Source: Protoeuglena noctilucae
Taxonomy: Eukaryota
DNA length: 64,000 nt
Direction of reading: 5' to 3'
Assembly (NCBI GenBank): GCA_958009085.1
Contig: OY253686.1
Coordinates: 682,001 to 746,000, forward strand
The translations under genes and the position numbers were made by a program. Shown here piece after piece: positions 1 to 64,000 of the stretch (positions are counted from its first letter, which is position 1; the number at the start of each line of letters is the position of its first letter). Under the pieces are notes generated by a model that ran no database searches, was not told the origin of the DNA, and worked only from the letters and a program-made list of their open reading frames with translations.

Positions 1-1801
1 GGCCGACCCCAACAAGCGGGACCGCCACCGCCGCACCCCGCTGATGCTGGCCATGGGCGCCAAGGCCCGCGACGAGGCGCTCGTGGCGTTTTTGGCGGAC
101 CGGACGGCGCCGGGCGGGGACGCCAACTCGCGGGCGGGTGCCTTGAGCGCGGCGCCGTCGGCCCCAGGCACCCAGGCGCCGTCCCGGGTGCCGTCCCGGG
201 CACCGTCGCGCGCGGGGTCGCGGGCGGGGGATGCCGATGGGAAGGCGCCCGCGAAGACGGCGCCGACGGTCGACGCGGGGTCGTCGCGGCGTGTGGCGCC
301 GGCGGGGTGGCCCTCGCATGCGGCAAGCGAGGACGCGGGTGGGGACTCGGACGGCGGCAGTAGCCGTCACGCGGCGCCCAAGAGCTGCTACAGCTCGCAG
401 GACCTGAGGGGGAGCCGGGGGGAGGAGGAATCCCCCCCTCGTCCCCCGCGGCCCCGGGCGGCGTCGTCCCTGCGCACGCACCTCCTGCAGGCGCAGATCC
501 GGGCGTCGGGGCTCGCGGGCGCGGCCGCTCCCGACGGCTCCGAGGCGGCGTCCGTGTCCCGCATCGCCGTGGCGCCCGCGGTGGTGCCCCGCGAGAGCTC
601 GGCCGCCTCGGTGGCGCAGACGTTTGCGTCGTCGTCGTCGCGGCGGCCGTCGCTGGTCAGCTGCGATGGTGACAGCGGCAGGGGGCTAGGGGCGGACGTC
701 GCGAGCGGGAGCGGGGCCGAGGGGTCCCCCGGGTCGCGGCCGGGCTCTAGACGTGGGTCGCAGGCCAGCGGGTGGCTGTCGCGCATGCTGAGCCAGCGCC
801 GCGTGGCGGACGAGGGCATGGCGCTGTCGGAGGCGGAGGGGTCGCCGAGGCCGGGGGGCCTGGCCCTCGCCATGACGAGCTGGGAGTTCAAGGGCGGGCT
901 GGGCGGTCCAGTATGCGGCGTGGGCGGCGGGAGCGCGGGGAAGGGCGGCAGCAGGAAGGGCAGCTCGGGCGTGGAGGCGGCGGCCGGCACCCGGCGCGGA
1001 GGGGAGAAGGCGGGGAGTTCCGGGCAGGCGACGGACAGGAGCGACGGCGACGGCAGTGGGGAAGTGGATGGGGCCGCGCGTGGCTTGACGGTGCGGAACG
1101 AGAGCGCCGCGGAGGGCGATCGCCCGGGGGAGGCGGCGCCGCGTGCCCCCGCGGGGTCGGCGTCTGCGCTGACGGCGGCGTTGTTGTCGCGCGAGGTGGC
1201 GCCGATCGGTGCCGCGGAGGGCCTGCGGCCGTGGACGCGCGAGGGGGCCCCGGGGCCGGCCGTCGTCCCCGCGGCTCTCGTGGCGTCGGCCCAGTCCTCG
1301 CAAGCGTCCGGCAACGAGGAGCTGGAGAAGCTCGAGTCGGTGTACGGCAGCGTGGGGGCCTACTCGGGCCTGGGCTCAATGGTGGAGGGGGAGGGCGCGG
1401 GCGACGGCGGCGCGGACGGCCTGTCGTCGCTGCTGGGGTCGGAGTACGAGGGGGCGGAAGAGGGCGCGTGGCCGGGAGGGGCTGCGGAATCGGACGCGTC
1501 GGCTGGGGAGCCGGGCCCGGAGGTGCCGCAGGGTGCGGGGCAGGAGGGGGGCGGGGGCAAGAAGCCGAAGAAGAAGCGGAGCAAGAAGCGGCTGGCGCGC
1601 AAGGCGTCGAAGAAGCAGCCCGCGACGGAGGCGGGGGAGCGGCGGCCGGGGAAGAGCCCCTCTCGGAAGCGGGGCCAGCTGAGCAAGGGGCCCACGCCCA
1701 AGAAGGGGGAGTTGGAGACCGCCGCGGGGCAGCCCCGGGCCCCGGTGAGCAAGCGGCCCACCCCTAGCAAGAGCGACATGGACCGAGCCGCCCGGGGGTG
1801 A
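1..1801 (+). CDS. Ankyrin-repeat protein, 3' part (5'-truncated by window), with a long low-complexity Ser/Gly/Ala tail and a Lys-rich segment
   Basis: Frame from base 2 reads ADPNKRDRHRRTPLMLAMG...LVAFL, matching the ankyrin consensus (ADPN..D..G.TPL.LA). The ORF is open to TGA at 1799-1801. KKPKKKRSKKRLARK is NLS-like. Confidence 0.65.
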   Translation, partial: ADPNKRDRHRRTPLMLAMGAKARDEALVAFLADRTAPGGDANSRAGALSAAPSAPGTQAPSRVPSRAPSRAGSRAGDADGKAPAKTAPTVDAGSSRRVAPAGWPSHAASEDAGGDSDGGSSRHAAPKSCYSSQDLRGSRGEEESPPRPPRPRAASSLRTHLLQAQIRASGLAGAAAPDGSEAASVSRIAVAPAVVPRESSAASVAQTFASSSSRRPSLVSCDGDSGRGLGADVASGSGAEGSPGSRPGSRRGSQASGWLSRMLSQRRVADEGMALSEAEGSPRPGGLALAMTSWEFKGGLGGPVCGVGGGSAGKGGSRKGSSGVEAAAGTRRGGEKAGSSGQATDRSDGDGSGEVDGAARGLTVRNESAAEGDRPGEAAPRAPAGSASALTAALLSREVAPIGAAEGLRPWTREGAPGPAVVPAALVASAQSSQASGNEELEKLESVYGSVGAYSGLGSMVEGEGAGDGGADGLSSLLGSEYEGAEEGAWPGGAAESDASAGEPGPEVPQGAGQEGGGGKKPKKKRSKKRLARKASKKQPATEAGERRPGKSPSRKRGQLSKGPTPKKGELETAAGQPRAPVSKRPTPSKSDMDRAARG

Positions 1802-2423
1802 CCGACGATGACGCCGGCGTTGGATGCGTTCCCACGCGGCGACTGACGCGCCGGGAGGTGCGCAGGGCCGCAGCGAAACAAAACTGGCTTAGGAGCCTGG
1901 CTGGAAGGCTCGCCGCTGTCGTCCCGGTAATACCCTTTAGGATGACCCCTAGGCGACCGTGGGCTGCTGGCGTTGTGGGTGCACTTTCCGTGATCCATGC
2001 CCGCCTTACATGACAACAGGAGAGGCAATGGCGACTCTCTGTTCATTCTCTTTGCCACCACCGCAATCCTATTTACTGCAGGCCTGTCCGTCTTAGAAAG
2101 ATGTGTTCGTGCGAGACGATGCTTGGGTTGCTGTGCACGCAATGGTACCCAGGATAGAAGGCGAAGTAGTGTCGGGTCAGTGCTCTTGTCGATTCGCAGT
2201 GCCTCGTTGCCGAATGTGGACCCGGCGACCTTTTCTACCGCCACGCGGCCGTGCGCCGCTTTTTTTCCAGCCAGGTATCGAGCAGCATACTGTAGTTCCA
2301 ACGTCGGAGAACGCAGACAGCGACCGATGTCCGCATCGGAGGTCACGCGGCTCGCACGAAGCAGCTTGACTCACGCAGAGGCAGCCCCGCTGGCGCAGAC
2401 GCGCCTGGGCTAACAAGAGAGCC

Positions 2424-5400
2424 CTACCTCGGCTGCCGGTCGTACCCTGGCACGCGCCACTTAATGGCGTCCCGCACCGCCCCATCGGTGAGGACCTGCC
2501 ACTTGGGGGCGCGGCCCGGCGCCAACGCGGCCGCCCATCCCAGCAGGGAGGGCAGCCACCCGCCCTGCGTCTGCTCCCCCACTGCGGGCAAGCGAAGACT
2601 GACGCACGTCGCGCCACCCTGTGCTGCCGCCGTGTTACACACTGCCGCAGTGTGTACCCAGTCCGCCGGCACCGTCATGCTCGCCTTTCTTCCGGTTCCT
2701 CTCCATCCACTCCTCCGCCTCAGGGAGGCCCACGAACGCCACCGCAGTGAAGAAGGCGTTGGCCAGGCACTCGGGCAGCACTGAGACGCGGGGCTCTGAG
2801 GAGGCAGGGGCATTCGAAACGAAGCTGAAACACACATCGCAAGGTTTGCCGGCGAACACACATGGGCCCTTTAAATCACTGGCCCATCGCAGCTGGGCTC
2901 ACCGTGGTCGGCAACGGCTTTGGATGCCCGCACGAACTCAGTGAAGCACTCGGTGGCCATGCCAGGGAGCGGCGCGTATATCTGGCTGCGGGCGGGGCAA
3001 TGTAAAAGTCGTGGCATCTATCCAAAGCCGAGAGCAACGGAGAGTATGTCATGCTGCCCACGACAGGCCTGCTCACCACAGCGCGGCAGAGGCAGTGAAG
3101 CACGCGGTGGGGTGCAGCCGGGGGAACACGCAGACGCGGAAGGCGCGCTCGGCATCCACGCGGAGCCCCAGCCGCAGCGCCAGGAGGCCCAGGTGGAGCC
3201 AACCGGACTGCGCGCGATAGGTAGGGTGAGCGGAGTCGCAAGGGTCTTTGAACCGCACAGTCACCATCCTTGCCCGACACCCTCGTGTCGCCCTCGCCTG
3301 TGAGTAGGCTGGCCCCACGCGTGCCACGTCCTGGTCGTCGTCCACGCGGGGCGCACCCCGCCTCGCCCCGTCCACCAGGCCACCCCACGAGTTGCCCGAC
3401 TCGGACCCCTCGTTGTACCGGCGGTCCACCTCGAGCTGCAGCCACGGGTGCCAACACACGATGGGGGACTACTCCTGTGCCGCACCTGAGGGCTCTGTTA
3501 TCCGCCCACTCACCCTGCAGCTCTGCTCCTCCTCCGTCTCGTCCCACTCATTCAGCGCCTGCACGTCGTTCCACAGTGCCACGCACACCTCGTCAAACCA
3601 CTGCGGGAGTCGGAAGTCGACCCAGTCGTTGTTCCCTAACCTCTTGGCAAAGCAATCGTGCGTGGAGTCAGCCACTTACCGGACTGATAGGGACCTTGGC
3701 CAGTGGCACATCCACCTCCCCCCCACCGTCGGCACCCTCCCCCTCCTCCCCGGCTAAGCTGCCACCCCCTGGCGCACCAGAGATGACCCGCACGCTCCCC
3801 GCGCTCTCGCTCCCAGCCTCGCTCGCTCCGACACCCTCCGCAGTGCCCATCACTTCCAGCCTCGGCCCTGGCCCCGGCCCACTCGCTTCGCTGATTTCTG
3901 CCCCGGGCCTCCCTTCAGGGAAGCTCCTCACTTTTGGATCCACCGACCCGCGTGCCCCCCTCTCTTTGACCCGCTCCCTCGGTGCTGTGCCCTCGCCCCC
4001 ACCCTCATCTCCGCTCTCGCTTGAACGCGTGCCCGCCGACTCCGCTTGGCCTCTGCCCTCACCCACGACCTTCCCTCGCCCCGCACTGGGACGCCCCACC
4101 CTCCCCATCCCCAACGCTGCCAGCGCCGATCCCTGCAGCTTCGCCCCGACCCGCCTCCCGGCCCCTGGTACAGTCGTGCCCCTGGCATCGCCCATACCCA
4201 CCTCTGCGCTCCCCTGCGCCCCTTCCCTGTCCCCCTCGTCACTCTCCCCGCCACTCTCGTCCTCGCTGTCGTGTCCCCCCCCTCTGGGCCGACTGACGAT
4301 GTACTCCTCACCCTCATCCCCCCCAATCCCACTTTCGTCATCCGTGCCCTCGCTGCCATCGCCCGACCCCTCCTCACCCCCCTCGTACCCCTCCGGCCTC
4401 TCCCACTGCGTGACCCCCAGCGCCGCGTTGTGGTAGTACCTCTGCCCCTCCGCTGTCACATACGCCACCCACGCGCTGGCAGCATCCGAGACGGCAGCGG
4501 TCGGCGACTCGGCACGCTGTCCGGACTCGGGCGCCCTCCCCGCGCCTACGTCCTCCCCGCCAATTCTCCTCCCTCCACCTGCTGCCCTCTCTGCCATTCC
4601 CCCCCGCCCCCGCACCCCCTTCGCCCTGTCCGCAATCGCCTCCAGCGCCCTCCCCAGCTCCGCCAGCTCCTCCCGCCCCCCCTCGGCCGCCAGGCGCCCC
4701 AGCTCGCCCGCGACCCTCGCCTGCGTCAGGTCCCAGAACAACACCCCCCGGCTGCGGCCCACGTGGGGGTCCCGGCGGCCCTCGCCCTCCATGCCACCGC
4801 GCTCGCGGCGGCCCACGTGCCTCGCCGACGCGTCACCCACGTCCTCTCGCTCCTCCTCAGCAAAGGCGATCCCAGCCGCCCCCTCCGCCTCTGCCCGCCT
4901 GCCCCCCCTGCCCCCGCCTGTGGCCCTGGCCTCGTGCCTGGCGAACGCCCCCTCCTCCTCCGCGCCCTCGTCCTCCTCGCCCCGCCCCTCGGCCCCGTGG
5001 CTCTCCATCAGCGACTGCCCCATGAGGTCCGCCTCCATGAAGAAGCACGCGGCCCTGGCACGCGTGAAGGCCAGCCACCCGTGGCGCTCCACCACCACGG
5101 CCAGGACGTCATACACGGCCTGGATGGCTGCGGCAGTGGGAGAGATGAAGTGGTCGGAGGCCAGGCACGCGACGAGTCGGTAAACAACGGACGCGGCAGG
5201 CAAAGAGGTCGCATGCGGGATGGCCTAGGGAGCAACACGACAGGCGCCGAGGCACACGGCATCCGGCGCTGCCGACCCACCTGCCGGTCCCGCCCGCGAC
5301 ATGGCCACGCGGGGGCAGTCGTCCAGCACCCAGTGTGCGGCAGGCATCAGCTGCGCGCCCGGCAGCGTCGCCAGCCGCTCCGCCCCCGGCCACATCAACT

Positions 5401-7539
5401 CCGCAGCCACAACGTCCGCTGCGGCCTTGGTCGGGGCCGGGACGAGCGACGCATCGTAGGCGCCCGCGTGCGTGGTGTCGAAGGGGAGCGGGCAGGCGGT
5501 CCCCAGAGCCGTAATCGGGTCCGGGTTCGGAGGCGGGGGGCAGCTGTCGAGGATGTGGAGGGCCGAGTGGAGGTGGCCGGCGTCGAGGTCCAGGCGGGCC
5601 GAGAGAAGCCACAGGGGGCGGGCCGGATGGGGCAGCGCGGCCTGCGGGGACGGAGCGTGTGCGGAGGATGCCTGTGGGGTGCACAGCTGTACATAACTGT
5701 GGCCGCAAGCGTCACAGACGCGCACCTGCAGCTCCCGCGCCGCGTCGCAGCACTCGGCCGCGCCCTGGGCGTCCCCTCCCGCGAGCCTCGCCTCGCCCAT
5801 GGCCACCTGCAGCGCCTGGGCTGTGGCAAGCAGGCCCTCTGCCTCCTGGTCCACGGGGCAGGCGTCCCAGAGGGGGCGCAGAAACCTCGCGCACCCCAGC
5901 CGGCGCGCCAACTCTGCGGAGGAAGGGGAAGAGGCGGAAGCACGCTGGCGTGCACAGACCACGTGTCCCCACAGGCGCATGGGCAGTCCACTTCGCGCGC
6001 TCTTCACCCCGCTGCGCCCCGCCCGGCCGTCCCAGACAGCTCCCCGGGTCCTCGCACGCCGTCAGCGCCTCTTCGAGCAGGTGGTAGCCCAGGTCCCGGT
6101 CCTCCACCTGCAACCACGCGTCGTCGGCAGCGCTGGCGTCGCCTCCCCCGCGGCCGCCATGCTCGGGGGTATCCGAGGTGTCGAGGGCGCCGTCGCGGAG
6201 GGCGCGGCTGAGGGGGAGGGCCGCCGAGGGCCACAGGGGCGCGAGCTGGGCCAGGAGGCGCGCCCCGGCGTCGCGGCTGCGGGAGCGCAGCAGGAGGTGG
6301 GCGAGGGCGCAGGAGAGGGACTCCATCTCGGCCGCGCAGCTCCCGCGGGCGTCGTCCCAGGGCGCGGCCAGGCGGTGCTGGCGGGCGGCCAGGGCCCCCG
6401 ACTCTGCCAGGGCGACCAGGGAGGCGTGGAGCACGCGGGACTCTGCAGGGGCACGGGGACAGGTCCTAAAAAGGCGCAGGAGACGCGAGGGAAGGGGGCA
6501 AGACAGCGCCGGGCAGTCACCGTGCCGGGGGGACTCGAAGAGGGGCGCAAAGACGCGGACGGTGGGGTCTGCCTTGGCGGCCGCCGGGGCGTCGACCATC
6601 AGCCACCGGGCGGTGCCGGACACCACGGCGCCGGACCACCACGCGGGGTCGACGTTGGGCGTGGCCCCTGCGGGTGTCTGCGCCTTGCAGGAAACGCCCC
6701 CCGGGAGGAGCATGGCCACGCGGAGGTCCGTCTGGCTAAAGGCGTCGTAGGTGCAGTAGACGCCGCCTGTGATGCGCAGGGTGCCGCGCAACTCGTGCGT
6801 GCGCGAGAGAGCCGACACAATTGCCCCAGGAACGCTGCATGGGGTGGAGGGGAGGCACGGTTACCGTGGCACCAAGAAGAAGTGAGGGTTCGAAGTGCGG
6901 GTCCTGGAACACTCTTACCCGGCCTTGGCTGCGGCCACCTGGGCGTTCACGAGGTCCGCAAAGTAGGCCGCCACCTCCGCCTCGCTCACGGGCAGCTTTC
7001 CAAGGACCCTGGGGGAAGGGGTTCAGGCGCTGCCTCCAGGGAAACGGCACTCGCGGACGCACGCGCCGCCATTGCAAACAAAACCGTTGCCGGAAGGCAG
7101 TCGCGCGGGCCCCGAAGCCGCGCGCACCAATGGTAATAGCCTTTGGGCTCAGGCGGGGGCTCGTCCTGCGCCGCATTCTCCTCAGGAACGCTGTCAATCT
7201 TCTGTACCGGCGAGGAGATTGCGATGTGTCATGCGCGCGGGCATCGGCATGGCTAGGAGCGCGCTTGGGAGAGTCTTCGCATGGGATGCGATCACGTCCT
7301 TTGAAGCTCCAGACGGGTAAGCGCTAGCCGACGCCAGCAGCCACGCCAGTGCTGAGGTCATGCTCTCCGGCATCGACACGAGCGCTGCTGCGCCAATTTA
7401 TCCTCGCCTGGAGCCACACCAGGTCGGGCGGGCCGACGCAACCCTCGCGACGGGCACGCGCGATGGCGGCATCCCGCGCGAGGATGCTCTCCCCAAACTC
7501 CGTCTCGACATGCTCCACAAGTCCCGGAATGGCGGCCAT
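2424..7539 (-). CDS. ChAPs family (Chs5p-Arf1p-binding, Bch1/Bud7-like exomer cargo adaptor) with inserted WW domain; multi-exon
   Basis: Collinear ChAPs-like blocks: EFGESILARD..GPPDLVWL; ITGGVYCTYDAFSQTDLRVAMLLPGGV; ALHILDSCP; AVYDVLAVVVERHGWLAFTRARAACFFME; WFDEVCVALWNDV; WLHLGLLALRLG..AERAF; C-terminal WRVPGYD. ATG at 7539, TAG at 2424-2426. Confidence 0.75.
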
Positions 7540-7986
7540 TAGACTTCATAACAACCTTTCCATTAAGAATAAGGGTGGGGAACCCGGTGTCACCGGGTCG
7601 CGTGCCAGCGTTCCAGTTTGAAGATGCCACGCTGAAGAAGACAAAGCAGAGAAGCGCCGCGCGGGCTGGTGCGAGGGCAAGTTGAGTTTCTCACAGACTG
7701 ACCCTGCGGCACGAAAGCTGCGCTTGCCAATCTCAAGCGAAGTGGGGCCCCCGCCATTGTCAACACCACCTCTCATGTTTTTGAGGGTCACCTGTAGAAG
7801 CAGGAGTTGCCGTGTCTTGCCGCGTACCCTCCAAGGACAACACGGCGAGCCTGGGTGTTTCAACTGCCCATCATCGCCCTTACGCTCTTACTCACTAGAC
7901 GCGCCCCCTTCCGCATGATTGATGCCGTGCCTGCACGTCACGCGCTACGACGGACGTGGTGAGCGCTTGGCGGCCTCTGCAGGTGC

Positions 7987-9468
7987 ATGTCCGTCATGGT
8001 CGAGGAGACGAACAGCCTCCCTCATCACCCTCGTCTTGTACCTGTCGCATCGTCACATCGCCTCTGGTGTCTTCCATGCAGGCTGGGCCGATGGAGAGCG
8101 CTGACACCGCGCAAAGGGTCTTCTGCTCTCCCTCCTGTGCGCGCGGCGCCGACGTCCCATCGCTCTCTGGCGGATGCTGCAGCGGGGGACGCCCGCCTGG
8201 GCTACGCCGACCTAAAGCGAGCCGCAGCGTTCGCGCGCCTGTCCGGGCTCTGCTACCTTCCGAGGGCACGCGTTGGCCATGCTCTGAGCGACCTGCATGG
8301 CACGCTCGTCGCCGCTGGCTCCACTCCCCACACCTCGTGGATTGTCGCCGACTGTGATGTCCCTGTGCCCCCCGAGGGTGGCGCCAGCGTCTCCAGCCGG
8401 ATCCCGCACCGGTGCGAGCGCGTCGTCCTGTTCCGCGGCGCGTCATGGAACGCCGAGCAAGTGGATGCGTGGGCACTCTGGCGGCGCCTGGGGGACTTCT
8501 GGCCCGCCGACTTCTTGCCGGATCGCACGCAGCCCCGCGGCGCCCTGGTCGCGCACCGCGGCATCGCGGGAATCCTCGACGAGGTGTGGCCAAGCGTGGC
8601 GCCCCATCTGACGAGCGTGGCGAGGGAAGCGGAGGAAGAAGGCACTTCGGCTGAAGGAGACCGGCCAATGGGTGCCGTCTCCTTTGCGGGCCACTCTTTG
8701 GGCGGGTCGTTGGCGCTCCTCGCCGCAGCGCGGATGCAGCTGGACCTCATGCGCCGCACGGGCGCCTTGCCGTGGGTGTACCAATTCGGGGCCCCGCCGG
8801 CCCTGGCCCACAAGGATGGAGGCGGGGCGCTCCCGGCAGCGGCTGCCGCGGGTCTCGACCCGCACTGCACCCTCTCCTTTGTTCTGGACAACGACCTCGT
8901 GCCGCGCGCCTTCCTCCACGTCGACCCCGGTGCGGCTCCTACCACTGCATGCATCACCGAGGTCATCTGCGAGGCCATGTTCCAACGCGTGGATCAAACA
9001 CGATTCCACTGTCGACTGCCCGCAGTGTACCGCGCGCTGCTCTCCCGCGCCCCGACCTCTGTGTCGCAGCTCATGCGGCTGCGGGAGTACCTGTGGGGCC
9101 CCAACGTGCCACTTTCGTCCCGGCGGTTTCTCTTCGAGTGCACGGGCCAGTCGCTGCTGCTGCGCTGGGACGAGCGCCTCGGCTACCGCGTTCAGCGCGT
9201 GCATGAGGAGCAGGTCGGGAATATGCTTCAGATCGAGGTCAAGGAGGGCGTGGAGGGCGTGTGGCAGCTCGTGCGCTCGATCCTGGTGAGAAAAGTGCAT
9301 GGACGATGCACTCGATGGGCGCAAGGGGTACCAGGCACGCAAGCTGCATGCAGTAAATAACAAAGCAGGTGTCATGGTCGCCTGCCTCAGGACCACCACC
9401 ACGGCTCATACGCCCAGGAGCTGGAGATGGCGGCATTAGGCCTGCAAAGGACGGGAGGGCGGGTGTAG
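7987..9468 (+). CDS. Class 3 lipase (phospholipase A1/PLIP-like); start approximate
   Basis: FAGHSLGGSLA nucleophile elbow, VAHRG, YQFGAP, FVLDNDLVPR (catalytic Asp). The last exon from 9391 gives DHHHGSY (catalytic His). TAG at 9466-9468. Confidence 0.85.
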
Positions 9469-12400
9469 CTCAACGGCAAAGGCGAGGCGGAGGCGGCTGG
9501 GGAGGGCGCTGCTGCCTTGCGCGGGCGGGGCCGACGGCGCTGCTGCTGGGGGAAGTAGCGCGCATCGCAGGCGCTTGTAGATCGCCGCGCCACGTCCTTA
9601 GAGCCGTCGGGTAGATGTGCGTACGCGCACTGGTAGGTATTTCAGCGTTTCGCTGAGTGTTAAACTGGTTGTGTACTTGCAAAACCCGGCTCGCACCGCG
9701 GAGTGCCGTATTCGAGGGACGGTGAGTTGTCGTGCGACAGACGGTGCGATCGATGCGCATAGCGTCGCGTCTCGCTCCCGAGGAGCGCGGCTTCCGGCCA
9801 ACATTGGACAGGCCGTTTCCGCATTGGCTGCGTCTTTCAGGAGCCCCACCGGATCAGGATAGCCGTCATAAGTGAGCATGAAGTGCAGAGAAGCAGTCGG
9901 CAAGGCAAGTCGCGGCGGATAGCGGGGCGCGCGCGGAGGAAGCAGCACCCCCCCACGCTGCGCTGGACTCCCGCCTGCGCAGGCGTGGAGAGCCATCTCC
10001 CGACGGGACAGCGACGCCGCCAGCCGTTAAAAAGTACAGTTTGTGCTGACGGGCCTCCAGCGTGGCCTTCTCGTGGACACGGCGGTCAAGGCGGCTCTGA
10101 TCAAGGCAGTGCTGTTTGGCGTGGTCCTCCGCTCCCTGATCTCGTGGAAGTCGTGGCGCACGCTGGCCCAGGGAAGCCCCATGGGCATCGTGCCGTGCGT
10201 GGATCCGGAATGCCACGGCATGACCATGCTCTTTGCGTGCGTCGCCCTGGCCACCGCGGAGGTAAGAGCTCCCCAGTCATGCCGCAAGGAGGTATTGGAA
10301 CGAGGCAGCAAAAGCGATTTAAGTGACAGATGATGAGTTTGTCCTTCTGCAGATGGCCCTTCTTTCGCTGGAGCTGCTTCTCCTCCTCTTCCCGGTCATG
10401 GTCGTGCGCAGGAGGACTTTGGAGGTTCTGCCCCTTCTCGACAGCGTCTACCTGCTGCTCCTCCAGTGGCGCAAGTTTTCGGGGACGAACTACATGTCGC
10501 GCCTGCGGCCCGGTAAGTGAACAACACCGGTGTTTGGGACGCGTGCGTGGCAGACCCCTGATAAAAGACTGCCTCGCCCCTGCAGGGCTTTCCGTCGAGG
10601 CCGGCATGGTTTCGATCTTCGGGCTGGTCTACGCACTCTCGTTTGCCGCGTCGCCGTCCCGTTTCGCAAAACCGGCCGGCGCTGCTTTGGCAGTGCTCGT
10701 CGCTGTGGGGCTGGTCGTGGGGCAAACCGTCGTGCAGGCGCAACTGGGCTTCAGACACGCTCCTGGTATCGTGGGCATCTTCCTGAAGCCCGTCCTTTGG
10801 GCAGTCTTCTGCTTCGCATCGTGGGTCCTCTGCAGTCCCCGCCCATGGGGCCGTCCTCACTCCAAACAGCCATGCACGAGCACCAGCAGATCGATTAGGA
10901 GAGCCCCCCCTACTGAGGCTCTGTCTTTCAGCCATGGCACTGCCGGATCGCTGGAGATTTCCATCGCTTCAACGACAGGTGCCAGGCCTGAGAGTGCAAG
11001 CCCCGTGGCATCTTCAAGGCAGCATGTCGAGGACAAGGCCCAGAAGCCGCTTAGCTGGATTGGACCCATCCGAGCTGCCATCGACGACGACATCCTCATG
11101 CTATGCGTGCTGTTTCCCATCAACTGGGCCGTCTTTGCCTTCATTGTCGCTGTGGTGTTTTGGCACCTGGCGTACGAGATTAACACGGTGAGGAAAGGAT
11201 CGACAGATGCCAAAGGCTTTTGTCTTTTACCGGAGAGACCCCTTCCGCGTGAATGCAAACTCAGGTCCTTGCACGCCACACCCGGTGTGTGCTCCACATG
11301 CCACCTCCACATGGCAGCACTGAATGGTGCCCAGACGCCCCTGGCGCTCTCGACAACGTGCTGGCAGTGCTCGTTGTCTGGGCCTTCTTCTTGGCTTTTG
11401 GGGTGGGAATCCGCATGGCCAGGTAAGCGTCGTTGCGGAAACGTCCAGAATGTGTGTGTGTGGACAGCGCCAAGTGCCCGCCTCGAGAACCTGTGCTGTC
11501 AACCTTTTCAGGGTGACGGCCTACCAGCGCGACGCCCTCCTCGAAGACGTGGTGCCCCAGGAGGTTGCGGACACCTTGTTGCACGAATTCGCTCGTCAGC
11601 AGACCAGGGGGCGGGCAAGGGAAGGTGCCCTTGGCGCCCCGGCACGCCCGGCTCTACGTGAGTGCCCAGCGTCATCCAGCATGGTATCGATGGTTGCGAG
11701 GCAGTGTGCGAAATAGTTTTTACATTTTTACACGATTGCTTCTTCTGCCTTACAGCCCTGGAAATGCACAAATCGGAGACTTTGACCAAGGAGGCGAAAC
11801 AGTCACGGATAGAAGGCAACGACTTAGAGGAGCAGCACAGTCAAAGTCACGCAAACGTCGCCGCCGACATCGCAAGTGCGCATTGAACTCAGCTTGGGGC
11901 AGCAATCCACGCGAGCGCCAAACGTGCACACACACAGCACAGGCGAAAGGCACTGAGCGTCGTTACCGGACAGATTCCGGAGACGGACGGAAGTGAAGCG
12001 GTTTCTGGTCCATACACGAGCTGCACCGACAAGGCAAGTCATCAGATATACAGCGCTCGATGCATGTGTTGCCAATCAACTTGTGCGGGGAAAGGCGACC
12101 TCGCGGCATCATTTTTGCGCAGACTGGCCTGGTGTACTTCCGCGAGCACGACGACGTCTCGCTCATGTTCAGCGACCTTGTGTCCTTCACTGAGGTGAGC
12201 GTGGTGTTTCTTAAGGACGGTGTGGGTAAACAGCATGTCGTTTCGCCCTGCAGACCAACATTCTCTCCTTCCATCTCGCACGGCAGATGGCCAGCACGAT
12301 GCCAGCCCGAGACGTCCTTCAGACCCTCCACGCCGTCTTCAGCATGCTGGACCGCGTCTCCGATGCTCTGGGTGCCCACAAGTACGAGACTGTGGGTGAG

Positions 12401-13101
12401 GCCAGCAACGACAAGTGGGGCTGATGGTAGGGGCGGACCAGAGCTTGGTTGCGGTCGTCACAATTGGTTCCAGCACTCGCGTGCAGGGGATGCTTACATT
12501 TCCGTCTCCAACCTCTTGCGCCCGGAGGAGAACCACCGACTCCAGGCCTTGCGCATGGGCGTCACGCTGGTGCGTGCCGTCAGCGCCACCCGTGTGACTC
12601 TCCCGGACGGGCGTGTTCACACCCTGCAGGCGCGCGTTGGTCTGCATACCGGCCCCGTCGCTGCCGGGGTCCTGGGACTGAAGCGACGGGTCATGAGCCT
12701 CGTGGGGGACACGGTCAACACGGCCAGCCGCATGGAGAGTGCGGGTTTGCCAGGGCACGTGCAGGCATCGCAGTTCTTCTATGACGGGCTCCCTGAGGGC
12801 GTACAAAAGGTCTTCTTCCCAAGGGACGTTGAGATCAAGGCAAGGCAGGCCTGGAAGCTTGCTGGGAGCGGCTGGATGCCAGACTGTCTGACGTGTATGG
12901 ACGGTGTCTCTACAGGCAGCGTACAATGTCTCGACCTCTCACTGACTGCTGACTGCTGGCTGGCAACGTTGTTTCTCCTCCGCCCAGGGCAAGGGACGCA
13001 TCACGGTCTGGGCAATTGACGTGCTTGGCAACGGTATGGACCTGGAGCGGTTGGGCCTCGACATCACAGCGCAGATGCTGGGGGCCCCGGCTGGGGCGTA
13101 G
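9469..13101. repeat. Left arm of a large inverted duplication (partner 14662-18339)
   Basis: About 9490-10846 is near-identical to the reverse complement of 16962-18318, and 12119-13100 to that of 14663-15644. The middle part is homologous but diverged. Confidence 0.95.
9878..13101 (+). pseudogene. Multi-TM class III nucleotidyl cyclase (guanylate-cyclase-like), left copy; two apparent in-frame stops
   Basis: Catalytic motifs are intact: SLMFSDLVSFT, KYETVGDAY, RVGLHTGPVAAGVLG, GDTVNTASRMES, EIKGKG. TAA at 10028-10030 (AAA in the right copy) and TGA at 11884-11886 interrupt the frame shared with the right copy. Confidence 0.6.
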
Positions 13102-13196
13102 ATCATTTTGCGTATTCTTGATTGAAACTTAGTGGTGTCCTTTTTGGATATGCATTTATCCAAACGCAAAAAGAGATAGTGCGGGTAACACTGTCC

Positions 13197-14508
13197 GGAT
13201 GACCGGGCCAGCTAACATGGCATGCATACGAGTACGAAGACAGCAAGCACATGTGAGGTGAAAGGGCCCTTTTGACAAAAGAGCGGGGAGGTTCTGATTT
13301 TGAGGGGCGTTGACCGTCAGCTTGCCGACGGCCGAGACGAGCAGGTAGTGCAGAGCTACCCCAAAAGCGCCCCAACGCCTGTGGCAAGTTTGACAATCCG
13401 CTTGAGTCTTGGCTCAAACAGCCGCCGATCGAGTGAACGCGCGTTCTATACCTCTGGGAGCCCGAAAGACGTCAGCACATATAGCCACAGACACAGTCAG
13501 TGGGAGCTTCACATAGGCAGCAGCTGCCCATTGGCAATTTCAGACACACGACCGTGCAGCTGGTGCAAGCTCCTGCTGATGCACACACAAGCCACAACAC
13601 TTAACACATGCTGGCAGAGACGCAGTCAACTCAGGACATTTACCCAGTTAAGCCTGACCCACCCAGTCCGTTCGCTGGTTTGCAACTTGAACACGTATTG
13701 GATCCAATGCAAACTTTGCATATTGTCTTGACATATACTGAATCGCGCAAAGNNNNNNNNNNNNNNNNNNNNNNNNNNNNNNNNNNNNNNNNNNNNNNNN
13801 NNNNNNNNNNNNNNNNNNNNNNNNNNNNNNNNNNNNNNNNNNNNNNNNNNNNNNNNNNNNNNNNNNNNNNNNNNNNNNNNNNNNNNNNNNNNNNNNNNNN
13901 NNNNNNNNNNNNNNNNNNNNNNNNNNNNNNNNNNNNNNNNNNNNNNNNNNNNGGATGACCGGGCCAGCTAACATGGCATGCATACGAGTACGAAGACAGC
14001 AAGCACATGTGAGGTGAAAGGGCCCTTTTGACAAAAGAGCGGGGAGGTTCTGATTTTGAGGGGCGTTGACCGTCAGCTTGCCGACGGCCGAGACGAGCAG
14101 GTAGTGCAGAGCTACCCCAAAAGCGCCCCAACGCCTGTGGCAAGTTTGACAATCCGCTTGAGTCTTGGCTCAAACAGCCGCCGATCGAGTGAACGCGCGT
14201 TCTATACCTCTGGGAGCCCGAAAGACGTCAGCACATATAGCCACAGACACAGTCAGTGGGAGCTTCACATAGGCAGCAGCTGCCCATTGGCAATTTCAGA
14301 CACACGACCGTGCAGCTGGTGCAAGCTCCTGCTGATGCACACACAAGCCACAACACTTAACACATGCTGGCAGAGACGCAGTCAACTCAGGACATTTACC
14401 CAGTTAAGCCTGACCCACCCAGTCCGTTCGCTGGTTTGCAACTTGAACACGTATTGGATCCAATGCAAACTTTGCATATTGTCTTGACATATACTGAATC
14501 GCGCAAAG
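13197..14508. repeat. 556-bp direct duplicate (13197-13752 and 13953-14508) flanking a 200-N scaffold gap (13753-13952); probable unmerged contig overlap
   Basis: Both copies run from GGATGACCGGGCC to AATCGCGCAAAG, look identical, and abut the gap exactly. Confidence 0.9.
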
Positions 14509-14661
14509 GAAAAAAGCGAACACACGATATGACCGATAAGCATAAGAAGTCAACCACAACAGCAGGCATTACATAGATGAGAGAGATGGCAACAGGTCCA
14601 TGCACACAAGCTGCAGCGAAGCGCGGAAACTGTGACTTCAGCTGGAACAAGCTGGAAATGT

Positions 14662-17600
14662 TTACGCCCCAGCCGGGGCCCCCAGCATCTGCGCTGTGAT
14701 GTCGAGGCCCAACCGCTCCAGGTCCATACCGTTGCCAAGCACGTCAATTGCCCAGACCGTGATGCGTCCCTTGCCCTGGGCGGAGGAGAAACAACGTTGC
14801 CAGCCAGCAGTCAGCAGTCAGTGAGAGGTCGAGACATTGTACGCTGCCTGTAGAGACACCGTCCATACACGTCAGACAGTCTGGCATCCAGCCGCTCCCA
14901 GCAAGCTTCCAGGCCTGCCTTGCCTTGATCTCAACGTCCCTTGGGAAGAAGACCTTTTGTACGCCCTCAGGGAGCCCGTCATAGAAGAACTGCGATGCCT
15001 GCACGTGCCCTGGCAAACCCGCACTCTCCATGCGGCTGGCCGTGTTGACCGTGTCCCCCACGAGGCTCATGACCCGTCGCTTCAGTCCCAGGACCCCGGC
15101 AGCGACGGGGCCGGTATGCAGACCAACGCGCGCCTGCAGGGTGTGAACACGCCCGTCCGGGAGAGTCACACGGGTGGCGCTGACGGCACGCACCAGCGTG
15201 ACGCCCATGCGCAAGGCCTGGAGTCGGTGGTTCTCCTCCGGGCGCAAGAGGTTGGAGACGGAAATGTAAGCATCCCCTGCACGCGAGTGCTGGAACCAAT
15301 TGTGACGACCGCAACCAAGCTCTGGTCCGCCCCTACCATCAGCCCCACTTGTCGTTGCTGGCCTCACCCACAGTCTCGTACTTGTGGGCACCCAGAGCAT
15401 CGGAGACGCGGTCCAGCATGCTGAAGACGGCGTGGAGGGTCTGAAGGACGTCTCGGGCTGGCATCGTGCTGGCCATCTGCCGTGCGAGATGGAAGGAGAG
15501 AATGTTGGTCTGCAGGGCGAAACGACATGCTGTTTACCCACACCGTCCTTAAGAAACACCACGCTCACCTCAGTGAAGGACACAAGGTCGCTGAACATGA
15601 GCGAGACGTCGTCGTGCTCGCGGAAGTACACCAGGCCAGTCTGCCGAGAAGGGAAGGACACGTCCTGTAGTCTGCGGCTGCAAGCATTAAGCTTTGATAG
15701 GCGCATGACGCAAAAAAATTTTTACCTGTTCCTCGTGGCCCACGAATGGAACCGAGACAACCCCGCCCTGGGGCTCATTAAGTTGCTCAACACGCTGGGG
15801 CTCCTCAGCATGATTGGCCTGGCCAGCATTGACACTCATGGCCTTTGACCTGCGCCGCGCACTCGTGCCTCCCGGCCCGGCATCGACGTGCACGCGTGCA
15901 AGCTGCATTTCACTGTGCGACCGTGGGACTGCAGAGAGGTCGCTTGCAACTCGCGCATGGTCATTAGATGCCAGGCGACCTTCAGCTGGTCTTGCATGCT
16001 TTTCAAGAGATGGAGGATTCCGCACCGGCAGAGCTGCACGTGTTGAAAGATGTTGCAGTTGGTTTATCAGCGATCACCAGCACCACGTCAGACGCTACCC
16101 CCGCAGCCTTCTCCACTCACGGTAAGACGCGGTCCGAGCCGTGCGTGCCAGGGCGCCAAGGACCCCTCCCCCTGCACCCCCAGTCTGCTGACGAGCGAAC
16201 TCGTGCACCAAGGTGTCCGCAACCTCCTTGGGCACCACGTCGGCGAGGAGGGTGTCGCGTTGAATTGCCGTCACCCTGGAAAGGCTGACAGCACAGGTTC
16301 TCGAGGCGGGCACTTGGCGCTGTCCACACACATTCTGGACGTTTCCGCAACGACGCTTACCTGGCCATGCGAATTCCCACCCCAAAAGCCAAGAAGAAGG
16401 CCCAGACGACGAGGGTAGCCATAACGTTGTCGAGAGCGCCAGGGGGGTCTGGGCACCAAGCAGTGCTATTCCAAGGTATTTTGTGCTGCTGTACTCCCAG
16501 AACGCACAGTGCGTGTCTCAAAATTTTCTGCAGTTGCAATGTGCAACATGTTGCTGAGTTACACAACTTTCATCTTGTGCGAACTCTTTGCAGGTTTCCT
16601 ACCTCGTTTGTCTCCGATGTCTGCATCCAAACGACCACCGCGATGATGAAAGCGAAAGTGAGCCACTTGATGGGGAACAGCACGCGTAGCATGAGGATGT
16701 CGTCTTCGATGGCAGCTTGGATGCGTCCAATCCAGCTAAATGGCTTCTGGGCCTTGTCCTCGACGTGCTGCCTTGAAGACGCCAAGGGGCTTGCACTCTC
16801 GGGTTTGGCACCTGCTGGTGAGGCGATGGAAACTTCCAGAGACCGGGACCTGGCAGTGCCTTGGCCCAAAGACAGCGCCTCGGTAGGGGAAGATCTCGAT
16901 AAGGAGATTTGGCCATGCCCCGTCGGTAAGCTGCTGCTTGTGTGATGGTGAGGATGAGCGGATGGGCGGGGACTGCAGAGGACCCACGATGCGAAGCAGA
17001 AGACTGCCCAAAGGACGGGCTTCAGGAAGATGCCCACGATACCAGGAGCGTGTCTGAAGCCCAGTTGCGCCTGCACGACGGTTTGCCCCACGACCAGCCC
17101 CACAGCGACGAGCACTGCCAAAGCAGCGCCGGCCGGTTTTGCGAAACGGGACGGCGACGCGGCAAACGAGAGTGCGTAGACCAGCCCGAAGATCGAAACC
17201 ATGCCGGCCTCGACGGAAAGCCCTGCAGGGGCGAGGCAGTCTTTTATCAGGGGTCTGCCACGCACGCGTCCCAAACACCGGTGTTGTTCACTTACCGGGC
17301 CGCAAGCGCGACATGTAGTTCGTCCCCGAAAACTTGCGCCACTGGAGGAGCAGCAGGTAGACGCTGTCGAGAAGGGGCAGAACCTCCAAAGTCCTCCTGC
17401 GCACGACCATGACCGGGAAGAGGAGGAGAAGCAGCTCCAGCGAAAGAAGGGCCATCTGCAGAAGGACAAACTCATCATCTGTCACTTAAATCGCTTTTGC
17501 TGCCTCGTTCCAATACCTCCTTGCGGCATGACTGGGGAGCTCTTACCTCCGCGGTGGCCAGGGCGACGCACGCAAAGAGCATGGTCATGCCGTGGCATTC

Positions 17601-17930
17601 CGGATCCACGCACGGAACGATGCCCATGGGGCTTCCCTGGGCCAGCGTGCGCCACGACTTCCACGAGATCAGGGAGCGGAGGACCACGCCAAACAGCACT
17701 GCCTTGATCAGAGCCGCCTTGACCGCCGTGTCCACGAGAAGGCCACGCTGGAGGCCCGTCAGCACAAACTGTACTTTTTTACGGCTGGCGGCGTCGCTGT
17801 CCCGTCGGGAGATGGCTCTCCACGCCTGCGCAGGCGGGAGTCCAGCGCAGCGTGGGGGGGTGCTGCTTCCTCCGCGCGCGCCCCGCTATCCGCCGCGACA
17901 TGCCTTGCCGACTGCTTCTCTGCACTTCAT
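14662..17930 (-). CDS. Multi-TM class III nucleotidyl cyclase (probably guanylate cyclase), right copy, apparently intact; multi-exon
   Basis: Same catalytic motifs as the left copy. Several hydrophobic segments lie N-terminal to the LLADVVPKEVADTL helix. The exons I traced join in frame from ATG 17930 to TAA 14662-14664. Glu in KYETVGD indicates GTP preference. Confidence 0.8.
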
Positions 17931-18339
17931 GCTCACTTATGACGGCTATCCTGATCCGGTGGGGCTCCTGAAAGACGCAGCCAATGCGGAAACGGCCTGT
18001 CCAATGTTGGCCGGAAGCCGCGCTCCTCGGGAGCGAGACGCGACGCTATGCGCATCGATCGCACCGTCTGTCGCACGACAACTCACCGTCCCTCGAATAC
18101 GGCACTCCGCGGTGCGAGCCGGGTTTTGCAAGTACACAACCAGTTTAACACTCAGCGAAACGCTGAAATACCTACCAGTGCGCGAACGCACATCTACCCG
18201 ACGGCTCTAAGGACGTGGCGCGGCGATCTACAAGCGCCTGCGATGCGCGCTACTTCCCCCAGCAGCAGCGCCGTCGGCCCCGCCCGCGCAAGGCAGCAGC
18301 GCCCTCCCCAGCCGCCTCTGCGTCACCCTTGCCCTTGAG
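14662..18339. repeat. Right arm of the inverted duplication (partner 9469-13101)
   Basis: The ORF track gives mirrored, near-identical peptides, e.g. 10043..10333+ vs 17475..17765- and 12060..13019+ vs 14744..15706-. Confidence 0.95.
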
Positions 18340-21300
18340 CTGCTCGCTGTCTATCTTGTCGTCCAATCCTATGGCCTTGCTTGCCGGCCTGTCCCTCGTT
18401 CTGGTCCCCTCGGCAAAGCCAAGCGAGCCACCCTCCACCGTCGCTGCCCTGGACCGCTCCTCGCCTTGCGGGCCTGCTCTACCCAGGCCAACCTTCTCCG
18501 CCGGCCACGACTGGACCCCCTCGCTCGATTGCTTCCCCGGCATCACCGCGTCCTGCTCCCCAGCTTCCCAGCCTGGGTCTACAGAGTCCTCGCAATCGGC
18601 AGGGGGTACGGAGAGATGCCTCTGCAAAGACGGCGACAGGTCGGAGTATGGGGACAGCCAGTAACACCGACGGACACATCGAGGCTGTCGCCAGTCCCGT
18701 CCCAGCATCCCATGCTGACACCCCAGGGTGGACCACTCGCCTGTGTCACATGGGGCCGCAGCAACGTTGCACGATTCTGCATCAGCTGGTACAGCGCCAC
18801 GGGATTGATTCGTTGCCAGGACAGCTGCGCCCCCCGGCCGATCTGCTCGAGCGTCTGCAGCGAGAAGGCCGCTCCCTTGCCCAGGCCCTGCTCCAGTGCT
18901 TGCAGCGAGAAGGCCGCCCCCTTGCCCAGCCCTTGCTCCAGCACTTGCAGGGACCGATGGGCCTGCTTGGCCACCACGCGCACCACCCGGTCCGTCCCCG
19001 CCAGGATGGCTTCGATCCTGGGGCGCGCGGTTGCGATGGACAGAGTTGCACCCGCACAGGCGTGCCAGAGCAGGTATCGACGGCCAGCTCTTAACACAAC
19101 ATGCCCATCTGTCGACCCATACACCTGCTTCGTCACACCTGAGCTTCTTGAACGGCGCAAGGTTGGCCTGGCCCAGGAAGGCTCTGCAGCTGCTCTGAGA
19201 CGACGAGCCGACCTCGAGCACCTGCACGCAGCCGTAGTCGCCTTCGCCCCACACGCCGATGAAGTGCCTCTGCCAGTCAGCAAGCGTCATCCAGAACTCC
19301 CCGTCGTTGCTGTCCAGCTTGGGCTGCAGCGCGGCCTTCACGGCCGGGTACAAGTCCCACTCGGGGGACTCGTCGCTCCATGCGCCTGCGGCAGGAGGCG
19401 CGGGGCAGCACAAGTGAGCGTGCACACCGGCCCGCATCGACTTCCTTGCCCTGCTGCAGTCGCTGGAGGGCCCAGGACTGCCCCTCGCATATCCTCGCCT
19501 TTCCACTCCGTGGCACCCCAGGGGTTGCGTGTGCGTAAGAGGCGGAGCTTGTGCTCGGGGAATTCTGCCAGCTCGATGAGCGAGTACGCATGGGCCTGCA
19601 CGATCCCCTCCTTGACATCTGCGGGATCGAGATGCTCGACACGGATTATGCAAGACACGGAAAGCCACGGTTGCTCGGCGTGGCGTCAGAGCAGGCCACG
19701 TGTCGCACCGCTGTCACTGACGCCCGCACTCGAGGCGCTGAGGAGCCAGCCCTGCTCATCCGCGTGCTTCATGAACGCCCACAGCTCGTCCTCCGAGACC
19801 TTGCGGGTCTCCGGGTGAGAGCTAAACATGGCCTTGACGCCGGCGTCGGCGCCCATGGCCTGGCTGGCGTGCACGCCCTGCACCACGCCGCTCGTGATCC
19901 ACCACTGCCCGTCCTTGCACCACAAGTAGTGGCCCCGAGCATCCCCGGTCAGGCACGCCAGCGCCACCAGCGGCAGGCCCCCGTCCAGGAGGCTGTAGCG
20001 CCCGACGAACTGCGGAGGAAGCGGCTAGGGGCAGGCTCAGAAGAAGCGCAGGTGGTGCGCACAGCGGCCTGGGTGGCCAGAGCTTCACTCGGTGCCGTCA
20101 GTACCTTGGCCAGCGCTTTCTCCAGCAGGGGCACCCAGAGCTCGTTCTGGTTGTTGGTGGGGCGCGCAAAGCAGGGTGTACGATCCTTGGCCGTCACGGG
20201 CACATAGTCGTCCACGCACACGTTGTGCCATGCCCCTCCCTGAGTATCGAAGAGCCTGCGCAGGCACCACGCGCCGATTCGCATCTCCTTTCTATTGCCC
20301 TTTGGCGGCATGGCCGGCTAGGTGGAGGGTTGCCACATGGCATCCCACTCAGGTTACCGGAACGTGGCCTTGCCCACCGCCGCATCCGTCTCCTCCTCCA
20401 CCAGCAGAGCCCGCACCATGCCCGGGAACTCAGCAGCCAGGCACGCCACCGAGGACAGGAACCAGCAGTCACCCAGAGACCCCTGGCATATGTCTGCGGG
20501 CTCTACCTCGTCGAACATCACTGCGGGGGCGGGCGGAGGCGCAAAGTGGGACCCGGCGTTCCCCGCAACAGCCTGGGCTGAAATCGCTGTCACCAGCGGC
20601 TCTCGAGGGAAAAATACTTTGTTCTCGTCGCCTTTAGCCCGGCACAATCTCGGTTGGGCCCGACCGCGTCTCACCGGGTGGACGCTTGAAGAGGGCCAGG
20701 TCCGTCAGCCGCTCCCACTCCCAATCCTGGCCCCACGCAACGGCCAGGGGCTCTCGCCCGTCAGCCGGGTCCCCGCTGATGCTCGCGTCCACCGGCGGGA
20801 ACTCCTTGTCGCTGAACATCTCGACGCCCCGCAACGCCTGCGTCACCGTGTTGGGGGCGCGGCGCCAGCGCCCAGCCCGCACACGCTCGCCCGGCTCGGG
20901 CGAGGGGAACCGGACGTTGAAGACCAGGCGCTTGCCCTCCGCAATCTCGGCGAATTCCTCAAAGACCCCGCCCCGCCTCTGGTGCACAAAGACCTGCAGG
21001 GATGCAGGCAGGGCAGGCCGTCGTTGCCCAGGCCATGCCCAGGCCCACATCGCAGTGCCCGGGCGGCTCGCTGCAAATCGACGCTCGCCTCCATGGCCGT
21101 CTCGGACGTCCTCGCGTTCCGCAGCAGCCACATGTGACCTACGTAGGACGTAACTTCCATGGCCTCCCCTGCGCACACAATGGCATGGCGGTGCGTCTTC
21201 TTGAGAGCAGACGAGCGTGAATGCACGGCGACAATGCATAATCTGGTATGCAGTCCACGAGGCGCGCTTTGCGCTTCGCTCGCCACCTGGCCGCAGGGTC

Positions 21301-21674
21301 CCGAACGAAGCGTCCTCCGTGCCATCGTAGAAGACGAAGACGACCAACAGGACCTCGTTTGTCGAGTTCCGGAAATCCAACTCCACGGGTGTAAACTGCG
21401 GGAGGGCCAATGCTTCTGTCACCCCGCGGCCGGGGGGCGTCAAATGCGACGCCCCGTGCGCACGACGCCCAGGCGCATCGTGCAGATATCGCGCCCGCTC
21501 TTGCCATAAGCGTGGTGTGCATTGTAAAATCAAGCGACAGAAACTGACAGATTGCCATTCGTCGCGCACAGGTGACGAGAGGGCACTGCAGAAAACACTC
21601 GCCGGCTCAAGCGCCTCGCTCCGCGGGACGTCCGGCACATACAGCACCCCGTCATGTTCCACATAAAACTCCAT
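18250..21674 (-). CDS. Calpain-family cysteine protease (CysPc) with N-terminal VHL-beta-like domain and C-terminal RRRCCWGK tail; multi-exon
   Basis: FSDKEFPP, DICQGSLGDCWFLSSVA (Cys), VCVDDYVP, ELWVPLLEKALAK, ALACLTG, HAYS (His), RNPWG (Asn), DGEFWM. Upstream exons read PVELDFRNST..FYDG..TLRPG..TSYVGHMWLLR. Confidence 0.9.
18843..18950 (-). repeat. 45-bp coding tandem repeat (about 2.5 units) in the calpain C-terminal region
   Basis: TGCAG recurs at 18856, 18901 and 18946. Encodes LQVLEQGLGKGAAFS / LQALEQGLGKGAAFS / LQTLEQIGRGAQLS. Confidence 0.85.
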
Positions 21675-21973
21675 GGCGACCGCTATGTGCTCTTTATCAG
21701 TCTCTATCACGGTTTGTCCCTGGGAAAGCGGGGCGCTAGCATTTCCTGGAATGCTATCGTGTGGTCCGCGCCAACGTCGCCCTTGCCGATGTCTCGCGCT
21801 GTTTTGTGAAGCAGGGAAGTTGGCTCGGCCACACAAGCCCCACGGCTTCATGTTCCAAGCGCTACCAGCGCAGGTAACCTAACCCTAGGTTCCACTGGGG
21901 TCTCGCAAACATGGGCAGGGCCGGCGCGTGTGCCAGCCCATTTCTATCATAGGTCGCTCAGCATACGTCTCTC

Positions 21974-24900
21974 TCACTCAGGCTGGGTCGGCAGGTCGCC
22001 ACCCTGGTACTGTGGGGGCCACGAGCGAGGTCGGCTTTGGCCCCTCTCATCGGAACATGCCCCGCTGGCAGTGAGTCGCTCGCGCAAGCCTGCACTTACC
22101 GGCGCGTGGGCCTTGCGCTTGCGGTCGTACTCGGCGCTCGTGCGGCGGATCTCCGCGGACCCCCTCGGCCGGCCGTCAGTCCTGCAGACGCGGCACAAAC
22201 CCCCTGCCAATCCTCGTGGCACGAGTCGCGCTGCAGCCGCATTCAGCCAGCCCGGCCCCTCCCCACGCACCCGTACGCCGGCTGCCCCGCCCGGTCCGCG
22301 TCCACCTTGGCCCTCGCCGCCTTGGTCTCCTGTGGCGCGCCCGCACTGGCCACGGCACCCGCAGCCACCCCACTGCCAGCGGCGACGCCCGCCCCTCCTC
22401 CGCCGCCCTCGTCGCCCCAGGGACTCCGCGGCTCGACCTCCACCCAAGCGTGGGGAATGCCCCGGACCTCCCGGGGATCGACCGAGGCGCGGCGGGCCTG
22501 GGGGGAGACCAGGGGCGGGAGCGCGGGGGACTCTGGGGCCGCACGGGCCCCGCGGGCGAGAGCGGCGGGGTCCCCAAGGCGAGAGGGGCCGGGGCGGGCC
22601 GGGCCCCCGTCGGCTGCCCGTGGCGCGTGGTGGGCCCACCCCGGGGGCGGGGGTGCCCCGATCCCCAGCCGGCCCATGTGGTTGAGCATGGACGTGGAGG
22701 GGGAGCCGGGGACGCCGTGAGACCCGGAGGCGACGCGCAGGTCGGAGAGGGCGTGGCGGGCAGACTGGATGTCTGCAAGTGGGTCAGGGAAGCGAGGGGG
22801 TGTTGCGGGGGCGTTCGGCGGGCTGCTCATGACCCTAGCAGAAGCAGCAAGTGGCCAGCCTCACCGGACGCGGTGCCCAGGCTCGGTCCACCCACGTGCC
22901 CGACCGCGGCGCGCGCGTCACTCTCGGTGCCACTGCCAGCCACAGCACGGGCAGCAGGCGGCATCCACGGCGTGGAAGCGGTGCTTGCGGGGTGGGCGGG
23001 CGCGTGGGGTGCGGGCCGAAGGGACGTCTGGGGCGCGTAAAGAGAGCTGAGGAACGCGGCGGCGGGGGCAGCCGCGGGAGGGAGCGGCCCCGCACCCTCC
23101 CTAGATGCAGCCAACGCGGCTGCCATCGCTGTGACCCCGTTCCCCAGCGGGGCGCTCTCCGCCCGGTCCAGTGGCTCCAGGGACGCGTGGCGGGACCCGA
23201 GGGCCTCCCGACTGCTGCGGGCAGCGGGGGCAGCAGGGGCCGCACCCACCCCCGCGTCCACCAGCAGGCCCCGGGAACCCACGCCCAGGGGCCCCAGGGC
23301 AGGGCCACCCGCACCGACGTCGCCGCCACCCACGGGCGGAAAGACGCGCGGGGAGGGGCCCAGGCCCGGGGAGGCAGGCTCCTGCCCGCCTGCCTGGGGA
23401 GGTGGGGCGGTGCGGCGCAGGGGGGGCACGTCGGCAGCACGCGCTGGGGCGACGTGCGGGGCAGGCCCGAAGGGATCGCCGCGCGTGACGCGGCGCTCGG
23501 TGCTGGAGTGGAAGACGCGACCGGGGAGGCCCACCACGTCCGGTGGCGGCTGGGACGCGGCCTCGTTCTCGGGGATGGAGCCGTTGGGGGAGAGGGGGGA
23601 GGCGTCGGGGGCGTGGATGCTGGCGAGGGAGCCGCGGAGGGAGCCGCCGCCGCTGACGGGGGCGACGACGCCCGGCGCGAGCCCGTGGCTGCGGCTGCGG
23701 CGGTGGGCCTCGGCCCCGCGCGTGGCCTGGGTGGCCGGTCCGAAGGCTGTGCGGTGGGAGAGCGTGGCGTCGGACGGGTGGAGCAGCAGCCCCCGGTCCG
23801 CCGTCGTCTGGCTGCGCACGCTGCCCGACTCGTGCCCCGAGGCGCCCGACACCACCCCCAGGACGCGCCGCGCCGCGCCCGCCGCCGCGCCCAGCGCCCC
23901 CGCGCCCAGGAAGAAGGGGTGGCCGAAGCTGGCGGGCGCGGGCGAGTGCGGCTCGCTGCTCCCCGAGGACAGCACGCGCGCCCGGGGGGGCAGCTGCCCC
24001 GCGCGGGGGTCGTCTGCCGCGGGTGCGTGAGGGTGGGGCTGGGCCAGGAGCGTGGACCAGGGGTCGGCGGGGCCCAGGGCGGGCGACGTGCCGGGCATCT
24101 GGGCGAGGTGCGCCTCGAGGTTGGGTAACAGAGTGGCGTGGGCCAGGGGCGGCGGCAGCATGGGCGCGGAAGGGACGAGCCGCGGGATGGCCAAGGGTGC
24201 GCTGCAAGGAGAGAGAGGGGGCCAGTCATTCCAAGACAGTAAAGCTAAGGATCCCTGACATGCCGGCGTGCGCAGGGTGCGCTGTGATCGCTGAGCGCAT
24301 GTCACGGTGTTCCCTCACCTGACCGGCGCCCCTGACATAAGCAGCACGTCCGCCATGGCCGCGAGGTTCATGGCCAGGGCGATGTTGTCCAGGACGGTGC
24401 CCAGCGCAGCCGTGGCGCCACCTGCTTCGCTGGGCGGCCCCGCGGTGGTGTCGTGGCCCACGTCCGGCTGCGACAGGACCATGCGGAAGATGGGGTGGAG
24501 AAGGGCAAGCGCCTCGGACAGGGCGGCGGGGGCGGTGGCCTCCATGGGCACGTCAGGGGCCAGGTGGTCCGACGGGGCTGCGCCGGGGAGGGGCCCGGGG
24601 GCGAGGAAGGGCTCAGGGATGGTGGGCAGCGGGGCGTGAGTGCGCGGGTGGTGGGCGAGCGGGTCGCGGGCCTGGGCGCCGTGGGAGAGGCCCGCCGACA
24701 CAGAGCGCTGGCCGCTGAGGGTGCGCGTCTGCGTGCGGCTGTGTGTGGGGGCGCCGGCCAGGCGTGATGCGACGGCGCCCATGCCGCCCTTCCCCATGAC
24801 GCTGCTCCCCGGGCCCACGCACGAGGACGTGTCGCCCTCTCCCTCCGACGGGTCCCCGATGCCCCGGGCATCGTGGGGCCGGTCCATGTCTCCTGACGCA

Positions 24901-27502
24901 TAAAGCACGTCCACATCCATGGCCCTGAAGGGGGTGCGGGGAAGGCGCAGGTTTAATCAAGCGCATCGGCAAGACGCGGCAGCGCGTGGGCGCCGACTCC
25001 GCATCCTCACCGCTGGAGTTGGAGTGTAATGACGAGGCCCGTCAGCATCGTGGCCATGACCTTGTGACCGCCCATGGTCGGGGCTTCCCAGGTCGTGGGC
25101 GCACCCATCCGCGACGATTTCAGCCGCGTGGCACGCTCCTGCCGTCGGGCCGCCTGGGCCGTGGAGGGGTGGAACGGGGACTGCAGGAGTGAAAGAGAGG
25201 GCAGAGAAGGTCAAGCAGCCAGTAGCGGGGCGCGGCGCACTCCACAAGACCCGGCGGCTGCCACTGCGTCACGTCGCGCACACCACCCCAGCGCCGTCTC
25301 ACCTCCCCCAGGTCCCGCGAGCTCCCCGGCGTCTCCGCGGACGACTCGTTGGAGGCGCGCGTCCCCCGCGACCCCTGCAGCGCGCGCGTCACGGCCACGA
25401 CCACGCGTCGGTGTGCCTCGGCGGCCTCCGCGGCCGTCACCACGCGGCCCGGGTACGTGTGGCCCAGGACCACCCCGGCGGCTGCGAGGGCCTCGGGCGG
25501 GGCGTCCCAGGGCTCGAAAGCGAGCTCGGAGGGGAGCCCCGCCAGCTCGGGCACCCACGCGCGGAGGAAGGCAGCGTCGGGGTCGATGCGCCGGGACGCG
25601 GCCGCCACGTCGAGGGGCTCGGCGAGGGGCGTGCCGTCCCTGAGGCACCCGGCCGCCGCGGCCCAGGTGACGAGGCACGTGGCCACCTCGGCGCCCACCA
25701 GGCGCTCCCACACGTGCATCAGGCCCCACTGCCACGGCAGGCCCAGCGCCTTGACCAGGAAGGCCGCCGCCAGCTCGTGCAGCGGCTCCGACAGCCACCC
25801 CACCGAGAGCAGGCACCGCATGGCCGCGTCCACCAGGGGGTACCCCGTGCGGCCGGACGCCCATGCCTGGAAGGCGTCGGCGTTGAAGCCCCAGTGCCCG
25901 GCCGCGATGTGCGTCAGCCTTAGCGCGTCGTCCGGCCAGTGGTGGCAGATGTACCTGCGGGGGTATCGTGCGGGCTGAGACGCCCGACAGGGAAGCGTCA
26001 CAACAGAGGCACCAAACGCACCGCAAGCGACCCTCACTTTGACCATTCCCTGGCGCTGAGGCTGGCCAGGACGGCCCTGCAGGCTCCCGCAAGCCGCGAC
26101 GTGGGCTTGGCCGGCCCGACCAGTGCCTTCATCGCCCGCCACAGGTCCCCGGGGCTGATCTCTCCCGCCGCGACGTGCGGGGACATCATGGCGGCCACTG
26201 CGGGTGAGAGCGCAGGCGCAGGGTTCCTGCCGTGGACCGTCACCTCGCAAGCTCCTCAGCCAGCCCGTGCCCCCAAAGTCGGGTACTCACTGAGGTTGAC
26301 ATCGTGCGACCGCGCGTCCCCGTCCCGTGCGTCCCTCATCCGCTGGACCAGCACGGCGAGCACCTTGTGGGCGTTGCGCTCGCCCGGCCGCCAGTGCCCT
26401 GCCAGCCCCTGGCACACGCCCTCCTCGGCCGGCGACAGCAGCGACCCGGCTGCCCCGACCGCCAGCGACCCCGTCGCCTCCCGCAGCGGCTCGAGGCGCG
26501 CCACGTCCACCGCGTCCCCCAAGCACCACTGCCGCAGCTCCGACGGCAGGGGCCCCAGGCGGCGCGGGGCCGGCAGGGACCCCGGGAGCTCCCGCCCGCA
26601 GTAGGCGTCGAGGACGTTTTGGAAGGCCTTGAACCGCGTGTACGGCTTGCCCTGGTCCAGGATGGCCCACGGCCCGACCATGACGGCCCCGTCCATCTCC
26701 TGCACCAGGACGCCCATGTCTGACAGGTCCTGCCAGACCTCCGTGTCGACCTCGGCCGAGGGGGGGTCGTAGGCGCGGTTGTAGAAGACGGCGTCCACGC
26801 TCAAAATCTGAGGGAGAAAAGACATGCGGTGCTTCCAAAAGAGCAAGTCCGGCAGGCGCAGCGCCACTGGCTTAGGGCGCTCGTCCCTCACCCGGCAGAG
26901 TCGTGTGAGGGCGCAGGCGTGCGAGTCGTCCTGCAGCACGACCAGGTCGGCGCCCAGGGCCTTGAGGTCCAGGGCCAGGCTGCACAGGGACTTGCGCAAC
27001 CACCACCGGAGGCACATGCCGGGGGCAAAGCTGACGTGGTCGTCGGAACTCGCCACGTCCTCGGGGACGACGACGTAGACGGGAATGACTGGGGAGGTAC
27101 AGGCACGCGCGTCTCGCAAGGACATGGCAATGACAATCGTTCAGCAACATCTCATGGGGAGCACGGGGCCTCCAGACACTCACCCGTGTCGGCGACGAGG
27201 GCGGCAGCGTGCAGGGCGGGGTTGTCCGCGAGTCGCAGGTCCTGGCGCAGCCACACCACCGCACGGCTGAATAGGCGGCTGGGGCCCTGCCCCCGCGGCG
27301 TGGGCCGCCCTCCACCCTCCGCCGTCTCGCTCGGCTGAGGGCTGTGCCGCCCGCCACGTCGGCTGCCGTTCGGGGCGCTGCCGGAGTGGTGGGACAGCTG
27401 GACGCCCGACCCCGCCCGGCGCCGTCGAGGCGAGTCGCGGTGCCCCGGCTGCCGAAACACATTCGAGGGGTGCGCCGGCGACGGGTCCTTGTCCACGCTC
27501 AT
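21974..27502 (-). CDS. Plant-type cryptochrome-like protein (photolyase homology region plus very long low-complexity C-terminal extension); multi-exon
   Basis: VVWLRQDLRLADNPALHAA, PGMCLRWWLRKSL, VFYNRAYDP, WRPGE, SPHVAAGEIS, AWASGRTGYPLVDAAMR, LGLPWQWG, WVPELAGLP..EPWDAP..LAAAGVVLGHTYP. C-terminal exons are traceable to TGA at 21974-21976. The 5' end is uncertain. Confidence 0.85.
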
Positions 27503-28739
27503 CTTCGCTGGACTCGCCCCCGAGCCACTCCCCGTATAACGCGGCGCCCGGTGCGGGGGCCGCGGCCCATGGTCCTGCCGCAGCAGCGCAGGTCAGCGAG
27601 GTTCAGGGCAGCGAGGTTCCACTGCAGCCCGAGCTCCGCCGCTTCGCCAGCGCAAGCACACGAGTAGTACACTAGTAGTCTAACCTTTTCCCGCCTGCCG
27701 AGCTGCATGCCGCCCATTCCGCGAGGCGCGGCGACGGAACTGCAGAGGGAGGGGGTTTCCTCGCGTTCGCGCATCAACCACAGCGTATCTGCCCCGAGGC
27801 CCCATATCAACTCCTGCTCAGTTCATCAAACCACCAGAATCACGGGCCACACGGCGCACCTGGGCGGCGTGGCCAAAAAGACACGCGAGCTCGACTTGCG
27901 CCGCAATGCCTCCTTGTGCGAGACATCTTGGCCAGTGACGTGGTCTGCGGACGAGGCTTCGATGTCGTCCGGGAGTGCTAACGCCGCGAGGGAGGCAAGG
28001 GTGCTGTGTGCGCTCCGCGGGGTCGCCTGGCCAGCGGACGCCGGCGCGCATTGACTGTCGCCGCTGGCGGTGGAAAAGGGTGGCGTCATGGAAGCGGAAC
28101 GGCTCACCAGAGTCAGACATGCGCTTCACACCACCTCGGACCCGACGGCGATCCCGGGCGTGGCTCGCCGACTGCGACCGGCAGTTAAGTTCCGCTTTCG
28201 CGCTCGACATCGCAGCGCGTCGTCTATGAGCTCGGCTGCCGCGCCAGTGTCGGATAGGACCGTGGCCGGCGCGGGAGCGGCGGAGTCCGCGGCATCGCAC
28301 CAGACAGAGGAGAAGCGCACGCATGCCCTTGACGAGGCCCTCGCCGCCGGGCTTCCCTCCCTCGGCCCCTGCCATGGAGTCCCCCAACCCGAGCATGGCG
28401 TTGCCGCGCGCCTACGGCCTCGGCAGGCCACGCAAGCGACGAGGAGGTCCCACGCATGGGCGAGGGGGCCATGCAAAGATTCGACAAGGTCTCTATCAAA
28501 ACAGAACAAGCAAAGGTCGCAAACCAAACATGTTGCCACATCGTAGCGACGGACAATGCGCGGAGTGAAAATTGTTAGACGCTTTTTTGGGTACACCCCG
28601 GGGTCCCACCTGAAAAGGTCCTTTTCTGCAAGGAGGACAAATGGCGCTGTAAATGGCCATTCTATGAAGCGTCAGGCTCCGTGACATCGCCATCGCCCGG
28701 GATCGCGCCACCTGCGCCACGCTTGCCGCGCGCTGCCAG

Positions 28740-29460
28740 ATGATGAGGAGCTTGGCGGCCCCGCAGGCGCACGACATCCGCGTGCGGCGCGGCTGCGATG
28801 GGGCGGCGAGGAGAGTGAGCGAAAGAGGTGAGCACTGCTGGATTGGGCCGGCAGGTAACAAGGAAAGGCAGCAGCGCCTGCTCGTTGTCCTTACGCCGTC
28901 CCATCGCCCGTCCCCATCGCCTGCAGCGCTCCTGGCAATTGGGACATGCGTTGTTTCCATGATGGCAACTGCATCGGATTGCAGGGCGGACGCAGAGGGC
29001 GTATTCGCGAACAAATGTGCAGGTACGAGCGCCGAGTGCGAGGGGTGCGAAGGGTACTGCGAGGGGTGCTGGGGATGAGGTACTGGGCCATGCATAGCGA
29101 GCCCTCTACACAGGCTGCCACGCCGGGGGTGGGAACGTGGTGGAACGGTCCGCGACACTGTTTCCAGAGAGCTTGGAACGGAACGGGGTGAACGGGGTCG
29201 ACAAGTTGTACACTCTCATTTACTCCGGGAGGAATAAGATGCCCGGCTACGGCGAGAAGTGCGCACCAAAGTGAGTGCTTGGGTGTGGCCGCTAGACTCT
29301 CTCTTTGTCGAGACCAAGACCACATTTGCACCATCCCCCACCCCCCCACCCCATGCTGCTGTGCAGGGGCCAGTGCACGTTTGGGCCCCGGCTCACCGAC
29401 GAGGAGGTGCGGGAGCTCGCGCAATACGTGCTGGACCGCTCCCGTGCATCGTGGAAGTGA
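28740..29460 (+). CDS. Cytochrome c6A (thylakoid lumen); not recovered as a full ORF in the track
   Basis: Spliced exons give FANKCAGCHAGGGNVV (CxxCH), KMPGYG (axial Met) and the c6A-specific two-Cys loop EKCAPKGQCTFGPRL. Ends ASWK-TGA at 29460. Confidence 0.9.
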
Positions 29461-29554
29461 CATACGTTTCAAAGTGTCGTTGCTAAGCCAACAGGGCAGG
29501 CTGTTTGCGATCACATATCCACGATAAAGTGAAGAAGAGTGCGGGAGAGCATCA

Positions 29555-32500
29555 CTAAGGCGCCGCGGTGGCCTTGGGACCCCCGTCCCCCTCGTCGCCC
29601 GCCGCCAGCTCCACGTCGGCGTCGCGGGAGAAGAGGACCAGCTCGGGGACGCCGGGGAGGGCCTCGGTGGCGAGCATGCCGAAGTCCTCGGGGCCTATGC
29701 GGCACCACGTGGGCTGGCGGGACAGGCCGGGCGGGCCCCCCGCGTCCCCCAGCCCCGCCTCCTCCACCAGCTGCGCCCACCGCACGTCGCACACGTGCCC
29801 CGCGTGCGCCACGGCGGAGTACCCCATCGCGTGGATCTCCCGCAGCACCGCCACGGGGTCCTCGACGCCACGGATGGCCGCCAGGTCCGGGTGGAGCTCC
29901 ACGAGCACGGCGTGGGGGCGGTCCTCGCGCAAGACGCGGGCGGCGCCGCGGATCACCGACGCCTCGTGCCCGAATGCGGAGATGCGCAGGGCCCCGACGC
30001 GCAGGCCGGAGCGGCGCGCGTCCGCCAGCACGCGCTCCAGCGTCGTCCGGGGCACCGACCGCAGGCAGGGGCCCAGGTGCGCCGCGCCGACCGTGTCGGT
30101 CCCCGGGACGGCCGAGTAGCCCTCCGAGTAGGCCAGGGCGTCCCACTCCTCGGGCACCGCCGCCCGCACGTCCCCGACGGACTCGCCCGGCCCCGTCGCC
30201 AGCCCCGGCCGCGAGTGCGGCGCCCGCATCACGTCACGCACGCGCTCGGTGCGCGAGGCGCGCGGGTCTGCCTCCGCCCGGCGCTCCGCCTCGCGCCGCG
30301 CCTCCCGCACCGCCGCCTCGACGCTGTCCGACACCTCCGGGAGGCTCGGCGACAGGACGCGGTCCAGGAGGGAGCGGCGGGCCGCAGCTGCCGCATCCGA
30401 CCCCGACTCCCCCGCGCTCGCGTCAGCGTCGCCCCCCGACGCCCGCCGGTGGCGCGCCAGCAGGAAACTGCCCCGTTGCACGCACACTCGCTCGTCAAGC
30501 TCGGCGTCGCCCAGCGCAGCCTCGTGCACCTGCAGCCGATCCCCGAACTGGTTGCGCCGGGCCGCGGCCGTAAGGAGGTCGAGGTTGTCCCAGGAGGCCT
30601 CGAAGGCGTGGGCCGCGAACCCCTTGGACGCCGCCGTCAGCGACAGGTAGCCCAGCCCGGCCCCCACGTCCACGAGCGCCACGCCCCGCGCGTCCAGCGT
30701 GTAGTCCGACCGGTACCCCTCAAGCGCATCCACCAGCACGTCCGCCACGGTCGGCTCCCGGTTTCGGGCCAGCACGGGCTGCCAGTGGCCCCACGTGGCC
30801 AGGTCGGCCGAGACGTCCGTGTGGACGTACACCTCGCCATGCCCCATCAGCCGGACCATGACGTCGAAGGGCGTCGAGGACGGCACCGTCACAGGAAAGG
30901 CCGCCAGCCCCGCCTGCGGGTCCGCGTCCCCCGCCTGGGCCTCGTAGCGGTGCAGGTCAACGTTGAAGGCCGCCAGGTCCGCCTCGGGGCCCGACAGGGG
31001 CGCGTGGTCGTAGTGCCGCACCGCGTCCTCCGCCTTGTGCACCCACGTCGAGGGGTTGACGGCCGCGGCGACCTGGTTGGCCGCCTTCCACGACCCCGCG
31101 AAGTAGTGCACCACGGCGATCCCCGACGCGTCGGCCGCGATGCCGTCGCGGCCCTTGTGGTAGCCGAACGTCACGCGGGGGTACAGGCGTACCGCCCACT
31201 CGCGCGCCGCATCGCCCTCCGCGCCCTCCTCGGACTGCCGCAGCGCGTGCGCCAGGACCTTGTCCGTCCACACCCCGGGGCCCGTGCGCTGCGCACGCGG
31301 CGACGGGATGATCTCGGGCGACTGCTGCCCGAGCGTACAAACATCGCGTCTCCTGCATGGCCCCGCGCTCCCCCGCTCACCTCAAGCGTGTCGCGGTCCT
31401 CCCCCACGTTCAGGGGCCGCTGATAGTTGGCGGCGATCCAGTCGCACAGGTCCCGCAGCACCGGGTGCCCGGGGGCCGCCATGAAGAACCACTGCTCGAG
31501 CTGCATCTTGCGGGCGTACCCCCGGTTCCACGTGATGTCCCACGTGGGGAACGCCGACTCGTAGCCGACGACCAGGGCGTCCCCAGGGGAGATGAGGGAC
31601 TCCAGGGGCACGCGGCACTCGGTGTCGATGTCCGCGTAGGCGCCCCCGTGCTTGAGGACGACCATGTAGCGGAAGAAGTCGGCGCGCTCGACGTCCTTCT
31701 CGAGACCCTGGAAGGCCTCGAGGTACTCGGGGAACTCGGAAGCCACAAAGTCGAGGCAGTCGTCGTCCGTGTAGAAGTGCACCTGCGGCGACGGGCCGGC
31801 CGCGAGGCGTCGAAACCCGCTCGGCAGCACGCAGCTCGCTCCCCAGCACACGACCGCGGGGGTCCCCGCTCACCTCCCACCCCTTGTTGAAGGTCCGCCA
31901 CGACTCCTGCAGGGCCTTGAAGTGCGAGGGCACGCGGCTCGACCGGTACGTTTGGTGCAGCACGCGCGGGATGCGGTACCCTGCCTCGGCCCACTCCGAT
32001 AACGGCGTGGGCTCCACCGCCGGCTCCAGCCCCCCGGGGGCCATTGCGGGCACCACGCGGGGCGGGCGCTGCCCCGGCTGAGGTGCCGAGGAGCCACCCA
32101 AGCGGCTGGCGCCATTCACCAGCAGGATCACGAGGGCCAGGGCCCACAGGGCGCGGACCCACGGTATGCGGGCGCTGCGTGTCACGAAGCGCCACAAGCT
32201 CCTGGGGCTGGCGGACCCCGAATGGGACACGCGCCGATGGCTCACGGGGAGCTGGCCCTTCGCGACCGGGAACGCGGAGGCGGCCGACACGGGCTCGCTT
32301 TTGCCCCCGGCCACGAGGCTCTCGAAGTCCGCGTACGAGACATGCCGCGAGTGCAGGCCCGCGCTGATTCTGGGGCCGGAAGGCGAAGCAAGGGTCAGTC
32401 CAGCACGCGTGCCGACGGCAGCACGCCTCGCATACCAATAAGCCTCACCTCGATCGTTGCCGCGTGTGAGTGGCCCGGCGCGCCGAGAAGGTCGCTGGAG

Positions 32501-32923
32501 AGCGCGCGCTGCTCGGGGACGTCGCACCGGGCAAGGAGCTCCGCGCGCGGTCTTCCTCGCCCTGTGTTGCAGCGGGACGCTGAGGGAGATGACGTCGGCG
32601 ACACTCACGGCCGAAGGATTGGCGGAAAAGCCCCGGCCGGGCGCTGAACAACGCCTCCCCATGTTGGCAACGCCGTGGGGACGCTCCCGACGGCGCACGC
32701 AGCGCCGGAGCAATGTCATGCTCGCCTGGATACTTTGGAGAGGTAAAGGCGGAATAGGCGGTGCCGCGTGCCGGGGGTGCGCCGCGGTTGGAGGGCCATC
32801 TGTGTGAAGCCGGGGACCTTGCCGAGTCGAAGGGCAGCCGACGCCCGCCTTCGCTGCAGCGGCCTTCATCAGCGACCCAATGTGCTCCCTACGCGCGGCC
32901 CGTGAGAGCGTCCCATCCGCCAT
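29555..32923 (-). CDS. Type II membrane GT32 (OCH1/DXD) glycosyltransferase fused to a C-terminal FkbM-type methyltransferase; start uncertain
   Basis: TM segment WVRALWALALVILLV; RIPRVLHQTY, ERADFFRYMVVLKHGGAYADID, AAPGHP, TGPGVWT, VHYFAGSWK; then LVDVGAGLGYLSL..HAFEA and LRISAFGHEASVIRGA. Confidence 0.85.
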
Positions 32924-33424
32924 ATCTCACCAGAGGGCGCAACGAAGGTGGACGAGCCGCCTGGGGTCGGGCTCCGCCACCGCGGCGAGCTAGTGTTATC
33001 CATGCCGACTCCGGTCCGCGCGCTCGGCGCGGCCGTGCCGTCGTGGGCTTGCTAAAAACCGGCTTCAACAGCGGCCTTGCATCGAAAAGCGACGCTGCTG
33101 CCGACGGCGCGGAATGTGTGCGTCTGCGTAACTACAGGGCGCCCGCAGGTTCCCTCCGAGCAGGAAGCACCGGTCCAGACCTGCGGTGTCGGTGTCAGAC
33201 GCGGTTTCGCCGAGGCCCACGTTTGCGCGACTTATCCACCAAGTGTGCGAGACAATTCTCTGACCTGCGCCTCTCCGGCTATCCATTTGGCTGAATGGCC
33301 CTGCGTGCGCATGGACGGACGATGGTTTACCCGTTAGCCGCTCTCGCCGTCGCTGGGCAGCCGTAACAGGCACTCGTACAACAGAGGCGTCGCTGGGAGC
33401 GGGCAGGGTGGAGGGCTGCCGAGC

Positions 33425-34722
33425 ATGTCGTCAGTCGTGCTTGCCACGGCAGGCTACGACCACACGATCCGGTTCTGGGAGGCCACCAGCGGCATCTGCT
33501 ACCAGTAAGTCGATGGTGGGATGGCGGGCATGCGAGCAGGGCTGCGACAGGGGCCCCCGCCTTCATCGGCGCCCTCCTCGATCGCAGGACGTTGCAATAC
33601 GCGGACTCGCAGGTCAATAAGCTCGAGATCACGTCCGACAAGCAGTTACTGGCGGCAGCTGGCAACCCACATATCCGTGAGTGGCCGGGGGCGCGGCGAG
33701 GATTGTGCAGGCACGCATGCTGGCGGGGGTCGGGGTTGCGACGTGAGTTGCGACTCGGTCCTCGCAGGGCTGTTCGAGGTCAGCACGAGCAACGCCCAGC
33801 CCATTCACAGCTATGACGGGCACACGGACAACGTCACGGCGATCGGGTTCAACCGCACCAACGAGTGGATGTTCTCGGGCTCCGAGGACGGCACCGTGCG
33901 GCTGTGGGACCTGCGTGCCCCGGGCTGCCAGCGCGAGTTCGAGAGCCGCGCGGCGGTCAACTCGGTTGTGCTGCATCCGGGCCAAACGGAGCTGATCAGC
34001 GCCGACCAGAACGGCAACATACGCGTGTGGGACATCGTGGCGGGCGCGTGCTCCTGCGAGCTCGTGCCCGAGGTCGGCACTTCCGTCCGCTCCCTCTCGG
34101 TGGCCGCGGACGGCTCGCTCGTCGTTGCCGGCAACAGCCAGGGCACGTGCTACGTCTGGCGCACCCAGCGCGGCGCCAACCACGCCACCCACTTCGAGCC
34201 CCTCCACAAGCTCAAGTCCCACGCGGGCTACGTCCTCAAGTGCCTCATCAGCCCCGACGTGCGGCAGCTGGCCACCGCGTCTTCCGATAAAACCCTGCGG
34301 CTGTGGAACCTGGACTCTTTCCAGCTGGACAAGACGCTCGTGGGGCACCAGGTGCGACGCGCGAGCGCAAGCGTGCCGAGCGAGTCTTGCCACCGCGAGT
34401 GCGAGTGCGAAGGCGCCGAGATTCGTGCCCTGCGCAGCGCTGGGTGTGGGACTGCGTTTTCTCCGTGGACGCTGCGTACCTGGTCACCGCTTCAAGTGAT
34501 GCCACCGCAAGGCTTTGGGATCTGGCATCGGGCGAGGCCATCCGGGTGTACAGGCGAGTTGTGTGCCCGCTGGTTGAGGCTGGCTATGACGGCCGCAGGC
34601 TGGCGGCTTCGGGGAGCCCGCAATGCGTGCCCGCGCACTGCACATGCAGCGGGCATCACAAGGCGTGTGTCTGCTGCGCCCTGAACGACTCGGCGATGGA
34701 CGGGCCGGAGCAAGGGAGCTGA
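33425..34722 (+). CDS. LST8: TOR complex subunit LST8 (WD40)
   Basis: [81 protein letters not shown]. Confidence 0.97.
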
Positions 34723-34832
34723 AGGCCAGAGTTGCCAGCGCCCCCGAGTTGGTCTGCCCCGTTCCCTGCGATTCATCATCTGTTTTACTCAGCGGCTCAT
34801 TTGCCGCAACACACTTGCGGAAGCTGACAGCT

Positions 34833-36341
34833 CTAGCAGTCGAGCACGCCGCCCATCAGGTCTCGGAAGTCATCCTCCTTTGCCAGCGCGTCGAAGTCGA
34901 GGAGCTTGAAGAGGAACGTGATGGGCCGCACAGATGCATCCACCTCGGCGGCCGCGACCCGGCTGCGGACGCGGCGCAGGGACAAATCTTGGGAGGCTTC
35001 GGTCCCCGACAGGGGGGCGGTTTGACTGGCAGCGACTGCTAGCTCACCCGCAGCACACGTAGGGCTCTCCCTCTCGGCGCAGGAAGAGCACGACAGTTTC
35101 GGGCAGCTGTCCTGCATCTGCTGGAACGCTGTCGCCCATCACACCATGCGCACCCGTCTCCTCCTTGGCTGCCGCTCCCCCGCCCTCTCCGCCTTGCCGC
35201 AAACCAGCTTGCGGCGTCCCACCCCCCTTACTACCCGCCACGCCACCTGCGCCACGCTTCCTCCACTTCCTGCCCTCCTCCAGCCCGGATGCGCCGTTCC
35301 TGCCGTCCCTCGCTTCATCAGCGCGGCCCTTGTCCGTGGCAAGGAGCGCCGCAGTGGAGGACAGGCGCTGCACCACGGGGTGGTCCTCGTCATGGGTGGG
35401 CTGCGCGAACCAGCGCATGCAGCGGCCGCCCTGGGTGAAGGTGTTGGTGTAGTCGGACCCGGCCTTGCCCACCACGTTGACGAAGAGCGCGACGGCGTTG
35501 GCCCACTCCTGGATCCCGGAATACTTGTTATGCCTGGGCGCCTCTCTGCAGTTTGACCCCCGCATCCGTGCCATAGCGGTCGCCTTCATGGCCCCAGACC
35601 CCTCCGGTGGCCGCACCAGCCGGCCCAGGCACTCTGCCAGGAGGGACGCCACGTCCGCGTTCGTCGCCTTGCTCGAGCCCGGCGCTGGGGCCGCCCTCAC
35701 CGACTGACGCCTCGCCACCGTTGCTGGGCCAAGGGGGGGCAGTGTGCACGTGGGTGTGATGACGAGCCAACCGCGCAAATCGTCGACACGAAGCGGCGCG
35801 TCACCTTCGCCCTTATCGTCGCCGTCGAGAACGTCCCCGCTCCGCGAGGACGGCTTGCGGCGCACGGGCCTGTGGCCCTCGCCCGTGTAACCGGTGGCTT
35901 TGGGGAACACATCGACGGTGTGGTCGCCGAACTCCTCGTCCAACTCAAAGGTCGTATACACCTGCAGGCTCTCGCAATCCCACTTCGCGCCGAAACGGCC
36001 CCATGCGGGCGCAGGAGAGACCTGCCCGTGCAGCGTGGGCTCACCACCGGGTCCTGGCCCCGGATGCGCTGGGACCGTCGCTCGCCATCCCGCGGCGGTG
36101 GCTTTTGAGTACGCTTTCTCTTCGGCTTGAGCTTGTCCTGGATCGCTGTGGCGAGAGGACGGAGAAGTTGATGAAGGACCGGCGCGCGCATCCTACGCCG
36201 GCGATGCGCGACGACCTCCTGCATCCCACCTCGGATCGCTCCAACGGTCTCCTCGATGCCGAGCTGGCGAAGGCGCTCGCGATTGCGCCGGATGGTCTCC
36301 AGACGCTCGCGCTCGGCGTCGGTGACCGTGTCGGTCGTCAT
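34833..36341 (-). CDS. Uncharacterised nuclear protein: N-terminal ERERLETIRRN..L..LG motif plus C-terminal DUF3427/PUA-like domain
   Basis: Spliceable exons; basic KPKRKR and RRSQRIRG segments; NKYSGIQEW.NAVALFVNV, YTNTF..GG..MRWFAQ, VVLFLRREGEPYVCCG. Confidence 0.6.
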
Positions 36342-37341
36342 GACGTGCCAACCAGGCCCTGCGAAGGGTTGGAAGGCTCACAGCGACTGTCAGCTGATAG
36401 ATGGTCGCAGACAGCCGGGCGACTACCGCGTGCTGGGGTGAAGAAGTGGCGCAATCCTGCGCGTCAGAACCATGCACCCAGGACATCCAGGAACTGGCCA
36501 CAAGATTGCGATGCAATTCTAGTCGACAACCCCTTCGTGTGCAAGGCTGTCCCGCGGCTCCTGGTGCAACCAAGCAAGCTTCTTTTCCCGTGGTGCGAGG
36601 ATCTGCCTCTTCGACCCGACTCGGTGAGCGGAACAGCCGTTTCTGGGTTCGATCATACCTTGTTTAGCCGCTGGGCCCATTAAATCATTCTTGATACGCT
36701 AGATTGCGACGGCCGACGCTCGGGGCGCCCTCCCCTCGTACGGAAGGCGCTCGGCCGCTCCTCGCCCCCTCTCTGCCCACCCAACCCCGTCTGGTGCATA
36801 TTGCGGTACCGGATTAAATGATTCAGGGCTCCATTGGCCTCTCGTTCGGCGCGACTGCCGATTTCCGGATCCTTGCAAGCCCCGGATGTCCCGCACGCCG
36901 TATCGCTGGCGTCAGGGACACATCGGCCGCCTCCACGCAGTCATTTGGACGCGATCGGTCGCTCTGCCGATTGCTGGGCTTGCGACGGCCCCGCTAAAAG
37001 GCTCTACCTCTACCATGCGAACCCTTGTTCGTGCCGGTGGATCCAGCGCCGCTACGCCGTTGCGGTGCTACTCGTTCGCTCCTCATGGACCCGTGTGCCT
37101 TTCCCGGACCCCCTCCCCTTACCCAGAATGCCACGCATGCCTCTCGCGGGGCGGGCGTGCGGGCCCCAGCGCCCCCTCGGCCCTGGGAGTGCGGGATGTG
37201 ATTTCTTATCGCCAGAGTCGACCTGTTCGTGCAGTGTCATCGTCACGCCGAGGGCACTTGGCGGCAAGCGCGGCGACTGCAGCAAGGATGGCAGGTGGGG
37301 TGCCCGCGCGTCGGCTGGATTGCCTGGCGGCAGCGTCTAGC

Positions 37342-38771
37342 ATGTCTCGTGGACATTTGGGGTCTCGGCGGAGGTCTGCGCCCCGCAATGTCCATCGAGG
37401 AGCGCGTAGGGGGTCTTCTCTGTCGGTCTCTGCGAAGCGTCGTGTTGCCGCGGAACGGGCGCGGAACCGAGCACCCGCAGAGGTCCTCGTGTCGAGTCCG
37501 CTCGCTCCGGAGCTGGGGTGGACGGAGACGACGGTTGGGACCCAGGAGACGCTCATCGACGCCATCGCCAACGCGATGTGTGACCACCTCGGCTTCGACA
37601 GGGGCGCGATGGACGCAACCCAGGTCCGGCCGCGCGCGTGATGCACGCTGACGTGCGAAGCTGTTGCGGCTGGCATCGCCCTCGCGGAGTGCTCAGGAAA
37701 GCGCGAAGCATCGCCCGAAGTCCCCCTGCGCAGGAGCACCGCGTGTATCAGTACTACCTGCCGGTGGCGATGTGGATCCTCGGTCAGTTGGAGGCCCACA
37801 GGGCGTCCGGGGCCGGGTGCGTCGCCCTGCGCGTCATGGCTCACGCGCCAGCAAAGGCTGGATGGGTGCCGTGCTTGCGCCCATGGCGCACCCATCTCGC
37901 CTCATTCCTGGTGATCCGCAGTCGGCCGCTGGTCGTGGGTATCAGCGCCCCCCAGGGCTGCGGCAAGACGACGATCGTTGAGTGCCTGACGGCGACCTTC
38001 AAGGCGCTGGGTATCGCCTCTGCGTCCGTGTCCATCGACGACTTCTACCTGACGCGCGCCGAGCAGGTCGCGCTGGCGGCGCGGGACCCCGACAATCCCC
38101 TCCTGCAGCTGCGTGGCAACGCGGGCAGCCACGACGTGGCCCTCGGCACGCGCACGCTCGACGCCCTCCGCGGCCTCACCTCAGCAGGGGACGAGGCCCG
38201 CATCCCGCGATATGACAAGAGCTCCTTCTCGGGCAAGGGCGACCGGTGTCCCGAGGAGGACTGGGAGTCCGTCCGGGGTCCCCTGGACGTCGTCCTGTTT
38301 GAGGGCTGGATGCTCGGGTTCACGGCCGTGGGCGCCGAGCGTGCCAGCGCCGTGTCCCCCAGCCTCGTCGAGGTCGACAGGCACCTCGCGGCCTACCGGG
38401 AGGCCTGGGACAGCCGCGTGGACGCCTGGGTCGTGGTCCAGGTCGGGAGCCCGGAGTGGGTGTTTGAATGGCGCCTCCAGGCCGAGCACCGCATGCGTGC
38501 CACGGGCAAGGCGGGCATGACGGACCAGGAGGTCCGGGACTTCTGCGAGCGTTTCCAGCCCGCCTACCGCCTGTACCTGCCCGGGCTGTACGAGAAAGGC
38601 CCCACCACGGCGTCCAGCGGCAAACTCCTCCGGCTGCGCATCGGCCAGGACCGCACGCTGCTCAGCACGGTGAGAGTCGTCGAGAGAGATGGAGGAGGGC
38701 TGTCCGAACACCATGCGCGTTTGTTAACCCGACCGCCCACCCATTGTGTGCAGGAGGCGTCGTCGGGCTGA
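37342..38771 (+). CDS. GLYK: D-glycerate 3-kinase (plant type); start approximate
   Basis: YQYYLPVAMW, VVGISAPQGCGKTT (P-loop), SIDDFYLT, LRGNAGSHD, IPRYDKS, FEGWMLGF, WRLQAEHRMRA. Confidence 0.93.
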
Positions 38772-39013
38772 TTCTGGCATGGCATGAGCACTGCGACTCC
38801 GTGAGGGTGCTCACAAGCGTGCATCTGCGTCGTTTCAACAGGGCCTAGCTCGCATGTCCTAGCCCGTTTCGGTTTGAATAGTGCGGGCCTGGGCTAGCAC
38901 GTGAGCGACAGGTAGAGAGGCCCTGGCTGTGGTCGTGATGGGTCAGCAAGGCGCAAACGAGAGGCGCGAGTCCGTGACAAGGGCTGTCACAACAACTCTC
39001 CAAAGCCTGACCC

Positions 39014-40577
39014 TCACGCGTTGACGGCCTCCTTGGTGGGCGCCTTCTTCTCTGCAGGCCCCACCCGCTGCACGCTCACGAGGCGGTTGTCGTTGTCCCA
39101 CTTCAGCAGGGATTTGCAGCTCTCGCACTCCAGCTCCGTCGACCCCTTGGCGCCCTCCACGGTGAAGATGTCACCGAAGTAGGCGTTGTTTGAGCTGCCG
39201 CAGTTGGGGCACTGGGACGTGAGGATGACGCCCTCCCTGCGGTCATCGCTCGCAAGGCGCGACGTGGGGCCCCGCTACTATTACCGGCCACCTCCATGCA
39301 CGCACGAGGCCCTAGGAGACCATGCGGAGTCCGCCCTGTCTCACCTCAGCACCAGGTTGGTGAGGGAGCTCGAAATGACGTACACCCCGGGGAGGAGGAA
39401 GGCCCAGAGGAAGAGGAAACCGGGGGCACCGGGCGTGCTGATGATGCGCGACACGCTGAAGCCCGAGAGGAAGTCGGTCGTGAACAGCACCCCCAGCACG
39501 ACCACCACGGCCGGCAGGTTCAGCAGCAGCATCTTCTGGTAGTCCACCACCGCGTCCGCGTACATGGTCTTGGAGCGGATCGAGCACCTGCGTGGACAGG
39601 GAGGCTCGCTCCGCATGGGGCACAGCTCACACGCAGCCTGCCTGGCCCAACGCAGGCAGCGCCAACCATGCCCCACCTGGGCCCCCCCTGCGTCACGACC
39701 GAGTTGGACTTCTTCAGACTCTGCTTCAGCTTGTTGAACTCCTCGTCCGACATGATGGGCTTGCCCGCCGCGTACGCCATGGACGCCTCGAGGAAGCGCT
39801 GCTCCTGCCCCGACAGCACCACCACGCTCGAGCCCTCCCACAACAGCTCGTTCTGCGGGGTATATGCGGGAAGCTCCTCGTACCAGGCCCCGGCCATCCC
39901 CTCGACCAGCGCGCCGAGTCGCCGCCAATCCCAGCGGCCCCCACCTTCAGGTTGTCGAACTCCTCGTTTGACATCGAGGCCTTGCCATCGTAGTAGAAGG
40001 ACCGCATGGCATCCAAAAACTCCTGCTCCATCTCGCCCAGAGACTTCTTCTTGCTGCGCTTCCCCTGCGCAGTGGCGGGACGGCGCCCCGTGGGCAGCAG
40101 ACCGGGCCGGCCCTCGCCCCCACGACGCACCCCAGCTATGCCTCTACAGACGGTGTTCGGCCGCCGCGCCGCGGCCGGCGATAGCGAGGCGTCCCGACGA
40201 CTACACCGCGCTAGACCGCCGAGTATCGGGCGGCGCGCGGGTGGCGGTGGCGGGGTATGGTAGGTCTGCACCGCGGCGCGGGCACTCCCCGGCCGCAGGC
40301 GCCGCGCCGCGCTCACCTCGGCATCCAGGCTGCAATACTCGTTCACGTAATCATCGACGGTGCTGTCTGGCGACGGGCCCTTGGACTCGGCTGCGCGCAC
40401 GGGGGGCTTGCAATGCCTGCCGCGATCTGCGACGCAAGAGGACGAGTCCCCGCCGCGCGCCCAGCAGGCCCCGAACAGCGCGAACCTCTAGGCGCCGTGC
40501 ATCTGGGCCCGTCACGCTACGCGCGCGAGGACGCGCGGGCAAATCGCACGCGCCGGACAACACCGCTCGCGCGGCAT
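39014..40577 (-). CDS. PGRL1: PGR5-like photosynthetic phenotype 1 protein; 5' end approximate
   Basis: YCSLD, SLGEMEQEFL, MSNEEFDNLK, LLWEGSSVVVLS, FLEASMAY, GPRCSIRS, two TM helices, CPNCG...CESC. TGA at 39014-39016. Confidence 0.95.
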
Positions 40578-41036
40578 GTCGAGCGCGGAGTCCGAGGGGC
40601 CCGTACGACGGCGCAACGGTGACGAATGGGACAAAGACGCACGAAAACGTCCGCGGAGAACTCGGAGCGCCCACCCCGTCGCCGGGGGCAAGGATTTCCG
40701 CTCGCTCGTCGCTCACCTCGCGCGATGGCGCGGCTTGCACGGCGGGGGGCGACGCCGGCCACGCAGCGGGCATTTCGGCCCGCCGACGAGCAAACCCCAA
40801 GGCGAGAGGCCGTGAGGCTCATCATCGGCCCCCCTCCCAGCGCACCCAGGTCGTCAAGAGCACCGGGGACGGTCGATGAGCACCTCCCCACTCTCACTGC
40901 GGCGCGAGCTGTGCGATCGCGCCCGCGCTCCGACCATGCGAGCGACGAGACGTCTGACACACTTGGGTCAGGGGGCGTGGCGGGGCGCAGCGGTCATCAC
41001 GCCCGCGCGATCGACTTCGCATGAAATAGTGATCGT

Positions 41037-42926
41037 GTGGCCTGCCCCTGCCGCATCTCCGGCTGCCTTGCCGCCAGCCTTGGACGGGCATCGAGCCACG
41101 CGCCATGGAGACTCCGGCGCACGCGGCGACAGCGACCCCGACCTACAAGACCAGCGCTGCCCGGCCCCGGCCGAAGCCCGCCACTGGTAGGACGAAGGGG
41201 TGCACGGCCGCTGCACACGGGGCGCAGCCCGAGCGTAGGGCGACTCTCTGCGCGCCTCCGCGCCCGCAGGGCTCGTCCATCTCTCTGGCTTGTCCGTGGC
41301 AGCCCCGGCGCCGCATCTCTGCGCGCGGCAGTCGCAGCAGGCGAGGACTGCATCGCCCTAGCGTCTCCACCGATGCTTCCATCCTTCCGCGACGATGCGA
41401 CGATCGCCGACGCGTGCTCTGCTCCCTGTGCCCAGGGGGACACCATTCGGCGCGCTGTGCTGCGGGACGTCCTCGTGGCTGAGGACGTGTCCCCGCTCTG
41501 TGCCTCGTCGAACCCCTACCGCCGCGATCTGGAGGAGGCCGTGACCGCGACGCGCCTGGCCGCACGGCTATGCACGCTGGTCCAGCAAGAGCTCACGGCC
41601 GGGGAGCGGCAGGACAAGTCTGACGACTCCCCCGTCACGGTGGCCGACTACGGTGCACAGGCTTTGGTGGCGTGGGCGCTACAGAAGGCCTTTCCCGGTG
41701 AGTGCCCGATTCAGCGCTGGAAGCGCGCCTGGGAGGTGCGAGGAGCGGGAGCAGGGAAGTAAGAGGACCCCTTGTGCTGCAGATGGGACGTTCTCGATGG
41801 TGGCGGAGGAGGACTCGACGGACCTCCGGGGGGACGATGGGGCCTTGCTCCGACAACGCATCACGGCGCTGGTGAACCGAGTAGTGCAGGAGTCGGGCCA
41901 CCCTGCACGCGAGACGCTCAGCGAGGCTCAGGTCCTGCAGCTCATTGACGCGGGGGCCTCCCAGGTGTGTGACGAGGACGCTGCGCAGCGGCAGGGTAGA
42001 TGCGAGGGATATGGAATCGGATCCTGGGCCGATGGGAAGCACGAGCAAACCGACTGGCTTGCCCCGTGACCCCAGGGCGGCAGTGTCGGGCGGCACTGGG
42101 TGCTCGACCCGATTGACGGGACGCGCGGCTTCGTGGGGAAGCGGCAATACGCCGTGTGCCTGGGCCTTATCGAGGACGGCGCTGTCGTGCTGGGGGTGCT
42201 GGGGTGCCCAAACCTGCCGCATGCGCCTCTGACCCAGGCGGATGGGGGGCCCGAGGCGGCGTCGCGCGCCGGGCAGGATAACGTTGGATGCTTGTTCGCC
42301 GCGGCCAGAGGCCAGGGGTCGTTCTGGGGGCCGCTGGAGGGGGCTGGGTTACCGGAGCATCGCTGCCGTGTCTCGGACTTGCAAACCACCGAGGGCGCCC
42401 TGTACATGCAGTCGTTCGAGTCGCGGCATTCGAGCCACAGGTGACACCCACGCGCCCGCTGCCCGGCGCACGGAGCTCCTGCCCATCCTGCAGCTATGCC
42501 CTACGCGACGCCGTTGCCCGCAGCATGGCGTCCACGGTGGCCCATGCGCTGGGTTTCCACCCCGAGTCCCTCAAGCTCGACTCTCAGGCCAAGTACGGGG
42601 CGCTGGCACGCGGCGACGCGCAGGCGTGGATGCGGTTCCCCCCAGCGACCTACCGGTGCGCGCCGCAGCTGATGGCGTGTGCCAGGCTCAGCTGTGGGGA
42701 TCGCTGAACCCCGCCACGCTTTGGCCCGTGCAGAGAGAAGATTTGGGACCACGCCGCGGGGACGATCGTCGTGCAGGAGGCCGGTGGCGTCGTCTCAGAT
42801 GGCCTGGGCCACCCGCTCGATTTCTCCAAGGGGCGCTTCCTGGATCAGAAGCTCGGCATCATCGCTGCGCCGCCCGCCATCCACGCGCGCCTCGTGCGCG
42901 CTGTCCGGGAGGCGGCAGCCAATTAG
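41037..42926 (+). CDS. SAL1: 3'(2'),5'-bisphosphate nucleotidase (SAL1/HAL2 family); start uncertain
   Basis: KSDDSPVTVADYGAQA, VAEED, WVLDPIDGTRGF, VLGCPNLP, LDSQAKYG, EKIWDHAAG. TAG at 42924-42926. Confidence 0.92.
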
Positions 42927-43340
42927 TTATTGGTTTGGGTGACCAGAATGAACATTGGGGGAGCAGAGCGCTGTCCGTGCGTTTAAATATTGGCTCTGGA
43001 GCGTCGCTGATCAACTGCAAGGCCGGCTTAGGCCCAGCCGCGGGTCCCGTCTGACCGGACGTCAGCTCGGAAAACGCCTTTTTCCGCCCACGAGCGCGGG
43101 CCCAGCGCCCATACATCCGCTGCATGCCACGCGTTCGGCAGTTAGCCGGTGGCGAGGATCATCGATCGCGCGAAGCGTTTTCCTGGCCGGGACTCCCCTC
43201 AACGACCCTTCCGCCGCGACCGGCCCGGGGAAGCCTTTCAGGGCCCTGTTCGGGGTACGTCAGCCCAAAGAGTCGGGCCGCGACCCAGGAGGGCCGCGCA
43301 GCGGGTCGACCATGGCCAGCGCAGGCTGGGTTCCGAAGCC

Positions 43341-44934
43341 ATGCCTCGCGAGGCTCGCCGAGAGAGCGACGCGGACGCGGACAAGGTGGGTGTCGAGAGG
43401 GAAGCGCGTTCCTTCGGCCCGCCGACGGAGCCCGGAGCTGCCCGGCGGAGCGGGCCCGTCGTACGGGCTGCCCCTTGCGGTCACGAGGGCACGAGGTGTC
43501 CCCCCCGCTGCACGCGACGCGCACCGGCCCGGACGCGGGCCCGCGCGGCCTCGCTTGCCCCTTTTTACTCTCTCCTCGTCGTCTCCAGCCGCTGCAGGTC
43601 CGTCGCGGCGCCCTCCCGCGCTCTTCCGGTCAGGGTGACGTTCACCATTCCGTTCCGGTGCGCCTTCGGCGACAACATGAAGGTCGTGGGCGGAGGTTCT
43701 GGGTGAGTTTGGGCGGTCCGAGCGAGATTGCGTCGGCGCGGGGCGCGCCGGCGAAGCGCAGGGACGCAGGGTGCCCCGTGCGCGCAGGCTGGGCAACTGG
43801 AACGTGCGCGAGGGCTTGCCGCTCACGTGGCAGGAGGGGGACGTTTGGATCGGGGAAGCGGAGCTGTCGGACGGGGTGATCGAGTACAAGTACGTTGTCC
43901 AGACGAACGGGGGGCAGGTGCGCTGGGCGCCGCACGATTTGAACCGAGGGGGCGCCCGGCGGCGCGCGGGCGGCGCGGCCGGTGGCTCCGGAGAGGGTAA
44001 AGGTCATGGGCGCTTCCAACGAGGCCGCCGTCCCGCGTCGCGCGCGCAGGTGCGGTGGATGGAGGGTAACAACATCCGCCTGACGCTACCGGAGCAGATC
44101 GAGGGGGTCGCGGGACTGACGGTGGTGGACGACTGGGGCGGCGGGCGCCACGACGTCCAGATCAAACGGCGCGAGGGTGGCGGGCCGGCTTCAAGCGCCC
44201 CACCACCCGCAGCCGCCGTGCCGGACGCCAAGCCCGCCACGCCCATGCCCACCGTCACCTCGAGCGCCCCAACCGCGGCCGCGGCCGTGCCTGGGCCCGC
44301 TCTGCGCACTCCCGACTCAAGCCCTAACCCTGCCCCAGCATCCCCGTCCCGGGTCGGGAAGCCCTCCTCGGCAGCAACCATCGGTGCGGGTGGGCCGCGT
44401 CAGGGGTCGAGGGAGGTCCCCGACGATGGGAAGAGCTCCGTCAAGCGCAAGAAGCTGCTGCGGAACGTGGCCGTGCGGGACCCGCTCTCGACCGCAAAGG
44501 TGTCGAGCGTGTCAAAGAAATCGGTGGCGGAGCTGCGGGAGGCTGGCCTCCGGCGCGGCACGGGCAAGGTGCGGTTAGGGCGGGGTGAAGGGTCTCGGCC
44601 GTCCGCGGAATGGACTGCAGGGCGCCACGCTCTGGTCGCCCTGCTCAGTGCGTGGCCGCCGCCGTCCTTGCAGGACCAGCAGCTGATGGTGAAGGGGGAG
44701 GAGCTGCTGCGGGAGCTCGTTCAGCTGTCGATGGAGGACCTCGGGGCGGCCGTGGACATGGCGGAGGAGGCGCTCGATTCGGGGATGGACCCCACGTCGG
44801 CCCAGGCCTTGGAGAACGACGCGCTGGTAGCGCAGATGTCGCGCAAGGCCATCGCCATGTCGCGGGCGCTTGAGGCGGCCAAGGACGAAGTGCGGGGCCT
44901 CCTCACAAAGCCGCGTGATTCTGGCAGCTCTTGA
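43341..44934 (+). CDS. CBM20 starch-binding-domain protein with Pro/Ala linker and helical C-terminus; start uncertain
   Basis: VRVTFTI...FGDNMKVVG, LGNWN..GLPLTWQEGDVW, IEYKYVV, WMEGNN. Confidence 0.85.
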
Positions 44935-45134
44935 CTCTGTTCATCGCGTGCTGTAGATCGATCTCCTATGCTGTGCAGCTCTCTTCACACCCTCCCTGCG
45001 TCCCACTGCCTAGGCTTTTGCGGCGTCATGACGACAACGTAGGCCATCCTTCGGACACGACTCATGCGCATAGGCGCTGCAACGGACGCCTTGTGAACCC
45101 GGCAATAACGCACTGATGGCCACGAGACATGGGC

Positions 45135-46801
45135 TCAGACGCCGTACAGAGGGAAGAGGTACTTAACCATGAAGAAGACCAGCGCCCCGGTGAAAATGTA
45201 AGAGTCGAAGCGGTCGAGGACGCCTCCGTGACCGGGGATAATGTTGCCAGAGTCCTGCACGGGGCGCACGAGAGGTTGCAGACATGACGTCCCTCGGCAG
45301 GCCTGGCAGCGAGGGGCCCACTTGATGAGCCTCCGCGCGCGCTAGGCGGTCGTGAGAACGGCCGCGCTCCTGGCTACACACGCACCTTGACCCCGGCATC
45401 GCGCTTCATCGATGACTCGATCAGATCCCCGCAGAGCGAGGTGGCAAAGACGGTGATTCCCAACAGGGGTGCGCCCCACCAGACGCTCGGCCAGTTCGTG
45501 AAGCGGCATATGAGCATCACCATGCCAGTCGCGCAGAGCATCCCTGCGAGGGGTCCGAAACAGGCACCCATGTGGGCCTCGCACCGATCGCACCGCAGTT
45601 GGTGTCCCCCCTGCGTGATTGGCGAGAATCGATGGCCCGGCCCGGCACCCACCTCCTATAGCCCCCTCGACGGTCTTCTTCGGCGAGAGCTTCGTCAGCT
45701 GCGTGCGCCCCACCGCACGCCCGATGAGGTACGCCCCCGTGTCCGCAGCGATGACGGCCATCACCGACGTGAAGGTCGCGAGAAGACCGACGGTGACCTG
45801 CATGGGGCCTCCAGCCTGCAGGGGGGGCGCAGAAGATCGATGGTGCGGGCCGGAACATCCAAAGCTGTGTAGTAGCCCTGTCGCGCGGGGAAGGGGACTC
45901 CCTGCTCACCAGTGTGGGCCACCAATGCGCCAGCGCGGAGCTGTTCGCTGCGGGGACGGCCAGATTACGCAGCTGCACCCAGAAGCTGGGGAGGAAACCG
46001 CAGTAGAAGATGCCGAAGATGGTGTAGGCGATGGAAGTCAACGTCGGGACCTCTGTGGCGAACAGCTCCAGCGCCAGGACCGCAAACGCGCCCGCTGCGC
46101 AAGGACGAGAAAGATACGTTCAGGACGCGCGTCTGCCCGGCTCCGCGGCCGGCGGAGGGCGCGCCGCACGATGAGGCACGCGGGATATCCATGCGTGGGA
46201 GGGAGTCGCCGCGCGGTGTGGGCGCTCGCTCGCCTGAAAGCCACACTTGCGGCCGCCCTTGCAGAAAGGTCGTGATGACCATGCCCGCGCACACGGTGGT
46301 GCACGCGGCGACGACCCAGCCCGACACGGCAGGAAGCCCGCGCGCCCGCTCCTTGGCGTTGATGAACCCCCAGTACTCGGTGCTCACTTGCGACACCAGC
46401 AACGTCACCAGCGCGGCGTACGGAGGGCCCCCCGACCCCACCGCGAGCGCGCACACGGCTCCCAACAGCAGCCCGTAGGTGCACCGCACGGCCAGGTCGC
46501 TCATGGAGGAGGCGGGCTTGGCCGAGCTCACGATCGGCTGGATGGAGAAACTCGAACCGGAGCCCAGGGGTGCGACGCTGCTGGCTTGCCGCAGCACAGG
46601 CGAGTGCTTGCCCCCAGGGGACCGGTAGGGGCCCCGGCCGACGCGCATGAATCCCAGGGTCCGGCTCGTTGACGATGCGAGACAATGGCTCTCCAATCGG
46701 TCCGCAATAGCCATCGGAGAGGCCCCAGGAAGCCGATAACGAGGCGCCGAGGGCCCGCGGAGCCCAGCCTGCGCGGGGACGGCGAGTGCCCCCACGTGCA
46801 T
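45135..46801 (-). CDS. CDS: Phosphatidate cytidylyltransferase (CDP-DAG synthase), plastid type
   Basis: [62 protein letters not shown]. Confidence 0.93.
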
Positions 46802-46881
46802 GGCTGATTCGGGCAAGAAGGCGACACGGGAAGGCAGGGAAGGGCGCGCGGAGGGCTCTATCTGGATCAGGGTCGCCGGGG

Positions 46882-49800
46882 ATGACTGCCAAAGGCGAAA
46901 CGCGAGCTAGGAGACTCGCAGTGGAGGCGATGGGAGAATATGCGGGCGCTGAGGCCGGCCGGGCAGGGACGATTGCTTTCCCGGGCAGCGTGAAACGCCA
47001 GATGGCGCTTGGCATCCTTTTTTCCTGGGTCGCGTCGATCCGCCCGGCGCATGGGCGCATTCCGGCCCGACTGCAACTGGAGAGGAGATGGCAGGCACGA
47101 CTCGGTGGCCGCAGGCCCTCATCGGCCTTGCGGCCGCACTGGTGGTGCTTACGGCGGCCCTGCGGCTTCTGCTGGTCCCGCGCGCACTCCCGGTGGACAC
47201 TGCCGCCATTCAATTCTCTGAGTACAGGTGGGACTGAGCTTTACTCCGCATCACTGAGTGCTCGAAACGTGTTTGGCCGAGCTAAACCTGCGGGTTCCGT
47301 GCTCCCGTAGAGCGATGAAGCACATCGAGATGCTCGCCGACCGGTGAGGGGATCGATACGTGGGATCTGAGGGACTGGAGCAGGCCATCGAGTACGCCAT
47401 CGACCAGCTGGAGGGTCTGCGGGTGCGCGGCGCCATTGGGAGACGACTGCAGCGTGCGCACGGGCCCGTCTGTTTGCTCCCTGGCGCGGTCTTGGCACGT
47501 ATGGATTCGTCACGCTGTCTTGCTATGTATGGGTCCCTGCCGGTCTGGAGATGCGGAGGGAGCCTGCTCCGCCTTTGCAGGAGCTGGCGTCCGGCAGCCC
47601 CTACATGGCCGAGCTGTCCGTGACGCAGCACACGGGCGCAGCGAGCCAGGAGTTCTTCCACCACGACATCACCAACGCCTATCGCAACTTGACCAACGTG
47701 GCCCTCCGCCTGCGCCCCCGCGGCTCGTCCGGCCGGGCTGTCATGTTGATGGCCCACCTGGACGCCACCATTGGGAGCGTGGGTGCATCGGACTGCGCGA
47801 CGTGCGTGGGCGTCGCGATTGAGGCTGCTCGTGCCATCCTCTCCTCCCCGGAGCCCCTCGCCTCCGACCTCATCGTCCTCCTCAACGGCGGGGAGGAGAC
47901 GCTCATGCAGGCCGCCCATGGCTTCTACACCCAGCACCCGGTGAGAGGCGCGGCGTGCAAGGGGGGCACGCGGTGCGCGCATCTTGTGCGTCAGCGTGGG
48001 CCGTCTCCCTCGTGCAGTGGATGGAGGACGCCGGGGCCGTTCTAAACCTGGAGAGCACAGGGCCAGGAGGCCCAGACGTCGTGTTCCAGGTCGCGGGGTG
48101 AGTCCCGCTCGGCCGTGCGTATTCGTCCTGCGCTTCCTGAGCGTTCTGTGGGTCTCCACCCACGCCAGCCCTCTGCGTGCGTGCAGCGAGTGGACGGCAG
48201 CAGCGGTGGCCCGGGCGGCCCCACACCCCCGCGCGAGCGTCGTGGGCCAGGACTTCTTCGACCTGTCCGTCATCCCTGCCGACACGGACTTCCGCATCAT
48301 GGCCAGCAACAGCATGGGTCATCTGCCGGGAATCGACGTCGCTATGGTCCTCGACGCAGCCGCCTACCACACGGACCGCGACACCACGGCACGCATCCGG
48401 CGCGGCACCGTGCAGGGCATGGGCGACAACGCCGTCGCGGTCGTGCGGGAGTTTGCGCGCGTGCTGGCGCAGCAGGTCCAGGAGGACAGCGTGGGGCATG
48501 GATCGGTGCGTGCGAGGGGCGGCGTATACTTCGACATCCTCGGCACGGCCCTTGTCACCTACGGCTACGACCGTGCCCTGCTCCTCCACAACGCGCCGCT
48601 GCTCATGGCCACGGCCGCCGCCGCCCTGGATCCCCGGAACCTGGCGGGCGCCGGCGCTGGCGACGTTGTGCGCCGGGCATTTAAGCGCCTGGCTGGCCTC
48701 TTCCTGGGTGGCCTGCTCTCGTTCGCCGTCCTGGTCGTCGGTACCCTCGCACCCGCTGCCTTCGCCGTGGCGCGAGTCCTGGTCACCGGGCGGCCCCTGG
48801 TGTGGTTCCGCGTGCCGTGGGTGGGCGTGGCACTGTCAGGCGAGGGCACTTAGGACCGGCTTGGAGTAGCAGGCTGGGCAGTGGCAGTCGTTGGCAAATC
48901 TGTCACGACAATCCCCAGCGCAACCGCCCTTCACACGCAGGCCTCGTCAGCGTTGCCGCCAGCCTCGCCATGCAGCGCCGCACCGGACCGTCGAGGCTCT
49001 CGGACCGCCTGGCCGAGTGCGCCATGGGATACGCCCTCGCTGCCTCGGCCCTCACAGCCGCGCGCATGGGATCCGCCTACGTCCCCGCCATCTTCTCCGC
49101 CGCACTCACTCTCGCCAGCCTGGTCCCTGGGCCACACTCTGTCCCCCTCGCCGCTCCAGCTGCCCAGGCCCGGGGCAAGGCTGGCGCCCGAGGTGCATCC
49201 GAGCCGCCAGCCGCGGACCGCAGCGATAACGCAGTCCCGGCAGCCAAGGAGCGGCGGGAGCAGGGCGAGGGCAGCGTCACTACGTTTGCCGTCCAGGTCA
49301 GGATTGCCCCGCTCGTCGCTCTCCACTCCCGCCCGCCACCACGTGCGCTGGACGCCCCCTGGCCACGTAACGACCTCTCTCTCCTCATGACCACAGCTCC
49401 TCATCGTCCTCCTCCCCACGCTCCTCATGTCCTCCATGGCGCTCCTCATCTCCCTGTACCTGCCCGGCAAGGCGGGCATGACCCCCGCCCCGCCTCCCGC
49501 GGGCATCTTCCTGGGCGATGTCCTCGTGGCAGGCGCCACGGGGATGTTATTCACCTTCACCCTGGCGGGGATGTACCCGCCCGTCGCCGCCCACTTCCAT
49601 TCGGGCCGCGTCGCACGGCGGATGTTCGGCGTGGCAGCCGCCGTCGCCGTGCTCCTGTCTCTCACGGTGCGAGGGTGGCCGGATGACTTGATCGACTCCT
49701 TGCGTTAGTGATGCGATGTTCCCGCCCCGTCAATCCCTCCTCTTCTCCTTTCTTCAGATGGCCCCCTACTCGACTGAGCAGCCCAAGCGCGTGGGCGTGC

Positions 49801-50992
49801 AGCATGCGCACTTCCAGGGCGCAGGCGGCCGCGTCGAGCGGTCCACCCTCGCCCTGGCCAGCATGGACGGCGTGTCAGTGCGGGACGTTGTGGCCCCGAA
49901 CCCGCCCCCGGCTATGGTGGCATGGCAGAGGCGAGGGTGTAGAGAAAAGGCGGCAGGTGGAGAGTATGCTGTACAGTAGGTATCGTGCACCACAACGTCT
50001 GTGCTTGCCTCACGCAGGCTCACGGGCCGCTCTCCACCCCTGTCCCTGGAGCAGCGCCAGTGGGCGGACCCCACTCGCGTGGAGGTCAGCCCAGGAGACG
50101 ACTGGCTGCTCCTGTACCCGGTGTCGTCCATGCTCCAGGCCATTGCGAGGGAGGCGCCCAGCCAGGCCGAGCACCAGGTGAAGTGCCACGCTTTGTGGTC
50201 GCACCACCAATGGACGGGACGCATGGGCCCTAACACCCCGTCGGTGTGTTCTCCCCCCGCAGCCCACCCTGCAGCTGACGGGGCCCGAGTCCCTGTCGAC
50301 CGTGGACGCGGCCGCCCCGACCGTTCGCCTCCACGTGCACCTGAGCACGGGCTTCCCGCACTGGACCGTGATGGTGCTGACAGTGGAGGGGCGCCTCACG
50401 GCATGGAGCTTCACGGACGCCCCTGTGCCCACGGACGCAGCTCAGCCCGACACGTACGTCGTGAGGATGGCGGGCGCTCGGGGGTCCGAGGAGTGGCCCT
50501 TCTGGCTGGAGGTCGAGGATGGCACGCGCGTCCGGGCTCGCCTCGCCGTGGTCATGCCTTTGCCCACGCTGCTGCCCGGCATGACGCAGGGCATGTGGGC
50601 CAAGGCGAGCGGCGCAGCTTGTGCTTGCAGTGGCGCAGCGGGCACCTGAGCAGGAATGTGCATTCTTGCAACGCGATTCCTCCCGTCGCTACACCTGCAG
50701 CCGGACGATGGGTCGTGGGAGGCCCTGGCGGAGGAGCAGGGGTGGCGTCCGGCGCAGCGCCTCATCGCTGGGCTGCCAAAGTGGACGGCCCCGTTCGCTT
50801 TCGAGGTGAGGACGCGGCTGAGCAGTGCCATGCGCGTGTATGGACGATGCTGAATGGCACATCTACGGCTATTGCGCCGTCTCCCTCCTGCAGTGCTACC
50901 ACTCGCTGTGGGACATCCGTCAAGACGAGGGTGGGACGTGGGAGGTGACGGCCTCGGAGGAGCTGGTCAAGCCCCGGCCCAGTTTGGCATGA
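46882..50992 (+). CDS. M28 family multi-TM metallopeptidase (ERMP1-like)
   Basis: AHLD, GASD, LLNGGEE, LNLESTG, GQDFF..IPADTDFRI, PGID, YHTDRD, followed by multiple TM segments and PYSTEQPKR. TGA at 50990-50992. Confidence 0.88.
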
Positions 50993-51240
50993 GGTGCCTT
51001 TGTTTTTCAGCCCCTTGTTTTCACGACGGCAAGTGCCGCGTTCTGAGTTCACGGCTGCTCTTAGTTTCCGGCAGCTGCCGCATGCTCATACCCTTGCCCC
51101 ACTCACATGAGCCGACACTTGGTATTCCCGGTGCAATCGCGGACGCCATTTCTGCGCGCTTTGGGCGCCAATGCCTGAACTGCCCAAGCGAATCCTTGAA
51201 TCTCACCCACTATCCTCGAAACCCTCGCTCCCGCTCGCCC

Positions 51241-53448
51241 CTACTTCACCCTCTCCAGCATGACCCCCATCTCACAGTGGTCGCAATAAGGGAACTGGTC
51301 GAAGAGCGCGAACCTGGCCACCCGGTGCGTCCCTCCCGGGCCCGCCACGCCCTCAATGTCCCGCAGCAGCGTCCGTGGGTTGCACGAGATGTACACCGTC
51401 CGGTCAAAGTCCCGCAGAAGCGCACGCGTCGCGTCGTCCAGCCCTGCACGCCCGCCGAACACCAAGCTAAGTCAAGACTCTGGCAGGAATCCGATTTCCA
51501 ACTGTACAAGCATTTAGGGCGTGGCAGTCCTGCCTCTCACCGGCGCGGGGCGGGTCGACCATGAGGGTGCTGACGTTGAGGGCGTCCCAGTCCGCGGCCG
51601 CCTGGATGCCCAGCTTGGGCAGCGGCTCCTTGGCCCGCAGCGCAGCGGTGAAGGCCTCCGCTGCCATGGGCGCCACGGCCACGTTGGAGGCGGCGTTGGC
51701 CTCGATGTTCCACTGCGCGGCCTGCACCGACCGGCGGGCGATCTCCGTGCCGATGACGCGGTCGAAGTGCTGCGAGGGCACACGGGAATGCAGCTGCCGT
51801 CAAGTATCTCGTCAAGTGAGCCATAGGTGCTGCTGCAAAAGACGGGGCCAGTCGATGCTAGCGGTCCCTCGCACCTCCGCCACGGGAATGCTGAGGTTGG
51901 CGTTGCCGCAGTAGAGCTCCAGGAGGGACGATCCACGCGAGCCTGCCGTGCAGCTGCGCGCCCAGTGCAGCATGTGCCTGCACGTGTAGGCGTTGGGCTG
52001 GCTGAACGCCTCCTCCATCTGTCGGTACTTGTACGCCTTCCCATCCACCTCGAACTCCTCCGTGACGTAGTCGTCCCCGAACAACACGCGCTGCCGCCTG
52101 CTGCGCCCAATCACGGACACCTGCCCGCCAGGCCGCACCCCCGGGAGACCCGACAGCGACTCCCTGCGTGGGGGGAGAGCGCCGATGGTGACAGGCAGGC
52201 ACATGCAAGTTGCAACGCAGCCCATTTGCGACAGCTCACGCACACGCCCCGCCGTCCCATCTCTTGGGCACTCCTCGCCACCCCGGTAGTCGCTAGCATG
52301 CGTCGGCCCTGCCCTCACTTGAGGTGCTTGGCGGCCTCGATCCACGAGTCCTCGATCTTGCAGTGGTAGACGAGCGTGCACATGGCATCTCCCGACAGAG
52401 TCGTGTGCACGTTGACCTGGAAGAGCTTGCGACGGAGGACGGCACCGTAGGGCCCGGTGTTGCATTCGTCCCGCACGCGTGCCAGCACCGCGTTGGCCAG
52501 CTCAGAAACCACGGGGAAGTCGCGCACCCAGAAGAGCGTCGGGCGAGGCCGCGGGCCCTTCTCGCGCCGCCGCTTGCGCTTCCTCCCCTCCCACTCCTGC
52601 GCATGTGACAGACGGCAGAGTGAGTGGGTGATACAGCAGCGGACGTGAGACTCTTCAAGCGCCAGCAGCACTCACCCACGACGATGTCCCCGCGCCGTTG
52701 GATCCCCTCGCGACGGCCCCCTCTGCAGCAGCCCCCTCTGTAGCAGCAGCCCCCTCAGCACCGTTGCCGTCAGCAGTCGCCCCCGACGCTTCCTCCTCTC
52801 CGCCGTCGTCCCCCTCCCCCGACCCCCTGTCGTCTCCGCTATCCTCGCCACCGTCGCTCCGAGCCCCCGGGTCAGCCAAAAAGTCGTCCGTGGAGTTGAG
52901 GCTGAACATCACGTAGTCCATGGTGTCGCCCTCGTGCCACACGCGCAGCTCGCAGCGCATGCGGTGGTGCAGCGGACGGGACGGGAAGACCTCGAGCTCC
53001 GGCATATGAAGAGAGGCGAACATCGACAGCACCTTGGCTGCAGGGGTAAATCGCGTATTGTGTGCATCGGGGTTCTGCTATCCGGGACTTCATACCTGCA
53101 AACTGGTGGGTATACAGGAAAGTACTACTCGCCTTTCTTCGCGGCGAGCTGCGCATCGTAGGTGGAAGCGTCCGGGGAGATGAGGGGGGGACGCTGGCCG
53201 GCCGGGCAGTCGTCGGTGCTCTCCAGGGGCCCCCGCCTCTCCGTGGGTGCCGCGGAGGATGCGTGCCTTTTCTTACGTCCCATTTCCGCACGAGAGTCTG
53301 CAGCCCGGGCCTCGGCGGCACGCGCGCACGCTCTCTCCGGTCGCCCCCCCTTCGCGAGCGTGCGGTGGCTGCCGAGGCCAGGCCAGCGCCTAACGAAGAG
53401 CGCGCGCTGCAGAAATGGCACCGCCACCAGTTGCCGCGACGAGAGCAT
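51241..53448 (-). CDS. trmA: tRNA (uracil-54-C5)-methyltransferase, bacterial TrmA type, with likely transit peptide
   Basis: HHRMRCELRVWH, LRRKLFQV, TTLSGD, IGRSR, FSQPNA, LLELYCGNANLS, VDPPRAGLD, YISCNP (catalytic Cys), FDQFPY. Confidence 0.92.
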
Positions 53449-53782
53449 CAGCTGTGCTTGCCATACAGCTTGCTTGGCCTGAGCACGACCAAAGTGAAAA
53501 GATGGTGTGTACACTCAGGGAATGGTCATGGACTTGACATCCATCGTAGTGATGTGCATGCCTGAGGCAATACCTGGATTTAAGTCCCAACTTCGTTTTG
53601 CACAACAGCTTGCACAAATCACCGCGTCGTCGTCAGAAGTCGTGGCCCACAAGGAAGCGCGTGTGGATTGACCCACTGCATCTCACCGCGCTGACTCGAC
53701 GGACAGGGCGCAGAGACGCGCATCACGCCCGGCCATGGCGCTCCCTAGTGCTTGCAGGGAGACGTAGACACTGGGCGTCACC

Positions 53783-56700
53783 ATGGCGCCGGGACGGGGA
53801 GAGTATCGGCGCCTAGATGACCTGACGGATAGCGAAGATGGTGGAACGCCAATCCCGCTGCAGCGGTGAGCGGTGAAAGTGTCTCTAGGCTCACGATACT
53901 TTGCGGCTTGCTTTTCGCCTGCTTTGCCCGTAGCGCCTTCCCTGTCCGACCCGTCGCAGGGACCAGAGCAGTCCGGCACCGCGGACACCGCTGTCCATCG
54001 AGCAGGTGACGCCCGCGCCCGCGGCCTGGCACGGGGCGGGGGAGGAGGAGATGCCCGGCACGAACGGCCTCACGCCGTACAAATTGCGGCAGGTGCGTGG
54101 CGCCCGACCTCGACGATCGATGACCCTAGCAAGCCTGGGACTGCAGCCTTTGCGGCGCTCCGTGATGCCATGTCTCGGCTGCGCTGGTTTGGATCCCATG
54201 TTGTCGCGTATCGGCCCCGCCTCCTCCCCAGACTCCCTTGTCCGCTCGCTCTGGATGGCGTGCGGACAGCATCCGGTCGCTGCGGGCCCTCCACCAGGCC
54301 ACGTGGGTCAAGCGCCCGCACCCAGCCATGCTGCGCTGCGTCGGGTGGTCCGCCGTGGTTGCCGCCTTCTTCCTGGGCCTCTTCCTCACATTCGTTGTCT
54401 ACGAGGAGGACTTCCGCGCCACCATCCCCAACTGCACCTGGCAGAACTACCGCCTGCCGGACGCCCCCACGTGAGTCTCCCTCTTGTTTGGTTGCGTGCT
54501 ACTGCACAGACGACCACGCGTGTGACGCGCGATGTCCCGCGTCGTTAACCGCAGCCCCACTGTCTACTCGCTCGTCCTGGAGGTGGGCCTCAACCACGAC
54601 CCCTTCCCCGTGCGGGGGTCGGTGGAGATCGAAGTCGACCTGGGGGACGAGGTCGGCCGCTGCATCGTGCTGCACGCGGGGCGCGCCGTGGACGTCACCG
54701 ACTCGGACATCCAGTACGTCGACGCGTCCGGTGAGGGGAGGCAGACCTTGTTCTGGTACTCTGCCCCAACGCTTGCACGCCGCCCGGAGCGAGCTGCTCC
54801 GAGCAGCACCCGTGCCCCCTGCCCCGCCTCAGGCAAGCGCGTGTCGATGCAGCATCGCATCGACCGCAACACGGAGCCGGGCCTCGAGGACCAGCTGGTC
54901 GTGTCGCTGCACTCGCCCGTGCCATCGCGCGAGGAGCGCCACGGCAACACCCAGGGGTACCTGACCCTGCGTTTCCATTACAACCTCCCCCGGGCCTTAG
55001 GCGGGCTGTACCTGAGCCCCTACGTGCAGAACGGCCGCCCCAAGGCGCTGGCCGTCACGCAGCTCGAGGCCATCGACGCCAGAAACGCCTTCCCGTGCTT
55101 CGACGAGCCGGACGCCAAGGCCTCTTTCGACGTCACCGTCACAGTGCCCTCTTGGGCCGTCGTGCTCAGGTCAGGGCGAAAGACTTGACCCCACGCCGAC
55201 TGGCGTGTCATGGCAGCCCACCCATAGCTTTTGACACCGCTACAGTCCAGCAGCGCACGCTTCCCTGTGCAGACTTAGATGGATATCCCCACCATCCCAC
55301 CCGTCGCCCGCAGCAACATGCCCGTGTCGACCCTCCAGAGCAGCGAGCGCCTCCCCCGCCGTCACCACCTGGCCGCCAGCCTGGAGGCACTCAAGACGAT
55401 GCAGTTCCAGCGCACGCCGCCCATGCCCACCTACCTCCTGGCCATCCTGGCCGGGGACGTGTCCTCCGCGTCCCTCGCAGTCGAGCGGGGGCTCCCGGGC
55501 CTACCCACCCTGGCCGTCGAGGGTGAGGGGCGGTCCCCAGCAGCGCAACCAGCTCTGTGACTCGTTCCCTTCGGTGTGACTCCCTGTACTTCTAAGAGTG
55601 TTCACTGTATGTGACCAATCCAACCCCCTCGCCACCACCCACTCGCTTCTGCACCCAGTGCACGGCCTGTCGCACCGCCCCTCGAGCTCTCTGGGCACGG
55701 CGGGGGACGTGGCGGCCCAGGTGGTCCCTGCCATGGAGCGCCTGCTGAGGTGAGGGCTGCTGTGCAGTGCCCTGGCGAGTGAGGCTGGCTGCTGCGGGTC
55801 GCGCTCCCTGAGATGCTCGCTTCGTTGTCCCACCTGCACCTCTCCCACTCCCCACGTGCACCTCTTCCACCTGCCCCTCTCCCAGGATTCCATACGATCT
55901 CCCCAAGCTGGACCTGGCCGCGGTGCCGGATCTGGCTGCTGGCGCGATGGAGAACTGGGGCCTGGTCACCTTCAAGGAGACGACGCTGCTGGTGTCAGGT
56001 GCGCGAGGGGCGGGAGGGGGCGCGCCGGGCCTGTCGCTTGCTAATGCGCTTCCATAGATACTACCTAGCGTCGTCGTAGCCAATCCTAGTCCCGCTCTCC
56101 GCAGAGACGACGCCGACGTCGGGCAAGCGTGCCGTGGCGGAGCTGGTGGCGCATGAGCTGACGCACATGTGGTTCGGCAACCGCGTGACGATGGCGTGGT
56201 GGGACGACGTTTGGCTTAACGAGGGGTCCGCCACCTACTTTGCGCGAGTGGGGGCAGACGCCGCCATGCCCCAGGCGAGCCGACCACAGTGTTGAGACGG
56301 GGTGGGGAGCGCGTCACGTGCCCGGCCCTGGTCAGACATGGTTACCATATACATCTGCGGCCCTCGGCGCAGTTCTCCTTTCTGGCCAACACCTACTGGG
56401 ACGTGACCCGGGTGGGATTGGACGCGGACGCCCATGCCGACCGCCACCCTTTGGCGCCCGGGCGGCTCCCTGGGGGTGACGCCAACGCCAACGTGGACGC
56501 GCTCTTCGACCACATCACGTACGAGAAGGGCGGCGCGGTGCTGCACATGGCGCACACCCTCGCACGCGCCCTGGGCGGGGACGTGGGCTTCGCGGGACCC
56601 ACGCCATTCGATGCCGCGCTGGCGGGGGGCGGCGCCACCCGCGACGCCTTCATCGAGGGCCTGGAGGGCTACCTCCGCCGCCACCACCTCGGACCTCGTG

Positions 56701-59214
56701 CAGGCGCTGGCGGAGGCCTTGGACCTGGCGGCGGGCGTCGACCCGGCCCTGGGGCAGCGCGGGGCCAGGGCGTTCCTCGAGCCGTGGATCTACCGCGCGG
56801 GGTACCCGGTCGTGACGGGTGAGTGGTTCTGCATGGCGTGGCACGGCACGCGCGAGGCAGGCGCGCGTGACTACCTGCCCACCCCGCGTACCCACCCCGC
56901 GCCTGGACTGCCACCGTGCAGCAACCTCCCTAGTTCCGCCCTTTTCTGCAGTGTTCTGGGATCCTCCCTCCACGCTGCGACTGACTCAGGCCCCCTTCTC
57001 CGTCTCCGGCGCCGCCCCCTGCGACCCCACCGTCGCCTGGCCCGTCCCCGTGGCCCTCCGCACCGTGGCCATCCCCGCCGACTCCCAGGCGCCCCTCTAC
57101 GCGGGGGCGGACGTCCTCGTGAAGCTGGGCGCGTGCGAGGCGCACGTAGACCTGTCGGGCGTGCCGGGGGCTGACCCTACTCCACCCCCGCCCCCGACAC
57201 CCTCCCCGACACCAACGCAGGCGCCCACGCCATCGCCAACACCAACGCCGACGCCCACACCCGAGCCCGGCCCCGGCAGCGACCCTACGCCCCCCTCCGA
57301 TGCTCCCTCGCAAGGCACGCCCTCCCCCTCGCCCCTGTCGCATGCCCAGCGCCCAGTCACGGTCCCCGAGGCTCCAATGACAGACGCGACGCGGCGCTTA
57401 AGCCAGGCGCCCCCCACTCCCAGCGCCGCCACGCCAAGCGGCGGCGTCCCTCCGTCAGACGGCCCGACACCAACTGCCAGCCCTCCCCCAGACACGCCTC
57501 CCCCCTCGCCCACCCCCACGGCAGCCCCCCCATCTGTGGCGCTGCTGGCCAACGTGGGTCGGTGGGGCTTCTACCGCGTCCATTACGAGGGCGGCGCATG
57601 GGCCTTGGCCCTGGAGGCGCTGCGTCGGTCGGGGTCGGGTGCGCTGTCAGGAAACGCCTTCTCTGTGGATGTGGCGGGGATGGTCGTGGACGCGCTCGCT
57701 CTGTCCGATGCCGGGGTCAGGTGAGAAGCTGGGTGCTGCCCAGGTTATGGGTGGCGGTGGGTCCAGGCGATTGTAACATGCGTCCCCTGCCCTTTCACCC
57801 GTGTGCTTACGCTTGCCCTCCCAGCTCTGCCGTCCGTGTCCTCGAGGCCATCGATGCGCTCCTCGCGTCGGGGCGGGATTTGGAGTATGCGGGGCACTCG
57901 GCCGCGCTGTGGGCCGCGGGGCAGGTGCACGCGCGGATGGTGGCGGCGTGCACGTGCGAGCAGGCGTGCGGCACGGCGGGGCCCACGGGCGGCACGGGGG
58001 CGCCGGACCGGTGGCTGGCGGCGGTTGCGGGCGCAGTGCCTGCCGCCGACGCGATGCTCGCGTCGCTGAGCGTGGCGCCCCCGGGCCTCATCGACGCTCA
58101 GCGGCTGGTGTGGCCGACGGTGGTGCTGGCGGCGGGCAGGGCGTCCCCCTCCGACGCCCCCGTCCTGGCGATGGCTTGGGAGGTGGTCAAGAAGCGCCTG
58201 GACGCCGTGCTGGCGGCGGGGGGGGACCTGGCGACCGTGGATGTGCCGGGCAGCGAGGGGTGAGGGCCACGGGGACTGGGGTGGGGCGGCAGGCCCTCTT
58301 GGTTCTGCCTCTCTCGACTGGTGCGTGTTAGTGCACCGATGCTAACACTGGTAGCAATCACACACTCTCTGACTGGGCTCTGCCCCACTGGTCTGCTCTG
58401 CCCCGCAGCTACATCCATCCGGACGTGCGTGCTGCCGCGTACGCCCTGGCGGTGCGCCACCGCGGCCAGGAGGCCTTCACGCTCGTGTGGCGCGCCGTGG
58501 ACGTGGTGGGTGACCCCGCAGAGAAGGCGGCATTGCTGGCGGCGCTGGCGGAGGGGCCCACGGACGCGTTAGTGAGGGAGGCCCTGGCACTGACGCTCGA
58601 CTCGAGGGACGTGGTGCGGGGGCAAGACGTGGGTGAGGGGCAGGGGCGGGGGTGGGGTGGTCAGCAGGTTCGGGCAATGCGCAACAGGGGCCCTGCGCAC
58701 GCTTCGCACCTCAAATCCTTTCTCGACTGCCTGGTCGCAGCGTGGATGGTCGAGGCGGTCGCGGAGGCGTCCCCGCTGGGCCGCCTGTTGGCGTGGGAGT
58801 TCGTGCGCACGCGGCTGGGCGACATCCGCGACAAGATTGGGCGCGTCGGGTGGGCCGACGCGGGGGTGTCGGAGCTGGTGCAGGTGGGGCCATGACTGTA
58901 ACACGAGGGTGGCAGCTTGCGGGGGCACAACAAGCACATGTGCCGTTGCTGCTTGATTGCACGACGCCTGCACATGTGCGGCCCAACTCCCCGCCCGACA
59001 TTGCCACCGCGTCCTCTGCCCACAGCACGTGGCCAGCGGCTTCTCCGACCAGGTCCGGGTGCAGGAGATCGAGCATTTGCAGGGCCAATACCCGGATTTG
59101 ATCCTCGACCAGGTGGTCGAGTATGTGCGGCAGGCCGTGCAGCGCAACAGGGCATGGCTGCAGGCGAACGGGGGGGACGTCTGCGCCTGGATGAAGGCCC
59201 ACACGCCCAATTGA
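53783..59214 (+). CDS. Membrane-anchored M1 aminopeptidase (aminopeptidase N/ERAP-like) with Pro/Thr-rich insert; apparent frameshift near 56680
   Basis: N-terminal [73 protein letters not shown]. Confidence 0.88.
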
Positions 59215-59339
59215 CGCTAGCAGGCTCCCCTGCACACCTCGCTAGTAGAGCCCGCCATGTCTATCAAGCGCTCTGTAGTGATTACGAACCGAACAGTAGG
59301 AAACCTTCAAGCAAGCACTGTACGCCCTGGCTGCCAGCA

Positions 59340-60705
59340 TCAGCGGCCCATGGTGATCCAGCGCCAGAACAAGTTGACGACAATCATCGCTCCGGGGATG
59401 CGGACCAGGGAGGCACCAAACCGCGTCCAGAGGTCGGACCAGGCCTTGCGGTGGAGCCCGGCGCTCTCGGGCGCGTGGTACATGAGGCGCAGCACGTTCA
59501 GGTACATGTAGGTGGCCAGGGCGTACTGGAGGTTGCGCTTGAGGACGACCTGCACAGCCAGCAGGAACGCCCCGGCCACCTCGATGCTGGCCATCAGGTT
59601 CATGGCCTGCTGCCGGCGGGGGGACGTGGCGTCGTAGAGGCGAGCGAGGGGGGTCCGCGAGAAGAGTCCGAGACTGCAAGGGTATCAAGAGGGTGCATGG
59701 GGCTTGGTGGAAGCACCGGTGACGGCCCACTGACACAAGGAAGCGTCTGGCTGAAGTCGTCTACGAGTCCAACTGGCAGCCACTGGCGTCGCTCACCCCA
59801 TGAGGGACCGCAGGTTGGCCATGAGCTGGAAGTAGGCGAGGATGGCTGGGGCGAGGAGGAAGGTCATGGACTGGACCTGGCGGGCCATGACGACGAAGAC
59901 GAGCGCTAGGAGGAAGTGGTACATGTCGTAGATGGCCATGGCCTGCGTTGCACAGGACACAGGGGCGCCCGGCATGGGAGAGGCACGCGGTGCGCGGGCA
60001 CACACTCGAGCAAAGTGGCCAGAGCATCACCTGCATCAGCCAGTCCTTGAGCGCCTGGAGATTGAGCCTCGGAGGGAGGCCCACGCGGCGCCCGACCCTG
60101 GTCGCAGACACCACGGCCACGGCCACCAAGGCCAGCCAGTACAGACGGGCCGATAGCAGCCCAGGCAGGAAGGGGAGGAGCGTGGCGACGGTCAGGCCGA
60201 TGACGAGTCCATTCAGAACCACGTTCAGTGCCTTGCGCGCCCACCCGGCGACGCCCCCGCTTGCGCTGGCGGACGCAGTGGACGGCCCCGCAGATGCGGT
60301 GCCTCCCGACGAAGGCGAGCTGCGGGGGGCCGCGTCCCCGCTTCCGGCCCAGACCGGCGGAGGACGGGTACCCGCTGCCGGAGCGGCATGCGCGTCTCGG
60401 GGCCCCTGGAACACGGGATCGGATCCGCAGGCAGCGTCGACGTCCAGATCTGCATTCACGTTCTCCTTGAACCACCGCGCCTTCCGTTTCCTAAGGATGG
60501 ACGAGTAAGAGGTAGTCCCAGCGGGGATCTGCGAGGTTCACGCGCAGCAGGAGGTGAGAACGACGCCCACGCCGGAAGGGACGCTCATGTTCTCCTGATC
60601 TCGAGACTGCACCTCTAGGCTGGCCACATATCGCTTCCACGCATTGTTGGCGTCAAAGTCGAAGGCGTGGAAAGCCCGAAGCGCGTCTTCAGCCCCCGCC
60701 CCCAT
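59340..60705 (-). CDS. TMEM33/Pom33 (UPF0121) ER membrane protein, plant type
   Basis: N-terminus AFDFDANNAWKRYVASLE|IP...RKARWFKENVNADL resembles the plant TMEM33 N-terminus. Several TM segments follow; C-terminal ASIEV..YLNVLRLMY..HRKAW. Confidence 0.75.
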
Positions 60706-61172
60706 CAGCGTCCACTCTCGATCCGTGCTAGCCCCCTGAGCTCGATGTCGTGTTCCACGCCGCGCATGCGCTGCGAAGGTGCTCAGTTGAATGCATGCCT
60801 GGTCACAGCCATCGCCTTAATCGTGACCTTGGGGTCCTGGCGTCGCAGCGCCAGCACCGCGCCAGGCGGCTGCGGCGCTGAAGCCGCCATGGGGCCACAC
60901 GCGGTGCCCTGCCGCGACTTCACCTCTTTACCAAGCGCAGTCGACGTCGATAAGCTCGCGGCCTTGCGCAAACTCGAGGGAACCTGTTTGCATCGCGCGG
61001 GAAACCCGCCCGCCAGTCCCAGGGCGTCCCTGTCGACGCGTGTGATAGTGGTTAGCCCCGCGGAGCCTGCTCACCGCGGGAACCCGGGCTCTCCGCGGGC
61101 CGTGCGCGCCCTGTAGAGCGCCCGGGGAGGGGCAGGCGCCTTTCGGCGCGGCCAGAGGTCGGGGGTGGCACT

Positions 61173-63163
61173 ATGGCGGACGTCAAGGATATCCTGGGCA
61201 TCAAGGGTGCACCTGCGGCTCCGCGAGAGAAGCCGGAGCAGCAGAAGCAGAAGAAGCCCAAGGGAATGTCCAGGTGCTGCCGTGCCATCGATCCCAGCGC
61301 CCTGCTGTCGCCGGACTCGCTGAAACCGGAGCCCGTTTGCATGGACACGTGCATGCAAGCTCACGGCGCCCGTCGCGCTGCTCATGCGCCTCACCAAGCC
61401 TTTCCTGCTCGGTCGATTTCAAGACCCCGCGTCGCCGTCGCAGGGAGGCGTTCGCGCTGCTGGATGACTCGCATCCGATCATGCCCAGTCAGCTAGTCGC
61501 CAGCAGCAAAGCCCTCAAGGAGAAGCAGAAGCGATCCAAAGGCAAGGTCACGTGGACGTACGAGGAGTTCCGCAACTCGGCGCGCGCGGACGACGAGAAG
61601 TGGAGGATGAAGCGGTGAGGGGAGCACGCCGCTGCGCTGGGCCTCGCGCCGGCCGGCCCAGGACGCCTGCGTGGCATCCGCGCCCTTGGCTTGCTGCTGC
61701 AGGTGGCAGAAGCGGGTGTACGACGCCCAGGGGAACCTCGTGACTCCTCCTCCGGACGACTACTGGGCGGTCAAGTACAATCGATCGGTGGACCTGGTGC
61801 AGTACGACGACGAAGAGTACGCGGCGCTGCTGAACGACGACCCGGACTGGACCAAGGAGGAGACGGACAGGCTGTTTAAGTTCTGCAAGATCTTCGCCAT
61901 GCGGTTCACGGGTGAGAGGGTGGTTGCGGGACAGGCATGGTCTGCAAGGACAGGGGATGGTGCGACCCCAGAGTCTGCCGTGTGCCCCTGGCTTGTGGCA
62001 TTTTATGTGCAAACGCGCGTGAGCGTCGGCAATGCGAGCGCCCGCAGTGATGGCGGATCGCTGGGCCAACTACAACGGCAAGGAGCGGACGGTGGAGGAC
62101 CTGCGGGCTCGGTACAGCGCCGTGGCGCGCAAGCTGCTGGTGGCGCGGGAGGGCGGGGTGGACCAGGCCGCGCACCACTACCTGGTCCGGCACCCGTACA
62201 GCGCCGAGCACGAGCGGGAGCGCAAGAACGCCCTCCGCAACCTCTACGTCAAGACCGTGCGGGGCCAGCGGGAGGACTCAGCCGTGCTGGCCAAGGCGCG
62301 GGAGCTGGAGGCCCAGCGACGCGAGGAGCTCCGCAACCTGTTCAAGCCCGAGGCGAGCGCAGTGGCGACGCAGCTGGCGGCGCAGGGACATCTGCCTGAT
62401 CCTGACACGGTGGACTAGGCCAAGCTTTGGGACTGCCTATGTTGTTCGTGACAATCTGGGAGCAGTGACCTGGTTTGTCGGTGCTTGCTTCTTGCTGTCT
62501 TCCGCGTCTCGCATCTGGCCCCACCAGCCCCGCCCTTCCCGAGCGTGAGTTGGCCTGCCCCCTGACCTGTCGCCCTCTGGCCTTTCTCCCCAGGCCTTGG
62601 AGGCGTCTGCTCTGCAAAGCGAGAACGCCCCGGTGGTGACCGAGTTCTTCCTCGACCTGGCCAAGCCGTCGCTGCTGGACGCGGCCCTGCGCCAGCCGCG
62701 CCTGCCCCCCGGGGTCTACCCCAGGGGAGGCTTCACCAAATCCGAGTCGGCAAAGATTCGCCTGGCCATCGCCGGCGGCCCCAAGGCGCAGAAGCAGTTC
62801 GACGCCATGCTGGCCGAGCTGGGCTTCTCCATGGAGGGCGGGCGGTGGCCTCTGGAGTTCCCCAACGCCCCCGTGTGCGCCAATTTCCTGGCGCTGCAAC
62901 AGGAGCTGGCCGACCACCTGGACTTCAAGCGGAGGGTGCAGGGACAGTCGGTGAGGATGGGGGGACACGCGGGGCGACTGGGGTGCACATTTAGGCATGG
63001 GGCTTGTCGTGACCTGCCCACCACCCTTGCACGCTCCCTGCAGGCCGCCCAGGGCCCCGTGGCGGTCAAGACGCTGCAAGTGGCTGCGAGCAAGCGCAAG
63101 AACGACTGGGAGGGCGCTGCGGGGTTAGGGACGCCGCGGTCGTCCAAACGGGCCAAGGGATGA
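61173..63163 (+). CDS. SWC4: SWR1/NuA4 subunit SWC4 (DMAP1/EAF2), SANT domain
   Basis: MADVKDILG, KKPKGMSREAFALL, FRNSARAD, KYN, YDDEEY, WTKEETDRLF, ADRW, RTVEDLRARY, ERERK. Confidence 0.92.
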
Positions 63164-63406
63164 GGCGATGGGTGGATGCGTCGAAGCGGGGTGTCATGCG
63201 AATGGGCACAAGTTTGTTCTCTGACGTCGCTGCAGTATTTAGACTCTGAGCGGGGCTGCCTGCGAATCGCTGCAGTTCCTTGAAACCCCGACTGGAGCAG
63301 CCAGCGGTGCACAGACGAGCACCATGGGCACATGCGCTCATCGACCACAGGGACCCTAGGGCAGCGCGTTTTTCGAGGACGTTCGCAAAAAGCCCGTCGT
63401 CGCATC

Positions 63407-64000
63407 TCAGACGGTCTTGTGCTGCATGCTGATGGGGCACTCGTGGATCTGGCGCCGCACCTCCCGCCAGTTACCGTTGGCAAGCTGGAAAAGGTACTCG
63501 AAATCAGACACCTGCGAGCGAGACGAGACGAGCACTACGTTATATCAGCACATGCACACTCGGGCACTCGTCCCTGGTCCACATCGGCATCCTCCATACA
63601 TATCGCACCTTGGGCATCAAGGAGCACGAGCCCGTCTGCAGCATGTAGTGCAGGACGCGGACGCCCTCGCGCCACGACATGCGGCGGATGGGGAACGTCA
63701 CGCCTGTCCAATTAGGGACCAGGACCTTGTTTGACACGGGGCCGTGGGCACGCGACGCGGCCAGGCACACTGCGGTGAGGTGACGAGGGCGGCTATTCAT
63801 GCGACAGCCACCGCGCCTCGCACCAGCGCAGTCATCACGGACCCGCACGTCAACACATCCGCCCTGAATCCAACGGCGCAGACGAAATCGCACCACCGCG
63901 CTCACCTCCGCGCTTGGGCGGCCTCCGCGTGAGCACCCTCAGGGCCACGGCCGCGCGCAGGCTCTCCGGCGGGATGGCCTTGCGCTCCTTGAAGGACACC
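63407..64000 (-). CDS. 3' exons of a probable mitochondrial ribosomal protein mS29/DAP3 (5' part lies outside the window)
   Basis: Three spliced exons: RKAIPPESL..VCLAAS..FPIRRMSWREGVRVLHYMLQTG..EYLFQLANGNWREVRR, resembling the DAP3 C-terminus. TGA at 63407-63409. Confidence 0.55.

Follow-up and report, generated by a model that had tools for sequence, protein, structure and literature searches.

A predicted VHL-beta-like module at the N-terminus of a non-classical calpain in the alga Protoeuglena noctilucae

We identified an unannotated, intron-rich, multi-exon eukaryotic gene, probably a nuclear gene of this GC-rich microalga, on the minus strand at positions 21674-18250 of the window (the whole stretch of DNA analysed here, 64,000 nucleotides of Protoeuglena noctilucae contig OY253686.1), and its predicted spliced product of about 736 residues probably combines a VHL-beta-like module with a non-classical calpain. 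A single VHL-beta-type sandwich of about 90 residues would stand at the N-terminus of a calpain that carries a complete catalytic triad.

The calpain core and the C-terminal region

The protease was searched exon by exon against the Peptidase_C2 family (PF00648, gathering cut-off 23.8 bits), and four of the eight exon pieces matched above the cut-off, at 31-38 bits and in collinear profile order from position 42 to 291. Exon 5 (20358..20520, minus strand, as are all exons described here) carries the catalytic Cys in the motif LGDCWF and matches profile positions 42-80 at 37.8 bits, and exon 6 (20105..20255) continues the core over positions 98-140 at 37.5 bits. The catalytic His (HAYS) and Asn (RNPWG) both lie in exon 8 (19499..19618; 37.7 bits, positions 209-248). 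The intron that follows is of the GC-AG type, a donor that is required because exon 9 must resume at profile position 250. Exon 9 (19139..19385; 31.1 bits, positions 250-291) ends the core with the motifs WSD and DGEFWM, and its coding periodicity extends to about 19150. Exon 7 (19709..20009; GC3 0.93), which holds calpain core as well as a lineage-specific insert, gave no Pfam match and no database relative when searched alone and was placed by its frame and its flanking exons. The intact triad claimed by the original prediction holds in model numbering as Cys212, His408 and Asn430, which align to calpain-3 in the PDB.

Neither calpain domain III (C2L) nor a penta-EF-hand is present in the open reading frames that cover 18253-19713, where only the end of PF00648 was matched, which makes the protein a non-classical calpain. 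Beyond the core, exon 10 (18741..19017) encodes a C-terminal extension with positional periodicity of 0.8/0.43/0.9, within which a unit of 15 residues is repeated in tandem (18856-18950, period 45 nt), and a Pfam search of this exon found no domain. A putative last exon with the stop codon, whose assignment is uncertain, spans 18250..18621; its frame is open to a TAG ending at 18250, its periodicity is weak, and part of it could be 3' UTR.

The front domain and its possible ligands

Upstream of the protease, the VHL-like exons that had been proposed at about 21100-21395 were located as exon 2 (21287..21395; GC3 0.81) and exon 3 (21089..21168, the lower limit being approximate; GC3 0.85). Exon 2 would supply the first half of the domain, about strands 1-3, with the motifs F.N, DG and TL.PG, while the 27 residues of exon 3 would supply strands 4-5 with the motif SYVGHMW, in which the equivalents of pVHL S111, Y112, H115 and W117 are found. 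The two exons are separated by a 118-nt GT-AG intron of phase 1. Splicing it out restores adjacent codons for Pro and Gly, and the resulting peptide is the one that had been quoted across the junction. The VHL beta family (PF01847, gathering cut-off 21 bits) has 82 profile positions, and exon 2 is taken to cover about the first 42 of them because it encodes 36 residues and exon 3 matches at positions 46-65.

Exon 3 alone scores 20.5 bits against this profile, 0.5 below the cut-off, with an E value of 5e-4 in a search of 24,736 Pfam families, and such a match appears to exceed what chance would yield in one window. Its PDB matches number 24, and every one is human pVHL; the alignment covers pVHL residues 109-126, of which 9 of 18 are identical. 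The tool alignment bears out the claim that S111, H115 and W117 are kept, and Y112 and G114 are kept as well. On these grounds the front domain is very probably a true homologue of the VHL beta domain, for which we infer a full VHL fold, a beta sandwich of seven strands.

In pVHL, the hydroxyproline pocket seen in the structures of the complex with HIF is formed by W88, Y98, S111, H115 and W117, and the Ser and His form hydrogen bonds to the 4-hydroxyl group of hydroxyproline. We hypothesize that the algal module most likely serves as a docking domain carrying a substrate or partner peptide to the protease, a role equivalent to that of WW or MIT domains in other calpains, and that the docked peptide would contain proline and possibly hydroxyproline. 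Whether such a module would be selective for hydroxyproline is a separate matter. A substantial possibility, if somewhat short of a probable one, is that a real VHL-beta relative that does not read hydroxyproline has been put to general peptide docking or autoinhibition, with a plain proline-rich or other ligand and with the Ser, His and Trp kept for the sake of the fold. By-eye alignment places Phe44 at the position of W88 and Phe55 (or Ser54) at that of Y98, so that the Tyr hydroxyl would be lost; moreover, no prolyl hydroxylase gene was found among the 110 open reading frames between 9.4 and 33 kb of the window. Set against this reading, the Ser and His are kept together with Trp117, and Phe in place of Trp and Tyr preserves the aromatic walls of the pocket. 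Both Phe residues are invariant in a relative, described below. Hydroxyproline-specific binding is offered as a tentative and rather doubtful candidate property of the front module. We regard as unlikely, though worth stating, the more extended proposal that hydroxyproline reading by the VHL fold is ancient and predates animals, and that in this alga the reader is wired directly to a calpain, whereby a mark made by prolyl 4-hydroxylase, and hence the status of oxygen, 2-oxoglutarate or iron, would trigger limited proteolysis of a target without ubiquitin or the proteasome.

The likeness to VHL might itself have arisen by chance or convergence, in which case the first 120 residues would form a beta-rich extension of the calpain that is peculiar to this lineage and unrelated to VHL. 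The scoring stretch is just 20 residues long, exon 2 alone and exon 4 alone matched no family in Pfam or the PDB, and neither they nor two-sequence profiles gave a VHL match in Pfam, NCBIfam or the PDB; the best PDB match of the A2 profile, the ribosomal protein bL19, was rejected as chance (E 0.07). A six-frame scan of 401 bacterial genomes of one phylum with PF01847 returned four chance-level matches at 17-22 bits, the best at 21.7, and a match of about 20 bits is therefore meaningful only in context. The exon 3 match falls in a coding exon, in frame and directly upstream of a calpain, and the residues matched are the functional ones. In addition, two different methods indicate the same rare family for adjoining exons: exon 3 through Pfam and exon 2 through its best Atlas feature match, a cluster with PF01847 in 17% of its members. 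The latter is a lead only, since shuffled sequences reach the range of its score (0.78) one third of the time; an Atlas search with exon 4 returned nothing. Taken together, we consider chance likeness distinctly unlikely and retain homology to the VHL beta domain as the preferred reading.

The gene model and the junction of the two parts

Across nine exons the in-frame GC3 lies between 0.75 and 0.93, while the introns are flat. The acceptor sequence YGCAG is present in 9 of the 10 introns, and GC-AG introns are needed in 4 of the 10; introns of this type have been described as frequent in GC-rich algae, with values of 14-17% for pelagophytes. From these signals in the DNA we infer the predicted splice chain that leads from exon 1 to the calpain exons. 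Exon 1 (21603..21674) opens with an ATG at 21674-21672 in the context GCCATGG and encodes 24 codons with in-frame GC3 of 0.75 and GC2 of 0.29. It is followed by an intron of flat positional GC (0.65/0.59/0.61) with a GC donor (GCGAGT). Within the 5' part no boundary is less certain than that of exon 1, because an unspliced reading (open reading frame P0001) is also open.

The physical link between the two parts is provided by exon 4 (20675..20993; GC3 0.89), a bridge exon. It encodes the last VHL-like strands (VFVHQ and LVFNVRFP) and, after some 30 linker residues, the N-terminal calpain core segment (MFSDKEFPP). Peptidase_C2 positions 1-41 must lie in this exon because exon 5 starts at profile position 42. 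The exon 3 end can be placed at 21089, with a GC donor, or at 21083, with a weak GT donor, as only these join exon 4 in frame; with either one, the in-frame join to the calpain in the original prediction is reproduced as a predicted splice, and exon 4 then enters the calpain core. Exon 4 is a single open exon with no Met before residue 59, and it is conserved from end to end in the relative. The earlier statement that an Elongin-binding alpha domain is lacking also stands, the calpain starting only about 30 residues after the last beta strand. No BC-box-like Leu...Cys motif was seen by eye in this linker. Without an alpha domain or BC box, the protein would therefore not be a ubiquitin ligase adaptor.

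The relative consists of two open reading frames, each from a single 1,397-nt contig: P0006, which resembles exon 2 (42% identical, with similarity ending at the exon end), and P0003, which resembles exon 4 (44% identical across the whole exon, E 3.7e-15). In a shifted frame, the tail of P0006 fits the exon 3 core at 9 of 10 positions, a count reached by 4 of 2,000 shuffles. This conservation bears on the weakest alternative, that exons 1-3 are a separate small gene or untranslated and the calpain starts at the exon 4 Met (MFSDKEF): that Met marks the very start of the calpain core and recurs in P0003, and GC donors are needed for introns 1 and 3, but the alternative is very unlikely given that the 58 preceding residues of exon 4 show in-frame conservation with the relative (they hold 20 of the 44 invariant columns) and lack a start codon of their own, that GC3 is high over the exon as a whole, and that exons 2 and 3 have matching phases and YGCAG acceptors.

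No spliced protein of the gene or of a relative was found in word-index searches with exons 4, 5 and 7 or among 1.84 billion representatives. The word-index search with exon 4 returned the unspliced P0001 only, that with exon 5 the unspliced P0008 and a distant calpain-15 (P0009) with no VHL annotation, and that with exon 7 nothing. Scans of metagenomes with exon 4 and of viral contigs gave no match. Several further candidates were rejected: P0005, an fn3/cadherin protein, as a chance match; three loci from a metagenome scan with alignment A2 (L001-L003) as spurious, being antisense to a 379-aa bacterial open reading frame; and one from a scan of genome contigs (L004) as a chance match of 16 residues.

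Significance and comparison with known systems

VHL is usually regarded as an animal invention that is tied to HIF and ubiquitin ligation. If the predicted architecture is correct, a VHL-type reader fused to an algal protease would indicate that use of the VHL fold is wider and older. Moreover, a single polypeptide that combines a reader with an enzyme would be a simple, testable system for the ligands of non-animal VHL domains, and the algal fusion would also offer a way to ask whether prolyl hydroxylation directs proteolysis directly.

Compared with the human pVHL beta domain (PF01847; PDB 1LM8 and 1LQB), the likeness lies in exon 3, and by eye collinear motifs run through exons 2 and 4. The algal protein differs in that the positions of W88 and Y98 appear as Phe, and in that it has no alpha domain or BC box and so would not serve as an Elongin C/Cul2 adaptor, being fused instead to a protease. 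The host differs as well, since the HIF/PHD/VHL pathway is described in one account as animal-specific (PMC9618697), whereas the fusion is found here in an alga.

Our literature search found no publication describing a fusion of VHL with calpain, and VHL is absent from the 24 calpain partner domains in Table 1 of Zhao et al. 2012 (PMC3563603). Parallels can be drawn to the non-classical calpains WW-CysPc, MIT-CysPc and Zn-CysPc described in that study, which likewise consist of a CysPc core with an intact triad and one N-terminal binding module. The WW module of WW-CysPc is a binder of proline-rich peptides, and the module that we propose here would bind a peptide containing proline.

Predicted exon structure of the calpain gene and its surroundings

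The region of the calpain gene has a local GC of 0.64-0.66 and holds no bacterial-type long gene; its minus strand presents a series of short open segments whose boundaries are GT/GC...YGCAG signals. The predicted splice chain, an 11-exon model running from 21674 to 18250 (-), yields 736 residues and has many short introns (90-207 nt), among which the GC-AG type is frequent. In-frame GC3 of 0.75-0.93 and GC2 of 0.29-0.50 were found in all nine of exons 1-9 (21674 to 19139), and coding-type periodicity was absent from the eight introns between them as well as from the 200 nt upstream of the ATG. Periodicity is weak in the last exon (18250..18621), which makes up an uncertain part of the model. 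YGCAG stands at nine of the ten model acceptors, a consistent but not very specific agreement because the 3,701 nt examined contain 24 copies of the motif. GC serves as the donor of four of the ten introns, and its use behind exon 8 (19499..19618) is forced, since the Peptidase_C2 profile breaks off at position 248 in exon 8 and resumes at 250 in exon 9 (19139..19385). The base composition, the abundance of short introns and the frequency of the GC-AG type suit a microalga of high GC; a pelagophyte preprint gives a proportion of 14-17% for GC-AG introns, linked there to high GC.

When eight exon pieces were searched against Pfam, exons 5 (20358..20520), 6 (20105..20255), 8 and 9 matched PF00648 (Peptidase_C2) at 31-38 bits in collinear order; exons 7 (19709..20009) and 4 (20675..20993) gave no match on their own. 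In PDB searches the motifs LGDCWF, HAYS and RNPWG align to calpain-3, which bears out the Cys-His-Asn triad that the original prediction had described as intact. Since neither a calpain domain III nor an EF-hand domain follows the core, the protein is, judged by its sequence, a non-classical calpain with the triad intact. Its C-terminal extension includes a 15-residue repeat, encoded in exon 10 (18741..19017) by a tandem repeat at 18856-18950 (-) with a 45-nt unit in two copies (90% matches). No paralogue of the gene lies within the window.

Directly upstream of the gene is a very GC-rich stretch (0.77; 22000-24300) with long overlapping open frames on both strands, rich in Pro, Gly and Arg and matching no Pfam families; this is probably DNA that is non-coding or of low complexity and whose frames stay open owing to its GC content. 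Further along, a photolyase/cryptochrome gene (25123-27592, minus strand; PF03441 at 148 bits, PF00875 at 70.5 and 30.8 bits) is spread over several ORFs, and is therefore also intron-containing, and an ORF at 31174-31869 (-) matches the glycosyltransferase DXD sugar-binding region (PF04488, 39.8 bits). On the other side, a large palindrome within 11000-16800 has arms of 982 nt (12119-13100 and 14663-15644) that are 100% complementary, flanked by more arms at 82-92%, with GC down to 0.52-0.58; each perfect arm contains an ORF for the catalytic domain of an adenylate/guanylate cyclase (PF00211, ~88 bits). The palindrome could reflect a recent inverted duplication or a fault of the assembly.

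The VHL-like module

Exon 3 (21089..21168, minus strand), with only 27 residues, matches Pfam VHL beta (PF01847) at 20.5 bits (E 5e-4), just below the family cut-off of 21 bits, over positions 46-65 of the 82-position profile. In a phmmer search of this exon against the PDB at E <=10, all 24 distinct sequences matched were human pVHL (E 0.28-0.53). Nine of 18 aligned residues are identical, among them those at S111, Y112, G114, H115 and W117 in pVHL numbering, so that the retention of S111, H115 and W117 noted earlier by eye recurs in the phmmer alignment. As a calibration, PF01847 was run on six frames of 401 bacterial genomes, giving 4 matches in all (E <=0.01 per genome) and a top score of 21.7 bits. 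A 20-bit match alone is therefore unremarkable across gigabases; that of exon 3 gains its weight from its position, in frame within a coding exon and immediately 5' of the calpain.

The geometry is also compatible with a longer module. Exon 3 begins three residues ahead of profile position 46 and exon 2 (21287..21395) contributes 36 residues, which would place the start of exon 2 at about the start of the PF01847 model. In a by-eye comparison the VHL likeness appears to continue collinearly in exon 2 and in the first part of exon 4, with Phe apparently at the positions of W88 and Y98. Exon 4 is a single open segment of 106 residues; at its start lie what would be the closing strands of the VHL sandwich, and at its end the first ~40 residues of the calpain core, the PF00648 profile standing at position 42 where exon 5 begins. 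Met first occurs in exon 4 at residue 59, so a start codon for the conserved front half would have to come from exons further upstream.

Profile searches outside exon 3 gave no VHL match in Pfam at E <=10, whether with exon 2 (as such or in a 41-residue version), with exon 4 (whole or its first 48 residues) or with the unspliced ORF (P0001). Neither exon 2, exon 4 nor their two-sequence profiles (A1 and A2) matched pVHL in the PDB, and NCBIfam gave nothing relevant. The top PDB match of A2, ribosomal protein bL19 (E 0.07), was set aside, as was TetR (E 0.095, chance), the sole Pfam match of the read-through ORF of exons 1 (21603..21674) and 2. In favour of the likeness, the single listed Atlas feature match of exon 2 alone is to a cluster whose members are 64 residues long and carry PF01847 in 17% of cases (score 0.78), which by the Atlas calibration is a lead only.

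Relatives in sequence databases

A HMMER search with P0001 against 1.84 billion representatives returned five proteins at E <=0.001, and no spliced protein of this gene or its relative was present in the databases searched. One hit is the same locus (P0002) and another a chance match to a fn3/cadherin protein (P0005). P0004, 48 aa from a 927-nt contig of another assembly, is identical to the exon 1 region up to the first residues beyond the proposed GC donor, then diverges and soon stops; it does not match the spliced form of exons 1 and 2, and an allelic difference, the end of the contig or a variant of the assembly could account for it. P0003 resembles exon 4 (E 3.7e-15; 44% identity across the whole exon) and stops at the exon end. 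P0006 resembles exon 2 (E 9.6e-4; 42% identity), and both Phe, Asn10 and Asp-Gly are among the 15 invariant columns. Each comes from one 1,397-nt contig, probably the same. When the tail of P0006 was back-translated to shifted frames, residues 117-126 were compatible with the exon 3 core at 9/10 positions, which suggests that the relative also has a SY.GH.W exon between its exon 2-like and exon 4-like exons. The same test gave 10/10 for P0001 and 6 for three unrelated proteins; of 2,000 shuffles of P0006, four reached 9 and none 10.

Proposed function and comparison with described calpains

The VHL-like module most likely serves as a docking domain that binds a peptide with proline or hydroxyproline and would feed it to the calpain. 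In pVHL, the counterparts of the kept Ser and His hold the 4-hydroxyl group. Reading of hydroxyproline by the module is a tentative and rather doubtful proposition; the kept Ser and His raise its chances this far, and the two Phe replacements keep them from rising higher. The protein contains no alpha domain, in agreement with the original prediction that an Elongin-binding one is not evident, and thus would have no ubiquitin-ligase role. No prolyl hydroxylase was found in the 110 ORFs scanned at 9.4-33 kb of the window.

No paper describing a VHL-calpain architecture was found among the main texts searched, and the word 'Hippel' occurs neither in the main text of Zhao et al. 2012 nor in a 2026 calpain review. 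The HIF/PHD/VHL pathway is described as animal-specific in PMC9618697, where VHL homologues in one choanoflagellate and in fungi are treated as disputed. The VHL-like module of the present calpain would be one repeat, unannotated. VHL is not among the 24 partner domains of CysPc that Table 1 of Zhao et al. 2012 (PMC3563603) lists for 44 eukaryotes.
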